This document shows, in pieces, positions 1 through 64,000 of a stretch of DNA of 64,000 nucleotides. Every line of letters begins with the position of its first letter. The first letter of the stretch is position 1. The DNA lies in NCBI GenBank assembly GCA_004764695.1, contig SMSO01000031.1:4750436-4814435 (forward strand), in the 5' to 3' direction. Position numbers and translations under genes: made by a program. This DNA is from Schizochytrium sp. TIO01 (lineage: Eukaryota; Protista; Bigyra: Labyrinthulomycetes). The notes below the pieces were generated by a model. It worked only from the letters and a program-made list of their open reading frames with translations. It did no database searches and had not been told where the DNA came from.

Positions 1-172
1 AGAGTTGGCACTCACTCATTCACTCATTCACTCATTCATTCATTCATTCGTTCATTCATTCAGGCCATCGTTACCGATGAGGAGAGCGCTTTCAAAACGG
101 ACGAAGCCTCAAGCCTGGCTTCAGGAAGGCTGCTCGAGGAAGAAAGCAGGCACCTCATTAGTTAATTTTTGC

Positions 173-320
173 TTTCTTTGTTTCTTTGTTTCTTTGTTTC
201 TTTGTTTCTTTGTTTCTTTGTGTCTTTGTTTCTTTGTTTCTTTGTTTCTTTGTTTCTTTGTTTCTTAGTTTCTTTGTTTCTTAGTTTCTTTGTTTCTTTG
301 TTTCTTTGTTTCTTTGTTTC
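173..320. repeat. (TTTCTTTG)n 8-bp microsatellite
   Basis: Directly visible near-perfect tandem array with a few substitutions. Confidence 0.95.
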
Positions 321-894
321 TGCGGTCGCTTGCTTCTAAGAGGCGCATGCATGCATGTATGTATGTATCTGAGCAGTCGCTCCACTTGACGCTGGCGCTG
401 CGCAGGTCGGTTTCGCAGGCTGGACCGAGGCGCCGCGATTTCCTTCATTTCGTCCCAACTCGAAGGAAGCTAGCTAGCAAGCAAGCTTTCTTTCCATGAT
501 TTCAAGCTTTCATCCATCCTCGCCCTCTACCACACCAGCTAGCCTTCCGCAGCTCCACGCGAATTCGACCTAAGCCAAGCCAAAGCTCAGCAGAGCAAAG
601 GAACCGCATCGAATTACACCAAAGCTCAGCAAAGCTCTCGACTTCGGCGGAAACGTCGGAAGTTCGGAACCTACCTGAGAATAAAACGGGACCTTTCTCA
701 AGATGACTCATATCGCATCGCATCGCATCGCATTCGCCACGAAGCAAACGAGTCCTCGTAACATGTGTAAATATGTACAGATCTATCCATTTAGTTTGCT
801 GTCGTCTGCGAGTGCTTACATCGCTCAAGGTCTTGAGCTGCTCATCGATGATGCCGATCGAAGCCTTTTGCGGGGTCCTCTCCCAGCGAGCGCC

Positions 895-983
895 CAAGCA
901 AGCCAAAGATCACAAGCCAGCCAAAGATTACAAGCAAGCCAAAGATTACAAGCCAAAGCAAGTTTCAAGCCAAAGATTACAAG
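895..983. repeat. Degenerate ~18-bp tandem repeat (CAAGCAAGCCAAAGATTA-like), about 4 copies
   Basis: AGCCAAAGATTACAAG recurs and gives the periodic SQRLQA translations in the ORF track. Confidence 0.85.
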
Positions 984-1465
984 GAGGCCGCATCTTTCAC
1001 AACGTTCGCGCGTAACACTTCGCGAAGCTACAGCATTCGCTTGTGAGCTCCAGCGCCTCTGAACTTGAAGTGAGCGAGCGACTATCTATTTACTTTACTG
1101 TTCGACTTCCTTCCTTCCTTCCTTCCTTCCTGCCTGAATGCCTGCCTGCCTGCCTGAATGCCAGCCTCCTCCGCGGTCCTGGCCAATAAACGTCGCAGAG
1201 GCGAGCTCGTTGATAGATCGATAGATCGATGGACAGCCCCAGACTTCGACTTGAGTTGCTTGCTTGCTTTGGCTTGCTTTGGCTTGCTTGGCCGGTTGTC
1301 TCGTGCCTTCCAAAGCCGCCACGAGCGTCCTCACGAAAGGTCACTTGCCGCTGTCTAGGTACACTTCCACCACCGCAGTGCCAGATTTCTCATGGAACTC
1401 GGACGGAACCATCCGTGTCGATGCGCACTTTTGCTGCTGTTTTTGTCTTTCTTTCCTTTTTTTTT

Positions 1466-1526
1466 TCTTCTTCTTCTTCTTCTTCTGCTTCTTCTTCTTC
1501 TTCTGCTTCTTCTTCTGCTTCTTCTT
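1466..1526. repeat. (CTT)n trinucleotide microsatellite with CTG interruptions
   Basis: Directly visible; explains the poly-S/F/L/K spurious ORFs. Confidence 0.9.
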
Positions 1527-4186
1527 TTCTTTCCGCCTGCTTGTCATGTCTCAGGTTTGTTTGTTGGAATTTGCATTCCCTGGACGAGCTCTGGTGGTTT
1601 CAAATTGCGAAGCTACGTTTGCGCTCTCTTGAATCGGCGCTGTGAGGCGCGCGAAGGCGAGAAGGGAAACGAGCGAAGGCAAGGAGACCAGCGGTGAGGA
1701 GTAAGTGATTGATGTATATATATGGTGAATATGAATAAGCAGGAAGGGCCGTGCAGTATGGCTAGCTGGCTGGCTTGCTGGCTTGCTTGCTTGCTTAGGA
1801 ATGAAGCCAATCTTGGGGTCGCTGGAATGGATGAAGAAGAATGAATACCTGGAATTATTGATAACCACATAAGCAGGAAAGCGAAGACTGGTGGAGGGAG
1901 GCGTCAAAAGGGGAGTTAGTTGGTGGGTGGAGATTGTGTGATAGTGAGTGGTGATGCTGATGGGAAAGAGCAAACACATGCAGACAGGGGTCGTTCGTTG
2001 TTCGTTATCTTTTTAAGTTTGATACCACTCAACGTTAATTAAAAACCTCTTTTTCCTTTTCCTTTGTTTCTTTTTTAAAAACTTGTCTTATTAAAAAAGA
2101 AAAGTTAAAGACTAAAAATGTTTTCTTTTTTTTTAAAAAATATAAAATAAAATTAAAACGTCAATTCTTAAAAGGATTTTGATAAATCTTTAAATTAAAA
2201 ATATCTTAATAAACATTTCTTTTAAAACTAATTTTATCCTTGATAGAAAGAAATGTTTAATTTTAAAATAACATGGGATATATTAATTTTTTTAAAAAAT
2301 AAAAATATATAAATATAAATAGGTTTTAACTTTCATGTTTTTTACATAAAGTTACAAACCATACAGATACAAAGGCATATAAAGGGAAGAATTTGTGTGA
2401 GGACTGGGGGGATCCCCGAATGTCAAGAGCCACTTGACTGCGGGAACAAGTACTGCGGGAGATAAACATTCCCGAGCAAAGCCCCGGACAAGCTACCCTA
2501 GGGATAAGACTAGGCGCGGTTAGCAACTTGACCTTTCCGTTAGTGATTACGGGAAAAACTCCAGCCTTGTTCTTTTCCTTCTCCTTTATCTCACCCTCAT
2601 CGTCGGCCAGTATTCTTGCTCTTGCACAATCAGTATCTTGGGCCAAGTTCTTTGGAAAGCTCCAGGAAACGCTCGTACCTTCAGACGGAGTGCGTGTTCC
2701 TCCACCGCACCATGGAGCCAAACTCTGTCTCCGCAAGCGAAACAGGCCCAGTAGGTAACCTTTGCGACTCGAGGAATAAGAATCCAGCAGCGGAAATCAA
2801 CCGCCATTAGTTTTGCGCGAAGAAATCAAGGTTTTGGCTCTCCATCAACTCGTATCTATCTATACCCACTCTTTTACTATTCTTGCGTCTTTTGTAAGCA
2901 AGTTTAAGTAAGTTAGTATGTAAGCTATCTCGGTTAGTTACTGACTTCGTTATTTGCAACGAAAGCCGACACTAGCAATGGCATGTTTTAGAAAGGTGTA
3001 ATACTGATCAAATTGTACCTCGTGTTTATGAATAGTGCACATCCGGGCATCCAAAGAAGTCACAGGACATTGTGTAGTGCTCTCTCGCGAATGAATTCCC
3101 AAGAAATGTAATCCAATGCATTTGTTTAGACTTCTGCTTGCATCGCTTAATCGTCCATCTGGACAGAAGCTATGAATCCACGCCCCAGATAAATGTCCTC
3201 CCTCCCGGGCGTTCGTTTCCTCACTCGTCAAGCTAGCTATCGCTGCATTGACACATGGATGCATTGACACATCCATCCACATCCATCCATGCACCGATGC
3301 TTCGCCATAACCAGATGGCTCCCAGCGCTGCCTACGACCCCTCAATCAAATTCCAAGACCACATCACATCCACAGAGGGTAAATTTGCAGCACAGGGTTG
3401 GCATGTTTCCCTCGCTGGCTGGCTGGCTGCTAGACTTGGACATCACTGAGCAGCCGGGATCGAGTTGGCGTCGAACTGCACTTGACCGCTCCGGCGAATG
3501 AAATACGCTCCCTGAGCGGGAACCGGAGCTCTCTTCCTCGCTCGCTCGCTCGCTTAATAGTCACTGCGAGGCAGGAGGAAGCTTTTCCGGAGTCCTCCCC
3601 GAATCCCATTCGCTCCTCGCTCACGCGGGTGGAAGAAGGAAACGAACTCCTGCCGTCTCTTCGCTCGCGAGAACTCATGTTCGCGAGAACCCGAACTCTT
3701 TTGACTAGCTCTAGAGATACTTCCGCTGCACACTCGCAACATCCGTTCTCGTCAGGATCTGTCGGGGCTTCTCCAGGCTTGCCTTGCCTCGCCTTGCCTT
3801 GCCTGCGTTCATTCCCTTGGGCTGAAGTGGACCTCGTCGGCCTGGCCAGAGCGAGTGGTGTCGTCTATTCTGCTGCCGCTCTCGCTTGGCTGGCTCAGTC
3901 GGCTGCCTTCATCTGGCGCTAGCGGAGCCGCAGGCAGCTCAAGGCCGTCCAAGTTCAACTTCGTGAAGCCTAAAGTCGCCTGCACATCTTTTGCTGGCGA
4001 CGGCGCCAGGATGCTCGCTGAGGCCCTTGGTCTCGATGGGCCAATTTGGGTTTGTGCACGCTGGCTGGCGCCTTCCCCTTTGTCCTCGAAGCCCACCAAG
4101 AAGCTCTGGCCGAGCTCCCTTTGAGAGTTTGTTCTTGAGGATTTTCAAACCAAAGGCGGCCGCATGCATGTGAAATGTGAAGAGCG

Positions 4187-4265
4187 AATTCAAATTCAAA
4201 TTCAAATTCAAATTCAAATTCAAATTCAAATTCAAATTCAAATTCAAATTCAAATTCAATTCAAA
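4187..4265. repeat. (TTCAAA)n hexanucleotide microsatellite
   Basis: Directly visible near-perfect array of about 13 units. Confidence 0.95.
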
Positions 4266-5091
4266 ACAAGAACGCGGATTGAGCGATTGAGAGATCGAGC
4301 GATGGCTTGGCGACCGCCGGGACCAAAACCGTTTTGATTCAAGGTCAGGGCTTGCTTGCTTGCTTGCTTGCTTGACCAACAGCGTGGCTTGGAGGAGGTG
4401 GTCCCTGGCTCAGCGAAATATCTTGTAGAAAACTGGCAGAAGTCGCGTCGACTGAGCCGGCGCCTCGGAGGTGGTGGCTTTGCACCAACTCCGCGAAACA
4501 AGGCCGCCGCCCTTGCTACAGCACTGCAGCACACACGAACATGGTAGGCTAGTACCCGGGCTCCTTGGATGGGAGCCAAGCCAAGCAAACAACTCATGAC
4601 AACAACCATCGTTCGATGATCGATCGACCCTCCCGATGGCATTTCCAGACTATCGAATAAAGAATGCATCCGGGACTCGGAAAGAAAACTTAGGCCTTCT
4701 TCTCCGTCAGACTCTCTTCTTGTCGAGGCGTGCGCCAAATGGAACAAACCTGGACGAATTAGCGTGCGTCTTTAGTCGTTGATGCACCCCGTTTGTACTT
4801 ACTTATACAGCACCGAAACGTACCTGAGTTTGAGACATCGTGGAAACCTGTGTATAGTGTTTTGCCGAGTCCAAGGTCATGTTAACTGACTACCAATCGG
4901 CGCCGAGGAGATTGGAGCTTTCTGCCTCGTCGATGATTCGTTCTAAAGGGGTTTGCGTCAATTGCAAGCAACTGATTATGGCGGACGACTCTCTTGGCCG
5001 TCATGCACTGATGCCTGAACTGCTAATGCATAGAGTTGAGGCAGTACAACTACAAGCGAACCGAGCAAAGCAAGCAAGCAAGTAAAACGAG

Positions 5092-5183
5092 CAAAGCAAA
5101 CAAAGCAAACAAAGCAAACAAAGCAAACAAAGCAAACAAAGCAAACAAAGCAAACAAAGCAAACAAAGCAAACAAAGCAAACA
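5092..5183. repeat. (CAAAGCAAA)n 9-bp minisatellite
   Basis: About 10 perfect copies visible. Confidence 0.95.
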
Positions 5184-8100
5184 GGCTTTATGCAGAAGCT
5201 TGCTTGAAGAGAGGGAGAAAGGGAGATGGGGAGATTGAGTGTGGCTCAGCATCGGCTCAAAAGTCGCCGGTCAGAGGGCAGCACTGAAAGAGCGATTTGA
5301 TACGAGTAAAAACCCTAGCAATAGGTATGCCTTGGTCTGCAGGCAGCAAGCAGTCTTAGGATGAAACAAGTGCTTAGGGGTACTTGAAACTCCTCACACG
5401 CATTCGAACAAACGTGGATATTTGCAAAGAAGTCTCAGTGTCAACTGCATTTGAACGGAATCCTGGACGAGCTGGCGTGCCTGCTAGACCTCAATATCGC
5501 GATGTTCTGGAGCAGAGAGGCAGACATGAGGCTTCCTCGGTTGATTGAAATAGTGGGTGTGATTAGAGTGGAAAGAAAACCTCTAATAAGCCTAGTGATG
5601 CAAGGCTGTCTGTCACCCATTGTCCGTCTACTCTGTGCGTGTGTGCAACAAACTTCTGGCTGTAAGACAAGGCTAGCTAGTCAAATGTGGAATTGACATT
5701 TGGATGGATGCGGGTGAAATCACTGGCAAGTTAAATCCCGACCGTATGGCTCTCGAAATTAATTCAAGAGAGCTTTTTCATTTCACTCAATTAGAGTTTT
5801 TTTTGTTTCAATTAAACTAATTACCGACGGCTCCTCGGGAAACAAAGCAGTTACATTCCCAATTTTTCGTTGGACACGCATCCTTTCGGAGAATGGTTAA
5901 GTCGTCCATTGCACAAAGATCAACCTTCTGCATAACAACCAATATTCCGCAAAACCTTTTCTTTTGTTCGATATTACACAGTTCACATATATTTACTACT
6001 ATATGAATGCCTCTCACTTACGTGAGCGCAGCGCAGAAGCCTGCTCTTCGTGCCTTGCGTATCATATACCGCCATTCCACAAGCCTATAGTGTATCCTCT
6101 CTTATAACGTGCTATTTATTATTGAATCTATAATATAGTAGGTAACTTGAACTCGAGCTAGGCTTCTTCTACTTGTAGCAATCGTAGGTAGAATAGCTTT
6201 CGCACAGGCTTCCTAAAAGTGTCTGGCTGGCAGACATCTTTGTGTGTTAAGAGCCCAGGGTTTTATCTATATCAGTCACTCTGCTTTCTTTTTTACTTTA
6301 CTTTTTTTAATAATAATAAAAACTTTACTTTAAACTTTACTTTAAAAAAACTAAAAAACTAAAAAACTTTACTATTTACTATTTACTTTTACTGTTTACT
6401 TTTCTTTTTCTTCTCTCTTTTCTTCTCGCAGTCTGTAGCAAGGTGATTTATCTATTCCTTTCGCATTTTAGCGATGAGTGTTAGTACCTAAGTATCTCCT
6501 TCTCTCCCGTTTAGGTAGTAGTAGGATACGCAGATTATACCTTTTTCACGTTTATTATTACTATTGTTTTAAGACAATTAAAAAAAAAAGGGGGGGGGAG
6601 GAAAAAGAAATAAAAGTTTTACTACACAATTGAAATCGGTAAACCCAAGTGAACGAACGTAACCAACCCCCTCTTTATTTTTATGCTTGCTTAGAACAAT
6701 GAACAACAAGTCATATTAAAGAAAGGCAAAGTTGCTGCAGCGATAAATATGAGATATTTTTTATTTAAGAAAAAATCATTTTTCCAGCGGCAAGCTATGC
6801 TATATATATATATATATGCTCTAGGTAGACCTACCTTTCTTGAAATATGGTTTTGGGTATCAATACGGGAAAAGGTTTCTTGTGCTTGCTTGATACGTTT
6901 GTTTGCAAGAGGCAGAGCGTTGCCACCATAAGCGTCTTCTGCACGTGATTTTCGACTCCCGTTCATGCCAACAAGACAGCTCCTGGCTCGGAGCTGTAAG
7001 CTCAGGCCTTCATAACAAGATTGCAAACTGTGAGGCACAGGCGGAAGAAGAGTATTATTGGAGTGCGCGGGCACCCTCCATTCATTAAGCCTTTGAAGTC
7101 AAATTTGGGTCAACTTTGCCACAGGAAGCCACCACTTGAGCGCTGCTGCTGTTGTTATTGTTGTTGCTGTTGTCGTCGTCATTGTCGAATCGCTGTTGCG
7201 AACAAAGGCAGCCAACGAAGAGGTTCGAAGCTAGCTTGAAGAAGATGAATCTTCGGGCTGGCCAAGTTCACGAGCCGTCTTCTCGTCTCGAAAGCATTGC
7301 GCCGCGCGACGCTGTGCTCGTTCTTCATCGGCCACGCATGCGTGCCACCTTCAGGTAGCAAGCAGGTGAGCGGCACATGCTGTCGAGCTCGGTGCAGTGC
7401 ATCAGAAGCTACGCTTGTCCATTCTCGACTGCTCCTTCTTCTTCTTGTTGTTGGTGTTGTTGTTCTTCTTCGACGAGTTCTTCAAGTTGGTTGGTGGCAT
7501 TCATTCGCATTGCACAAGGCCGATTGGCCAGTTGTCCTGCTGGCCGTTCTTGCTTGGACAGCTTGCGCGGAAGATCGCTCTGTCGTCGCCTCGAAGTTTG
7601 GACAGCGATTCTGTGGAAGAGGAGGAGCGGGATACCGTGGAAGAAGACGGCTTTCGTTAACTTGTTCGCCACGTTCGACTGCGCAGAACCAAGCTCAAGG
7701 TGTAAGAACAAGCTTCCTGGCAACCTCCGTGCCTCCTTTTAGGCTGTAGCAGGTGCTTCCTCCTCAAATCAATGACGCCGTCTATGATCGCTTCCTTCCT
7801 GCCTGGGCTCCGTTACCATGAATGAGGCAGCCCGCTCAGCGGCACGAGAGTCACTCCCGTCGGTCGCCGCGCTGTGGAGATGGTTGATGCTGCCCGAGCC
7901 CCTCCATCGTCGATGAGCATCGATCTCCAAACTCTTGCTCTTCTGAGCAACAACGCAAACCAACGAACGAACGATAGGTGCCTAGGCAGGCAGTAAACGA
8001 GCTCGGGAAGAACTCACCTGGCGACGCCGCCAACTTGAAGATGCACGACAGAAGGCAGCGCGAACGAGAAGTTAGCGAGCAGGCCGGAAAGCGAAGCGAT

Positions 8101-8717
8101 TCTCAAAGAACTCGAACAGCGCTGGAAGGGAAGCGCATTTCCAGTTCTCTCAAACATTATAACTTGCTATTATGCCACTGGTAGGCGATGCTACTCTGTA
8201 AAAAGAATTTATAGATTTTTATTTTGTTCTTTAATAATTAGATATATAATAACCGAATCACAGAATTAATTGTGTGCGAGAGAGAAGAGGTCTCTTTGGA
8301 CACCCTAAATGTGCTTCGCAGAGAATGGTGCTGAGGATATAAATGACTTGAAGGTCGCCAAAGTTAGTGGACAGCTGTAGATGCCGATCAGAGCGAGCCT
8401 CAGAAGCGAGCGATGGAGGGTGGTGCTGAAGGAGCTGGCGCCAAGAGGTAGGAAGCAGCACTTGAGACTACCACCCATCACGGAAATGGTGGGAAGTAGA
8501 GCAGGAATTTCCAACTATAATCTTCACGACACCTGAAGATCTTCACGACCGAGCAGGAGAAAGCTTACAATTGATACGATTTGCCTCTCTTCCGTCAGCC
8601 TCACTTACGTGTGCATTCATTCCTGCTCTTGGTTACTCGATCTCGCTTCAGCAGGAGGACACGAATGAATGAGGAGGGGCCTGAACTCAAGTGAAGTACC
8701 GACTACTCCAAGACAGC

Positions 8718-8758
8718 TCACTCACGAAGATCACTCACGAAGATCACTCACGAAGATC
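8718..8758. repeat. 13-bp tandem repeat TCACTCACGAAGA x3
   Basis: Directly visible. Confidence 0.85.
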
Positions 8759-10089
8759 AACGAATGCTTTGCAGCGCTCCAAGTTCATTTCAATGGGGCG
8801 GCTGAGCAAAGTTTTGGGAATAGCTCCGCTTCGGTCGAGCGGATGACCTCAGAAAAGGTGCCAGCCAAGACCTGCAATGCTCTCGACTTCCTCCTGAGTT
8901 TCTAAAGCAGAGCAGGACAGCAGCCAAGACAAGAGTACGGGGCAATGCACAGCGCGCTTCGCGGTTGTGATCATTTGCTGCGAAACTGAGGTCATCAGCG
9001 CAAAACGGTTTCTTGAGGGGAGGGAGCGGAGGGTCGCTGGTGTAAATGAGAATGCACTCGCACGCTCGTTAAATTGCTGGCCACTTTCGTTGCCAACTGC
9101 GATGGAGAGGAGGGAGACGAATGACTTCTTCATGGCATCCTGGGAGCCGAGGGCCTTGTGAGCAGATCACATGTGATTTATGAAACTGTAATCATCGTAA
9201 TACATGGCAAGAGCGTACGCCCGCTCGCACGCATGAGCGAACGCTGAGCAAGACTGGAGTGCAGAGCCCAAAGCGTCGAGTTCACATTTGGTACAATCGC
9301 GAGGCAGCACAATGCCTGGAGCGAGTGATCCGAATAATATTTGTGGGGTCTGGAGATCCTGGTGGTTGCACTTAGTCGAGTAATTTGGCGATTTCTACAG
9401 TTTGCGCGGTCTCTTCGGTCCTGATCGCATCTGACTCCGTGGGGGTCCAATATCACCATACATACTTTGATCAAAATGATCATACAAACGGAAGATGGTG
9501 GGTAGTTATCGCAGTCACTTCCGTGCAGTTCTTATCTTGAAAATGTCTCCAGCAAAGCAACGACTCGGCGCCAAAGAATTCTCGAGGCCTTTCGTGGCTG
9601 ACTGACTGAGCGACTGACTTGTAGGAACTAGGAATTAGCAGACCCCGGCGCAGTGTAATTCGATTTGGCTTGTGCGCAATTTGTTTGCTATTCCAGGGTT
9701 AAGATGAACGAATGTTCAGTCCTAATCCTGCTTTATTTTTGTGAAATTGTAAAGAAAAGCGGAAATCTTGTCATTGCCAGGATACAGTTCGATGCGCAGC
9801 ACGAGCCTCTACGTTGCTACCATGAGATGAGATAATAGTTCGACTGGAGGTACAGCCAACGCTGCTTCAAAGTCACCTCAAATACTCAAGTGTGCCTGCC
9901 AGCGTCATGTAAAACATCCCTCTTCAGGAATTCAGAGTCCCGAATCAGGGACCATTGATTCCATCAATTTCATCGCGGCGCTCTCTTCCCAGCTAGGGTA
10001 GCAAGGTGGGTACGCAGATCGTGAGTCCCCGTGGCAGCCTACCTTTAACTCAATAAGCCAAAGTGCTCGAGCCGCCACCTATGCAGGTA

Positions 10090-10181
10090 TACATACATAC
10101 ATACATACATACATACATACATACATACATACATACATACATACATACATACATACATACATACATACATACATACATACA
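10090..10181. repeat. (TACA)n tetranucleotide microsatellite
   Basis: Perfect array of about 23 units. Confidence 0.95.
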
Positions 10182-13100
10182 GACCTACATGCGTACCATC
10201 ATCTCCAGTCAAATCGAATAGTCCAAGTTTTTCTTGCCAGAAACCCAAGGTGGCAACTAGCATTCGGTCGCGCTTCTTTGAAGTGCTAGCAGGTGCTCAC
10301 TTATCCTGCTACGCCTTTCCGCTGTGCTTTCCAGCATTACAAAAGTGGAAACGTCTTTCGACCAATTGGCGAGGCCTTGATGCGGAAAATGTCGCGCTCT
10401 CGTTACAAAAAACAAAAGACATCGGTCAACGTCGTCGTCGTCGTCGAAACCAACCTGCGGATGTGACAAACCCTCGCAAACTCTCTGTCCTCGGCCTCGC
10501 TAGTGAGCGAGCGAGCGTGCGTGCGTGCTTGACATTCAGGCCAGAGCAGAGGCCAGGAAGCCGCGGCACTCTTCGCGATCGAATAGAGGGCTTCCTGTGC
10601 CATATAGTTGACACTTCTTTGCAGGGAGTGAGTCGAACTAAGTCTCCGCTACTCTGCTTTAGCGCTTTGGTCGCCGTAGTGCATTTCTCTCCGTCTTGGG
10701 GCTTCTACGCTCTGCTAGGAGAACCCCTAGGGTCTCCTAGCAGACGGCAGTAATCTCATCGCCCCTCACAAAGCATTTGGCAAGTGTGAAAGTTATCGCA
10801 GCAGAGTTGGAGGGAAGAAGAAAGAGAGGGTCTTCTTAGAGGGAGGTAAGATAAGAAAGCGTGGCATTTGGCAATCGATGGGTCAGCGAATCAATCTACT
10901 CGCCGCGCCCCACCGGCACCCCTCCCTTCTTCCGCCTTGCGCAATGAATCTGAGGCGGAGGCGACCGACGTGGGTGGATCTTCCGAGCCTCCGCTGCGAT
11001 GCGACTCGTCGCTGGGTAAACAAATTTATTTATTTATTTATTTATTTGGACACGTGACTATAATTTCAATCTCTTTGTTTGGGAGGCTACGTTATAGCGT
11101 TTTGGCGCCATAGCTGCTTGTATACTCTTAATATTCATTAAAGAGAGGTACACGAATACAACCACGTTGCAAAGTCAGTTTATTAGTCTTCACTTGAAAT
11201 TAAGACTCCATATTTTAAAAGTTATTTTGGCAGATTAAAAACAAATATTATATATATTTCTTTCGACATTATGATCGAGGAGAATTGGGGTAAACATGTA
11301 CTACACGAGGGTGATAGAGTAGTAATAATAGTAATGAATAGACAGAGAGAAAACAGAGTAAGGATATTGTGACAACGAGCTTTGCGTAGGCTTAGTTTTT
11401 GTTTTGATTGTATTTACTTAGGAGTTCTGCATTTTTTATTTAAGGCAAAAGATGAAATGATAGTGGTGGAGACTTTTTTATTTTTATTTTTTTTTTAATA
11501 TGTGTGAATATCCCCCCCCCCCCCCCCCCCTTGCTACTACTATTCTTTTATAATGAAAATTAGCTTGTAAAATTTTGATCTCTTTCAATATTTCACACTA
11601 TACAAGCACCAGCTATGTAGTACGTATTAGCGTCTTTTTATTTTCTGATATTTTATATTATATATATTTTTATTTTAAAAAATTAAAGGTGCAGGTTACA
11701 TGGGAAGGACATTATCATGAGTAGACGTCCCAAACAGCGAACAATATAGAAGTGTTTCATATATCTACACTTCAAAAAAAGAAATGAAACTAAAAACCGT
11801 ATAGTATAATATATTTGACTGTCACTTTCAATGTTTCCTCTACGATTTAGCATATGAAGAAACTCTGGAATATGCTAAGACATTCTGCAATATAAGTTAC
11901 GCTTCTCCCCAGGTACAGATAGTAACTCCTACCTGATATCTCAATACTAAGCTTATCATTAAAATTTCTTGCGCGATTGCGTAGTAGTAGTAGGAACTTC
12001 AGGACCCAATCTTTGCTTTCTCTCTTAAAGGTCGCAGATCACTTCTGTCCGTAGCAGTTTAAATATTCTTTCTATATATTAAAACTTTTAGGTATATAAT
12101 TGAGTGGCCACTGGATGCTTAACCGTCTAAAGTAGGTCCTTCATGTAACACAATCGCATAAACATCTCATATATATATAATATAATATATAAGTAAATGC
12201 GTCACTTCGCCGGATCATTAATATGGCGGGTTTATCTTTCACATTTTGACCCATTATATATAAAATGCTTTCCTCAGATTAATGCAACGTTTTTAGGCTT
12301 CGCCTAGTCAGTTTGGCAGTTTTAAATGTTTTAAATTCAAAAAGCCGTAGGTAGTCTTTCTAGAATTACTTTTAATTTGAATTTCCCCTATCGCGAAAGC
12401 TCGAGAATGGACCTTGTGCCACACTTAATCTGGGAAACTCGAAGAAATTATTTTTAAAACGAGAGAGAAACGGTCAGTGCAAGCCGAGTAACTACAAAGT
12501 GATAAAGTTTCTTTTTATTCTTTTGATCATTCACTCCAAAAGTTGTCAAGGAAATTTAATTAAGCCAGAGACGCAATGTCTTATTCGAAAGTAGCATCGT
12601 AAGTTCAACTCGATAGCAGCCTGATGCGGCATTCAAAAATTGCAGTTTCCTTCCTGCTTTTGAAGCGTATGACTATGAATGAAAATTGATGTTGTCAACT
12701 GAATACTCATTCTTATTTGTTATAAGCACCATGTTTGATACATTAACCCTTTAAAACTTATACAGAGAGATCAAAAGTACAACTCTCAGTAAAGGGGGAA
12801 ATTGTATATACTGTTTAAGGGTGTGAATAACAGAAGAGCCTCATTCTTCAAAGGGCATCTATACGAATGTTAGATTTAACAGAATTAAGATGGTGTCATA
12901 TCAAATTCCTTTTTGCAACGATAATAAGGGCTTCTAGTTTCCTGAGGCAAAATTTGCAAATTAACTAGACTAATCAACACTGTTTTACATTCAGCAGGAG
13001 CTCTGACTTAATATATTTCTGTTGCGCCTTAACCTAGAAGTAATACCTATACTGCTAGAAGTTCTTGCAAGTTTGTGATCCGATATGCGCAAGTTTTGTT

Positions 13101-15740
13101 TTTCTGATTATAAATAGATGTCCAGCCAACTAACGATTCCCATTAACTTGTTCTTTTGAAAATGATAAGCTGGGATTAGGTTCGTTGGATTCAGACTTTT
13201 TGAGGTGGCGTATAGTTTGTTATTCTTCTTCATCGTTATACCTTTTGCAACCTTGGAAAAGTGAAAGCACTTTAAACCCCCTTGGCTTACCTATCATAAC
13301 TCTAACCTAAGGATCTTTTTTGCTAGTTGTCAAACTTACACCTTTTCCTTCTTCTGATTCTTATTTTCATGGATCAATCCTATCGTACCTACGACTGCTA
13401 TACTTTAAAATTCTGACCCGGGAAGTTCGTAACGTCATAATAGAAGAAGATCATAATTGATCCTCCTAAAAGTTTTCTAAGTGTTTTTTGTTTTTGTTTT
13501 GTTTTGTTATTTTAATAAGAATTAAAAGTGCTCAATTTCAAAAGTAGGTAGGGACAGTTTTAAATTTTAAAATGTAATGAGTTCTCAATTAATTTAGATT
13601 AATTCAAAATAAAAGTATTATAATAAAGTAATAGATGGACATTTATTTCACCATAGGTACCTTCCATTTCCTTTTTTTTCTTCTCATTCCCTCCCCTTTA
13701 TAAACACTTTATTAAACAAATCGATTGATATGTGAAATAAATCGATCGAAGTCATAATAATGATAATATTTGTTTTCAACTCCCTTAAAATTTCCAAGCT
13801 AGGGGACGAAAAATGAATATGTGCTGTAAACTTTCATAGATAATTTTTTAATTTCAAAACCAAGAAATAATCGAAAATTGACGAACGACACTAATTGCTC
13901 TATCTTCTACTTTACTTCTTAGCGGTGGATTCTCCGTCATAGCACGTGTGCTTCGAGGCATTCTGCTGCTGCCTACGCTTGAACGCTTAGGCCTTTGCTG
14001 CTAATTATGTTCCAAGATGCTAGGACGGACGCTCGTGTTATGCCAAAGTAGGGCGGATCAGAGTTCACATGCACCGCCATCATCATGTTCCTTTACCAAC
14101 CAATTGATTACCGCGTCTTTTTCAATTGCGATGTTTCTTCCTTCTCCTATGAGGCGAAGAGAAAGTCTTTGATTTATCTACAATGCATTCCCTCACTCAC
14201 ACTCAATCACTCTCTCACTCACTCACCCACCCACCCACTACGCTGTCTGTCCATTTCCGTACAATAAAGCTCACTCTTTAAACTATCAAATCAGAAGAGT
14301 TTTGACGTCGAACTCGAAGAGCGCTCGATTCCTTTTCCACCGCTCCTGTAGAGTTAGTTGTATAATGACCAACCTACCTTGTAGTAGCGAAGCTGAGAGG
14401 AGTTCGCAGCAGATATATGTTTTGTATTCTTGGGTACTACAAGCTGTGCGCCTGTGACGGAATCGGCCCCGGAGAGTCACAGAGTACCACTGTGAAAGCT
14501 TGTATAGCTTTCAATTCGCAACAGTCATCACAGTCCTAGTTGGCAACGAATCAAGCACGGTGTCCCCTGGTTGGAAAATATGACGACTTGCAACAAGCGC
14601 CGGGCTCTACTCCAGCACGAAGTCCGTGCCTTCGCTAGTTTCCTAATTTCTCACTGTCCGCTGAGCTCCCAAAGCCCTCTCTCTGGAAACTAAAGAAGGT
14701 TTTACTTTAACATTTGTTTTGCTTTGCTTTGCTTGCTTGCTTGCTTTACATCAAAGTCGAAGAAACTATGAAAGATGAAGTGAGTGATTAATTATCTTCA
14801 AGCTCTTTGCGGAGAATTGCAAATTCACTTACTTTATCTAAACAGATAAACAGTAAATATTTTTAATGGAGGAAAAAGTAGATGAATAAAGAGACCAAGG
14901 GACCCTTCCCTTCTTCTTTTTGTTTTCAACAGTGACAGCAGCCCGCCCAATTTTTATTTTTTACTCTCTCTTTTAAAATAAAAATAGTATTTTAAAATAT
15001 TACTAATAGAAAATGAGAGAGAAAGATTAACATTTTCCTCAACAACAACATGTAAAGTCTGGCATGGCGGCCTGCCCCGTGCAGGCTTCCTGAGCGATAT
15101 GCGGGGTGGTGACGAGGCAGACACTGACCCTGGGTTCGAAGAAGTAGGCAGCATGCGTCCTTCAGAGTGGGTGCAGAACTGTCGCTGTTGAAAAAACAAA
15201 GTTAGCGCGTTCCCTCGTAGATCCATCCTGCGTTGCTTTCTTTCTTTCTTTCTTTCTTTTTTCAATTAGTTATTATTTTGAACGTATGTTTGGCAATTCG
15301 GGCACCCGCTTAGACTACCGGAAAATAAGAGCAGAAACTTATTTAATATCGCGAGAAGAATCTTTATAAAACTTCGTCTATTTTCTTTCTTTTCCGACTG
15401 AATAGCCTGAGCGCCGGTGTTTTAGATTACAGAGTTTGCGCGATAAAAGAGGCGAACTCAGTCCTTGCGTACCGTGAATGCTCAATCCTCGCGGGACCAT
15501 GAGAGAAACCTCCCGGAGCTTATATTTTCTCGAACAGCTGCTCCTCACGGCCTGTGTCCTCATTCCGTGGCTGCACCAGAAATTGGTTGGTACATTCACA
15601 TTCATTCATTGATCATTCATTTTGATTAATTGATTGAATTATTGATTGAATGGTCACTTGAAGCGTGTGTGAACGAAGAAATAACTTTCGATAAAAATGA
15701 ATCAATCACTCAGAACAATTACTAGAACTATTCCGATGCG

Positions 15741-16010
15741 AAGAAAGAAAGAAAGTAAAGTAAAGTAAAGTAAAGTAAAGTAAAATAAAGTAAAGTAAAC
15801 TAAAGTAAACTAAAGTAAACTAAAGTAAACTAAAGTAAACTAAACTAAACTAAACTAAACTAAACTAAACTAAACTAAACTAAACTAAACTAAACTAAAC
15901 TAAACTAAACTAAACTAAACTAAACTAAACTAAACTAAACTAAACTAAACTAAACTAAACTAAACTAAACTAAACTAAATAAAAGTAAATAAAAGTAAAT
16001 AAAAGTAAAA
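15741..16010. repeat. Compound pentanucleotide satellite (AAAGT)n-(AAAGTAAACT)n-(AAACT)n-(AAAAGTAAAT)n
   Basis: Directly visible ~270-bp array with ordered unit transitions. Confidence 0.95.
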
Positions 16011-17240
16011 AGAATGCTCACCGTAGGGGGACGCTTTCCAAGGCTCACGAGTCCCTTCGCAGGCCTGAAGTGGCTCCCGCTAAAAGCCGCCAATTTCCAC
16101 GAGGACAAACGAAATTTACCGAAAGACTCCTTACCGTCCGGCCGTCAACCAGCCGAGCTCAGCGCCCGCGAAGAAGCCGCTGGCCGTTGGCCTCTCCCAA
16201 GATTGGCCTCGCTCTGGAAAATGAATCACCACCATGCTGCGAGCACTTGCGTTCTAGCCCCAGCCTACCTACAGCTAGCAGTCAGTCCCTAGCGCTAACG
16301 GCATTAGAACAGAACGGCAGCCAACTAACCCAGTCTCTCCAGCAGAGAAGAACGGTACACACCTTATCTTACTACACTACAGAAGCACTTCTTCGCAGTG
16401 TAATTTGTACAAGGTGGAGAAGGCAACGAACGCCACAGAAGGACCACGGCGGAGGAGCCGCAAGAGCTTGAGCTCGCGGGTTTGACAGCTGCTCAGCCGG
16501 GCAGCCTGAGAGTCTGACAGCCTGAGAGTCTGGTGGTCCGATGGAGGGAGAGAGCGAGGAGTTCTTCGATTCTGCTGTGAGCAGAAGCTCGGTTCGGAGG
16601 AGGCGTGGAGTGCCGAATCAAAAGTTCGATCACAAGCCATACTCGTGCCCCTCACTGTAGCAGTAGTCGTAGTTCGATGAGTGAGTTCGGTGCTGAAGAT
16701 TGATTGATTGATTGATTGATTGATTCACTCATTCATTCATTTGATTTTAAATTGATTGATGGATTGATTGCCTTTCCAGTTCCACGTAAGAAAGTAAGTA
16801 AGTAAGTAAGTAGGGAGGGAGGTACGTACAGTGATACTCGGTTTGGTGACGATGATGATGGCGATCTTTATGAGGTGTTGAGGAGGACTGTTTGTGATGA
16901 AGGTTCGCGACCAGTCGCGATGTTTGAGGGCTGACCATGAGCAAGAAGAAGAAAGCTCGTTCGAAATCGGAGATGGACTCACGATGGTCGACAGCCAGCA
17001 GAAATTCGCGCCTTGACTCGTCGCGAAACAAAAAAACAACAACGTCGGTGAATAGCGAGTTTCTGCTTTTGATAGTTGGCAAAACACGAAGCCGAAATGT
17101 GGGGCTGTGAAAACACTGAGCTGAGAGAGCCTTCCTTTCTTCCTTCTATCTCTGTGCCTGAGTATGGTAGGTAGGGATAGGTACCACCTCTGTAGGGTAG
17201 GTAGGTCTGTCTACGCAAGTAGCTGTGTGAGAGAGAGAAG

Positions 17241-17410
17241 GAATATATGAATATATGAATAAATGAATAAATGAATAAATGAATAAATGAATATATGAAT
17301 ATATGAATAAATGAATAAATGAATATATGAATATATGAAAAAATGAATAAATGAATAAATGAATAAATGAATAAATGAATAAATGAATAAATGAATAAAT
17401 GAATAAATGA
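17241..17410. repeat. (ATGAATAA/ATGAATAT)n 8-bp microsatellite
   Basis: Directly visible. Confidence 0.93.
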
Positions 17411-18796
17411 ACGTGTCGTGTCATTCATGGAAAGCAAACTATTTCATGAGTTTATCGATTGATACACACGCAGATGATATCGGTGCCTTGGGATATGTAA
17501 TGCAAATTGTATATGGCAGAACTCGCCTGCTTGCTGTTTCGGCTTGAGAACGTCCACGATCCTCCTCCCGAAGAGAGATTGCGCTTGTGTCTCGAACTAG
17601 CTGTGAACGTGCTCCAAGGTAGAAGCAGCGGCCGAAGAGATCAAGTATCGAATCAAAGAGAAGAGTCCTGAACACAACAACAGAAGAGCGGCGACTCATT
17701 GAATAAATGAATGAATAAATGAGTAAATAAACGAAATAAACGAAATGAATAAATAAACGAAATTAATAAGGCTAGCAAAGGCCCGAGGAGCAAAGGGACG
17801 AACGGAAACTGTGGATTCCTCTCTTCCAGTTCGGCACTAATCTTTGATTTAGCTTCAGTCTAGCTTTGGTTTAGCATGCGCTTGTGAAGTCTCGGCTCCT
17901 CCGTTTTATGAGATGATTGATCTTTGGTTATAAATCATCGGTGTTGGGCCGGACTGCGGCTGATTGATTGATTGATCGATCGATGTGCTGGTCAATGCTT
18001 CTTAAGCGCGGGCAGAACAGAGAATTGTTGTTGCGCACTATAGACTTTCGTCCGCGTTGCCAGGTCCCCCAGGAGCGAACGGGACGGCTTGCCCCGGGCC
18101 AGGCATAGTGCAGGCATATTGCCACCTTCCACTCTGCGCGAGCGAGCGAGCGAGTGATTTGGTTTGTAGTCAATCAGAAGCAGCTCTTCTTCTTGCGCGA
18201 GGCCGGTCGCAGCGCAACCGCATAATTATAATTCTTCAAAAACAAACCAAACAAATAAACAATGGTTTTAACATACGAATTTTGCCAATAATAGATAATA
18301 ATGTGGCGCCATCCGTTTTATCAGTACGATTTTGAGAGGCTTAAACTAACGAACAAACGAATAAACAAACAAACGAATTGTTTTATAAAAAAGAAAGAGA
18401 TGGATGGATAGATGGATAGATAGATAGATAGATAGATAGAGCTTGGCCTGATTCGCCAAGCAATTTCAAGCAGCCCAAGGCTCATTGCCGTGTTGATTGC
18501 TTTCGCAATTTTTCAGAGGACGTGCAGTTCTTTCCCTTGTACGCGTCATGCCTTCGCTGCTGCTGTGTACGCCAGAATCGCCGGTCGGTGCGAAGCAAAC
18601 AAGCAAGCAAGCAAGCAAGCAATCTCCACACGCTCGCGGTGTCCACGGGTGCCCCGATTTGGCAACATTATGAGAGGAGGCCCAACGTAACCAACCCCCA
18701 AAACATCAAACAAAGCGAGTGGGCATCGAAGAGCTAAACTAAGCATCTGCTAAACAGTCCGGCGAACAACACTCAATAACACCTGAAAACAACAAA

Positions 18797-18797
18797 G

Positions 18798-18843
<46 letters not shown>
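18797..18843. repeat. (AATC)n microsatellite
   Basis: Directly visible. Confidence 0.9.
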
Positions 18844-18844
<1 letters not shown>

Positions 18845-19114
18845 TGCATACATACTTACGCAAACAGGTGAACTGCAATCGGAAGAGACAATGCATGCAA
18901 ACCACAGCTCAATCGAAGTTCAACTCGCGTTCCTTCATTTCCATCCTTCGACCAAACGCAGTTCAAGTGATGCATGAATCTAATTCATTATTATTTTATT
19001 CTTTTAGTTTTCTTTACAAAATGAACTAAATAAAGCAAATGAAGCGAAGAGAGGAACTCGAAGAGCTTTGTTTCTTGACCAAAGGTTTATTAGAGAGACA
19101 ATTAATCAATCAGA

Positions 19115-19164
19115 CAAACAAACAAACAAACAAACAAACAAACAAACAAACAAACAAACAAACA
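19115..19164. repeat. (AAAC)n microsatellite
   Basis: Directly visible. Confidence 0.9.
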
Positions 19165-19748
19165 GTCACACAGAGAGAGCGTCCGCTCAAGCGCTGGCCG
19201 GGAGGGCCCGAGCGGATATCCGCTCTGCTCTGCTCTGCTCTGCTCTGTGGCCCCACCTCACTCACCTGCGCCTGCCCATCCACCCGCCTGGCTTGCGCTC
19301 CACACCTCACGAGGCCCGGCTGCCGCGGCATTGAATTACAAGTTACGCGCAAGACGTCAATGCGATGCAATGCGATGCAATGCAATGAAAATGCGCTTCG
19401 TTTAATGAAAATGAATTCTTTCGCCCTCTCATAAACAGAGCCGCAGAAGGGAAGAAGAAGGAGAAGAAGAAGAAGAAGAAGAAGTTGCCACGCGCTACTT
19501 CAGAGAGGTAATAATGTTTTTGGTTAAAGAACTGCCTGCCTGACTGACTGCCTGCCCTCCTTTCCCTCTGTCCTTTCTCTTCGTTCGTATTGTGCTCGAT
19601 GGCGACTTCCTTCTTCTGTGCAATGAGCTCTGCGGTGGCTTCAGCCCACTCACTCACTCACTCATTCACGCACTCACGCACGCACTGACTTACTCGTTGC
19701 TTGCTTATTACTCGCTTGCTCGCAGCGAGGAGGGAGAGAATCGAGGAA

Positions 19749-19935
19749 TCATTCAATATCAATGTATCAATCAATCAATCAATCAATCAATATCAATGTA
19801 CCAATCAATCAATCAATATCAATGTACCAATCAATCCATGAATATGAATCAATCAATCAATATGAATCAATCAATCAATCAATATGAATCAATCAATGAA
19901 TGACTCAATGAATGTGAGTAAATCAATGAATGATC
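19749..19935. repeat. Degenerate (AATC)-based compound repeat
   Basis: AATC units interspersed with ATCAATGTA/ATATGA variants. Confidence 0.8.
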
Positions 19936-22224
19936 GAGTGTGTGCAATGCAATAAACTCTGGTCTCCTTCATTGATTGTTTGTTGATAGTCTCTCTTCTT
20001 CTTCTTCTTTCTTTCTTTCTTTCTTTCTTTCTGTTTGTTTGTTTGTTTCTTTCTTTCTTTCTATACATGTGTCCTTGGTTCTAAGACATGCGGGAAATCG
20101 GACGTTGCTTCGGCCCGACAGAAGGCAATTCGGCCCGAGGATTAGAACCAAGGTCGCGCGTACCACAGACAGATGGGAGGACCGGCGGCAAGAATGCAGG
20201 CGAAAGGGCGCCGGGGCCTGCGAAGAAACATCGCGGTGGGCCCTGGCTCGCTCTTGGAGGCGCTTGACCGCCTGCGGACACAGCGAATTTGCCAAATGGC
20301 GCCGCAGGGATCCGTGAAGAGGCAACAAAAGACAGTCAGTCCCTTTGTTAGTTACTTAGATAGATACTTCTTAGCTAGTTAGTTAGTTAATTAGTTAATT
20401 AGTTAGTTAATCAGTTAGTTAGTTATTAGCTATCTGTCTTAGCAGGAGAACCTAGCTATATGGTGCCCTACAGTCAGTCAGTAGGAGGGGTTCTTTCTTT
20501 TCTTCTCTCTTCTCTTTCTCTTTTGTCTTTTCTCTTTCTTATTCCTCTTTATTTTATTTTCTGTTTCTTATTTTATTTTCTTCTTCTCCTCACAACTTTG
20601 TTTGCTGATGAATGAGTTGCCTCAAATTTTGGCTTTTGCACAGTGAGTGAGTGAATATGTAAGGATATGCTTTGTTTTACTTTAAAGAGATAATGCCGCG
20701 ATAGATGAACCGTAATATGCGAGGGTTTCAAGGACGGAGTAGGTAAAGTATTGTGTTATTTATTTAGTGTCAGAACCACGTTAGAAGGAATAGACTCATT
20801 TTGCCTGCACTGCACAAACAGAACAGGCTATGCCGAATTTACTCTTTACGCTCCTCACAATAAATTAGCAAGCAGGTCTGGAAAGCTGCAGGTTACGCTT
20901 ATGGCATCGCGCCACTACAGGATGGTTCTTGGGGAATTTGCTCGATATTTAAAGGTCAGCTATCTCTCATGATGTATGGTGATGTACGGAGCTATTTAGA
21001 ACATGGTTTTCCCTATTGGAAAGTATTTCTTCTGTTCTTCTCCCACCAAAGCTTACTTACTCTCGGAATTATGACTAGACTGTATATATATGGGAAATAG
21101 GAAATAGGAAAACCTGAAATAAGTCCTTCGTGTTCTTTTCTTGTTCTCTCTTTCTTTGCATTTCGTTTCAATTCTTTTCAATTTCGTTTTTTCTCTCATT
21201 TTTTTTAAATAGTGTTGACTTTTTTTAATGTCACATAACCAACATTCTTTCTAGCTAAAAATAAATTAATAATAATAATAATAATAATACATTTTCCTTG
21301 CTTCCTTCTGTGATGAAATGATCTTATACAATAACCATAATAAAAGCAGATACTAGCAGTTAAAAAATTAAAAATTAAATTCTGCGGTAGCTATTACCAA
21401 GTAGTAAAATGTCGGGACTCTTGCAAAGTGTATCCTTGGCACTTTCGTCCCCGAGCCCCACAGTCCGTGTGTATCTATCGGGAATTGGCCGCGAAGAGGA
21501 AGATGCCAAATGGAAATAGGCGAATAGGAAGTTTCTCTCCCCGACATTAAAGCTATCATGCCCACACCTCTGAAGCTACCAGCTCTGGGAGTTCTTCCGT
21601 TTTCGTGCAAAATGGGAAAGCCAAAGCAGAGTCCACGTGTGGGGCGATTCCCTGGGCGGCGTCCTCCTCGCATATTATCGATCGCGAACAAACCTCCAAC
21701 GGCATCCACCCATCGCTGCCATGCTCCGCTGCCATGCCCTCCGCGTCTTCGCGCGAGAGGCGCCAGAAGATCGGTTTCTCCTCCCGCTATGAACATCCTC
21801 AGGCTGGCCACGTTGGCAGCCACGGCAGAGGGAGAGAGCTATAAGCTAGACATAATAGAGAAGAAACGCATGAAAGCAAAGTGATTGATAAATAAATGCA
21901 TAGATCAACGGTGAATGAAGGAATGGATGAAGGAATGAATGAATGAATGAATGAATGAGTGAACAAATAAATAATCAATAAATCAATAAAGATTGGGGAA
22001 GAATTGGGCAAGAAGAAGAGGCCGATTCTCTGGCGGCGGCTAATAACAGGAGTAAGGTGGAGGAGGAGCGAAGAAGCAAAAGAAGGAGGCTTGTTGTGGA
22101 CTTTTGGAGTCTTCACTCGCGATGGATGTATGGAATGCAAAAGAGTAGCAGGTTTGCGGATTTGGTCGCTGTATTTGGTTTCCAAGGACTGTACTTGTTG
22201 AACCATGGATGATAGGTTATCAGA

Positions 22225-22400
22225 TGACATCAGATGACATGACATGACATGACATGACTCATGGATTGAAACCATGAAACAATGAAGCAATGAAGCAATG
22301 AAATAATGAAACATGGAAACAAGGGAAACAAGGAAACATGGAAACAAGGAAACAGTGAAACAGTGAAACAATGGAACAATGATGGAACAATGGAACAATG
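22225..22400. repeat. Degenerate (GACAT)n followed by (GAAACAATG)-like 8-9-bp repeats
   Basis: Directly visible periodicity. Confidence 0.8.
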
Positions 22401-25400
22401 AAGTAAGGAGTGTAGTTACGTACGAGAGCACATTAGAATAGAGCGAAGAGAAACTGGCGAAGCAGAAGAAACATTCTCTGCTACAAATACTGTTTCTGCT
22501 TGTAGAAATTGTTGTTGAAATTGTTTAGCATCGAAATGCTCAGTGCTCAATGATCAATGCTTAAGAAACGAAAATATACCCAAGCGACTAAGGAAGCGAT
22601 GGGAGAAGTAGCCTTCGGAAAAGCGAAGTAATGGATGTGGCTGTTTAATTAATAAGTACAGCTGCTGCCGTGGGTTTCCCCTAGAGTTTTTTCCTAAGTA
22701 GCTAGACAGGCAGACAGCATGGCAGGCATCGTACCCAAATAAGCCACCAAGAAGGAGGAATCAGGCAAGCAGATGATAGAGCACCACTTCGCATCGCATC
22801 GCTTCGCTTCGCTTCGCATCGAAATGAAAGACGATGAATCGCTTGATATTTGATCATACGAGCTTTACTATTACTGCCACTTCTTTGCATATCATAAGAG
22901 CCAAGAACATAGTAATTTGCTATCTGTAAGTAATGAATGATATATTATGTAACGAAGAATGGAATGGAATGGAATGGAATGGAATATAGTACAAGCGGCG
23001 CGAGGAAACCCCTTTGCTGCCTGCAAAACGTGGCTAGCCGCAGCGAGACAAACACCGCGAGGCTTGCGCGGCAAGAGGCCTAGACGCGGATCAAAGTGCG
23101 GAAGAGCCCTGACTCCCTGCCCACTCGCGGTGGAGAAGGGCTTCCTGCGCGGCCGTGGATAATAATCGAAGAAAGGAAAGAGAAAAAGAAGATCACCCCA
23201 TCTAGCGCTCAAACGGGCCTTGCGGCCGCCTTGGACAGGCACGGAAAGAGCGCAGACGCACCTGGATAACGTGCCCAGCAGAAGAGGTCTACGGTCTTCA
23301 CGAGCGTCTTTAATCTTGCTCTCGCTGCGCTCTGTAGCGGCAGCAGCTGGCGCTCCTCTTCTCTCGCATTGAGTATCTCCCACGAGTGACTTGCCGCTTC
23401 CTCGCCTTCCTGCCGCTTCAGGACGAACTAAGCGGAGCTCGCTGCATGCCGATCAAAGGCCTCTTCTGGTGGTGAGGCCAGGCGACCTGGCGGGTAGCCT
23501 TGTGGACCAAACCGAGCAGCGGCAAGGTCCTTGTGAGCTTGAGCCACGTGCTGATCGATATCTCTTCTCTTCTCCTCGATAATTGACCAGATCAAACAAA
23601 AGAGAAAGAAAGAAACAAACAAACAAACAAACAACAAAATAAGAAAGAAAGGGAGTGAAGAAGTGAAGAAAAGGGAATACTTTTAAAAGAAAAGTTTTAA
23701 AAAGCGGGGGAACTCATCAGTCATCCACTTTACTATTTAAACCTTTCTTACTCACTTACCAACTTACTTTCTTACTTTTTATTTAAGGCGGAAAAAAAGA
23801 GAAAGAAAAAAAAAAAAACATAAAGAAAAGGGGAAATAGTCATTCCTTTTCTCGACTCTGTGTTTGTTTGTTTGTTTTATTCTCCTCTTTTATTCTCTAA
23901 TACCGAGGTGGCGACTTGTGATTAATCGATTGATATACATGGATTGATTGACTGATTGATTGATTGATTGTTGACTCACTCATTGACTCGCCCTCTCAAT
24001 CCGCCTGTAATTAACATTCAGTCAGGCCTCGGAGGCCGGGAAGCCGAGCGGACAGGTCCTGTGCCGGTAGTAGGCAAAGGAGAGAAGGAGAGGGCACTGT
24101 GTCGATCAGTCCTCTGTTCTACTCAGTGTAGTGTCAGACAAGCTCGGTGCTTTCTGACTGGCCATTCTCTTCCTTCCTTATCCTTCCTTTCTTACTTCTT
24201 TCTTTTCTCTCTCTTTCTCTCTTTCTCTTTCTTTCTTTCTAGTCGAATTCGTTCTTTTCGTTTTCGATTTCGATTTCGATTTCTCGAATTCGTTTGGAAA
24301 ATAATTCGGATTCACGCATTGCACTTTCTTTCGTTTCTTTTTCTTCTTCTTTTCTCTTCTTTTTCTCTTCTTCTTCCTTCCCAGGTTGGTTGAAACAAAG
24401 CGAGAGAAAGAAAGGAACTTCGGAGCGAGTTTTTCCAATCATCATCATCCATCACGAAGCGAGGAAGAAGAGGAGGAGGAGGAGGAAATACAAGGCAGGG
24501 GCAGGGAGAACAGGCCAGAGCTGCGCCCGAACCTCCTGTTAGGCCTGCTCAGGGAGGGAGGCAGAGGCAGACCGAAGGCCCGCACCCCTTCTCCCACAAC
24601 CGACCAGACGGCCTCGTTGTGTCAGGCTTCTCTTCTTCTCTTCTCTTCTCTTCTTTTTACTTTTCTCTTTCTTTTCTTTCTGTTTTATTTCTATCTCTCT
24701 CTCCCTCTCTCTCTGTGTAAAAAGTTCGACTGCTGTTGGCTTCTGGGGTCGAGTGAAAACATTATATATACATATATACGAACGACCGAAGAGAGAAAGA
24801 CGCTAAACGAAAACTAAAAGACTCGGCACATCCCTCCCAAACAAACAAACAAACAACAAACAAACAAACAAACAAAAAAGGAAAAAAGGAAAAAAGAAAA
24901 AAAAAAAAAAAGGGACGCAACCAACACAGGAGCAGAAACTTTCTCTTTCCTTTCCTTCCTCTCTCCTTGAATAATCGCCTTTTTCTTCTTTTCTAATTTA
25001 TTTATTTTTAGTTAAAAACAATAAAAAGAAAGAAAGAGAAAGAAAGAGAAAGAAAGAAAGAGAAAGAAAAAAGTCCTCGCTGAAGGACCAGGACACCTCC
25101 CCATCGTCCCCGCTGCGCTCCCGAGGTGTCTCAACGGCGCAGCAGAACCGCAATTGAGGAGTCGCGGAGACTTTCTCGTTGATAGATAGCGCCACTATAG
25201 AGCGAAGCAGAGCAGAGCACAAGCAGATCGAGATCGGCAACGCAGCGAAGGCGGCGAGCGGGAGGACGTAGCTGCGAGATTGATACCAGGGGGTCGCTTG
25301 GTTGCTTACTTGCTGGCGGCTCAGCAGCCAGCACGGCCGTGTGGACTGGAGGAGAGGAGACGTGAGCGAGTGAGCGAGCGTGGAGGGAGTGCTTACATAA

Positions 25401-26326
25401 TATAATATATATTATATATATTATATATATATTCGTGTAGAGCGGCCCTTGTTTTTAGTATTTCTTTGTGGAGCGATTGATTGAGCAGACTTAAATTGGT
25501 TGCGTTGGGTTGGCGCAAGAGAAGTGGAGAGGCGGAGGAGGCGGAGACACAGCTGAGCTGGAAGGACCTTGGCCTGGTGGCTTGGGCTGATTCCGTTTCG
25601 TTTCCTAGGGTCGCTTCCTTTGGTGCAGCGTTTTGATTGTTCATACCCTTTCAGTCAAAACCACTCACTCACTCACAGCTTTGGCTTTTGCTTTGGCTTT
25701 TGCTTTGGCTTTTGCTTTCGTTCATTTGTTTGTCTGTATTGCGTTCTCTTCTTTCGTTCTCCTTTTGTTTGCCCTCTCTTCTTTTTTAATTTGAAAGAAA
25801 ACAAAAATTAAAAAAGTTGTTTGTTTCCAAGGCGCCCTGCGCGTGTAGTAGAACAGCAATCAATAAACTTTGAAGGCGGAGGTCAGGAAGCAGCAGTAGA
25901 AGTCGAAGACGCTCGCAGCTGAGATCGACCGAGGAAGCTGACAGCTGCTGCTAGGGGAAGAGGCCACAAGCGAGGCATCGATAAACCAGCAGGAAGCAAA
26001 AAAGGCGCAGGTTATTTGCACGAAAAGTGGTTTCTTCGTTTAGGGCCGCTGTAGACTCCCAAAGCCCCAGGACTGTCAAAGAAGCAAAATACAGACATTT
26101 GCAGAGATTTAGCACCTGCACATCGTGTGGAAATTGTCAAAAGAGGATAGATACATCGAAACGCTCGCACGAAACGCCTCCGACGCATTGGCGCTCGCGC
26201 GGCATCTCGTGATTTCATCTAGGAAAACTGTATAATTTGCAGACTGACAAGACGCATCCATATTACCCCACCGCACCATACCTCGTCACATCAGAAGACC
26301 TCGAAGGTACAGCCTTCGTCGAGCTC

Positions 26327-28726
26327 ATGCCCAAAAGGCGACGACAACCTGGGCGACCTCTGCAGCAGGATGGCAAGAATAGTTCGCTCCCTGTCCCTTC
26401 ACATCAGCAGTCACACCTCCCCACTGAACCTGGGCAGGTTAACCTTCATGAAAGAATTGTTAATCAACACCGTCAACACCAAACGCCACCAAGACCTTCA
26501 AATACGGCTACTGCAATAGGAGTGTCATCATTACACCAAAACAACAACATGCCTTCTTCACCACGCGGCCGTTCACCTTCCGGAAATACAAAGTGGTTAC
26601 ATGAGTTTAACATTGATTCACTCCTCGATGTTTACGACGACTCTGCTAATGGGCCCTCGACACATACCCAGGATGAAAACGGGACCCCATCAACTAACCC
26701 CATGATGATGGATTCAGTTGCTCTATCAGGCCATGCGCAGCAAGTTAGGCAAATTTTTCCTTCACAGCAAGCAATACCTCCCCCAACTGGACTTCACGCC
26801 CATAGCAGCAACAACAATGCTCACGAGAGGAATAGGAATAACAGCAACAACATCAGTAGCAATAGTAACAACAATAGCGGCAGCAGTAACAACAACAACA
26901 ACAATAATAAAAGCGGCCTTTTGCGTGTGCCAGCTGTAGCGCCCTCAGGCATATCATCTTCGTCCTCATCCTCCTCACTATCCTCGTCATCACTCAATGC
27001 ACCAAACACTAGCGGTGCTAGCAGCAGCAGTAATACAAATAGCACTAGTGACACTGAGGGAAACCGAATACAGCAACAACAACAAGCACAGGTTCAAGAT
27101 TCAGGCCCAAAATATCATCAGGTTAATCAAGTTGTTCGCAGCCACAGCGATGTTTCACAATCGCACATACAACAATCAAGAGGAAACGCTCAGCTAGAAC
27201 ATCGCGAACGCACTTCCTCTACATCCTCATCCACATCAGCCAGTGTACATGGAAACAAATCATCAACGTCACCCGCCCCTGACGCTTTTCAAACATCATT
27301 AGAAGTATTTCTTCGATTCGTCAAGGAGCGAGAAGATAACTCTATTGACGCGAGTGGAGTTCTCAGCCCAGGGTGCTTTGATGAATGGGTACGTACACGA
27401 AAAAGTATGCTCAAGGCTCCACAGGAATCTTTCCGACGCACGTTGACAGCTCACGTCACAGGTCTTGATGGTCGTAAACCATTTCCTCCCAAAGTTGAGC
27501 AGGCTTTACTTATTGAGCTTAGGCAGCAGCGAATCTGGCCTTGCTTTAAAGGAGTCATTGTCAAGGGCCGGAGAAGCAACATTGGCATGCAAGGCTTCCG
27601 CACACTTGGATGGCACGAGCGTCATGAACAAGGCTTCGAGTCCAAGTCCCGTAAAAAGAAATCTAAGAAAAACTCTCGTCGGAGAAACACGGCATCAAGC
27701 AGCAGCGTGAGTAGCAGTAGCAGCAATAGTAGTAGTGATACCTCTAGCAGTAGCGATGAGAGCGACGCCGGGCCAAACTCAAAGCGTCAGCGTAAAGGAC
27801 GTCGTAAGAAGAAGAGGAAGCGCCCCAAACAACCTACAGATATCCTGCAGCAAGTCCGGGCGGCAGCTGCAACATCGATGGGGCCTTTTGATGCTTTCTG
27901 GCGTAATTCAATAGCTAACGCAACAACTTCTTCTAGCGTAGGGGCTTTAAGCGCTCACCAATCAGCATCAGGTTCACAAGGCGCCACTACAAATACAACA
28001 GGTGGAAATTCATCTTCTTCTGGAACCAACCCCAATGACGCTGTTGTCCCCGAGTTTCAACGCCAAGTTAACACAGTACGCTGGATGGAAAATCGTTCCG
28101 TGCTTGAGCTTTTGCTCCGAATTTTTAACATCCACACGTATGAGTACTCCTCCCATGCAAGGTATCAAGATCCAATGAATCAGTCACTCTCATTGCTTGA
28201 TAGCAGTGCTATACCAACAACTTTACGTAGTCAGCTTGTCTACAACATTGTACGCTGTATGGCCCCTCACGTTTTCTGTGGTTGTTATGGAGCTATTGTT
28301 GGCCTTAACCCAATGGCATTACAGCCACCCGTTATTGCAGCTCTGGCTCAATCAAATGATCCTATGACCATTCAGCAAACGAGTTGGTTTGTGGATCCTT
28401 CACTTCAACAATTTTCCAATGTGCTTCCCATTGGTCATCTAAACATCTGCGGTTTAACGATGGTAATTACAAGTGCTGATACTCAGACTATGCAGCTACT
28501 TGGAAACAGTCTAGTAGGCGTTCATCTTTCACAGCTGATGGACCCTGTAGCCTTTTGGGCAGGTCTCACAAGCTTCACCCTTGTTTTATTCTCCTCTGCG
28601 AGTACGGCTTGGGCTAGACTACCTCTACGTATGAATAGCATGGACATGTATGGAAGATACTACCTTACGAAATGGACATGGAATGAGCACAACATTTCTT
28701 TGCTAATTCAACCATTTTCCTCCTAA
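26327..28726 (+). CDS. Uncharacterised ~800-aa nuclear protein, putative transcription factor or sensor (low-complexity Q/N/S tracts, central globular domain, basic NLS clusters, C-terminal PAS-like domain)
   Basis: The frame is open from 26237 to 28726 and the first ATG is at 26327. A TTTGCAG acceptor ending at 26242 could allow an upstream exon. The ordered domain FDEWVRTRK...ESFRRTLTAHVTGLDGRKPFP...WPCF...GWHE lies at ~27287-27619, followed by basic clusters KSRKKKSKKNSRRR and KRQRKGRRKKKRKRPK. Coding status is well supported; function is inferred. Confidence 0.85.
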   Translation: MPKRRRQPGRPLQQDGKNSSLPVPSHQQSHLPTEPGQVNLHERIVNQHRQHQTPPRPSNTATAIGVSSLHQNNNMPSSPRGRSPSGNTKWLHEFNIDSLLDVYDDSANGPSTHTQDENGTPSTNPMMMDSVALSGHAQQVRQIFPSQQAIPPPTGLHAHSSNNNAHERNRNNSNNISSNSNNNSGSSNNNNNNNKSGLLRVPAVAPSGISSSSSSSSLSSSSLNAPNTSGASSSSNTNSTSDTEGNRIQQQQQAQVQDSGPKYHQVNQVVRSHSDVSQSHIQQSRGNAQLEHRERTSSTSSSTSASVHGNKSSTSPAPDAFQTSLEVFLRFVKEREDNSIDASGVLSPGCFDEWVRTRKSMLKAPQESFRRTLTAHVTGLDGRKPFPPKVEQALLIELRQQRIWPCFKGVIVKGRRSNIGMQGFRTLGWHERHEQGFESKSRKKKSKKNSRRRNTASSSSVSSSSSNSSSDTSSSSDESDAGPNSKRQRKGRRKKKRKRPKQPTDILQQVRAAAATSMGPFDAFWRNSIANATTSSSVGALSAHQSASGSQGATTNTTGGNSSSSGTNPNDAVVPEFQRQVNTVRWMENRSVLELLLRIFNIHTYEYSSHARYQDPMNQSLSLLDSSAIPTTLRSQLVYNIVRCMAPHVFCGCYGAIVGLNPMALQPPVIAALAQSNDPMTIQQTSWFVDPSLQQFSNVLPIGHLNICGLTMVITSADTQTMQLLGNSLVGVHLSQLMDPVAFWAGLTSFTLVLFSSASTAWARLPLRMNSMDMYGRYYLTKWTWNEHNISLLIQPFSS

Positions 28727-31420
28727 TCCCAAGGCTTATGTCGCTCGCCTGAGTTTGAATATTGTCTCGTCATAGCTTATTTACGAAAGTTAGCCAACCT
28801 GCCCTGCATTTCCAACGAGTGAGGGGCTGCCATTCTGATCGGAGAACCATTTTAGGCCAAGCTTGCTTTGTTCCCCGATAGTTTGCATGACCCTTTGCCG
28901 CGAAGCAATCCTTAACTACCTTATACACGATCACAAGTGACCATACCTTTTTCTCCTGCTGATCTGCGTCATCCCAGGCATGTTCGGATAATTAAACGCA
29001 GCAAAAAGGTATTTTAATTCACACAAGCATAGAGCTTCATTGCAAAATGTTGCAAACTGCTCAGTGATACAAACCCCCGACTTTCCACAAAGCAAAGAGC
29101 GTACAGCTAGTTCGCTATAATTCTGATGAAAGCAAGAATCAAAACTAAGCGTGAGCATCAATCTGGTGGATGGGACGTGGTTCACATTACTTACGTTTGC
29201 CAACCCCTTCACTGATTATGAACGATAATATTTGACCCGCATGATTCTCTAAGTGGACTTGTAATGTAGAACTCATCTCCCGCATACACAATGCATAATC
29301 CGAAGAAAATATCGCTATACAACGGAACACAACACAGATGTACGAATTGCTGTCAGACTGTGTGGACGCAAGCCTGACTTTTAGAGCTTTCCTACCTTTG
29401 CTGCTTCCTTCTCACGCTCCCGGCATGCCTTTTTGGGCCTTTTTTTATAGAACCAAAACGAGAGCATACGTGTGGTGAATACACACACTCATTCACACAA
29501 AAGCGAGATAGAATCTCACTATTCAAAACATGTGATACAATACTAAAAGGACATGTGATGCAATCATAGAAAAGTATAGGGCTTAGCTTAGTTCTGCTAA
29601 GTCCTTTGTATAACAGATGGTTTGCATACAAATGAAAATTGGAGGTGCAGCAAAACGTTCCCCTTCAGCAATAGCTTAATAGCTTACATTCAACGAGGTT
29701 GGCGTGCAATATACATTTTTCTGTTTTGATTATGAAAGCCCCGTTAGCTTTAAAACTCCCATTTAGCCCAACTACTATTATATCTTTTCTCTCTATACAT
29801 CATATATTCTGTTGCATTGTTATCTGAACAGTATTTTGCTTGAAGCCCCGGAAGAAGGCAAGCAACGTACAACCTGGTGTGCTTGGCATCGTGTTGTCCT
29901 GCAAAAGTACAGTAACTATTTTTTATAGTTCCCTCCCACAATACCATTGCAAGTAAAAAATAAATAAAGCATCTCTCCAATGAACACAAAAAATACGCTT
30001 CAGGAAGGCCTTTACACGAAAGCTATAAGCTTGTATTGGTACCTAGTAAAATATATTCATCAAAATTAGATCACTCTAGCCTTGGTTTTACTACCATCCC
30101 TTCAATTTGAGGAATCTTGATCCTTCAATCAAGCTATCCGGGAAAATAGTTTTATCTAGCTAGAGGTTGCGCAAGGACGCCTTTTAGTAGCAACTGCATA
30201 CTAGGTCATGTGGTGTGCTTTATTTTAGTATCATGTCAAACGAATGGAACGAGGTGTCTACCTGCCTCAGAAAATATCGTAGGGACATGAAGAGAAGGTA
30301 GCAATTACTGTAAGGATGCAAGTACGCTTTAACAAAATGCTGATTTGAGCAAATTGTAAACATTGAAGAGTTTGTTGACTTCGCTAGATTGATAATTCAT
30401 TGGGCTGTACATGAAAAAAACATAAGGCACTATAATAGTAATAAGGTGTTCAAACAAGTTTACTCACTCCATCTTAATCTAACATAATTTCTGCAAGGTT
30501 TTGCAATTATTACTTAAGCATAGGCTTGATGAGAGTCTTCCATTCATAGTTGGGGCATGATAAATTGGAGATTTGGTTTTACCAGAGCGCTGTACTCCAA
30601 CCAGCACCCCTTTTTTCTAATGCTGCTCAAGTCAATTCCTGTAAAAGACTTTGTTTATGTCATCTGTTTTCTATTTAATGCTAGTGTAATGTATACTTAC
30701 TCGATGTGAGATAACAATGACGCAAATCTGGTTTCACGTAACAATTGGGTGACAACAAAGATCAAGTAACTCACCTCATGAAATTCGCAGAAGATTAACG
30801 ACTCATGTATTTGGCAAGCAAGAGCACATCGACTAACTATTAGAAGCTAGTTCTACTTTCATTGTGCTTTTCTCTTACTTATTAACTATGAATAGAATTA
30901 TGATGTTTAAAAGCTCAAGTGTTTCTCTTGCATGCAGAAGCAAGCTTACTTTGCGGCAGACCGGACTCCATCATACTTTTAAAATAACATATATGGCTAT
31001 ATGATAATATTTTTCTTTAAACGGAGATCACTTTCATAGGGAGCTTAAGATGCGAAAATCGTTAGCCTAGATATTATCACCATGGGGCGCGAAGCTATTC
31101 AAGAAAGGAGTGCAAGAATAAACACAAGTAGACGAAGTTTCAAACAAAATTTTGATGTCATAGATGGTAGGTTTTATATTTCTTTATATTTTTTTTAACT
31201 CAAAGGTTTCCAAAGAAAGTCACAGGGAAGCAATCATCGGTTGCAAACTTTGCTGCTCATAGGTATTCACCTGCTCTGCCTCATCATTTATACGAAAAAC
31301 CTTATCCTGCACAAGCCGGCCTTGACACTAATTACACGGTTCATGCCAGATCGAAGTGGAGTGGAGTAGAGAAACTAAGCGAGAGAGCGAGTGTTAAAAA
31401 AAGAGTCCACTTTATTTTAC

Positions 31421-32311
31421 TTACTTAGCCACAGGGGTGACAGTGTTGTAAATATCAGTGCGCTTCTGCTTGCTGATAGGAATGTTCGTACGGATCTCAT
31501 CAGGGCGGTCAAGGTCAATCTCAGCATAGACAATCGCAGCATCATGTTCAGTGGTGGCAAGAACCTCTCCCCAGGGGGAAACCACAGAAGAGTGGCCCCA
31601 GGCCTGGTACTTGGAGTCCGGGTTGCGAGCAGGCGAAGCAGTAGCAACGTAGAGCTGGTTATCAACAGCACGACCGCGCTGAAGGAGTTCCCAATGAGCA
31701 GGTCCAGTAGTAGTGTTAAAGGCACCAGGGTACACGAGAAGCTTGCAGCCCTGCTCGCGAAGAAGCATGGCATACTCAGGGAAGCGGATGTCGTAGCAGA
31801 TACCAACACCAACCTTGCAGTACGGGGTGTCGAAGACGGTGACAGAGTTACCGGCGCTCAGAGTATCGGACTCCTTGAAAGTGATGCCGCCAGGAACATC
31901 GATGTCGAAGAGGTGGACCTTGCGGTGCTTGGCAAGGAGCTCACCCTCAGGGCTGACAACGAGGCAGGTGTTGTATACCTTGCCTTCAGAGTCCTTCTCG
32001 GGGAAGGATCCGCCCACAAGGTAGACACCGGACTCCTTAGCCACCTCGATCAGCATCGCGGTGGAGGGGTGAATCTCGGCATCAAGATCCTTGGCAGAAG
32101 AAGGGATTTCCTCGGCGTATTTGGGGAACATATCGGTGGCATAGGGGCTGTTGAAGCACTCCGGGAGGGACACAAGCTTGGCGCCGTTGCTGGCAGCCTC
32201 TTGGACGGCCTTGCGAGCGGACGCGAGGTTGGCGGCCTTGTCAGTGCCCACGAGCACTTGGCACATGGCAAGCTTGAGCATCTTCTTGCCGGTCTCAGCA
32301 GCCACAGACAT
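31421..32311 (-). CDS. NIT2: Omega-amidase NIT2 (carbon-nitrogen hydrolase / nitrilase superfamily)
   Basis: 296 aa, intronless. Glu-Lys-Cys triad motifs [22 protein letters not shown] and [10 protein letters not shown], plus the NIT2-typical [25 protein letters not shown] and YQAWGHS. Strong codon bias. Confidence 0.95.
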
Positions 32312-34007
32312 GTTGAATGTAAGAAAAGCGAAACGCTAACAAAGGACGAAGAGCGAAGTCAGTGGAGCAGCTCGGTGAGCTATTGCAATTCCGATTTGCT
32401 ACTTGCTTCCGACGGATTGATCAAGAATAGACGGGCATATATATATATATTGCCAACCAGTCTATTCCCTAAGAAAATGCAATAGCAGATATCGATCAAT
32501 CAATACATGGATAGATACACTCCTACCTAGTTAGGATCTATGTAGCAGTAGAGTAGATTGCTTAGAAGTAGGTACCTACCTAATGCATTAATTTAATGAA
32601 TCAGCAGTGGCAATTCAGATCCCAAGCATCGCGGACTTGCTGAGGAAGTAGAAACCAGCGAGCAGCCTTGAGAGGAGGAACTCTTGAAAAACGGTCTTGG
32701 AATGCCATAAACTCCTTGCAAGATGACAACCTGATGAAGCGGTGCAGAAAAGCTGCTCCTTTGGACGAGTACCCGAGAGGATACCTTCAAAGCTACGCTG
32801 AAGCAGAGCAGGTGGCTCTCTAAGTTGCTCAGATCAAGACATGGAATTAATTGCTCAAGAAGGCTTACCTAGAGATCAACGAAAGGTTGGAGATAAGTTT
32901 TGTAGAAGCGACTGCCCAATTGGTGAAGGCTAGGACTGGCCTCAGGGAAAGAATAACTGCGTAGACCTGCGGTGTTGTTGTTCTTTTTTATTAATTTATA
33001 AAGAGGAATATGGTGGGTCACAAGAGCGGCTTCGGGAAACGCTGCCTTTGGGTTGTGCTGTCGGAGCGCGAACAACTCATAACGCACACATGGCATATAC
33101 TAGTAGATAGATGATACCCTGAGCATCGACTATTCCATTGCAATGATTCTAAGGTGAAGATGGGAGTAAAGCGGGCTGGTAGGAGTTCTTAACACAACGA
33201 ATAAGCAGCTTGTATTGCCCTTGTCATTCATTGACATTAATTTTGGTGGGCAATGATTAGCGAGCAAGATTCCAGCGAGCGACGCATTCTTTAAATTCAA
33301 AAGAGCTAAACAGTGTGCAACATAACAGGTTAGTTTGGATGATGTGAGCTAGATTGGAAACATGCAAGAAGTTCGTTAATCGAAGTCATGGCTACTTCTT
33401 TGGCGATTTCTGAAAATACAGATGTCCGATACACGTTATTTTGCATGTTTTTGCTGCAAGGGAAGTTCTCTAACATGTGTCGAATTTTTCTTGGAAAAAC
33501 GATGTGATCCTGGTGGTTATGCAGATGAAACTGTTCTCGCCAACTCTAATCGAGGATGTTTTTGCAATTTATAGAAACTAACCCAAATTATCGACCAGTA
33601 ATATAAACAACGATAGAGAGATTTCTTTGAAGTGATTTTAGCTGCATCAAAGCAAACCCAATGATATGTCATACTGTTGTTGCAACAAATGTAGCATACA
33701 GCAACAATCGGTTTTTACATGGTGATTAAATCTCCTTGTCACTTTTGCTCTTCACTAATTTTACTTGAGGACTAGTAGTTAGGTCTACTAGCTAGAACCA
33801 TCTAAATAAAGACCAAGTTGGGCGGCGCAGAGATAAAACAACTTAGTGGTAAAGCCTGGTTGTGCCACTTGAGCACGCCCATCCATTCGCATTATCAACC
33901 CCCAAGCCTCCCTAGCTTGCCCCAAAGCCACTGAATAGCTGCCGTTTGCTTCGCGCAGTATCAGATTCAAACTTAAGTGATTCTGTGAAGAGAATCAGTG
34001 GTGGCCA

Positions 34008-34955
34008 ATGACGCAGGAATATGAAGGCACCACAGAAGTCGTGCAGGCCGCCGTAAAGAGCGCAGCGGAGTTCGGAGAGCCTGACCGTGAGGTGGCATCC
34101 CTTGCTGCATCTCTAAATTCCCTGGAAACTGCTCCATCTTCTGCTGTTCAAAACGCCCAAATCTCTAATGACAATCTCAAGCAAAAGGATGACACTGTAG
34201 ATGAAGACGATGAAGAAGACGATGATGATGGAGGATATGGCTTCTTCAACCCTGATCTGTTCACCAGCAACGTGGAGTATGAACTGAGTGAGTTCAAATT
34301 CCCGCGCGAGGATGGCAGCGAAGATGAACTTGTCGTGAAGCTCTCATACTTGCATGGAAGCAACCAGCTCATTGAGAAGTTTGTCTCTCGCGTGGTTTGG
34401 CCATCCGCAGAAGAGCTTTCGCGTCACTTTGCTCTTCATCCGGAAATTGTGGCAAGCAAGAATATTTTAGAACTTGGCAGTGGCACTGGACTCTGTGGTA
34501 TCTCCATGGCCTGCCTCGGCGCTACTTCTGTAGTGCTCACGGATTATAACGAGGCATCCGTGGAGCTCTTGCAGGAGAACATTGATCTTAACAGTGTCGG
34601 GGACATTTGTTCTACCTCCAGACTTGTGTGGGGAGATGAACAGTCGTGCGCGGCTATTCTTCAAGGTCTAGAACTCTCACACTTTGACCTCGTGGTGGGA
34701 ACTGACGTCGTGTACGAGCCAGAGTGCATTGAACCGCTTTTGCAGAGTGCAAGGGCTTTTATGAATAAGAACCCCCAGAGCAAATTTATTCTTGCAAACC
34801 ACACGCATCGCTACGGAAATTACGCTGAGCTTGTTCACGAGACGGCGGCCGCCCTTGGCTTCATTGAGGAAGTGCAGCCACCATTTATTGGAGAGGAAGG
34901 TCAAATTGACTTTTCCATTTTTACCTTACCCAAGGATGAAGAGTCCCAGGCTTAA
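34008..34955 (+). CDS. SAM-dependent protein lysine methyltransferase, METTL21 / Methyltransf_16 family
   Basis: 315 aa with family motifs VVWPSAEEL, motif I ILELGSGTGLCG, post-I VVLTDY and motif II FDLVVGTDVVY (DxxY); acidic N-terminal extension. Confidence 0.9.
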   Translation: MTQEYEGTTEVVQAAVKSAAEFGEPDREVASLAASLNSLETAPSSAVQNAQISNDNLKQKDDTVDEDDEEDDDDGGYGFFNPDLFTSNVEYELSEFKFPREDGSEDELVVKLSYLHGSNQLIEKFVSRVVWPSAEELSRHFALHPEIVASKNILELGSGTGLCGISMACLGATSVVLTDYNEASVELLQENIDLNSVGDICSTSRLVWGDEQSCAAILQGLELSHFDLVVGTDVVYEPECIEPLLQSARAFMNKNPQSKFILANHTHRYGNYAELVHETAAALGFIEEVQPPFIGEEGQIDFSIFTLPKDEESQA

Positions 34956-35465
34956 GCCATCACCAATTTAGATGATATTTCCCATATCTATACATCAGCC
35001 TTTTGTAGTTGTTGTCGGTGCTGTTGTTGTCGGTATTGGTAGGACCTCAACTAACTCTTCAAACCGAACTGTCGCCGCTTAAAGCAGCTGCAGCAAATTT
35101 TTGAGAAAACTACGAAGCCGAAACCATGTTTTGATAATACCCTGGATACTTGCGTAAAAAACAATAAATCAATTTTCATGTAATAATTGACTTTAGCTTT
35201 TTACAATGCAAAGGCTCATGTTTCCAAATAAAAAACGAGAGGAGGACGCAGTGACGGTACAAGTATCAATGAAATGGTTCATCTTCATACTTACAAAACA
35301 AAATGCTAGTCATACCACAAAATAATTTAAACACAACACCGAGTTCAAGAACACCAAAGAAGATTCTTTTGATGAATTAAATCGATAACCAAAACTCAAT
35401 AGAAACAAAGAATATATACAAACATAAACATAAACATTCTATATTACAAAGAGGGTCAGTATTTT

Positions 35466-38211
35466 TCACGAGTTTTCGCAATGGCGAAATACCCGGAGCA
35501 TAGGTACTTTAATATCTCCATTGAGCTTATTCAAAAGCCAAAGAAGGGTTGCACTTGGGGCTTGTGTCAAGCCCAAACCAAACTTTCGGAATTCCCGGTA
35601 AGTATAAAGAACTTTCCAGCCTGACTTACACCGAACTCTGCGACCAATCAATTCTACTACGTATTCGCGAGATTCAAGAGGCTGCTCACAGCTATGACAT
35701 GCAACTTGATATATCTTGCGTGTACACGGAGGAGCGGTAGTGATGGACAAGAGGACGCCGTCACCGCGCAAATGTACTGTTCCACGAATCGGCAAACCAG
35801 TGGGGCCAGCAAACAGATCCATCTCAGAATCAGATTCCGATGAATCTGAGTCAGTCGTAGCACCACGGCTGACAAACGCATCTACAGCAGTCCAACCTCC
35901 CCCGCTACTTCCTTGAGGTGATCCACTACGGCACTTGCTACTGCGGCTTCTACCACCTCCACGTCGCGATCCACCGTCCAATGAGTTTCGGCGAGGGACC
36001 CGTTCTCTTCGGTCACGGACGGAAGAACGGAGAGATGACGGAACAGACGAGGTGCGAGGCCGGCGTGATGAGCTTGAAGGAGACAAGGCCTCGTCTCCAT
36101 CATCAGCTCCATGATAGCTTCGATCGTATGTTCCGCTATCATTGCTAGACTGTCCATTTGCAGACAGGGAATCATAGAGCCGTGCTTCTCGAGCTGCTCG
36201 TCGTTCACGACGTTTCTTTTCCTTAGCATCTGAATTGGAAAACGAACTAAATTGTACCACTAACATTGAGTCAGGGCTACTACTCATAGGCCGTTCCATG
36301 ACATGAGAGTCGCTCGAGGAACTGCGTCTTGATCTTGATGCGCCGCCTCTTAGGCCAATATTACGAACTCGTTGACCAAAGTATGACTCAATTGAAGGCT
36401 TAGCCCAAAATAAAAGGCTTTCGTTCCATTTGACTTGGGAAACTTGCATCTTGAATTTGGCAGGGCCAACTAGAACAACATTGCCTTCCCCAGCCAACTG
36501 CTCGCTCTCGGCCATGAACCAACTTGCATGACGATCATCTTGCTCAGAAACGGATCGATGAGTTGGTCTCGCATCTGCAAAAGGGGCCTGCGGGTGAACA
36601 GCCTCCCAATAGGGTGAATCAAAACTGCTTGGGCGACTCTGTGCAGATGCAATTAATCGGTGATCAGTATGACGGGAACCAAATATTCCCCCAAAACTCT
36701 CTTGGGCAGCGTCGTCCTCCATCTCATTTTCCGGTTGAGTATCATCTGCATCAAAAACTTCTTCCATCGCAAGGGCCTTACTTCCGGAGGAGGAGGTTGC
36801 CTCGGATGTGCCTTTTGATTGCCAAAACCGCCAATGCAATGACTCGTGTCTGTTATGCGCTGGAGGACTCCCGTCAAACGAATTCATTATTGTATTCCGG
36901 GAATGCGATTTAGCCTCAGAGGCCGCTGTTGACAAAGAGGCGTAATTCTCCTTGTGGGAATTCACGTTGCCTCTGTGAATAGTATTAAAGTTGGAGTCAG
37001 GCAAGTATGCAGACTTCACATCATTCCGCATAATTCTGATCGAAGATGGAGATTGAGACTTGCGCAAATCTGAATTTCGGCTAGCAGACGCCGAAAATGT
37101 AGATGCCAGGGATCTTCGCATCCGAGCAAGACGTTCTAAACTTGTATCTACAAAAGAAAGGTTATCTAAACTGTTGGTGTTACCGTGCTTCAAAGAAGAT
37201 ACGCCGTAACAAACAGGTAGTTTTTGGCCTGGAGCTAGACGAAGCGTCACAGAGCTCAGCCATGAAGAACCCTGCGGGAATGTCGTGACAAACCACTGCA
37301 TCGTGCCCCAAAATAAATACTCCAAACGACTTCGCGACGTTTTAAAGAACGATCGAAGCATGGCATACGGATTGAGCTGGTGATTTCTTTCTAAAAGACC
37401 GAATTTGTTTGGACGCAAGTTCGCCCATGGACCATCGCCAAAGAGAAGCGCAACAAGTCCAAATGTACAGTGTAAAATGAAACTTAATATATGCAGGTGT
37501 GTGTATGCTGCGTAGGGCTCAGCGCGGAAAAAGTAGATAATCTGTGGGTAGATCATGAGCATGATCTCGCATGGTCGAGTCAGAGTTAGAATTGTAAGAT
37601 GCAACAGCGCAACATATGCTTAACTTGGGCGTTGGGTTCGTATTTGCTTCTTCTTTACTCTAAAATATAAGTAAGCAAGATAAGAAAGGTAAAGAAGAAA
37701 GCCACTTGCCCACTAGAACTTACAATGCTGAGTCGGAAGGTTCCAAACATGTAACCAATCGACACACGAAACGTGGGGCTCATCCATTTGACACGGACCT
37801 GTGCCAAGGTTGTTGCCGCCATATAATGCTGGGAATTACAAGAAATCATCCGTACTCAAACCATTTGCACAAAAGTTAGTTGACCAGAAACACAACTCAA
37901 TCACAACAGAGCAAAAAGATTGGCACGCTTAATCGCAGACACTCAGTCTCAAGCGTTCAGGTTTGTTCTCTTTGTAGACTTACCCAGATAAGTGTGAGAA
38001 GAACATCCGCGCAAATAAGCACTACAGAATACAACTCCCAGTCCAGCTGCGAGCTCTTCAGCATTGGTGGGCCCCACTCACCATGCTCCATACGGAAGGG
38101 TTGTGGAACCCCGATGGGGCCTTTCCTATACAACTCAGGCCATGGAAGCTCCTGCAGTTTTGCCCAAATGCTTTGCCATCGACCGTAGCAAGCAATTCCT
38201 TGATGTGGCAT
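35466..38211 (-). CDS. Uncharacterised ~800-aa protein with N-terminal multi-pass membrane region and long Ser/Arg-rich disordered region; predicted 3 exons
   Basis: Model: exons 38211-37984, 37828-37724 and 37541-35466. Both introns start GTAAGT (37983, 37723) and end CAG (37829, 37542), with ACTAAC/TCTAAC branch-like motifs. Phase-0 joins give the continuous hydrophobic sequence ...ADVLLTLIW|HYMAA...FRLSI|IIYFFR...ILSFILHCTFGLVALLFG. Alternative splice choices are possible. Confidence 0.7.
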
Positions 38212-39705
38212 TACGGAGGTCTGGAGGACCGTCCCGAGCTAATCCCGCTTGTAATATGATGAGTGCAATACGACCCTATTTAATTGCAACTAAATACAGT
38301 ACGAATCAATGCTTACAGATCTACGCGAGGACACCAGCACCCCTCTACAGCGAGATCGCGACGCCCAGCTCCTAGCGGATCTTAACCGACGAGGCTTGAA
38401 AGTACTCTGAAGGAAGGCTTCTGAGTTTTCTGATATTAGAGTTTCCGAAAGCCTCAAAATATTTTCTGAAAGATGCAGGAACGAAGAGAAACAAAACCTG
38501 GGAAGCAACCAAATAACAGAACAATAGGCAATTAAATGAGCTCACGAGTCAATTCGACGAACTAAATGAGCATAAAAGAGAGTTTGCTCGAGCAAACCAG
38601 CACTCGTATCACTGATATAAACCTGAGCGAGAACCTAGAAGCGAGTGAACCCGGTTACGCAAAAATCAATGAAGTTGAACGAACTTGAATGAGACAAAGA
38701 ATGAACTTAAATGAGAGAAACCAAGGAGCTGCGAGGCCTAGTCTGTACGCCCCCCAACCCCGAGTCAGCACCGGTGACTATGCTATTGGCTGGCTGGAGA
38801 CAGGGAACCAGCCTGCAACGGGGCTTACTTGCCTTGCCCTAGATCTATCAGTGCCCACCGCAACTCTCGCCGGGGCAGGGGCGTCGCGGGGCGGGGTTTG
38901 AACTATGGAAGTAAAATCAGTTCGACGAAAGCCTGTGTCGGAATTCCTTTAATGTTTGTCGGAATTCCGTATATATTCTGTGCGGCCTTTTCCGCTCAGG
39001 CCTTTTATATTTAATTTGTGATTTGGTGATCGACGGAATTGTGAATTGGAATTGATGTGATGCGATCGTGGACACCGACTCTCTCCATTGCTCGGGCTAT
39101 TGAAGTATTGAAACGGAATTCGCGTTGTGCCTTTTCGCAAGTGGATTTGAGTGAGCTTCTTTCACAGGAGGCGTCACATGGTCAGAAGAAGCAAATGAGA
39201 CTGTGCAATCAACTTTAAGTGCTGGGTTCCGGGTTCTGCTGTGGCACTCACTGCATCTGCTGGCATCATGCGATTGATTGGTCGGTGTTTTGGGCTGAGA
39301 CGGATCACCTTTCTCTCCATGTGTGGGTGCGCATCTCCTCTCTGCCAATAGGTTGGCTTCCACTGTGCATGCGCAGACACTCAGTTCTTTGATCGCCCCT
39401 GTGCTCTGAGGTGGCTCGAGTTCTCGAGGTAGCCGTACTCGAAGTTCGTGGAGGAGATCCACTTCGTCAGGAAACAATTGCCAAGCACTCGCCAGGCCCT
39501 TGCGCCGCACTCACAACGCGTCTGCCAGCGTGCGATGCACTGTCTCAGGTGTGGGCTTTGCTTGCTTGCTTGCTTGCTTGCTTACGTATTTACGTGCTTA
39601 CGTGCTTACGTGCTTGCTTGCGAAAGGCGCCTTCGCTCAGAACGCCGTCCCGTTTCGCAAAAGCGCTCGCCAGCTTGGTTGGACATGAGCACAAGAACCA
39701 CCAGA

Positions 39706-39787
39706 ATGAATGAATGAATGAGTGAATAAATAAATAAATGAATGAATCAATGAATCAATGAATCAATGAATCAATGAATCAATGAAT
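39706..39787. repeat. (AATG)n/(AATA)n/(ATGAATCA)n compound microsatellite
   Basis: Directly visible. Confidence 0.85.
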
Positions 39788-42771
39788 GTCCATGCGTGTC
39801 TTTCGCCAAATGCACGGAGCCCATATAAATGCTTATTAACCATGCACGTGCAGGCGTGCATATCTATTTCCCTCTTGCAAGATGGCGCAGCAGGTGGTCC
39901 AGCGAAGACTCGCCAACCGTGCTGGCAGAGCGAGAGTGGCTGATCAGCTTCAGGCGGGGAAGTGGAAAGGTCGCGAAGCTGTGCCTTCCAAGGAGAGCGA
40001 GCTCAGAAGATCACAGGACCTGGTAGGAGGAGATGCTAGAAGGAAGTGCACATGTCGAGGATCCAACCTGTGAAAAGGGCAGGAACATGTGGAACGGTAA
40101 CGAATAGTAGTACTCTCCAACCAACTCTATGTTAGTTGGCACGTACTGCTGTTACGCGGGGTTAGTAGGGTGGTGCTCATAAGTAGAGGCGCAGCGGAGC
40201 TCTCCGATCACGACGTCGAGGAGCTCGACTAACTTTTTCAACGGAATGGGCTAGAGCAGAGCAGCGCGATGGCATTCGCCACCTATGGTTCAAAGTTGTT
40301 TGACTTCTCTCGGTATCAGCGGCTGGTCTTTGTGAAACAAAAACACGCACCGCAAGTCTCAAAAGTGTGAACTTGCGGTGCTGGTTGGAGAAGCCTTTGT
40401 GGGGTGCCTGGTTGTCGCTATCTCCACCGTCTACACAGAAAATCTTGCCTTCATGTATATTACAATTACACCTTTGATTAGCTATTTCAAATGAAATATA
40501 GCGTTGTCTTTCGTTATAAATTATATTTACCTACACTACACCAACAACAAAAGGTGCGACTATGCACAATGGTACAGAATCCTCTGACGAGTCTTGAAGA
40601 AAATAAGTCATGCGGGTTTCTATTTCAGGTCTTGGTCGTACAGGTCGCAACGCATAAACTGCTCTTCATATAATCAAGCTAGCTATATATAATCAATATG
40701 CAGCTTAAATATCTGAGATGTAGAGTCCTGAAAACACTTTTGCCTGACCTGGTATGATCCATGGCTCCTCAAAGTGCTGCACATACCGGGGCAGCATGGT
40801 TGCTAAGCTTCAACATCTCATGCGTGGCGTGCCAAAGCTGTAGAGAACTACAGATGCGGGAAGTAAATGTCTACGAAGCAAGTTTTCATTCACAGGATTG
40901 CAATGATGGCGGACTTGTTACTCACTTTTGTGCTTTCATGAACTCATCGCGCTTTCGTTGCAAAACCTGGAATCGGACACGAAACTTCTCTTTGTGATGG
41001 ACAAAACAATAGCACTTCATACTTAAATACTAAGACTTCTTGCAACGTTGTGATAATTGAAAAAGGTTACTATGGAGAGCTCAAAACATGCAGGTCTTTG
41101 AAGCATACACAAAGCAACAGCAAAGCGGATATCGGTTCCTTTCGGTGAGTCTCATTGAGGCAGCTCAAGCAAAACCAGTGCGACATGTTTCACATTTAAA
41201 CAGCGAACATATGTGAACATCCTTGTGTGGAACATTGAGTTTTTGTACAGCCGCTTCATCAATACACATAGTAATAATACTAGGAAGTGTGAATTTGATG
41301 GACTGCTCAATCTATATAAAAAGTTAAAAGCTATACTAGAAGAATTCATAACCTTAAGCAGGGGTCAAATGCGCTGCCACATAACAAATAGTCCACACAG
41401 TGAGAACAGGACTCATCACAGAAAAAAATGAAACGGAACCTTGTTGCTAAAAATACCACTTATATGCAATTTTCAAAAATGAGATTATAGCTAGCTGCTC
41501 GATCGAAGCTAACATTTTCGCATGTTTCAGAGCATTTCTTGTTTGTGCAAAATTGTTCAAGATATGCAGTGTTTTTCTCTTCGAAAAAACCAACGAATGT
41601 CTTTGTTGTTGCAGTAGAAATAAGTGTTTCTAATGCACACAATAAGGTGCTGGGCAGTTCAGTTAAGTTGAACCGAAGTAAATATCACAGTTAAATTACC
41701 ATTTATCAAATTAATATGTAATTTTCATATTGCAAGATTTAAGGCAGGTATCACGGTGACCAGCTTCGTACATCTGTGGAAGCAGCAATACTACACCTCA
41801 ACCTAGGTTTTGACAATTAAGCACAATAAATAATGCGTGATTTTTTTGCTTAGTATTGTATATCTATATAACTGATTTGTGCTGTTTGATGTATGTGGAG
41901 ATATGATTCATCAACTGTTGTTGATAAACTAGCACAAAATCGATGGGACTGCAGGCTTCATGGCCTTGACAGATCTCTACCCAAAACTTCGTAATATATA
42001 TATGTATATGTTTATATGTCTATATTAACCTTGTAGTACCTAGTCTACAGAAGCGTCTTCCTTTCAGCACAGGCTTTCGTAGACAGTTAGAAACTTAAGA
42101 AAAACCAATGAAGATTCTCGGGTTTTATCAACAGACATTCTGGCACCACTGATCAAACGAAGAAAGCATCTGGAACACAAAATAATCAACATTAAGGTAA
42201 GTAGATTTGGAGACATTTATTGTTATGCAACAATGAATGTGGTACTATAATATATTTCAATTACGCACCTGGGTAGCTTTGAATAGAGCAACCAGTACTT
42301 TTAGTTTTAGCCCAAGGGAAAACAATCCAGACCATACTAAAAATTGCAAACAAGCATCTTTTTAAATAGTTGATAGCATTGTAATTTTTACTGTGTAGTG
42401 TTCTGTTCAAGATTCAAAACATGCTAGAATTTAAAATTACTCCTTTTAAAGTAAAAGAGAAGAATTAAAGATAAAAGATAAAATGAGTTTCTTCGATAGC
42501 TATAACATAAGCTGCAAGAAACAATCAGGCGAATCTCTCTTTCTCAAAATTTCAGAGACAAGCCTCTGATTCTCTGTTCAATGTTTTCAATCCAGCACAA
42601 GGCCTGAATTGGAGAAATGAAAATTCGAACGAAATGATAATGATGAATTGGTTCATGCGGAGCCCCTGAGTTCATCCCTGCTCAAAGAGGAATGAATTTA
42701 CACAAAATAGATCAAGACGCAACTGTCTTGCGCAGTACAGACACAATGGGTGTTATTTAATTAAAAGAGGC

Positions 42772-43246
42772 TCATGGAGCACCAGCAGTTTCATCTTGTG
42801 TGGCTGAGGCATCACCTACCCCTGCAGGTGTCAGCTCGGCTTCCATCGTTTGTGTTGTTGGTGGAATATCCAGGCCCTTGGCAACCTCTTGGAGAATCTC
42901 CTCCTTGATAGTCTGCATGTCCTTTCGCAACACGACGTTTGCGTTCCTTCTCCTCAAGCAAATAATTCGCTTTATAGCGCGTATAAAGATCCGGGTTTGA
43001 GTTCTCAAGCTGATCGATGTGATCGAGGAAGTCTACTGGTACACGAAGGCCCTCAAGCTCTGTGCGAAGACCATCCACCTTCTCGAAATGACCAATGAGA
43101 TCATTCACGTGCTGGAACATCTCTTTCTTCGCAGTTCCATGTCCATCATCGTAAAACTCACTCACAAGGCGTGCTGTAGCATCAAGCTCAGTTAGCGTGT
43201 CCTGGATAGCCTTCATTACAGGCTGCGCCTTCTCCGCCGCAGACAT
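42772..43246 (-). CDS. MED10: Mediator complex subunit 10 (Med10/Nut2)-like, with an apparent 1-nt frameshift at ~42923-42925
   Basis: Small helical protein with the Med10-like signature VNDLIGHFEKVD...LRVPVDFLDHID..NSNPDLYT. The Med10-like C-terminal helix (KDMQTIKEEILQEVAKGL) continues in the adjacent frame to the stop at 42772. Confidence 0.7.
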
Positions 43247-44368
43247 GATGTGAGTTAATTATATGAACCAGAAGGAGTTGATAGCGATCTGAGTCTTTGT
43301 AAACAGTTGCTTTGGACAACGTATAAGAAAGAGGTTGAGCCTTTGCGTCGATCGCGAGCGAACTGGAGAGCCCTGGCACTACTTGTGGCCGCTCCTGGAA
43401 CAGCCCTTCTAAAGAGAAGCCTACGCACGCTGTGCCTGAAAGCTTCCGGAATCGGGCAGTCAGCTACCGAAAGAAGCTTGGCTTCGTATGGCGCCACGTC
43501 GCGAGCTCTCTTCTGGCCCTTTGCTCTTCTGGGTTTGCTCTGCTTTTTGCGACATTTGTCTCTGCAAGGAATATGATAGGCAAGATTATATAGGGGTAGT
43601 GCGCTAGCAGTCAGCTATGTCTAGCTAAGACAGTCGCAGCCAGGTAAGGATAGTCGCGTTTCTTGATGAAATTTCATACTTGAGGTCGTATTTCGCAACA
43701 ATCAGAGAGCACTCTGGAATGAACGAATGCTTAGGATTGGCTTTTTAGAAATTAAGTAAAACATATCAATACCTTCGGGAACTTGGTGAATACATCGTAG
43801 GAAGTCGAACATGTTGATGTGAACGGATGCACCTCTAAGAAATTACAAGAGTAGTTTGGCTGAAGTTGATGATGGTGCACTATGCACTTGAAGTGCATAG
43901 TGCATCCCATCGTAATTAAGTATGAGGATTCGTAAATGTCTAGGTGCCCAGACTTTTGATGGTTCAACGTACTTGTCAGTTTTCTAAATGAATTAAATGT
44001 AGGCTGTGGGACTGTCAACTGACGGCTAAACGAGTGACAAGGAATAAATGGTAGGCTCAGCAAAAAGAGAAGGAGAAAGGAAAAGACACAAAAGAGAAGT
44101 TTACGCAGTCTGCACATGCCTAAACAAACTCTCTTTTGCCCCTTGGATATCAACACTAGCTATTCATTGCTTTAAGAAAGTATATATCAAAGAACAACAA
44201 CAAAAAACAAAACATAAGAACACACAGGATAAACAGACCCATTGGTTCTTTCAGATCATGTCAGGGCGGGGCATGCCGATCACGGGAGAAGTGGCGTAAA
44301 AACTTTCTACGTCACAGGAATATTATGCGCATCTAAGCAGATGCAATAATTGGTCAAATGACCCCGCC

Positions 44369-46096
44369 TCACTCGTCAGCTGCGTGACCAGGATTTGAAG
44401 CAAGAAAAGAAGCAAACTTATTCTTACCTGGGGGCTCAACGACAGAAGCCTTTGACTTCTTGCGCGCAGCTTTGGCGTCCTTGGCTTCCTGCTTGGCAGC
44501 TTCCGCAGCTTCCTTGGCTTTGCGTCGCTCATTTTCTTCTGAACGCTTCTGCAGAGACACAGCAAGTTTTGACTTCTGGAAATCATCAACCAATCCAACT
44601 GTGGCTGCTCCGGTGAGATAAATACCACCACCTGCTTGGCGCGCCTGGCGAGCAACCTTTTCTTTGAGCTCCTCCTTCGTCAAAGGTTTAGTAGTACCTT
44701 GGTTTTCATTGTCCGGATTCTCCGGGTCTTCGTGCTCTTCTTCATGAGATTTCTTCTTTGCGCAGCCCTTGATGAGGCCACGACCAAAGCTCAGGACTCC
44801 TCGACCACCCGCAGGCTTCAAGTGAGAAGACGCTTGTTTGTGTACATATTTGGGAGGCTTCTTGTGAGACTTTTTGGCAAGGTTCTCTGCGATCATACTA
44901 TTGAGAGCTTCCCTCTCAGGGTCCCTAGACTTTGAAGAGCGCAGTGAGGCCACCGACTGCTCATACCTATATGAGTCTTCCTCTTCTTCGATTGATTTAG
45001 TCTTGTTAATGTTCGAGCCATCGTTTGCATCGTGGTGATCCTCGATCCGGTCATCCTCAAGATCACTGATAGCAAGGTCCCCATCATGGTCTTCATCTAC
45101 GTGATCATTAACTGCGTCATGCTCTTCTTGCGTGCCCATCATCGATGGCCGTTTTGCAATCGATTTCTTGCGTGAGGCATGCTTGCTGAGAGACACCCGG
45201 CTGAGACTCTTTCTCAAAGATTCCCTAATCTTGCTCAGACGGCCCTTCGGCTTCCCATCTATGCCAGCCCAAATAGATCTAAGATTTTCATAACTGAGAA
45301 TATCACCATCAATAAACTCAAAGTACCGGAGGTCGGCAACCGTAAAGTCGTTGTCTTCTTCAACACCTCTCGAAAGATTTGTAACACTTGGGTTCGAAGA
45401 ACGCTTTGAGGAACTTTTCGAAGAACGCATTGAGGCACGCATCGAAGAACGCATCGAGGAGTGCTTAGATGATTTTGTGGATAAACGCTTTGAGGAGCGC
45501 TTTGAGGAGCGCTTTGAGGAGTGCTTTGAGGACCTTCCGGCTTGTTCGATATCATCACGCGGTTCAAAAACATCATATGGGTCTACGACTGGAAGCTTTT
45601 CGTCGTCACTATCACTTTCTGCCGCAGAGATCATTTCACTACGCAAGTCAATCTCCTCTATGTCATCCATCGCAGCTGCATGATCTTCATCGTCCTCATC
45701 GAGATGATCTTCAAGAACTTCAACGTCAATTGGATCGCCGGCGTGTTCCCGTACGGACTCAATGGCTTTCACCCAGTCAGATGCCTCTTCAGGGCTTGAG
45801 CACAGGACTGAAACATCACGATCATTGTTTGGTGGTGTTGCAGAAGCCTCAAAATGCATGGTGAAGCGAGGGCCAGACAATGTAATGCGGGCAATTTCCG
45901 ACACAGGCAAAGATCTGCGGCTGTTTACATCGTCCTCGTGGCGACAAAGTCGCAGGGAATCTTTGCCCTCATCCAGTGCAAGAAACCTACGATGTTTCAC
46001 AATTCCAAGTTTACCTTGAGTCTGCACGAAACCTGCGTGGACAACGCCATCCTCTGACTCTACCTTGGACTCCACCTTGGATGTTTTTCTTTCCAT
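44369..46096 (-). CDS. PH-domain protein with long acidic and Ser/Lys/Arg-rich disordered tail
   Basis: 575-aa ORF. The N-terminal ~100 aa fits the PH pattern: VVHAGFVQTQGKLGIVKHRRFLAL...LRL...SLPVSEIARI...FTMHF...VLCSSPEEASDWVKAIESV, including the C-terminal Trp helix. Confidence 0.85.
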   Translation of the reverse strand: MERKTSKVESKVESEDGVVHAGFVQTQGKLGIVKHRRFLALDEGKDSLRLCRHEDDVNSRRSLPVSEIARITLSGPRFTMHFEASATPPNNDRDVSVLCSSPEEASDWVKAIESVREHAGDPIDVEVLEDHLDEDDEDHAAAMDDIEEIDLRSEMISAAESDSDDEKLPVVDPYDVFEPRDDIEQAGRSSKHSSKRSSKRSSKRLSTKSSKHSSMRSSMRASMRSSKSSSKRSSNPSVTNLSRGVEEDNDFTVADLRYFEFIDGDILSYENLRSIWAGIDGKPKGRLSKIRESLRKSLSRVSLSKHASRKKSIAKRPSMMGTQEEHDAVNDHVDEDHDGDLAISDLEDDRIEDHHDANDGSNINKTKSIEEEEDSYRYEQSVASLRSSKSRDPEREALNSMIAENLAKKSHKKPPKYVHKQASSHLKPAGGRGVLSFGRGLIKGCAKKKSHEEEHEDPENPDNENQGTTKPLTKEELKEKVARQARQAGGGIYLTGAATVGLVDDFQKSKLAVSLQKRSEENERRKAKEAAEAAKQEAKDAKAARKKSKASVVEPPGKNKFASFLASNPGHAADE

Positions 46097-48493
46097 CTTT
46101 GCAAGCTTTGGGCGCGAATCGATGACAATCCACGTGGGGCTACTGCTTTTGTTGTTTTAAATTAAAGTCCACTCTCACCAATACCGCTTGAACTGCAGGA
46201 AATGTGCAGCGCGTATCTTCACCCTTTCGTGCGGATTCGCCTTGTGAAGTTTTACACTCACAGCAATACAATTTTGCCTTGCAGATATTTTCTGAGTGGA
46301 CTTGCACTACCTATATCGTTTCTAACAGCTTAGTTCTAATAGCCTCGGCACCAGGACGGTTGATTCCCGATACCCCTTAGTTCAAGCTCAATAGGGTCGG
46401 CAATGGGGTGAATTGACGCGAAAGTTAAAAGTCTGAACGTGAGATCTGTGATTACAGATTGAATCAACACTACAAACCCCACAATGATGAATTGCAATCG
46501 ATACCTTTGAAAAGTAGAGTGAATGGCAAGCGAACAAAGAAAGGGACTGTCTTGCGTTGCAGTCAAGACTTTAATGTTCCTCGCTCTGCTAAAGCGATCA
46601 AGCTGGTAGCAACCTCTGTCGTACTAGTGGGTGCAGCTTGCTTCAGTTCGCACTTGGACGAGTTGATTTGCCAAAAACAACAGCAGGCGAACAAGTAAGC
46701 AAGTGAGCAAGCGCCACAGATCCTGCAGGAATACAACAATAACCTCGAAGAGCCCTCGCGTTCTAGGTTTGCGAGCTTCCCAATAAACGATGCCTACAGC
46801 TGTCAACAGCAGAAGGTACTAAAGTAACCAAACTACCTAATTCAAACACAGCACAAACAACTCGGTTGTTGAAAAGCAGGAGAAGTCTTCACGTTGTTTA
46901 CCTGACTGCACGTGCGATCTTCACTTTGCCAGAAGCGCAACGTGTTTGAAAGAACAAAACTTAGCTCGGCCAGCTAGCTAGCAGAACAAGAGCAGAGTTC
47001 GCACCACGCCCTCAGAAGCTGACCGCTGCCTGGAAAACTTCCTGATCTGTATTCTGACAGGCGGTGGCTGCTTGCAACTTCAATGCGGCACGAGGGATTG
47101 ATCGATTCCACGCGTGTCGGAGACTTTCATTTTTCATTTTTCATTTTTTCATTTTAATTAATTAAAAAAAAGTAGAGAAAAAAGACTTTGCTCGTGACTT
47201 TTATGACTTTTGGTTAACTCCTGCTAAGTATTGATACTTTGTTAATTTTAAAAAATTAAATTATAAAAAATGATCATAAGAGAGATCGGCCTTTCAAAAG
47301 AGTGACTGAAAGAATCAGAAGCGGTGCACGGGGCCCAAACCCACGGCACGAATGCAGCGAGCTGCAAGCGAAGCTAAGGTAGGCAAATCAGTTAATAATT
47401 ACCTTCAAACCTATGAGCTACTTGTTACCCTGGTTGGTTAACCCAGCAACCAAGTATGCAAATCATCATGCTTCACGCGCCGATGTTGACGAAGAGGCAG
47501 GGGCCTCGTGCCGTTTTCACTACAATTACTCTGTTTGGAAGGACTTGCCTAGCTACCAATTATAATAGCACTTGTACTAGCAGCTAAAGACCCCTCTCTT
47601 CCTAATGAACTTGCGCACACCTGTCAAAGGGGACCCAAGGTGCACACACTCTTTCGCCTACGGGGGTATATAGTAACTTATCAAGGGTTTCCTATTAACT
47701 CTCTATATTATTCGTAAAAAACAATTCTTCAAGATATCTTCTATTCTTCTAGAAAGACCCCTTAGGGGGTACTTTGAAAGTATGTGATACGCTCTGGCCT
47801 CTAGGTGCACGCGCGCCATATCTCCCATGATCAAAACAATGTGCAATACGCTTTGTCTTGGTCCCGCACCTTCGCACCTCATCTGACTATTTCCATATTA
47901 CCCCCCTGTATTCACGTAGTCCCGTGTTGCCTTTAAGAGGTCTATTAAGAGGTCTATTATTGTGGCGCTGCGTTGCGCCGTATTATGTAAACCCCGATTC
48001 TCTCCTCGGGGAGTGGTGGCTGTGGCGTCTCCGTCTCTTATGAGAAGTGAAGAGTTGAATAAATGTCACTTGTGCGTTCTCTATATTGTACAGTATACAT
48101 CCCGCACAAGTGGGTTATCCGTGGCTGCAAGTGCAGGAGAGAATGAATGGAAGAAGAAGAAGGCTCTGAGGAACACGGAGGAGAACGCCGCCGTGGGAGG
48201 AAGAACGCCAAGGCCAGAGCAAGCAGGCGCGGAAGAGAACAGCGCGGGAAGAGAACGGTCTCCGCTGTCAAGTAGGTGGGGGAATGAATGAACGCGAGGA
48301 CTCTGGAAAAGAACAGCGAGGAGCGAATCGACCAATTGATCAGAGCAGAGAGAACAATAGGGGAAAGCAGGGGAAGAGGGCGGTAGGAGTCGGATAGAGG
48401 AGGGTAGGAGGAGAGGCGAGCAGAGAGAGAGAGCAGCAGACCATTGAGACACAGACATAATCGATTGGAGAGACTCTGTTGTTGTTTGGGACC

Positions 48494-49401
48494 ATGGCAG
48501 CCACCGGCATCGTGCGCGGCCTCAACAAGGGCCACATCGTGGAGAAGCGCCCTGAGGCCTCCGCCTCCCGCCCCTCCCGCCGCGTCGGCGTAAGTTCGCA
48601 GCGACAGCGGGCATGGCATTCGCCGCCATGATGGACATTGGAGCCGCCAGCCACTCACTCGTCACCTTCCTCGTCAGGCTTGTATGTGTTGGCGAACACT
48701 ACATGAAGGAAGAGCTCGCAAGCCTACAGGACTGTCTGGGATCCACGCAGGCGAGCGGGGAGAATCCAGAAGGACACGCAGGCGAGCGAAAAGAGGAATT
48801 TCTACGCGTTGGACGCTGCTTCACTTTTCTTGAATACACATGGCTTATCGTTGTCGCTAGTTTGATCCTTAGTCCCTTCGGCAGAAGCAACTAGCCAGCG
48901 ATCCCCGTTTGACGATGATTTGAATGAAGAGAGACAGCCCTTCTTCAACGTTGAAAAATGCAGGGAGGTCTGTGCGAGGATAGAAACACGCGAATCCAGC
49001 TCGAGAAGACGCTAGAAAGTGGCTTGGTACTTTTATGATCCATTGTCGTGGTAGAATGCATGTCTGCTTATTTGTTTAGCCGGGAAATAGAATCCCGAGA
49101 GGGCATGAAGTTCATGGAGACTAACTAACTGTGTTATTGCTTGAATGTTTGTTTGATGAAAATACAGCGCAAGAGCAAGCGCGTCGGTGCTGTTCGCAAG
49201 ATCATCCGCGAGGTCGCTGGCCTTGCTCCCTACGAGAAGCGTATTATCGATCTTATCAAGCTCATGGGTGGCTCTGCTGACAAGAAGGTGTACAAGGTCG
49301 CAAAGAAGCGCCTCGGATCCCACAGACGTGCTGTTCTCAAGCGCGATGAGATGAAGAACCTCGCCGCTTCCATGCGTGCTCGCGGTAACAAGGCTGAGTA
49401 A
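48494..49401 (+). CDS. RPL36: 60S ribosomal protein L36 (eL36), 2 exons
   Basis: Exon 1 48494-48589 ([19 protein letters not shown]...RPSRRVG). Intron 48590-49167, GTAAGT...ACTAACTAAC...TACAG. Exon 2 49168-49401 ([31 protein letters not shown]...[11 protein letters not shown]). Both GLNKGH and REVAGxAPYEKR are eL36 signatures. Confidence 0.97.
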
Positions 49402-52400
49402 ATAAACACTTACGAGCTTATATTCGAAAATGCGTTTGTTATTTGACCCTTCTCACTGCACTCTCCCAGGTGGTCGCTAGTCCGCACATGCGTCAACGTC
49501 AAGCCTCCGAGGAGGGATTGGTGAATAGGGACACCTTGATACTGAATTTTTCATCACCCCACCATTATCACCATACCTTGGATGAGTTGTAGTGAGCTTG
49601 TGTTTTGTGCTCTCATCTCTTTCTAGATTCAGCCATGAACCAAGTTTTGCTCATCCCACTCAACCTTGCTCCTTATAACTTGCTCCTTTTCTATGCGTCA
49701 CTCTTTCAGTACATACATCGAAATTTACTTGTGATCTCTGTCTTATCTTGCTTGTTTGCTTTTGTTTCGTTCCAGTTGAATTCTATCTATATTCTTCATA
49801 CAATGATGATGTAGTGGTTCATTAAGTGATGTGGATTATTAGTACTAAGTGCTTCAATCCAAACTTTGTTATCTAAGGTACATGTGTGCCACGTTTAATT
49901 TGAAGACAATAAAACCCACACATTACTTTGAGACGTACTTTGTACTACCTTATTCACCGCGGGAGCAACAGACGAGCGAGTGTTTTGGGTTACATTGCTT
50001 AAATGATTAACTAGAAACCATATGAGAGTGGAAGAAGAGTATTAAGAGCAAACTATTCGGTGATCAAATACACAAGTGTTAAACGTTAGCTTATAGAAAA
50101 TGATAAGTATAAGTACCAAAGTTGCACGGTTGGCTACACGATGAATAACTTGTCAATAATATCTACACATTCGTAGAGAAGGTACTCCAAAATCTACACC
50201 TACTAATGTTTGGGTCTACTTTAACCTCAAGTTTTTATTCTCGAGATGGCTGCACCCAAAAATCTTCGAATTGCAAACTGATATGAAAAACTCTAATGAG
50301 AAGTAAGCGAGGTGACGTGTGGCAGTCGGCATACGTAGAGCTAGGTCACTCATGAGGGTTCATTGGGATTGGTACACGAAGTAAATGCTTGAAGAACATC
50401 TTGTGAATAAACAAAGTTTGTTTGCATTACTGTTTAGTACACTCTCCTTTACTTGTCCCCTGCCTTTATTTAAAAAACAAATAGTAGCAATACCTTATAC
50501 TTGCACGGTTCTGAGTCAAGGCCTCTAATTTATTAAACAATTATGTATAGCTTTGCAGAATAAGTATTAAGTACTATCACTACTTTATTTTGACAATCAA
50601 GTGGGCAGTTTCAGAGCACCAATGTTTTGATTTGCTAACTCTTTTCCAACTTGTTCGTCCGGCTTAGCGTTAATTTTGCAGTCTCTCGGTTCCACCTGCA
50701 GCTTGAAATTGCTCTTGCTCTGGGGGTATCTAACCCTAATACAACAAATTTGGTTCTAATTCTCAGAAGTATTAGATCATAAGGCAGTTACTATAATCAA
50801 AGCGGAGCAGACAGCACCTATAGGCTGTTGCTAGACTTACAGTTTACAATATAATTAATTCTACTTTCAATTAATGGTATACTTGTGCGCTCTGAAGCTC
50901 TTTGCTTCGAGTAGGAGATCCCTAAATGCGACGAAACATGTACAGCAGTGAGTTAGAATACGTAGAAAGTTTAGTGTACTTCATGTGCAGGCTCTTATTG
51001 AGCAGATAAACGGATGCATCATTAGGTCGTACGTCGAAAGGCCAAGAGGAATGGCCTTTAAAATATTTAATTTCGTGGAAATACAATCTACAGGAGTATG
51101 TATATGTGGAAAGAAAACACAAAAGCAGAAGAGGATTTATGTGAAATAAATATTGCTGAAGGTAGGAGCTTTCGCATACAAGTCTTAATATAAACGGTGA
51201 GATAAAGCGTCGGAAATGTTACATAAGCCCTTTAAGAGAAGGCTATATATTGAAAGACATGAGACATAGATATTCTCATCACAGAAAACTTCAAGAATGC
51301 GAGTGATACCGACGAATGGATTCCAAAGCCATGTTAAGCTTGTTTTCTAAATCAAGTTTAGGGGAGATTTCTTGACCTCTGGTCATTATCCCAACAGTTT
51401 AGCATTTCGTCCAGTTCTTCAATCATCAGTAGGGGTTTCATTTACCTGTAACCTGCTAAGAGGAAATGATTTGGTGTCAGCCACACCCATCTAATCTTGA
51501 TTGTTACCTAGCAGAAAGTGTACGTACTATATTTCATACTTCATGACACCTCAGGATTTGCGAAGATAGCGAGGAGCTCTTGCTGAATATATATATATTC
51601 CTTTGATTGAAGATCTTAGTTGAAGTCTAACTTTGAAGACAACTTTAATGTTTTTCAAATTTCTTTTAAAAAAACATAGACTTGGACGCTTACTTATATA
51701 CATAATCTACAGAACTTTTGCATGAGAAAAGGAGATGAACAAAATTCCCTTCATCCTTTTGTTCTTGTTCCCTCGACATCTCTCTTCCAACTCACTCGGT
51801 ATTTTGAGACGATGGCTATGCTTTAGCCGACTTTCTGTACTATGAGCCTTTGATATTCTACCATGAACAGCCTTTGCGAGCAAGGTATGTTGTATTTGAT
51901 AATATGGACTTGTATAAAATCAGAGGCGATTAATCTAGCAAGTATTTAGCTTATTATGTTGTCTGGATTTTGGTATTCAGAACAAAGGATGTACGCACGT
52001 TACTGGGAGTAGTTCTTTCGGACTGATGTTGATTTACTTCAGTGAGACTGTTAGATACTTTGCACGTGAGCTACATACCAACCCTCTCTGGAATATTTAA
52101 GGTAAAGGCATTCTAAGGGTAATTCAAGTGTTGTTTTTAATCGGGTTCAACTTGTAAATAAAATAGAAGAACTTAAGGCACGGACATTCCTATATCCAAG
52201 ATGTAATTCAAATGGAAATACTACACGAATGCTAAACGTTGACAAAATGATGTAATTTATTGCATTGAATCATTCAATATTTAAATCTCCACAGCATGCA
52301 GGATAGGGCATAGAGTTGGAAAGACTTGCTTCTACATGCAGTCAATCTCACCGTTGTATGCCACAAAATATGCTCTTTTTCCCACTTCCCAGAGTGGACA

Positions 52401-52605
52401 CTGAACGCTATTAATGTGATAGAGTAGGCTTTTCAAAGTAGCACTTACATTTCGTAAAATGTGGTCCGATGTTTTACAAACTATTGGAACCAATTGGGCG
52501 GATGCAATGAATGGGCTAAACAGGAAAAAAAAAGAGTAGATAGAATTGGTACAGACTTGTGTGTGTATATGAGCGGATCCAGGGCAGTGAAGAACAAAAC
52601 CGATC

Positions 52606-54480
52606 TCAGCTATAGTGCTGAAACGATTCACGACGCTTTGATCCTTGTGCGGAAGCAAAGTGTCGTGACCATTGCTGCTGCCGCATACCATTCATATGAT
52701 AATCATGGTCTGCCTTACCGTTCGGAGTTTCTGCAGGAGAGGTCGTAATCTTGTCATTACTATTGCCCTTAGGAGTAGACGATGATGACGCGAGTAGGCC
52801 GACCCCAACGATAATCGCAAGGACGCCCGCGCCAAACGTGACGTACTGACGAAAGGAAAAGCTTGCAAAATCTCCATAATAGAGCGCACCACACAGGGTA
52901 GATGAGAGCAGTAGCGTGGCCTGGTACACGGGAACGATGAAGAGGGGTTCAAACTGTTCTAGTGCATGGTTTATCCAGCTCAGCTGAAAGAAAGCAACAA
53001 AAAACCACACAACCAGCAGAGTGATGCTTGACCAAGACTCGAAAAGAGCGAGTTGGCCAACCAGTTCCACTGCAGCTTTTGCCAAGACATTGTTGAAGCC
53101 ACCCATAATGCCAGGCATCATGCCACTGGCCAAGGATCTGTTTGGGTTGTGCTTTTGTTTAGACAATGCATGTAAATATCCAATAGCAAAAATTGCAATC
53201 ACAGAGTAAACTTGGAAGGGGCGCTCTGCGAACATGTCAACAAGTTCGTCCAGCTGATAATGTTTCGTAACACGGGGGCCTCCACCTACAATGAGTACGC
53301 ACCCAGACAGCGTAAGCAAGGTCGCAAATATATCTGTTCGTGAAAGGGTAACACCTCCGAACCAGCGAGTTGTAGCAAGGAGTGCATTCCATACGATAGT
53401 AAGTCCGCTAAGAGGAGCCAGTAATGATTGCGAGGCCAGGGCAAGACTCATCAATGTGAGTAACGTACCGAGAAAGGTGATCGCTACGTTACCACCAAAC
53501 CAGCACATAAACGATGGTCTTGATGCATAGGCCATTACTTTGTGACGCGAGTGAGTATTGCTGGGAAGTATGGCCCTCATCCACACGGCTGTGGGTGGTT
53601 TTCGTGGAGTGTTTCGTTGCGAATCTTCATCCAGTGACATTTTATGAGCCAACGTTACCAAGTGATTACCCACCGCAGCGACCATGGTACCAAAGAGTGC
53701 TAAAAGAACTCCAACATACCATAAGTCCTCTTCCTCTTCCCCGTCAGCAGCTTCCTCATCTGGATCATCCGCGTTCTTTTTACCCAATGGAGCCACCACG
53801 GAGTCCTCATCTCCTTCAGGAGCCAAAAATTCCTTCTCTCCAGGATGCATGGAGTCAAGCTCCAAGGAGTTCTGCGCACGAATTTCTGCAGCTGCAACAG
53901 CTGCTCGAGCTACCTCTGCGGCTTGGCGTTCTTCTGCCATAACCGCTGCAGATCGTCTAGCAGCAAGCAATGAGCTTGTACTGTAGCCATGGTACCGTCC
54001 AAAAAGACCCATCCAATGAAAGTGAAATATTCTATTTATCATGCCACCTGCCATTTCTGCAACAGGCTCAAACCAAGATCCCTTGGAGGTGATCGAAGGG
54101 GCTTTCACGCGACGCACCGCCGATGCCACCGATGATCCTTCAAGGGGAATCGTAGTCATTTTGGCCACAGCCACTGTGAAAAAGATGATGTATGTCACCA
54201 CGATCAGAGCCACGAGGACTCTGAACCAGAAATCATCGCCGAGGTGCCTCGATCGTGGCTTTCTCACACGACTTGCTGGAGCAGAAGGCACGATATCGAG
54301 TCGCACGTGCGGCGCTATTGAAGACGTACGAGTACGTCCCGCGGAAGCAGCCGACTGGGACCCGCCATCAACCACGCCACCACCGATTATATCACGAGAG
54401 CCGAGGCCTGAGCTAGAACCGCCCATAGGGAGTGATACAGAGTCATCATTCCATGCGTGAGCAATATCTACACCACTCAT
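52606..54480 (-). CDS. NIPA-family magnesium transporter (DMT superfamily) with long N-terminal extension
   Basis: Probable ATG at 54480 (MSGVDIAH). NIPA-typical segments WYVGVLLALFGTMVAAVG, ALASQSLLAPLSGLTIVWNALLA, LAKAAVEL and WINHALEQFEPLFIVPVYQ; about 9 hydrophobic segments in the core. Confidence 0.88.
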   Translation of the reverse strand: MSGVDIAHAWNDDSVSLPMGGSSSGLGSRDIIGGGVVDGGSQSAASAGRTRTSSIAPHVRLDIVPSAPASRVRKPRSRHLGDDFWFRVLVALIVVTYIIFFTVAVAKMTTIPLEGSSVASAVRRVKAPSITSKGSWFEPVAEMAGGMINRIFHFHWMGLFGRYHGYSTSSLLAARRSAAVMAEERQAAEVARAAVAAAEIRAQNSLELDSMHPGEKEFLAPEGDEDSVVAPLGKKNADDPDEEAADGEEEEDLWYVGVLLALFGTMVAAVGNHLVTLAHKMSLDEDSQRNTPRKPPTAVWMRAILPSNTHSRHKVMAYASRPSFMCWFGGNVAITFLGTLLTLMSLALASQSLLAPLSGLTIVWNALLATTRWFGGVTLSRTDIFATLLTLSGCVLIVGGGPRVTKHYQLDELVDMFAERPFQVYSVIAIFAIGYLHALSKQKHNPNRSLASGMMPGIMGGFNNVLAKAAVELVGQLALFESWSSITLLVVWFFVAFFQLSWINHALEQFEPLFIVPVYQATLLLSSTLCGALYYGDFASFSFRQYVTFGAGVLAIIVGVGLLASSSSTPKGNSNDKITTSPAETPNGKADHDYHMNGMRQQQWSRHFASAQGSKRRESFQHYS

Positions 54481-56409
54481 GGCGCTCGCTCGCGCTCTGC
54501 GAGCTGCCCAGAGCGAGGCGCAGGCGAGAGCAATCGACTTCTGCGTAAGGCATACATATCGTGTACTGCGCAACCCTTTTTCAATACTGCGCAACCCCTT
54601 TTCCACAGTCACCTACGTGCTGTCTACAATAAGGTGCGCTAGGGTAAACTATAGGGGAGGTAATTGAGAACTTGGGTGGATGGACTTCAAGTTGGTGAGG
54701 AATCGAATGTGGAGGTAAGCAGCATCAGCAAGAGATGGCTGAAGTTCAGGGCAAAGAAAGAGTCATTATCGGTTGATAGGAAGACGTGGCGTGGGTCTAG
54801 ACAATGACAAGTAGATTATAAATTTGGTTGAGCGTTGGAAAAATGAAAGGCTGAGGGATTTGATCATTACAGGCAGGCCCTTTTCAGACTTCCGCTCGGT
54901 TAGACAGGTTTTTTTTTGGTATCGAGATCCAGCGTTCGGGATTTCAATGGGGTACTTGTCTATTCTGCAACTAATTGGAGATGCGTTGCCATCTCTCTAA
55001 ACTAATGCGACTTCTGAACACTATTCTACATCATCGAATCATCGCGTGTTGACGCAACTGTTTATAGATAGCTAGCAAGCAACACGGCTTTGGTAGCAGC
55101 TTACACCGCGATATCATAGATTGTCTTCTCCCAATCAATCAAAGCGCTATTTATCAACCACATACACGAGGCTCAGACTGCCAAATCTGTCCACGATCTA
55201 CCCATTTCTCTTTTGTCCAGTATCGTCTCGTCAATCTTCAAGAGGAAGAGTTGTTCCCTTTGACTCTACATACCTAACCTTAGAGCTCCAGTAGGCATGA
55301 TCCATGCTTCTCCACTGTTCCCAGCACTTTCTCAGACGATAAAGATCTTTCAGCAGAGCACAACTTCGACCTTCTCTGCCCAAACCGCTCTTGTCTAAAC
55401 TTCGTTACCAAGAGGAGACATGGATTCGAAGAGTAGAAGTTCGAGGATACTTAAGGCAAGATCCATGATAGCATGGTGACAACAATTGAAAGGGGGATTT
55501 ATGCACTGGCGCAAATGGCAAACGATTGACTGTGAGCCCTAATTTGGCAAACACCGATCGGTCACTACGAGATGAACAGCAGAATGGCTAACAATAAATT
55601 GAGGTGCGGGAGAAAATTGTGATGGTTGAATGAGGAAATCGTGAGCGGATCATATCACATTGCGTGGTCTATATGCGTTGTCATTCATACTCTTGCTGCC
55701 CCAGCTCTACCTGAGCTCCTTGCGATTACCTCAACTAAACGCAGATATGGCACGTGCAGCTAGGGGTAGTAAGGGTGTTTAAACAGTTTAATTTCAGATC
55801 GCAAATAGAAATATTAATATTAAATATTATGGGTATTAGGGTAAAACTTACATAATACCCCACATTGGACCTCCTGATAATCTCGCTTGTTCGTTCCTAG
55901 TAAAAATACTTCAGATGTTCAATCAAAGTGCTTTCACCACCTTAAAGCCTATTGGTTCTCGTTTAATCTCCTGTCACGCTCTTTTGTTGCTGATAATCAA
56001 AAGGCATGCCTTTTGATTTTTAGATTTTTGTTACTTAGTTAAAATAAAGGGTTGATAACTTTGGTAATGAAAAAAATAAATAGTAATAATACTAATAAAA
56101 CAAAGGATTTCACAAGGGACCAATATAGGTAGGTATGTACCTACCTACTTTAAGAACCAAACCCACTTTATCTGCTCTTCGGAAACTCAAGCTACCATAG
56201 CTACAATTTCTTCAACAACCTCGACTTGATCTCGAGGGACGTTTCACGGTATATCCTTCGTTGTTCGATTTCTCCAAAACGCAGTTTCGCTTCAGTTCAA
56301 CCAAACCTCAGTTCAAAGATTGACGGCATTCCCAAGCAAGCAACCACCATCACAAGGAGAACTTGTTTGACAAAGAATAGCCTTAAGCGAGCTCAGGTCA
56401 AGCTTCTCG

Positions 56410-57869
56410 ATGACTCAAGGATCGCCCCGAACTCCTCCTCCTGTGCCTCCTCGTCGGAGGCGCGCAGATGGTGGCTCTCCAAGCGCTTTGACTGCAGAGG
56501 ATATTAACCGCGTGAGCTCTGTAAAGGCCTTGTCTCCACTAAGCGTGGCACAAGTTAACTTCGACGAAGGCGACGAGGAGGAGAAAGTGGATGAAGAGTA
56601 CCGAACTGTATTGCTGAATAGGCTGCAACAATACTTTCTCGTTTATGAGCCAGATCGAGTGGGCCAGGGCATTGGCCACATTGTTGATTGTAAGTTTCCT
56701 TGATCCCAAGAACTCTTTAAGTAAGGCAATAGACACGTGACCCAGCTCGCTTGAGAAGATATGGCGGGGTTACACGAGAAGTAAACAAATTACAGTAGGA
56801 GGGCAGCTGTATAAGGAGCTTCATGTGTCGAGCTTGAGGTTTTATATCAAGAGAAGAGAGGAACAAACGTCTAAGAAATAGCTTATAGAGACTAATAATA
56901 CAAGGCAAGATGAAATATACAGGGGCACTAGTACATGGCGAAAAGGAGCTCAACGAAAGGCTTCTTGTCAAATATGGGGAGTCTCTCGTTGAGTTTGAAA
57001 GAAGATACCTAGTTGAAGCATCAGCAACCCAAGATCGCGGACGTACTGATCATGCTGAGTCGTTCATGGGGCCACCCACAGTTGAATCTCTTCCATTTCA
57101 AGAAGATGACGACTACCCTAGCGCGTACGAATCAAGCTCAAATACGGCAGGTGAACAAGCTGCTAGGATGATTAGACACCGCCTGCAGGCCTTTTATACC
57201 AAGTATGACCCCGAGCGTCGTCGGAAAGGATTAGAAGATCTTGTTAGCTATGTATCTCACAAAGGTCTTGACGCGCTCAACCGCAAATTGGTGAAAAAAT
57301 ATGGTGTGACCCTCGAGGATTTCGAGCAAGGCATTGAGCGTATGCGAGAACGAGAAACTCAGACTGCCAACGATACTGTCGCTGATCGCGAACAAGAAGG
57401 AGTAGGTAATTCAGGCAAGCGTATTTCAATTAGATCTATGCTACGAAGATCATTTCGGGCGAGTTTCGTAACTGCACGGCCGGATCATCTACCACCTTAT
57501 GTCCCTCAGTTACTAGAATTATTTTATTCCAAGTACGATCAGAGTAAAATTTCTTCAGGCGGTGTTGAAGCAATTTATCGTTGGACTAAAAAGCACGGCC
57601 TAGAGGCACTTAATCGTCAACTTAAGAAGAAATACCTGGAAGATCTAACAGAGTTTACTGAGCGAATGGGCGCTTTGCGTGATGACCTCGAAGACTTCTA
57701 CTCTGTCCATGATTCTTCCAAACTTGCTTCTGGAGGAATTGATGCAATTCTCCGATGGGGCATACGTAATGGCCGCAAGGCTATCAATCACCAATTACAG
57801 AAAAAGTATAATTCAGACCTAGATCACCCTGAAGGGGTCGTTGCCAGAGATGATGACAACTCTTTTTGA
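56410..57869 (+). CDS. Uncharacterised ~408-aa protein with four ~45-aa helical repeats (L..FY..YD...G...+..W...G..ALN..L.KKY), 2 exons
   Basis: Exon 1 56410-56689, intron 56690-56922 (GTAAGT...ACTAAT...TACAG), exon 2 56923-57869. The phase-1 join creates TGG, giving IVDWALVHGEKELNERL, which restores the repeat consensus Trp and independently supports the splice. Confidence 0.88.
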
Positions 57870-58254
57870 GTCCATCCCCAAGAATTCCGTCCATGTTTGC
57901 CAACTATTTTAATTATTGATTTTACAGCTGCGCAAAGAGGCTGACTTCCTGTTCTGTATTTTTGTAGGGCGCGGCTTATTCAATTCCGATTATCACAAAG
58001 CAATATCAGTTCCCATGTAAAAGTTGATATTGATTGCCTTTGGTAGCGTTCTTGGTTATCTTTAATGATGTTTTTACTCCCATGCTAATGCTAATTCAAT
58101 TCTGATTGATGTCCTGTGACTTTGTTTGGCGTGTCGGCTACTATAAACAATTGATTCCCTAACATATCGGTAATCAATGACGATATCCAGACAAACAAAA
58201 ACGAACAAGACAGATGGTCAACATAATGACTTATTAATTCCCAATGTTCTAGAA

Positions 58255-59217
58255 TTAAAGGAGTCCTCGGTATACAGCAACAAAGACTCCGATTACAAAA
58301 AATATGACTCCAATGAGAAGGTTCAGCTTATACTCTTCGAAGTGGTATGCAAAGTGAGATGCGATGATGATAGCCACAAAGTTGCACGGCAAGGAAATCT
58401 CTAGAGGAAGAATGATATCGTCCCATACAACGACGTCGCGATAGATATACAAAGCAATTACGCCCAGCAAAGAAACTGACATCATGGGGCCACTCACTGC
58501 TGTGCTTGATAGAATATTCATCTGTTGGGTATTAAACAGAATCACGGCCATGCCATTACCACCACCAAACCCGACTGATCCCATTCCCACACCAATAAGA
58601 GCGAAAAAGATATAGCTACCATATTTAAAGCAAAAGCTTCGTTTGGGAGTGTCTGACTGTTCAGATTGCGCAACTTCAAGATCCTTCGTCGAGCTCGTTT
58701 TCGCTTCTGTCATGTCTCGTGAGATGTCAGATGTTCGGGACTCACCAGGTCCGATGACCACACTTGCACTGACAACCTGCTCTTCTTCTGAATCTTCATC
58801 ATCACGAGTCTTATTCTTACGGTTACGGTACCCTCTGATGATGAAAAAAAGTCCTAAGACAATGATAGCGGCACTGGCAGCTACACCAATATTTGGGCCA
58901 GATCTGGCCAAAAATTCGATACCATACGTTGCTGCACAGGATACTGAGATAATAATACATTCAATGACAAGTATAACAGGGCGTTGCCAACTTCCGATAT
59001 GATGAAGAAGCTTGCGGTACCTGAAGCCAATGATCAACCCATTCATGACGTCAACGACGAAGCAAACGAATATTGCGCTGATAGGATCAATGTCAAAGGT
59101 AAACATAAGGACAGGAAACATGGTTAAAAATGCAGTAATTGCCAGAGCTGCGCCGCCGCATCCATTGAGGACGGCGATAATGGCTAGCAGTGCCACCTTC
59201 CAAGCTACAATAGCCAT
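58255..59217 (-). CDS. TauE/SafE (TSUP) family sulfite/anion exporter-like membrane protein, copy 1
   Basis: 320 aa, about 8-9 hydrophobic segments in two halves separated by a charged loop; GSVGFGGGNG glycine motif typical of TSUP. Confidence 0.75.
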   Translation of the reverse strand: MAIVAWKVALLAIIAVLNGCGGAALAITAFLTMFPVLMFTFDIDPISAIFVCFVVDVMNGLIIGFRYRKLLHHIGSWQRPVILVIECIIISVSCAATYGIEFLARSGPNIGVAASAAIIVLGLFFIIRGYRNRKNKTRDDEDSEEEQVVSASVVIGPGESRTSDISRDMTEAKTSSTKDLEVAQSEQSDTPKRSFCFKYGSYIFFALIGVGMGSVGFGGGNGMAVILFNTQQMNILSSTAVSGPMMSVSLLGVIALYIYRDVVVWDDIILPLEISLPCNFVAIIIASHFAYHFEEYKLNLLIGVIFFVIGVFVAVYRGLL

Positions 59218-59894
59218 CCTGCATTAATTTCCTTTGGCTTGTCTCACGGCTTGCAAGTTAAGGGTTTGCTCCTTTGGTTGCTGTGCACATTGATCCGCGC
59301 GTGCAAGAAACAACACTCTTTCACCTCTGTCGAAAGTGGGAGGAGCTCTTTGTTTCTAATGCAGCTTACAAGAGAATATTCACTGTTCAAAAGCTAAATA
59401 AAAAATATTGTTCGCTAACTCCCAGACAAATATGTGCACTTCCTCAGGTATCACATTTCGAGTCCCTGAGTTGACTCTAATTCTCAAAGGCAGAGTTCTG
59501 AAATAAGCTATTGGCAGCTACATAATCCTAGAAGCACAAAAGGAATGCAATAAAGGGAACTGATAGATAGAGGTGTGTCTGCTTGAAAAGTGTTAATTAA
59601 AAAGTTAAAAAAATATATCTTTAACGACTACGTACGACTACGTACCTAGTACTGCATTTACCAGAACAAAGTACCATCAAACACTATGTTGCCGATCCAA
59701 CAAACGTATCACCGGATTAAGAGTATTCACTTGACACTGTCAAGTGAGTCTGATTAACCCCAATTTATTTGACACCTTCTATATTGCTTATCATAATGTC
59801 GCGTTTGCGACTCGAACGACTCGAATTTTTGAAAAATAAAAATAAAAATAAAAATATTAACAATTACTAGCTAACACCATGATAGATTCTGAAG

Positions 59895-60069
59895 CATCCA
59901 GCACGTGCACTTCATTCACCCTGAAGCAATAGACCTGGGTAGGAACTACCATCGTCATCCAGCACGTGCACTTCACCCTGAAGCAATAGACCTGGGTAGG
60001 AACTACCATCGTCATCCAGCACGTGCACTTCACCCTGAAGCAATAGACCTGGGTAGGTGCTACCATCGT
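59895..60069. repeat. 57-bp tandem repeat x3 containing GCACGTGC and two short hairpins
   Basis: Unit CATCCAGCACGTGCACTTCACCCTGAAGCAATAGACCTGGGTAGGAACTACCATCGT. Copy 1 has a TTCA duplication; copy 3 has GTG in place of GAA. Confidence 0.95.
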
Positions 60070-60948
60070 AGATGCTTAACCTTTATTATTGCACAGAAAG
60101 TGTTTCCTTGGTTCAAGGGATATTGGGTACAATTAGCCTAGTCTTTCTTTGTTCATCATTCAGAGACCACAAACCTAAGGTTTGGTATTTTTATTTTGCT
60201 TTCTCTAAAGTCACAAAGAGAGACCACTCCACTCTTCAGCGAAGTGGCCAGTTAGAAAGGGGAGTCAAAAGCCTTTCGTGAGTAGTTTATTACTGGTTCT
60301 CTGTCATCAGCTAGTTCCAAGATTGTCAACACACTTACGAAACAATTTAAGGACCAAAGGCAACCAGCGCTTCGCGAAGAGTAAAGTGTTTCATACAAAT
60401 ACATCCATGCAACATCTTACATTGGTTTGACTGAAAGTTACATATACGAAATGTATGGCAATTTCGTGTAAGGGCGAACGTCAATATTACATCGGATATT
60501 GCATTGAACCATCGAGCCTAAAGTGGAAGCCTGAGGATATAAAGTTGTGCATCTTGTAATTATTGATATACCCTCGAACTGTAGGAGAGACAGCATTTCA
60601 CTTAATCATTTGCGTCTTTCAGAATCAATGCAAGTGTACGACAATGAACAAATCAGGTTCGCTAGAAGGTCCAGTTCGAGGTATGCGACTGAAAATTACA
60701 TGAACGACCATTGCATAGCCATTTAAAGTACTAGCAATATTATTTTTGGCTCAAAAAACGAACTTGAAAGATTAAAAAGAAGAGAAAATCATGATGACCC
60801 TATTAATATACATAATGTGAGAGTTGAATAACAAAGTTCATCCTTTCACCTTTTCTGCCTGTACGCCCATCATAATTCAGCCCGGGAACAATGACGTTTG
60901 CGTCTTGACCTTCTAATGTATAATTTTCATTCAAACAAAAAATCGAAG

Positions 60949-61908
60949 TCATCCTATAATAAGTCCATATGCTACCGCAAAGGAGCCCAAAATGACGAGT
61001 AGGACACCAACAAGCATGGTGATTTTATGCTCTGCAAGATGATACGCGTATCGAGCTGTAATGACCACAGCAACAAAATCAACGGGTACTGCAACCATTG
61101 TTGCTAATTTTATATTTTCCCAAGCAATATCTCCTCGGTAGAGTAGGAGAATGATTAACCCGGTTATAACCACGGCAGAGATAAGGCCACTCGCAGCTGT
61201 ACTAGGAAGTACTCTCCAGCGTTGCAAAATTAGCAACATAATTGCCATTCCATTTCCACCTCCAAATCCAAAAGAGCCTACTAAGACACCCATTAATGCA
61301 AAACCAAACACAGTTAAGATGTCTCGAATGAACATCGTTCGCTTTGGATGAGTAATTTCTTCCTCCAATTCTCCTTGCATGGCTGACTCTACATCTGGTT
61401 CCTTACCCTCCATTGTGTAGTCTCTGGTCTCTACTCCGCTAGAGACATGGCCAAAGCCTGCTGCGTGGACTACGCGCATCTCATCAGTTTGCGACTTTAC
61501 AAAAGCTCGACGAGCTCGAACTGCACGAATGATGAAGCCAATGCCCATAGCAATGACCACCGCACTCACACCAACACCAAGCGAGCCTCCATTGTTCTGT
61601 ATAAATTGGACACCGTACATCACAGCACATACTATAGCTGCAGCAAGGCAAGCAATTGACGCAACGATAATGATGCTGGGGTGCTTTATGTCTTTGAGAC
61701 AAGCACGATATCTAATACATATGGCCAGTCCATTGAGCACATCTACGATGAAGCACAGGAAGATAGCATCTAAAGCTGGTGTGCCGAATGTCGTAACCAA
61801 AACAGGAAAAATAATTAGGTATGCTGAGACTGCCAGCGCTGCAGAGGCCACGCCAGTGAGTGCTGCTACACCTGCTAGCAAGACGATCTGCCATATGACC
61901 ACCGCCAT
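60949..61908 (-). CDS. TauE/SafE (TSUP) family sulfite/anion exporter-like membrane protein, copy 2 (tandem paralog)
   Basis: 319 aa, colinear with copy 1. Shared motifs (copy 2 / copy 1): MAVVIW / MAIVAW, FPVL..TF, AIF.CF.VDV.NGL, GS.GFGGGNGMA, STA.SG, YHL.EHK / YHF.EYK. Confidence 0.75.
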   Translation of the reverse strand: MAVVIWQIVLLAGVAALTGVASAALAVSAYLIIFPVLVTTFGTPALDAIFLCFIVDVLNGLAICIRYRACLKDIKHPSIIIVASIACLAAAIVCAVMYGVQFIQNNGGSLGVGVSAVVIAMGIGFIIRAVRARRAFVKSQTDEMRVVHAAGFGHVSSGVETRDYTMEGKEPDVESAMQGELEEEITHPKRTMFIRDILTVFGFALMGVLVGSFGFGGGNGMAIMLLILQRWRVLPSTAASGLISAVVITGLIILLLYRGDIAWENIKLATMVAVPVDFVAVVITARYAYHLAEHKITMLVGVLLVILGSFAVAYGLIIG

Positions 61909-62904
61909 GCTTTTCCTCGAGCAGCAGAGGTTGGTTTAAAGAATCCTGATGAAACCGGTTCGTGGGTGTCAACATACCTTGTTGAATCAAAGTCTGATGT
62001 AATTGGGTTTGGGGCCTTCTCCTAAAGCAGAAGTACTTGGGTACTACCCTCGTTGATCGCGCGGCCACGGTATGGTAGCACGTGCAGAAAACATGTTTTA
62101 TTGAGGTAGGTAGGCTTATTAATGACATATCTAACTACTACTCGGTATAACCCCCAAAAGTTTTACTTCCCTCATAGTACCACCGCTGCAAGAAAAATAA
62201 TCAGCATGCCAGATTGACAACGATTGGGATAAGCAACAGCAGACGCTTTCTCTCAGGGCAGTATTCACTTTCCAATTTTTAGATCAATGCGCAGTACTAA
62301 TAGAAACTCAGCAGCTTTGAACCATGCACTTGCTGGTGTGTATTGTTATCGTGTGTTTTGGGTGGGGGAGCTAAACAATATCCGATGATACGGAGGAAGG
62401 TTTGGTAAATGTTGGCCTTTTCATGATCCAGCGCAACGAACAGGGATGGGCTCGCCTCATTGTCAATGATTTTATTCATTAGAGACAGTGGCAAAAAATC
62501 CAGCACTGGGCAAGATGACTGGTTTTCACTTGATGATGGCGACGAGGTTGAGTAGAAATCAAAACTTTCTTTTTCCGTGGCAGTCCTGGCTCGCATCTTA
62601 AGAGTCAAAATAAGGATCGAGGCGAAGGAGGGAAACGATCACGTGGGTGGTTCGAATGCTGCTGGAATTTATTTATCTACTATATAAGTAGAATTAATGT
62701 TTCATGACAGAAGCTGGAGAATATACCGGTGGGGGCTATCTTCAGGGTTCCTTTTAACTATAATGTTAAGACCAATTTCGGCGTGATTAGCATGGACAAT
62801 CTCGTTTTTTTTTTGGTTGTTGTTTTCTAAATTTATTGCCAGATGGAATTTCAAGATCTGTTGCATTGAGGATTGATTATCCGTAAGGGATGTGAACTAT
62901 AGAG

Positions 62905-64000
62905 CTAGAGCTTTGCTGAAAAGGCACGCAGCGCAACAACAAAAAGCAAGGTTGCAGCTGCAAACCCAGTGAGGGTCCTAGAACGAAATTGGGCGTGCTC
63001 CATGGATGCTGCAGCGGCATCCTGGGCAAGTATCGATGCGCATACACCAGCAGGGATTTCTGCGTTGTCATCTAGTGCAGGCAAGACATACTTATCAAGC
63101 CATGCCTCTTGCTCATAAACAGTATGAAGAATGGACTCCTTCGCCGTGTAACCGTGGCCCTCGTAAGGAAGGAGGACAAGCTTGGTGATGGCGCCATGGC
63201 CCTTGAGTGCATCATAGAGGCGTTCAGACTGAATTGGAAAGGTACCTGGGTTCTCATCTTTAATTCCGTGAATCAAAAGCAACTTGCCAGGTCCTTTGGC
63301 AATTTTAGGAGCATGAGAGAATGGGGAGAGCTTAGCGTAGGTATCTGGTGCCTCCCAATAAGTGCGCTCCTCAGCCTGAAATCCAAAGGGTGTCAGGGCG
63401 CGGTTGTAAGCTCCAGATCGAGCAATACCTGCACTGAAAAGGTCCGTGTGAGCAAGCAAATGTGCTGTCATAAAGCCACCATAGGAATGCCCACCCACGG
63501 CAAAGCCACCTGGCTTACCAATCTTACGATCAAGGAGAAGGCGTACCGCGGCTTGAGCATTGGCCCGCAGCTGCTCAATGAAAGTATCGTTGGGTTCTAC
63601 ATTGGGATCTTCTGCAACAATCGGGCTAGAAAAACCGAGAACAACCCAATCTTTGACGACCCAGGTGACTGGGCGAGACCAAGATGTGCGCGTAAAAAGA
63701 TAAGGAGAGGTTTTTACCTGACCTGCTGTCTTGGTCGATTTAAACTCGCGAGGGTAGGCCCACAAGAGGCATGGACGAGGACCATCGCGCTCAGGGTTAT
63801 AGTTCGGAGGCAAGTACAAGTTTGCGGTCAAGTCAATACCGTCATCGCGCTTGTATTTAACAAGCTCCTTTTGAACTCCAATTAATGAGGGCTGCGGGTG
63901 CTCATGTTGAGTGAGACGCCATTCTTTTCCAGATGGAAGATGGCGCCAGTAAAAGTCAGGAGGTTCATCGTTTGATTCACGACGCAGCATCATCCATTCG
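62905..64000 (-). CDS. Peptidase S9 family, glutamyl endopeptidase (cGEP/S9D)-like; C-terminal part only, 5' end outside the window
   Basis: Nucleophile motif GGHSYGGFMT, GIARSGAYNR.LTPFGFQ.EERT.WEA, catalytic Asp region LLIHGIKDENPGTFPIQSERL and His region LLPYEGHGY. The frame is open to the window edge. Confidence 0.92.
   Translation of the reverse strand, partial: EWMMLRRESNDEPPDFYWRHLPSGKEWRLTQHEHPQPSLIGVQKELVKYKRDDGIDLTANLYLPPNYNPERDGPRPCLLWAYPREFKSTKTAGQVKTSPYLFTRTSWSRPVTWVVKDWVVLGFSSPIVAEDPNVEPNDTFIEQLRANAQAAVRLLLDRKIGKPGGFAVGGHSYGGFMTAHLLAHTDLFSAGIARSGAYNRALTPFGFQAEERTYWEAPDTYAKLSPFSHAPKIAKGPGKLLLIHGIKDENPGTFPIQSERLYDALKGHGAITKLVLLPYEGHGYTAKESILHTVYEQEAWLDKYVLPALDDNAEIPAGVCASILAQDAAAASMEHAQFRSRTLTGFAAATLLFVVALRAFSAKL

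Follow-up and report, generated by a model that had tools for sequence, protein, structure and literature searches.

A sequence-cryptic PAS fold predicted in a lineage-specific, putative nuclear regulator of labyrinthulomycete-type stramenopiles

The window, by which we mean the whole 64,000-nucleotide stretch of DNA analysed here, carries on its + strand an open reading frame (ORF) at 26237–28726 that comprises 829 uninterrupted codons plus a stop and needs no intron. Its first ATG lies at 26327 (MPKRRRQ...) and gives a protein of 799 aa; all features described below lie on the same strand, and residue numbers are those of the ORF. Among Logan assemblies, protein P0001 matches the window's protein at 99.5% identity, the sole differences falling in an Asn/Ser-rich tract. 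The gene is preceded by ~1.4–3.8 kb free of recognisable genes, the "very large upstream region" of an earlier, sequence-only reading, and every peptide string quoted in that reading is present in the frame of this ORF.

The protein begins with a low-complexity stretch in which Ser, Asn, Gln and Thr abound (26327–27277; computed composition 48% S+N+T+Q, pI 10.2) and which has no Pfam match and is presumably disordered. It is followed by the hallmark of the family, a conserved basic domain (27278–27628, residues 348–464, delimited by HMM match), and by two NLS-like basic tracts recognised in the sequence, K470–R483 (KSRKKKSKKNSRRR, 27644–27685) and K516–K531 (KRQRKGRRKKKRKRPK, 27782–27829). K/R-rich tracts stand immediately after the basic domain in homologues too, and the linker has a computed pI of 11.6. 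Pfam, scanned with the full-length protein at E ≤ 10, returned only SR-25 (E 5e-4, below the family cut-off), a compositional match produced by the Ser/Arg/Lys-rich linker. Next comes a conserved, mainly helical region (28076–28420, residues 614–728) with the patterns WMENRxVL... and P.T.R...V+..VR..P..F, which is conserved with P0003/P0013, P0006 and P0011 and modelled by AlphaFold2 as helices at moderate to low confidence (10-residue pLDDT blocks of 42–76). The ORF closes with the segment of main interest, a sequence-cryptic candidate PAS domain (28421–28723, residues 729–829).

The basic domain is ~115 aa long, has a pI of 10.3 (computed on residues 352–462) and contains the motifs SLEVFL+FV, ESFRRxLTAHVTGxDGRxPFP, WPCF and NIGLQGFRTLG. 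AlphaFold2 predicts a compact mixed alpha/beta structure for it (pLDDT 91.2, pTM 0.83). This model has no significant structural relative, the best PDB match reaching E 3.5 in Foldseek and the best VIA match Z 3.4; the viral structure library BFVD gave no match, and Pfam, PDB sequence and profile searches and the ESM Atlas gave no usable one. CG-1 (PF03859) has no match in the whole protein or its orthologues (Pfam E ≤ 10), nor in the paralogues (E ≤ 0.1). The weak structural rows are mostly winged-helix proteins (H1.8 at Z 3.2, H5 at Z 2.8, forkhead, E2F8, ETV1 and ORC/MCM/cullin winged-helix domains), all of them at noise level (Z ≤ 3.4, Foldseek E > 3).

For the last ~100 aa, the sequence-only reading had proposed the secondary-structure order of a PAS domain, for which a predicted five-stranded alpha/beta PAS fold would count as support. 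It had placed the region at 28420–28726; the end is the final base of the stop codon, whereas the start falls one base early, the V729 codon beginning at 28421. The proposed order agrees element by element with an AlphaFold2 model computed from a five-sequence alignment of the window protein and four homologues (construct residue i corresponds to ORF residue 599+i). Over residues 733–826 the model runs beta-beta-alpha-alpha-alpha-beta-beta-beta, with strands at 733–738 (GHLNIC) and 743–747 (VITSA), a helix at 749–755 (TQTMQLL), a short helix at 764–767 (LSQL), a long helix at 770–786 (PVAFWAGLTSFTLVLFS) and three further strands at 790–797 (TAWARLPL), 807–815 (RYYLTKWTW) and 819–826 (NISLLIQP). 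These elements correspond to A-beta, B-beta, C/D/E-alpha, F-alpha, G-beta, H-beta and I-beta, and the predicted structure thus has the five-stranded sheet and the C/D/E/F helices that characterise the PAS fold superfamily (Pfam clan CL0183). The construct as a whole has a mean pLDDT of 63.8, its PAS part scores 61–86 (10-residue blocks), and the other four models have lower means.

Comparison of this model with known structures points to PAS. When it was searched with VIA-align against ~48,000 PDB representative chains, all 50 of the 50 best matches were PAS domains, headed by 3olo_B (Z 12.2, rmsd 1.6 Å, 88 aa), and 92 chains in total reached Z ≥ 8; the stated background of the method is a best Z of typically 7–8 for models that have no true match. 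Foldseek against the PDB gave probability 1.00 and E 2e-4 to 1e-2 for PAS domains of bacteriophytochrome, HIF-2a/ARNT, CLOCK/BMAL1, FixL and DOS, and re-alignment of its top chains placed the PAS-B domains of PERIOD, BMAL1, ARNT and HIF-2a at Z 11.4–12.5. Across VIA-align and re-alignment, the best matches have Z 12.2–12.5 and 1.6–2.0 Å rmsd over 88–96 residues. A protein-language-model search of the ESM Atlas, which we treat as a lead only, returned a photoactive yellow protein cluster (0.90) and a PAS cluster (0.89). With the conservation of the segment in homologues and paralogues, these matches make the agreement with the proposed order more than a coincidence. On these models, residues 729–829 very probably adopt a PAS fold.

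None of the Pfam PAS families (PF00989, PF13426, PF08447, PF08448 etc.) matches the window protein, its C-terminal construct, four orthologues or four paralogue C-termini at E ≤ 10, and nine paralogue ORFs scanned at E ≤ 0.1 showed neither PAS nor any other real domain. PDB sequence and profile searches found nothing relevant. An hhalign comparison of the family with the eight canonical PAS_9 domains of the same genome runs in register, placing TMVITSADTQTMQLLG-NSLVG on the B-beta to E-alpha segment with three residues missing after the LLG motif, at a probability of 0.8–2.7%, which is not significant. Because Pfam, PDB profile search and hhalign all leave the PAS undetected, the label "cryptic" is fair; if the model is right, the sequence has drifted past the reach of profile methods.

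In the PAS superfamily, I-beta ends C-terminally in a conserved D-I/V-T motif that links the domain to downstream signalling helices. Four paralogues (L004b, L006, L014 and L015) and the orthologues P0006, P0011 and P0012 carry an FQD(V/I)T tail at the site where the canonical PAS domains of the genome show TDVT or TNVT. The window's copy ends in ...LIQPFSS followed by the stop, without D-V/I-T, and none of the frames up to ~670 bases downstream holds a 3' exon that encodes such a tail. Lacking this conserved tail, the window's copy is atypical within its family.

Near-invariant positions are few. The nine-sequence alignment contains only three: an Asp in B-beta/C-alpha, a Gly in the Gly-Asp/Asn segment and the Gln of QDVT, the Asp and the Gly each being altered in P0012 only. 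The His of GxH is not retained in paralogues, and no conserved cofactor-holding residue appears in the alignment. The LOV motif GxNCRFLQ with its adduct-forming Cys is absent from residues 729–829 and from the family alignment, the sole Cys of the segment being C738 in the first strand, as expected from the earlier conclusion that the domain is not a LOV photoreceptor. A heme-PAS assignment was considered and dropped, as the motif was not found.

The gene belongs to a family, and its description as a single undescribed system therefore does not hold: at least nine genes of the same genome encode the basic domain, and at least four of these, probably five, also encode the C-terminal PAS. The PAS HMM matches the window gene, L004b (E 3e-18), L006 (3e-10) and L014 (7e-7); L015 matches weakly (8e-3), yet has a clear QDVT tail. 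An exhaustive HMMER search queried with the C-terminus, together with profile searches, found both domains only in P0003/P0013, P0006, P0011/P0004 and P0012/P0008, and the basic domain alone in P0007, P0009, P0010 and P0018. Two further matches were discarded as spurious, namely P0002, a bacterial repeat protein whose seven matches cover only a short 'VG.N.A...P.IAALA..DP.T' stretch, and P0005, a 6637-aa protein.

Relatives are on record as complete MMETSP transcripts, and four expressed transcripts from MMETSP/JGI, including one from the thraustochytrid QPX (MMETSP0100), encode the PAS together with the basic domain. A metagenome scan yielded three near-identical loci with the basic domain only, PAS being absent. 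Paralogues and the homologues of other organisms alike conserve the C-terminal segment, and in homologues it is paired with the upstream conserved domain, the co-occurrence that the sequence-only reading had put forward as a check. Conservation, domain co-occurrence and family expansion can be read directly from these sequences, which so far place the family only in labyrinthulomycete-type stramenopiles. We found no literature on PAS regulators in thraustochytrids.

Taken as a whole, the window gene probably encodes a regulatory protein, putatively nuclear, that combines a PAS domain with a basic domain. We would expect the basic domain to make the contact with nucleic acid or chromatin, and the PAS to regulate the protein, whether through homo- or heterodimers with PAS-bearing paralogues in the manner of bHLH-PAS factors, through a bound small molecule, or through the two together. 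The parts of this proposal differ in strength: a nuclear regulator that binds DNA or chromatin is a tentative assignment, and responsiveness to a small molecule is unlikely on present evidence. We regard as more speculative still a class of PAS-coupled transcription factors confined to labyrinthulomycetes and convergent with animal bHLH-PAS proteins, in which the basic domain would bind DNA through a new fold, and the PAS domains of ~5 paralogues would respond to small molecules and associate in homo- or heterodimer networks. A predicted complex of two copies of residues 600–829, in which the fold of the partner was uncertain and the alignment unused, scored 0.00 and counts neither for nor against dimerisation.

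Alternatively, the PAS may be real but serve as a ligand-free interaction or scaffold module in a protein that is not a sequence-specific transcription factor, its basic domain binding RNA, chromatin proteins or something unrelated; we judge this somewhat unlikely. The absence of a conserved cofactor-holding residue across the family and the loss of the D-V/I-T signalling tail from the window's copy fit such a module, as does the lack of a match between the basic domain and any DNA-binding fold. The structures with top Z, the PAS-B domains of PERIOD, BMAL1 and ARNT, are largely interaction surfaces, although bacterial PAS domains that bind ligands score statistically no differently. However, the basic pI, together with NLS-like tracts adjoining the conserved domain, fits a nuclear protein that binds nucleic acid, winged-helix DNA binders are enriched among the weak structural rows, and many PAS-B domains once deemed ligand-free have cavities, with ligand-bound HIF-2a and HIF-3a entries among the matches here.

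Very improbable is the reading of the PAS-like model as an artefact, the C-terminus being instead a non-PAS fold or a hydrophobic or membrane-associated tail whose transmembrane helix would be AFWAGLTSFTLVLF: the 19-residue segment of the window's protein has a mean Kyte-Doolittle hydropathy of 1.46 and no charged residue, the alignment is shallow, pLDDT is moderate and the PAS signal is absent at the sequence level, but the same helix carries one to six charged residues in eight of eight homologues and paralogues (mean hydropathy −0.27 to 1.44), so the transmembrane explanation, which the sequence-only reading had itself named as an outcome that would count against PAS, fails, and the amphipathic periodicity of strands and helices, the PAS-typical D, G and QDVT positions conserved across nine sequences, a Z of 12 with rmsd 1.6–2.6 Å over the whole domain (far above the background of 7–8) and the independent language-model search all point to PAS. 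On the model, AFWAGLTSFTLVLF is the F-alpha helix of the PAS domain and not a membrane span.

A sequence-cryptic PAS fold in a lineage-specific, putative nuclear regulator is therefore the reading that the structural models support for the window gene. No sensor or interaction module in biology is more widespread than PAS, yet to our knowledge only a few eukaryotic architectures (bHLH-PAS, bZIP-LOV and zinc finger-LOV/PAS) fuse it to a domain that binds nucleic acid. Here, a multi-copy, lineage-restricted family would join a Pfam-invisible PAS fold to a basic domain that has a confident model and no structural relative, in thraustochytrid-type protists, which are of interest to ecology and biotechnology. 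Should the basic domain bind DNA, the family would represent an independent invention of PAS-regulated transcription factors, possibly with a DNA-binding fold that is new; otherwise, at least four and probably five "hypothetical" genes of this genome, and their relatives, still gain a C-terminal PAS annotation. In either case, a secondary-structure reading of the raw sequence foretold a fold that profile methods missed.

Within the same genome, the closest points of comparison are the eight canonical PAS_9 (PF13426) domains, which match Pfam PAS whereas the window's PAS does not. The two groups share the register from B-beta to E-alpha, and the paralogues also share D-V-T after the last strand; the deletion after LLG and, in the window's copy, the missing D-V-T set the family apart. 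Bacterial PAS sensors, including 3olo, the fatty-acid-binding RpfR (6dgj), the heme-binding FixL and a one-component transcription factor (10jx), have the same predicted fold at Z 10.6–12.2, and bacterial one- and two-component regulators likewise couple PAS to output or binding domains within a single chain. Neither the heme-ligating His on F-alpha nor fatty-acid pocket residues can be identified in the window's PAS.

Among eukaryotes, aureochromes (bZIP-LOV) and White Collar-1 (LOV/PAS with a GATA zinc finger) unite a nucleic-acid-binding region and a PAS-superfamily domain in a single polypeptide, and aureochromes have their PAS-type domain at the C terminus and are found in stramenopiles. 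Unlike aureochromes and fungal White Collar-1, the window protein has no bZIP, no GATA finger and no flavin-binding LOV motif or adduct Cys, and LOV structures appear among its matches at Z 9.5–10.7, slightly under the best PAS rows (~12).

The PAS-B domains of animal bHLH-PAS proteins (ARNT, BMAL1, HIF-2a and PERIOD) have the same fold as that predicted here (Z 11.4–12.5, rmsd 1.9–2.2 Å over 94–97 residues), at 3–13% sequence identity and with no detectable profile-level relationship. The window protein departs from the bHLH-PAS architecture in having no HLH by Pfam and a single predicted PAS in place of PAS-A plus PAS-B, the region N-terminal to the PAS being predicted as helical and not PAS; its partner domain matches no known fold, and its lineage is that of labyrinthulomycete-type stramenopiles, not animals. 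As in bHLH-PAS proteins, the PAS follows a basic region in a protein that is putatively nuclear, and several PAS-bearing paralogues occur in one genome, so that heterodimer networks would be possible.

The C-terminal ~100 residues (729–829; window 28421–28723, + strand) of a protein encoded by one unbroken reading frame are predicted to fold as a PAS domain. The frame (26237–28726, + strand; 829 codons counted from the listed TTG) has its first ATG at 26327, where the N-terminus reads MPKRRRQ, and ends with a stop codon at 28724–28726; its translation contains all peptide strings from which the sequence-only reading had proposed a C-terminal PAS-like fold, whose start at 28420 lies one base ahead of the V729 codon. 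An AlphaFold2 model of residues 600–829, built with four homologues in the alignment, reached a mean pLDDT of 63.8 and a pTM of 0.64, with successive 10-residue pLDDT blocks of 80, 86, 79, 80, 66, 61, 71, 63, 80, and 77 over the PAS part. The modeled elements, namely strands at 733–738 and 743–747, helices at 749–755, 764–767, and 770–786, and strands at 790–797, 807–815, and 819–826, follow the canonical PAS order and agree at every element with the assignment originally made from the sequence.

We compared this model with known structures using VIA-align against ∼48 000 PDB representatives. Ninety-two chains scored Z ≥ 8, and the best 50 were all PAS domains, led by 3olo_B (Z 12.2, rmsd 1.6 Å over 88 residues); NPAS4-ARNT2, RpfR, BMAL1, ARNT, CLOCK, FixL, LOV, and photoactive yellow protein were among the other matches. 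According to the tool, the best Z is typically 7–8 for models that have no true match; the PAS matches (Z up to 12.5) are thus clearly above background. Foldseek also matched PAS domains (probability 1.00, E 2e-4 to 1e-2), and re-alignment of its top chains placed PAS-B of PERIOD, BMAL1, ARNT, and HIF-2a at Z 11.4–12.5 and rmsd ∼2 Å. The ESM Atlas independently pointed to a photoactive yellow protein cluster (0.90) and a PAS cluster (0.89), as a lead only.

Alignment of the C-termini revealed a near-invariant Asp at B-beta/C-alpha, altered only in P0012, together with other PAS hallmarks: the ILG and VG glycines, an amphipathic F-alpha helix, and a Gly-Asp/Asn turn. A tail, FQD(V/I)T-x-L-Y/F-P, is strongly conserved; its FQD(V/I)T position corresponds to TDVT or TNVT in the canonical PAS domains of the genome, and to the PAS ‘DIT’ motif, a link between the sheet and elements farther downstream. 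The window copy ends in LIQPFSS and lacks this tail, which is not encoded in any frame up to about 670 bases 3′ of it; in P0013, its closest relative, the tail is degenerate (QRTT). The F-alpha segment of the window copy has no charge and a mean hydropathy of 1.46, as a transmembrane helix might, but the equivalent segment in all eight relatives carries 1–6 charged residues and has much lower hydropathy, which argues against that alternative. Judged from these sequences, F-alpha is predicted to be an amphipathic PAS helix.

Sequence methods did not recover the domain. Pfam PAS models gave no match even at E ≤ 10 in the window protein, its orthologues, or its paralogues, a Pfam scan of the 829-codon protein returned no real domain match, and PDB profile searches with the family found nothing. 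With eight canonical PAS_9 domains encoded by the same genome as reference alignment, hhalign was not significant (probability 2.7% and 0.8%), although the aligned segment kept the proper register between B-beta and E-alpha or G-beta, three residues being deleted after the LLG motif. Three of the reference domains (L017, L019, and L022) lie in tandem in a 1116-codon open frame (G000:C13:2201475-2202503). Membership in the PAS superfamily is thus supported by predicted structure rather than by sequence statistics.

Among 5.8 billion proteins, a word-indexed search with residues 600–829 returned a single match, the Logan protein P0001 (99.5% identical, with differences confined to an Asn/Ser tract). 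With the same query, exhaustive HMMER searching against 1.84 billion representatives recovered two true relatives, P0003 and P0004; two further matches, P0002 and P0005, were judged spurious. Profile search added P0006 to P0010, and a cluster look-up yielded the longer versions P0011, P0012, and P0013, of which P0013 includes P0003 as a shorter form. MMETSP0100, the thraustochytrid clam parasite QPX (Mucochytrium quahogii), is the source of P0004 and P0011, and the remaining relatives were recorded as MMETSP and JGI transcripts. Members of the family are therefore expressed in relatives, and have so far been seen only in labyrinthulomycete-type data. P0013, P0006, P0011, and P0012 carry both the C-terminal region, including the ∼100 PAS residues, and the equivalent of an upstream ∼115-residue domain (residues 348–464; window 27278–27628, + strand), whereas P0007, P0009, P0010, P0018, and three metagenome loci carry the upstream domain alone. 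The C-terminal region is accordingly conserved and co-occurs with a partner domain, and the original PAS reading finds support in the predicted structure, in this conservation, and in the family to which the protein belongs.

Profile search of the source genome returned nine loci with the upstream domain (E 1e-67 to 5e-34), so that it is present in at least nine genes: the window copy, L003, L004, L005, L006, L007, L010, L014, and L015. An HMM of the PAS segment detected the window copy (E 1e-44), L004 (3e-18), L006 (749-aa ORF, 3e-10), L014 (1147-aa ORF, 7e-7) and, weakly, L015 (869-aa ORF, 8e-3), and no PAS within the retrieved loci of L003, L005, L007, or L010. None of the paralogues has a Pfam domain, and a CG-1 match was absent both from the window protein and from the paralogues scanned. 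In L004 (36–2757, − strand; G000:C13, about 3519532–3522253), the upstream domain and the PAS part are split between two ORFs (509 and 454 codons) in different frames that overlap by ∼167 bases, suggesting an intron or a frameshift in the gene.

The partner domain was modeled very confidently by AlphaFold2 (residues 346–465, seven relatives; pLDDT 91.2, pTM 0.83). Searches with this model gave nothing significant against the PDB with Foldseek (best E 3.5) or against the viral structures of BFVD (best E 1.4), and no VIA-align chain at Z ≥ 5 (best Z 3.4); the domain had no Pfam or ESM Atlas match. A confident model, no database match, and its presence in at least nine genes mark it as a candidate for a new fold or a new family of domains. 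Its weak structural matches, all at Z ≤ 3.4, are enriched for winged-helix proteins (linker histones H1/H5, forkhead, E2F8, ETV1, ORC, MCM, cullin WHB, and ESCRT-II), a possible affinity that we treat as a lead. The domain is basic (pI 10.3) and is followed by K/R tracts (K470–R483 and K516–K531) within a linker of pI 11.6, with K/R-rich tracts also directly after the domain in relatives, which makes DNA binding by the domain and nuclear import of the protein plausible.

The window (G000:C30:4750436-4814435; assembly of 64.07 Mb in 37 contigs) is eukaryotic and has a GC content of ∼45%, with local troughs at 12001–14000 (0.34) and 50001–52000 (0.37), and the adjoining genes are typically eukaryotic (NIPA Mg transporter, Methyltransf_16, CN_hydrolase, and TauE). 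The very large upstream control region initially proposed for the gene amounts to ∼1.4 kb (to the nearest ORF ≥ 90 aa) to 3.8 kb (nearest ≥ 200 aa) of sequence that lacks recognizable domains; a short hexanucleotide-type repeat at ∼25690–25790, whose + frames translate as (LAFA)n, (FCFG)n, and (LWLL)n, is low-complexity intergenic sequence. Two neighboring TauE/SafE sulfite-exporter-family genes of ∼319 aa each (58255–59217 and 60949–61908, both − strand) likely represent a tandem duplication. A 364-codon ORF without Pfam match (31391–32485, + strand), antisense to and longer than a 296-aa CN_hydrolase (nitrilase-superfamily) ORF (31421–32311, − strand; Pfam E 1.6e-65), is probably spurious.

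Eukaryotic PAS-coupled regulators (bHLH-PAS, aureochrome bZIP-LOV, and White Collar) offer the nearest functional parallels, as do one-component PAS regulators of bacteria. The new ligand-responsive transcription factor class first proposed is at present a hypothesis. The window protein differs from bHLH-PAS proteins in having no bHLH and a single PAS, from LOV proteins in lacking the flavin motif, and from Pfam PAS families in lacking a sequence match, sharing with PAS domains only the predicted fold. The model thereby supports its classification as a sequence-cryptic PAS domain within a new, lineage-restricted domain architecture.
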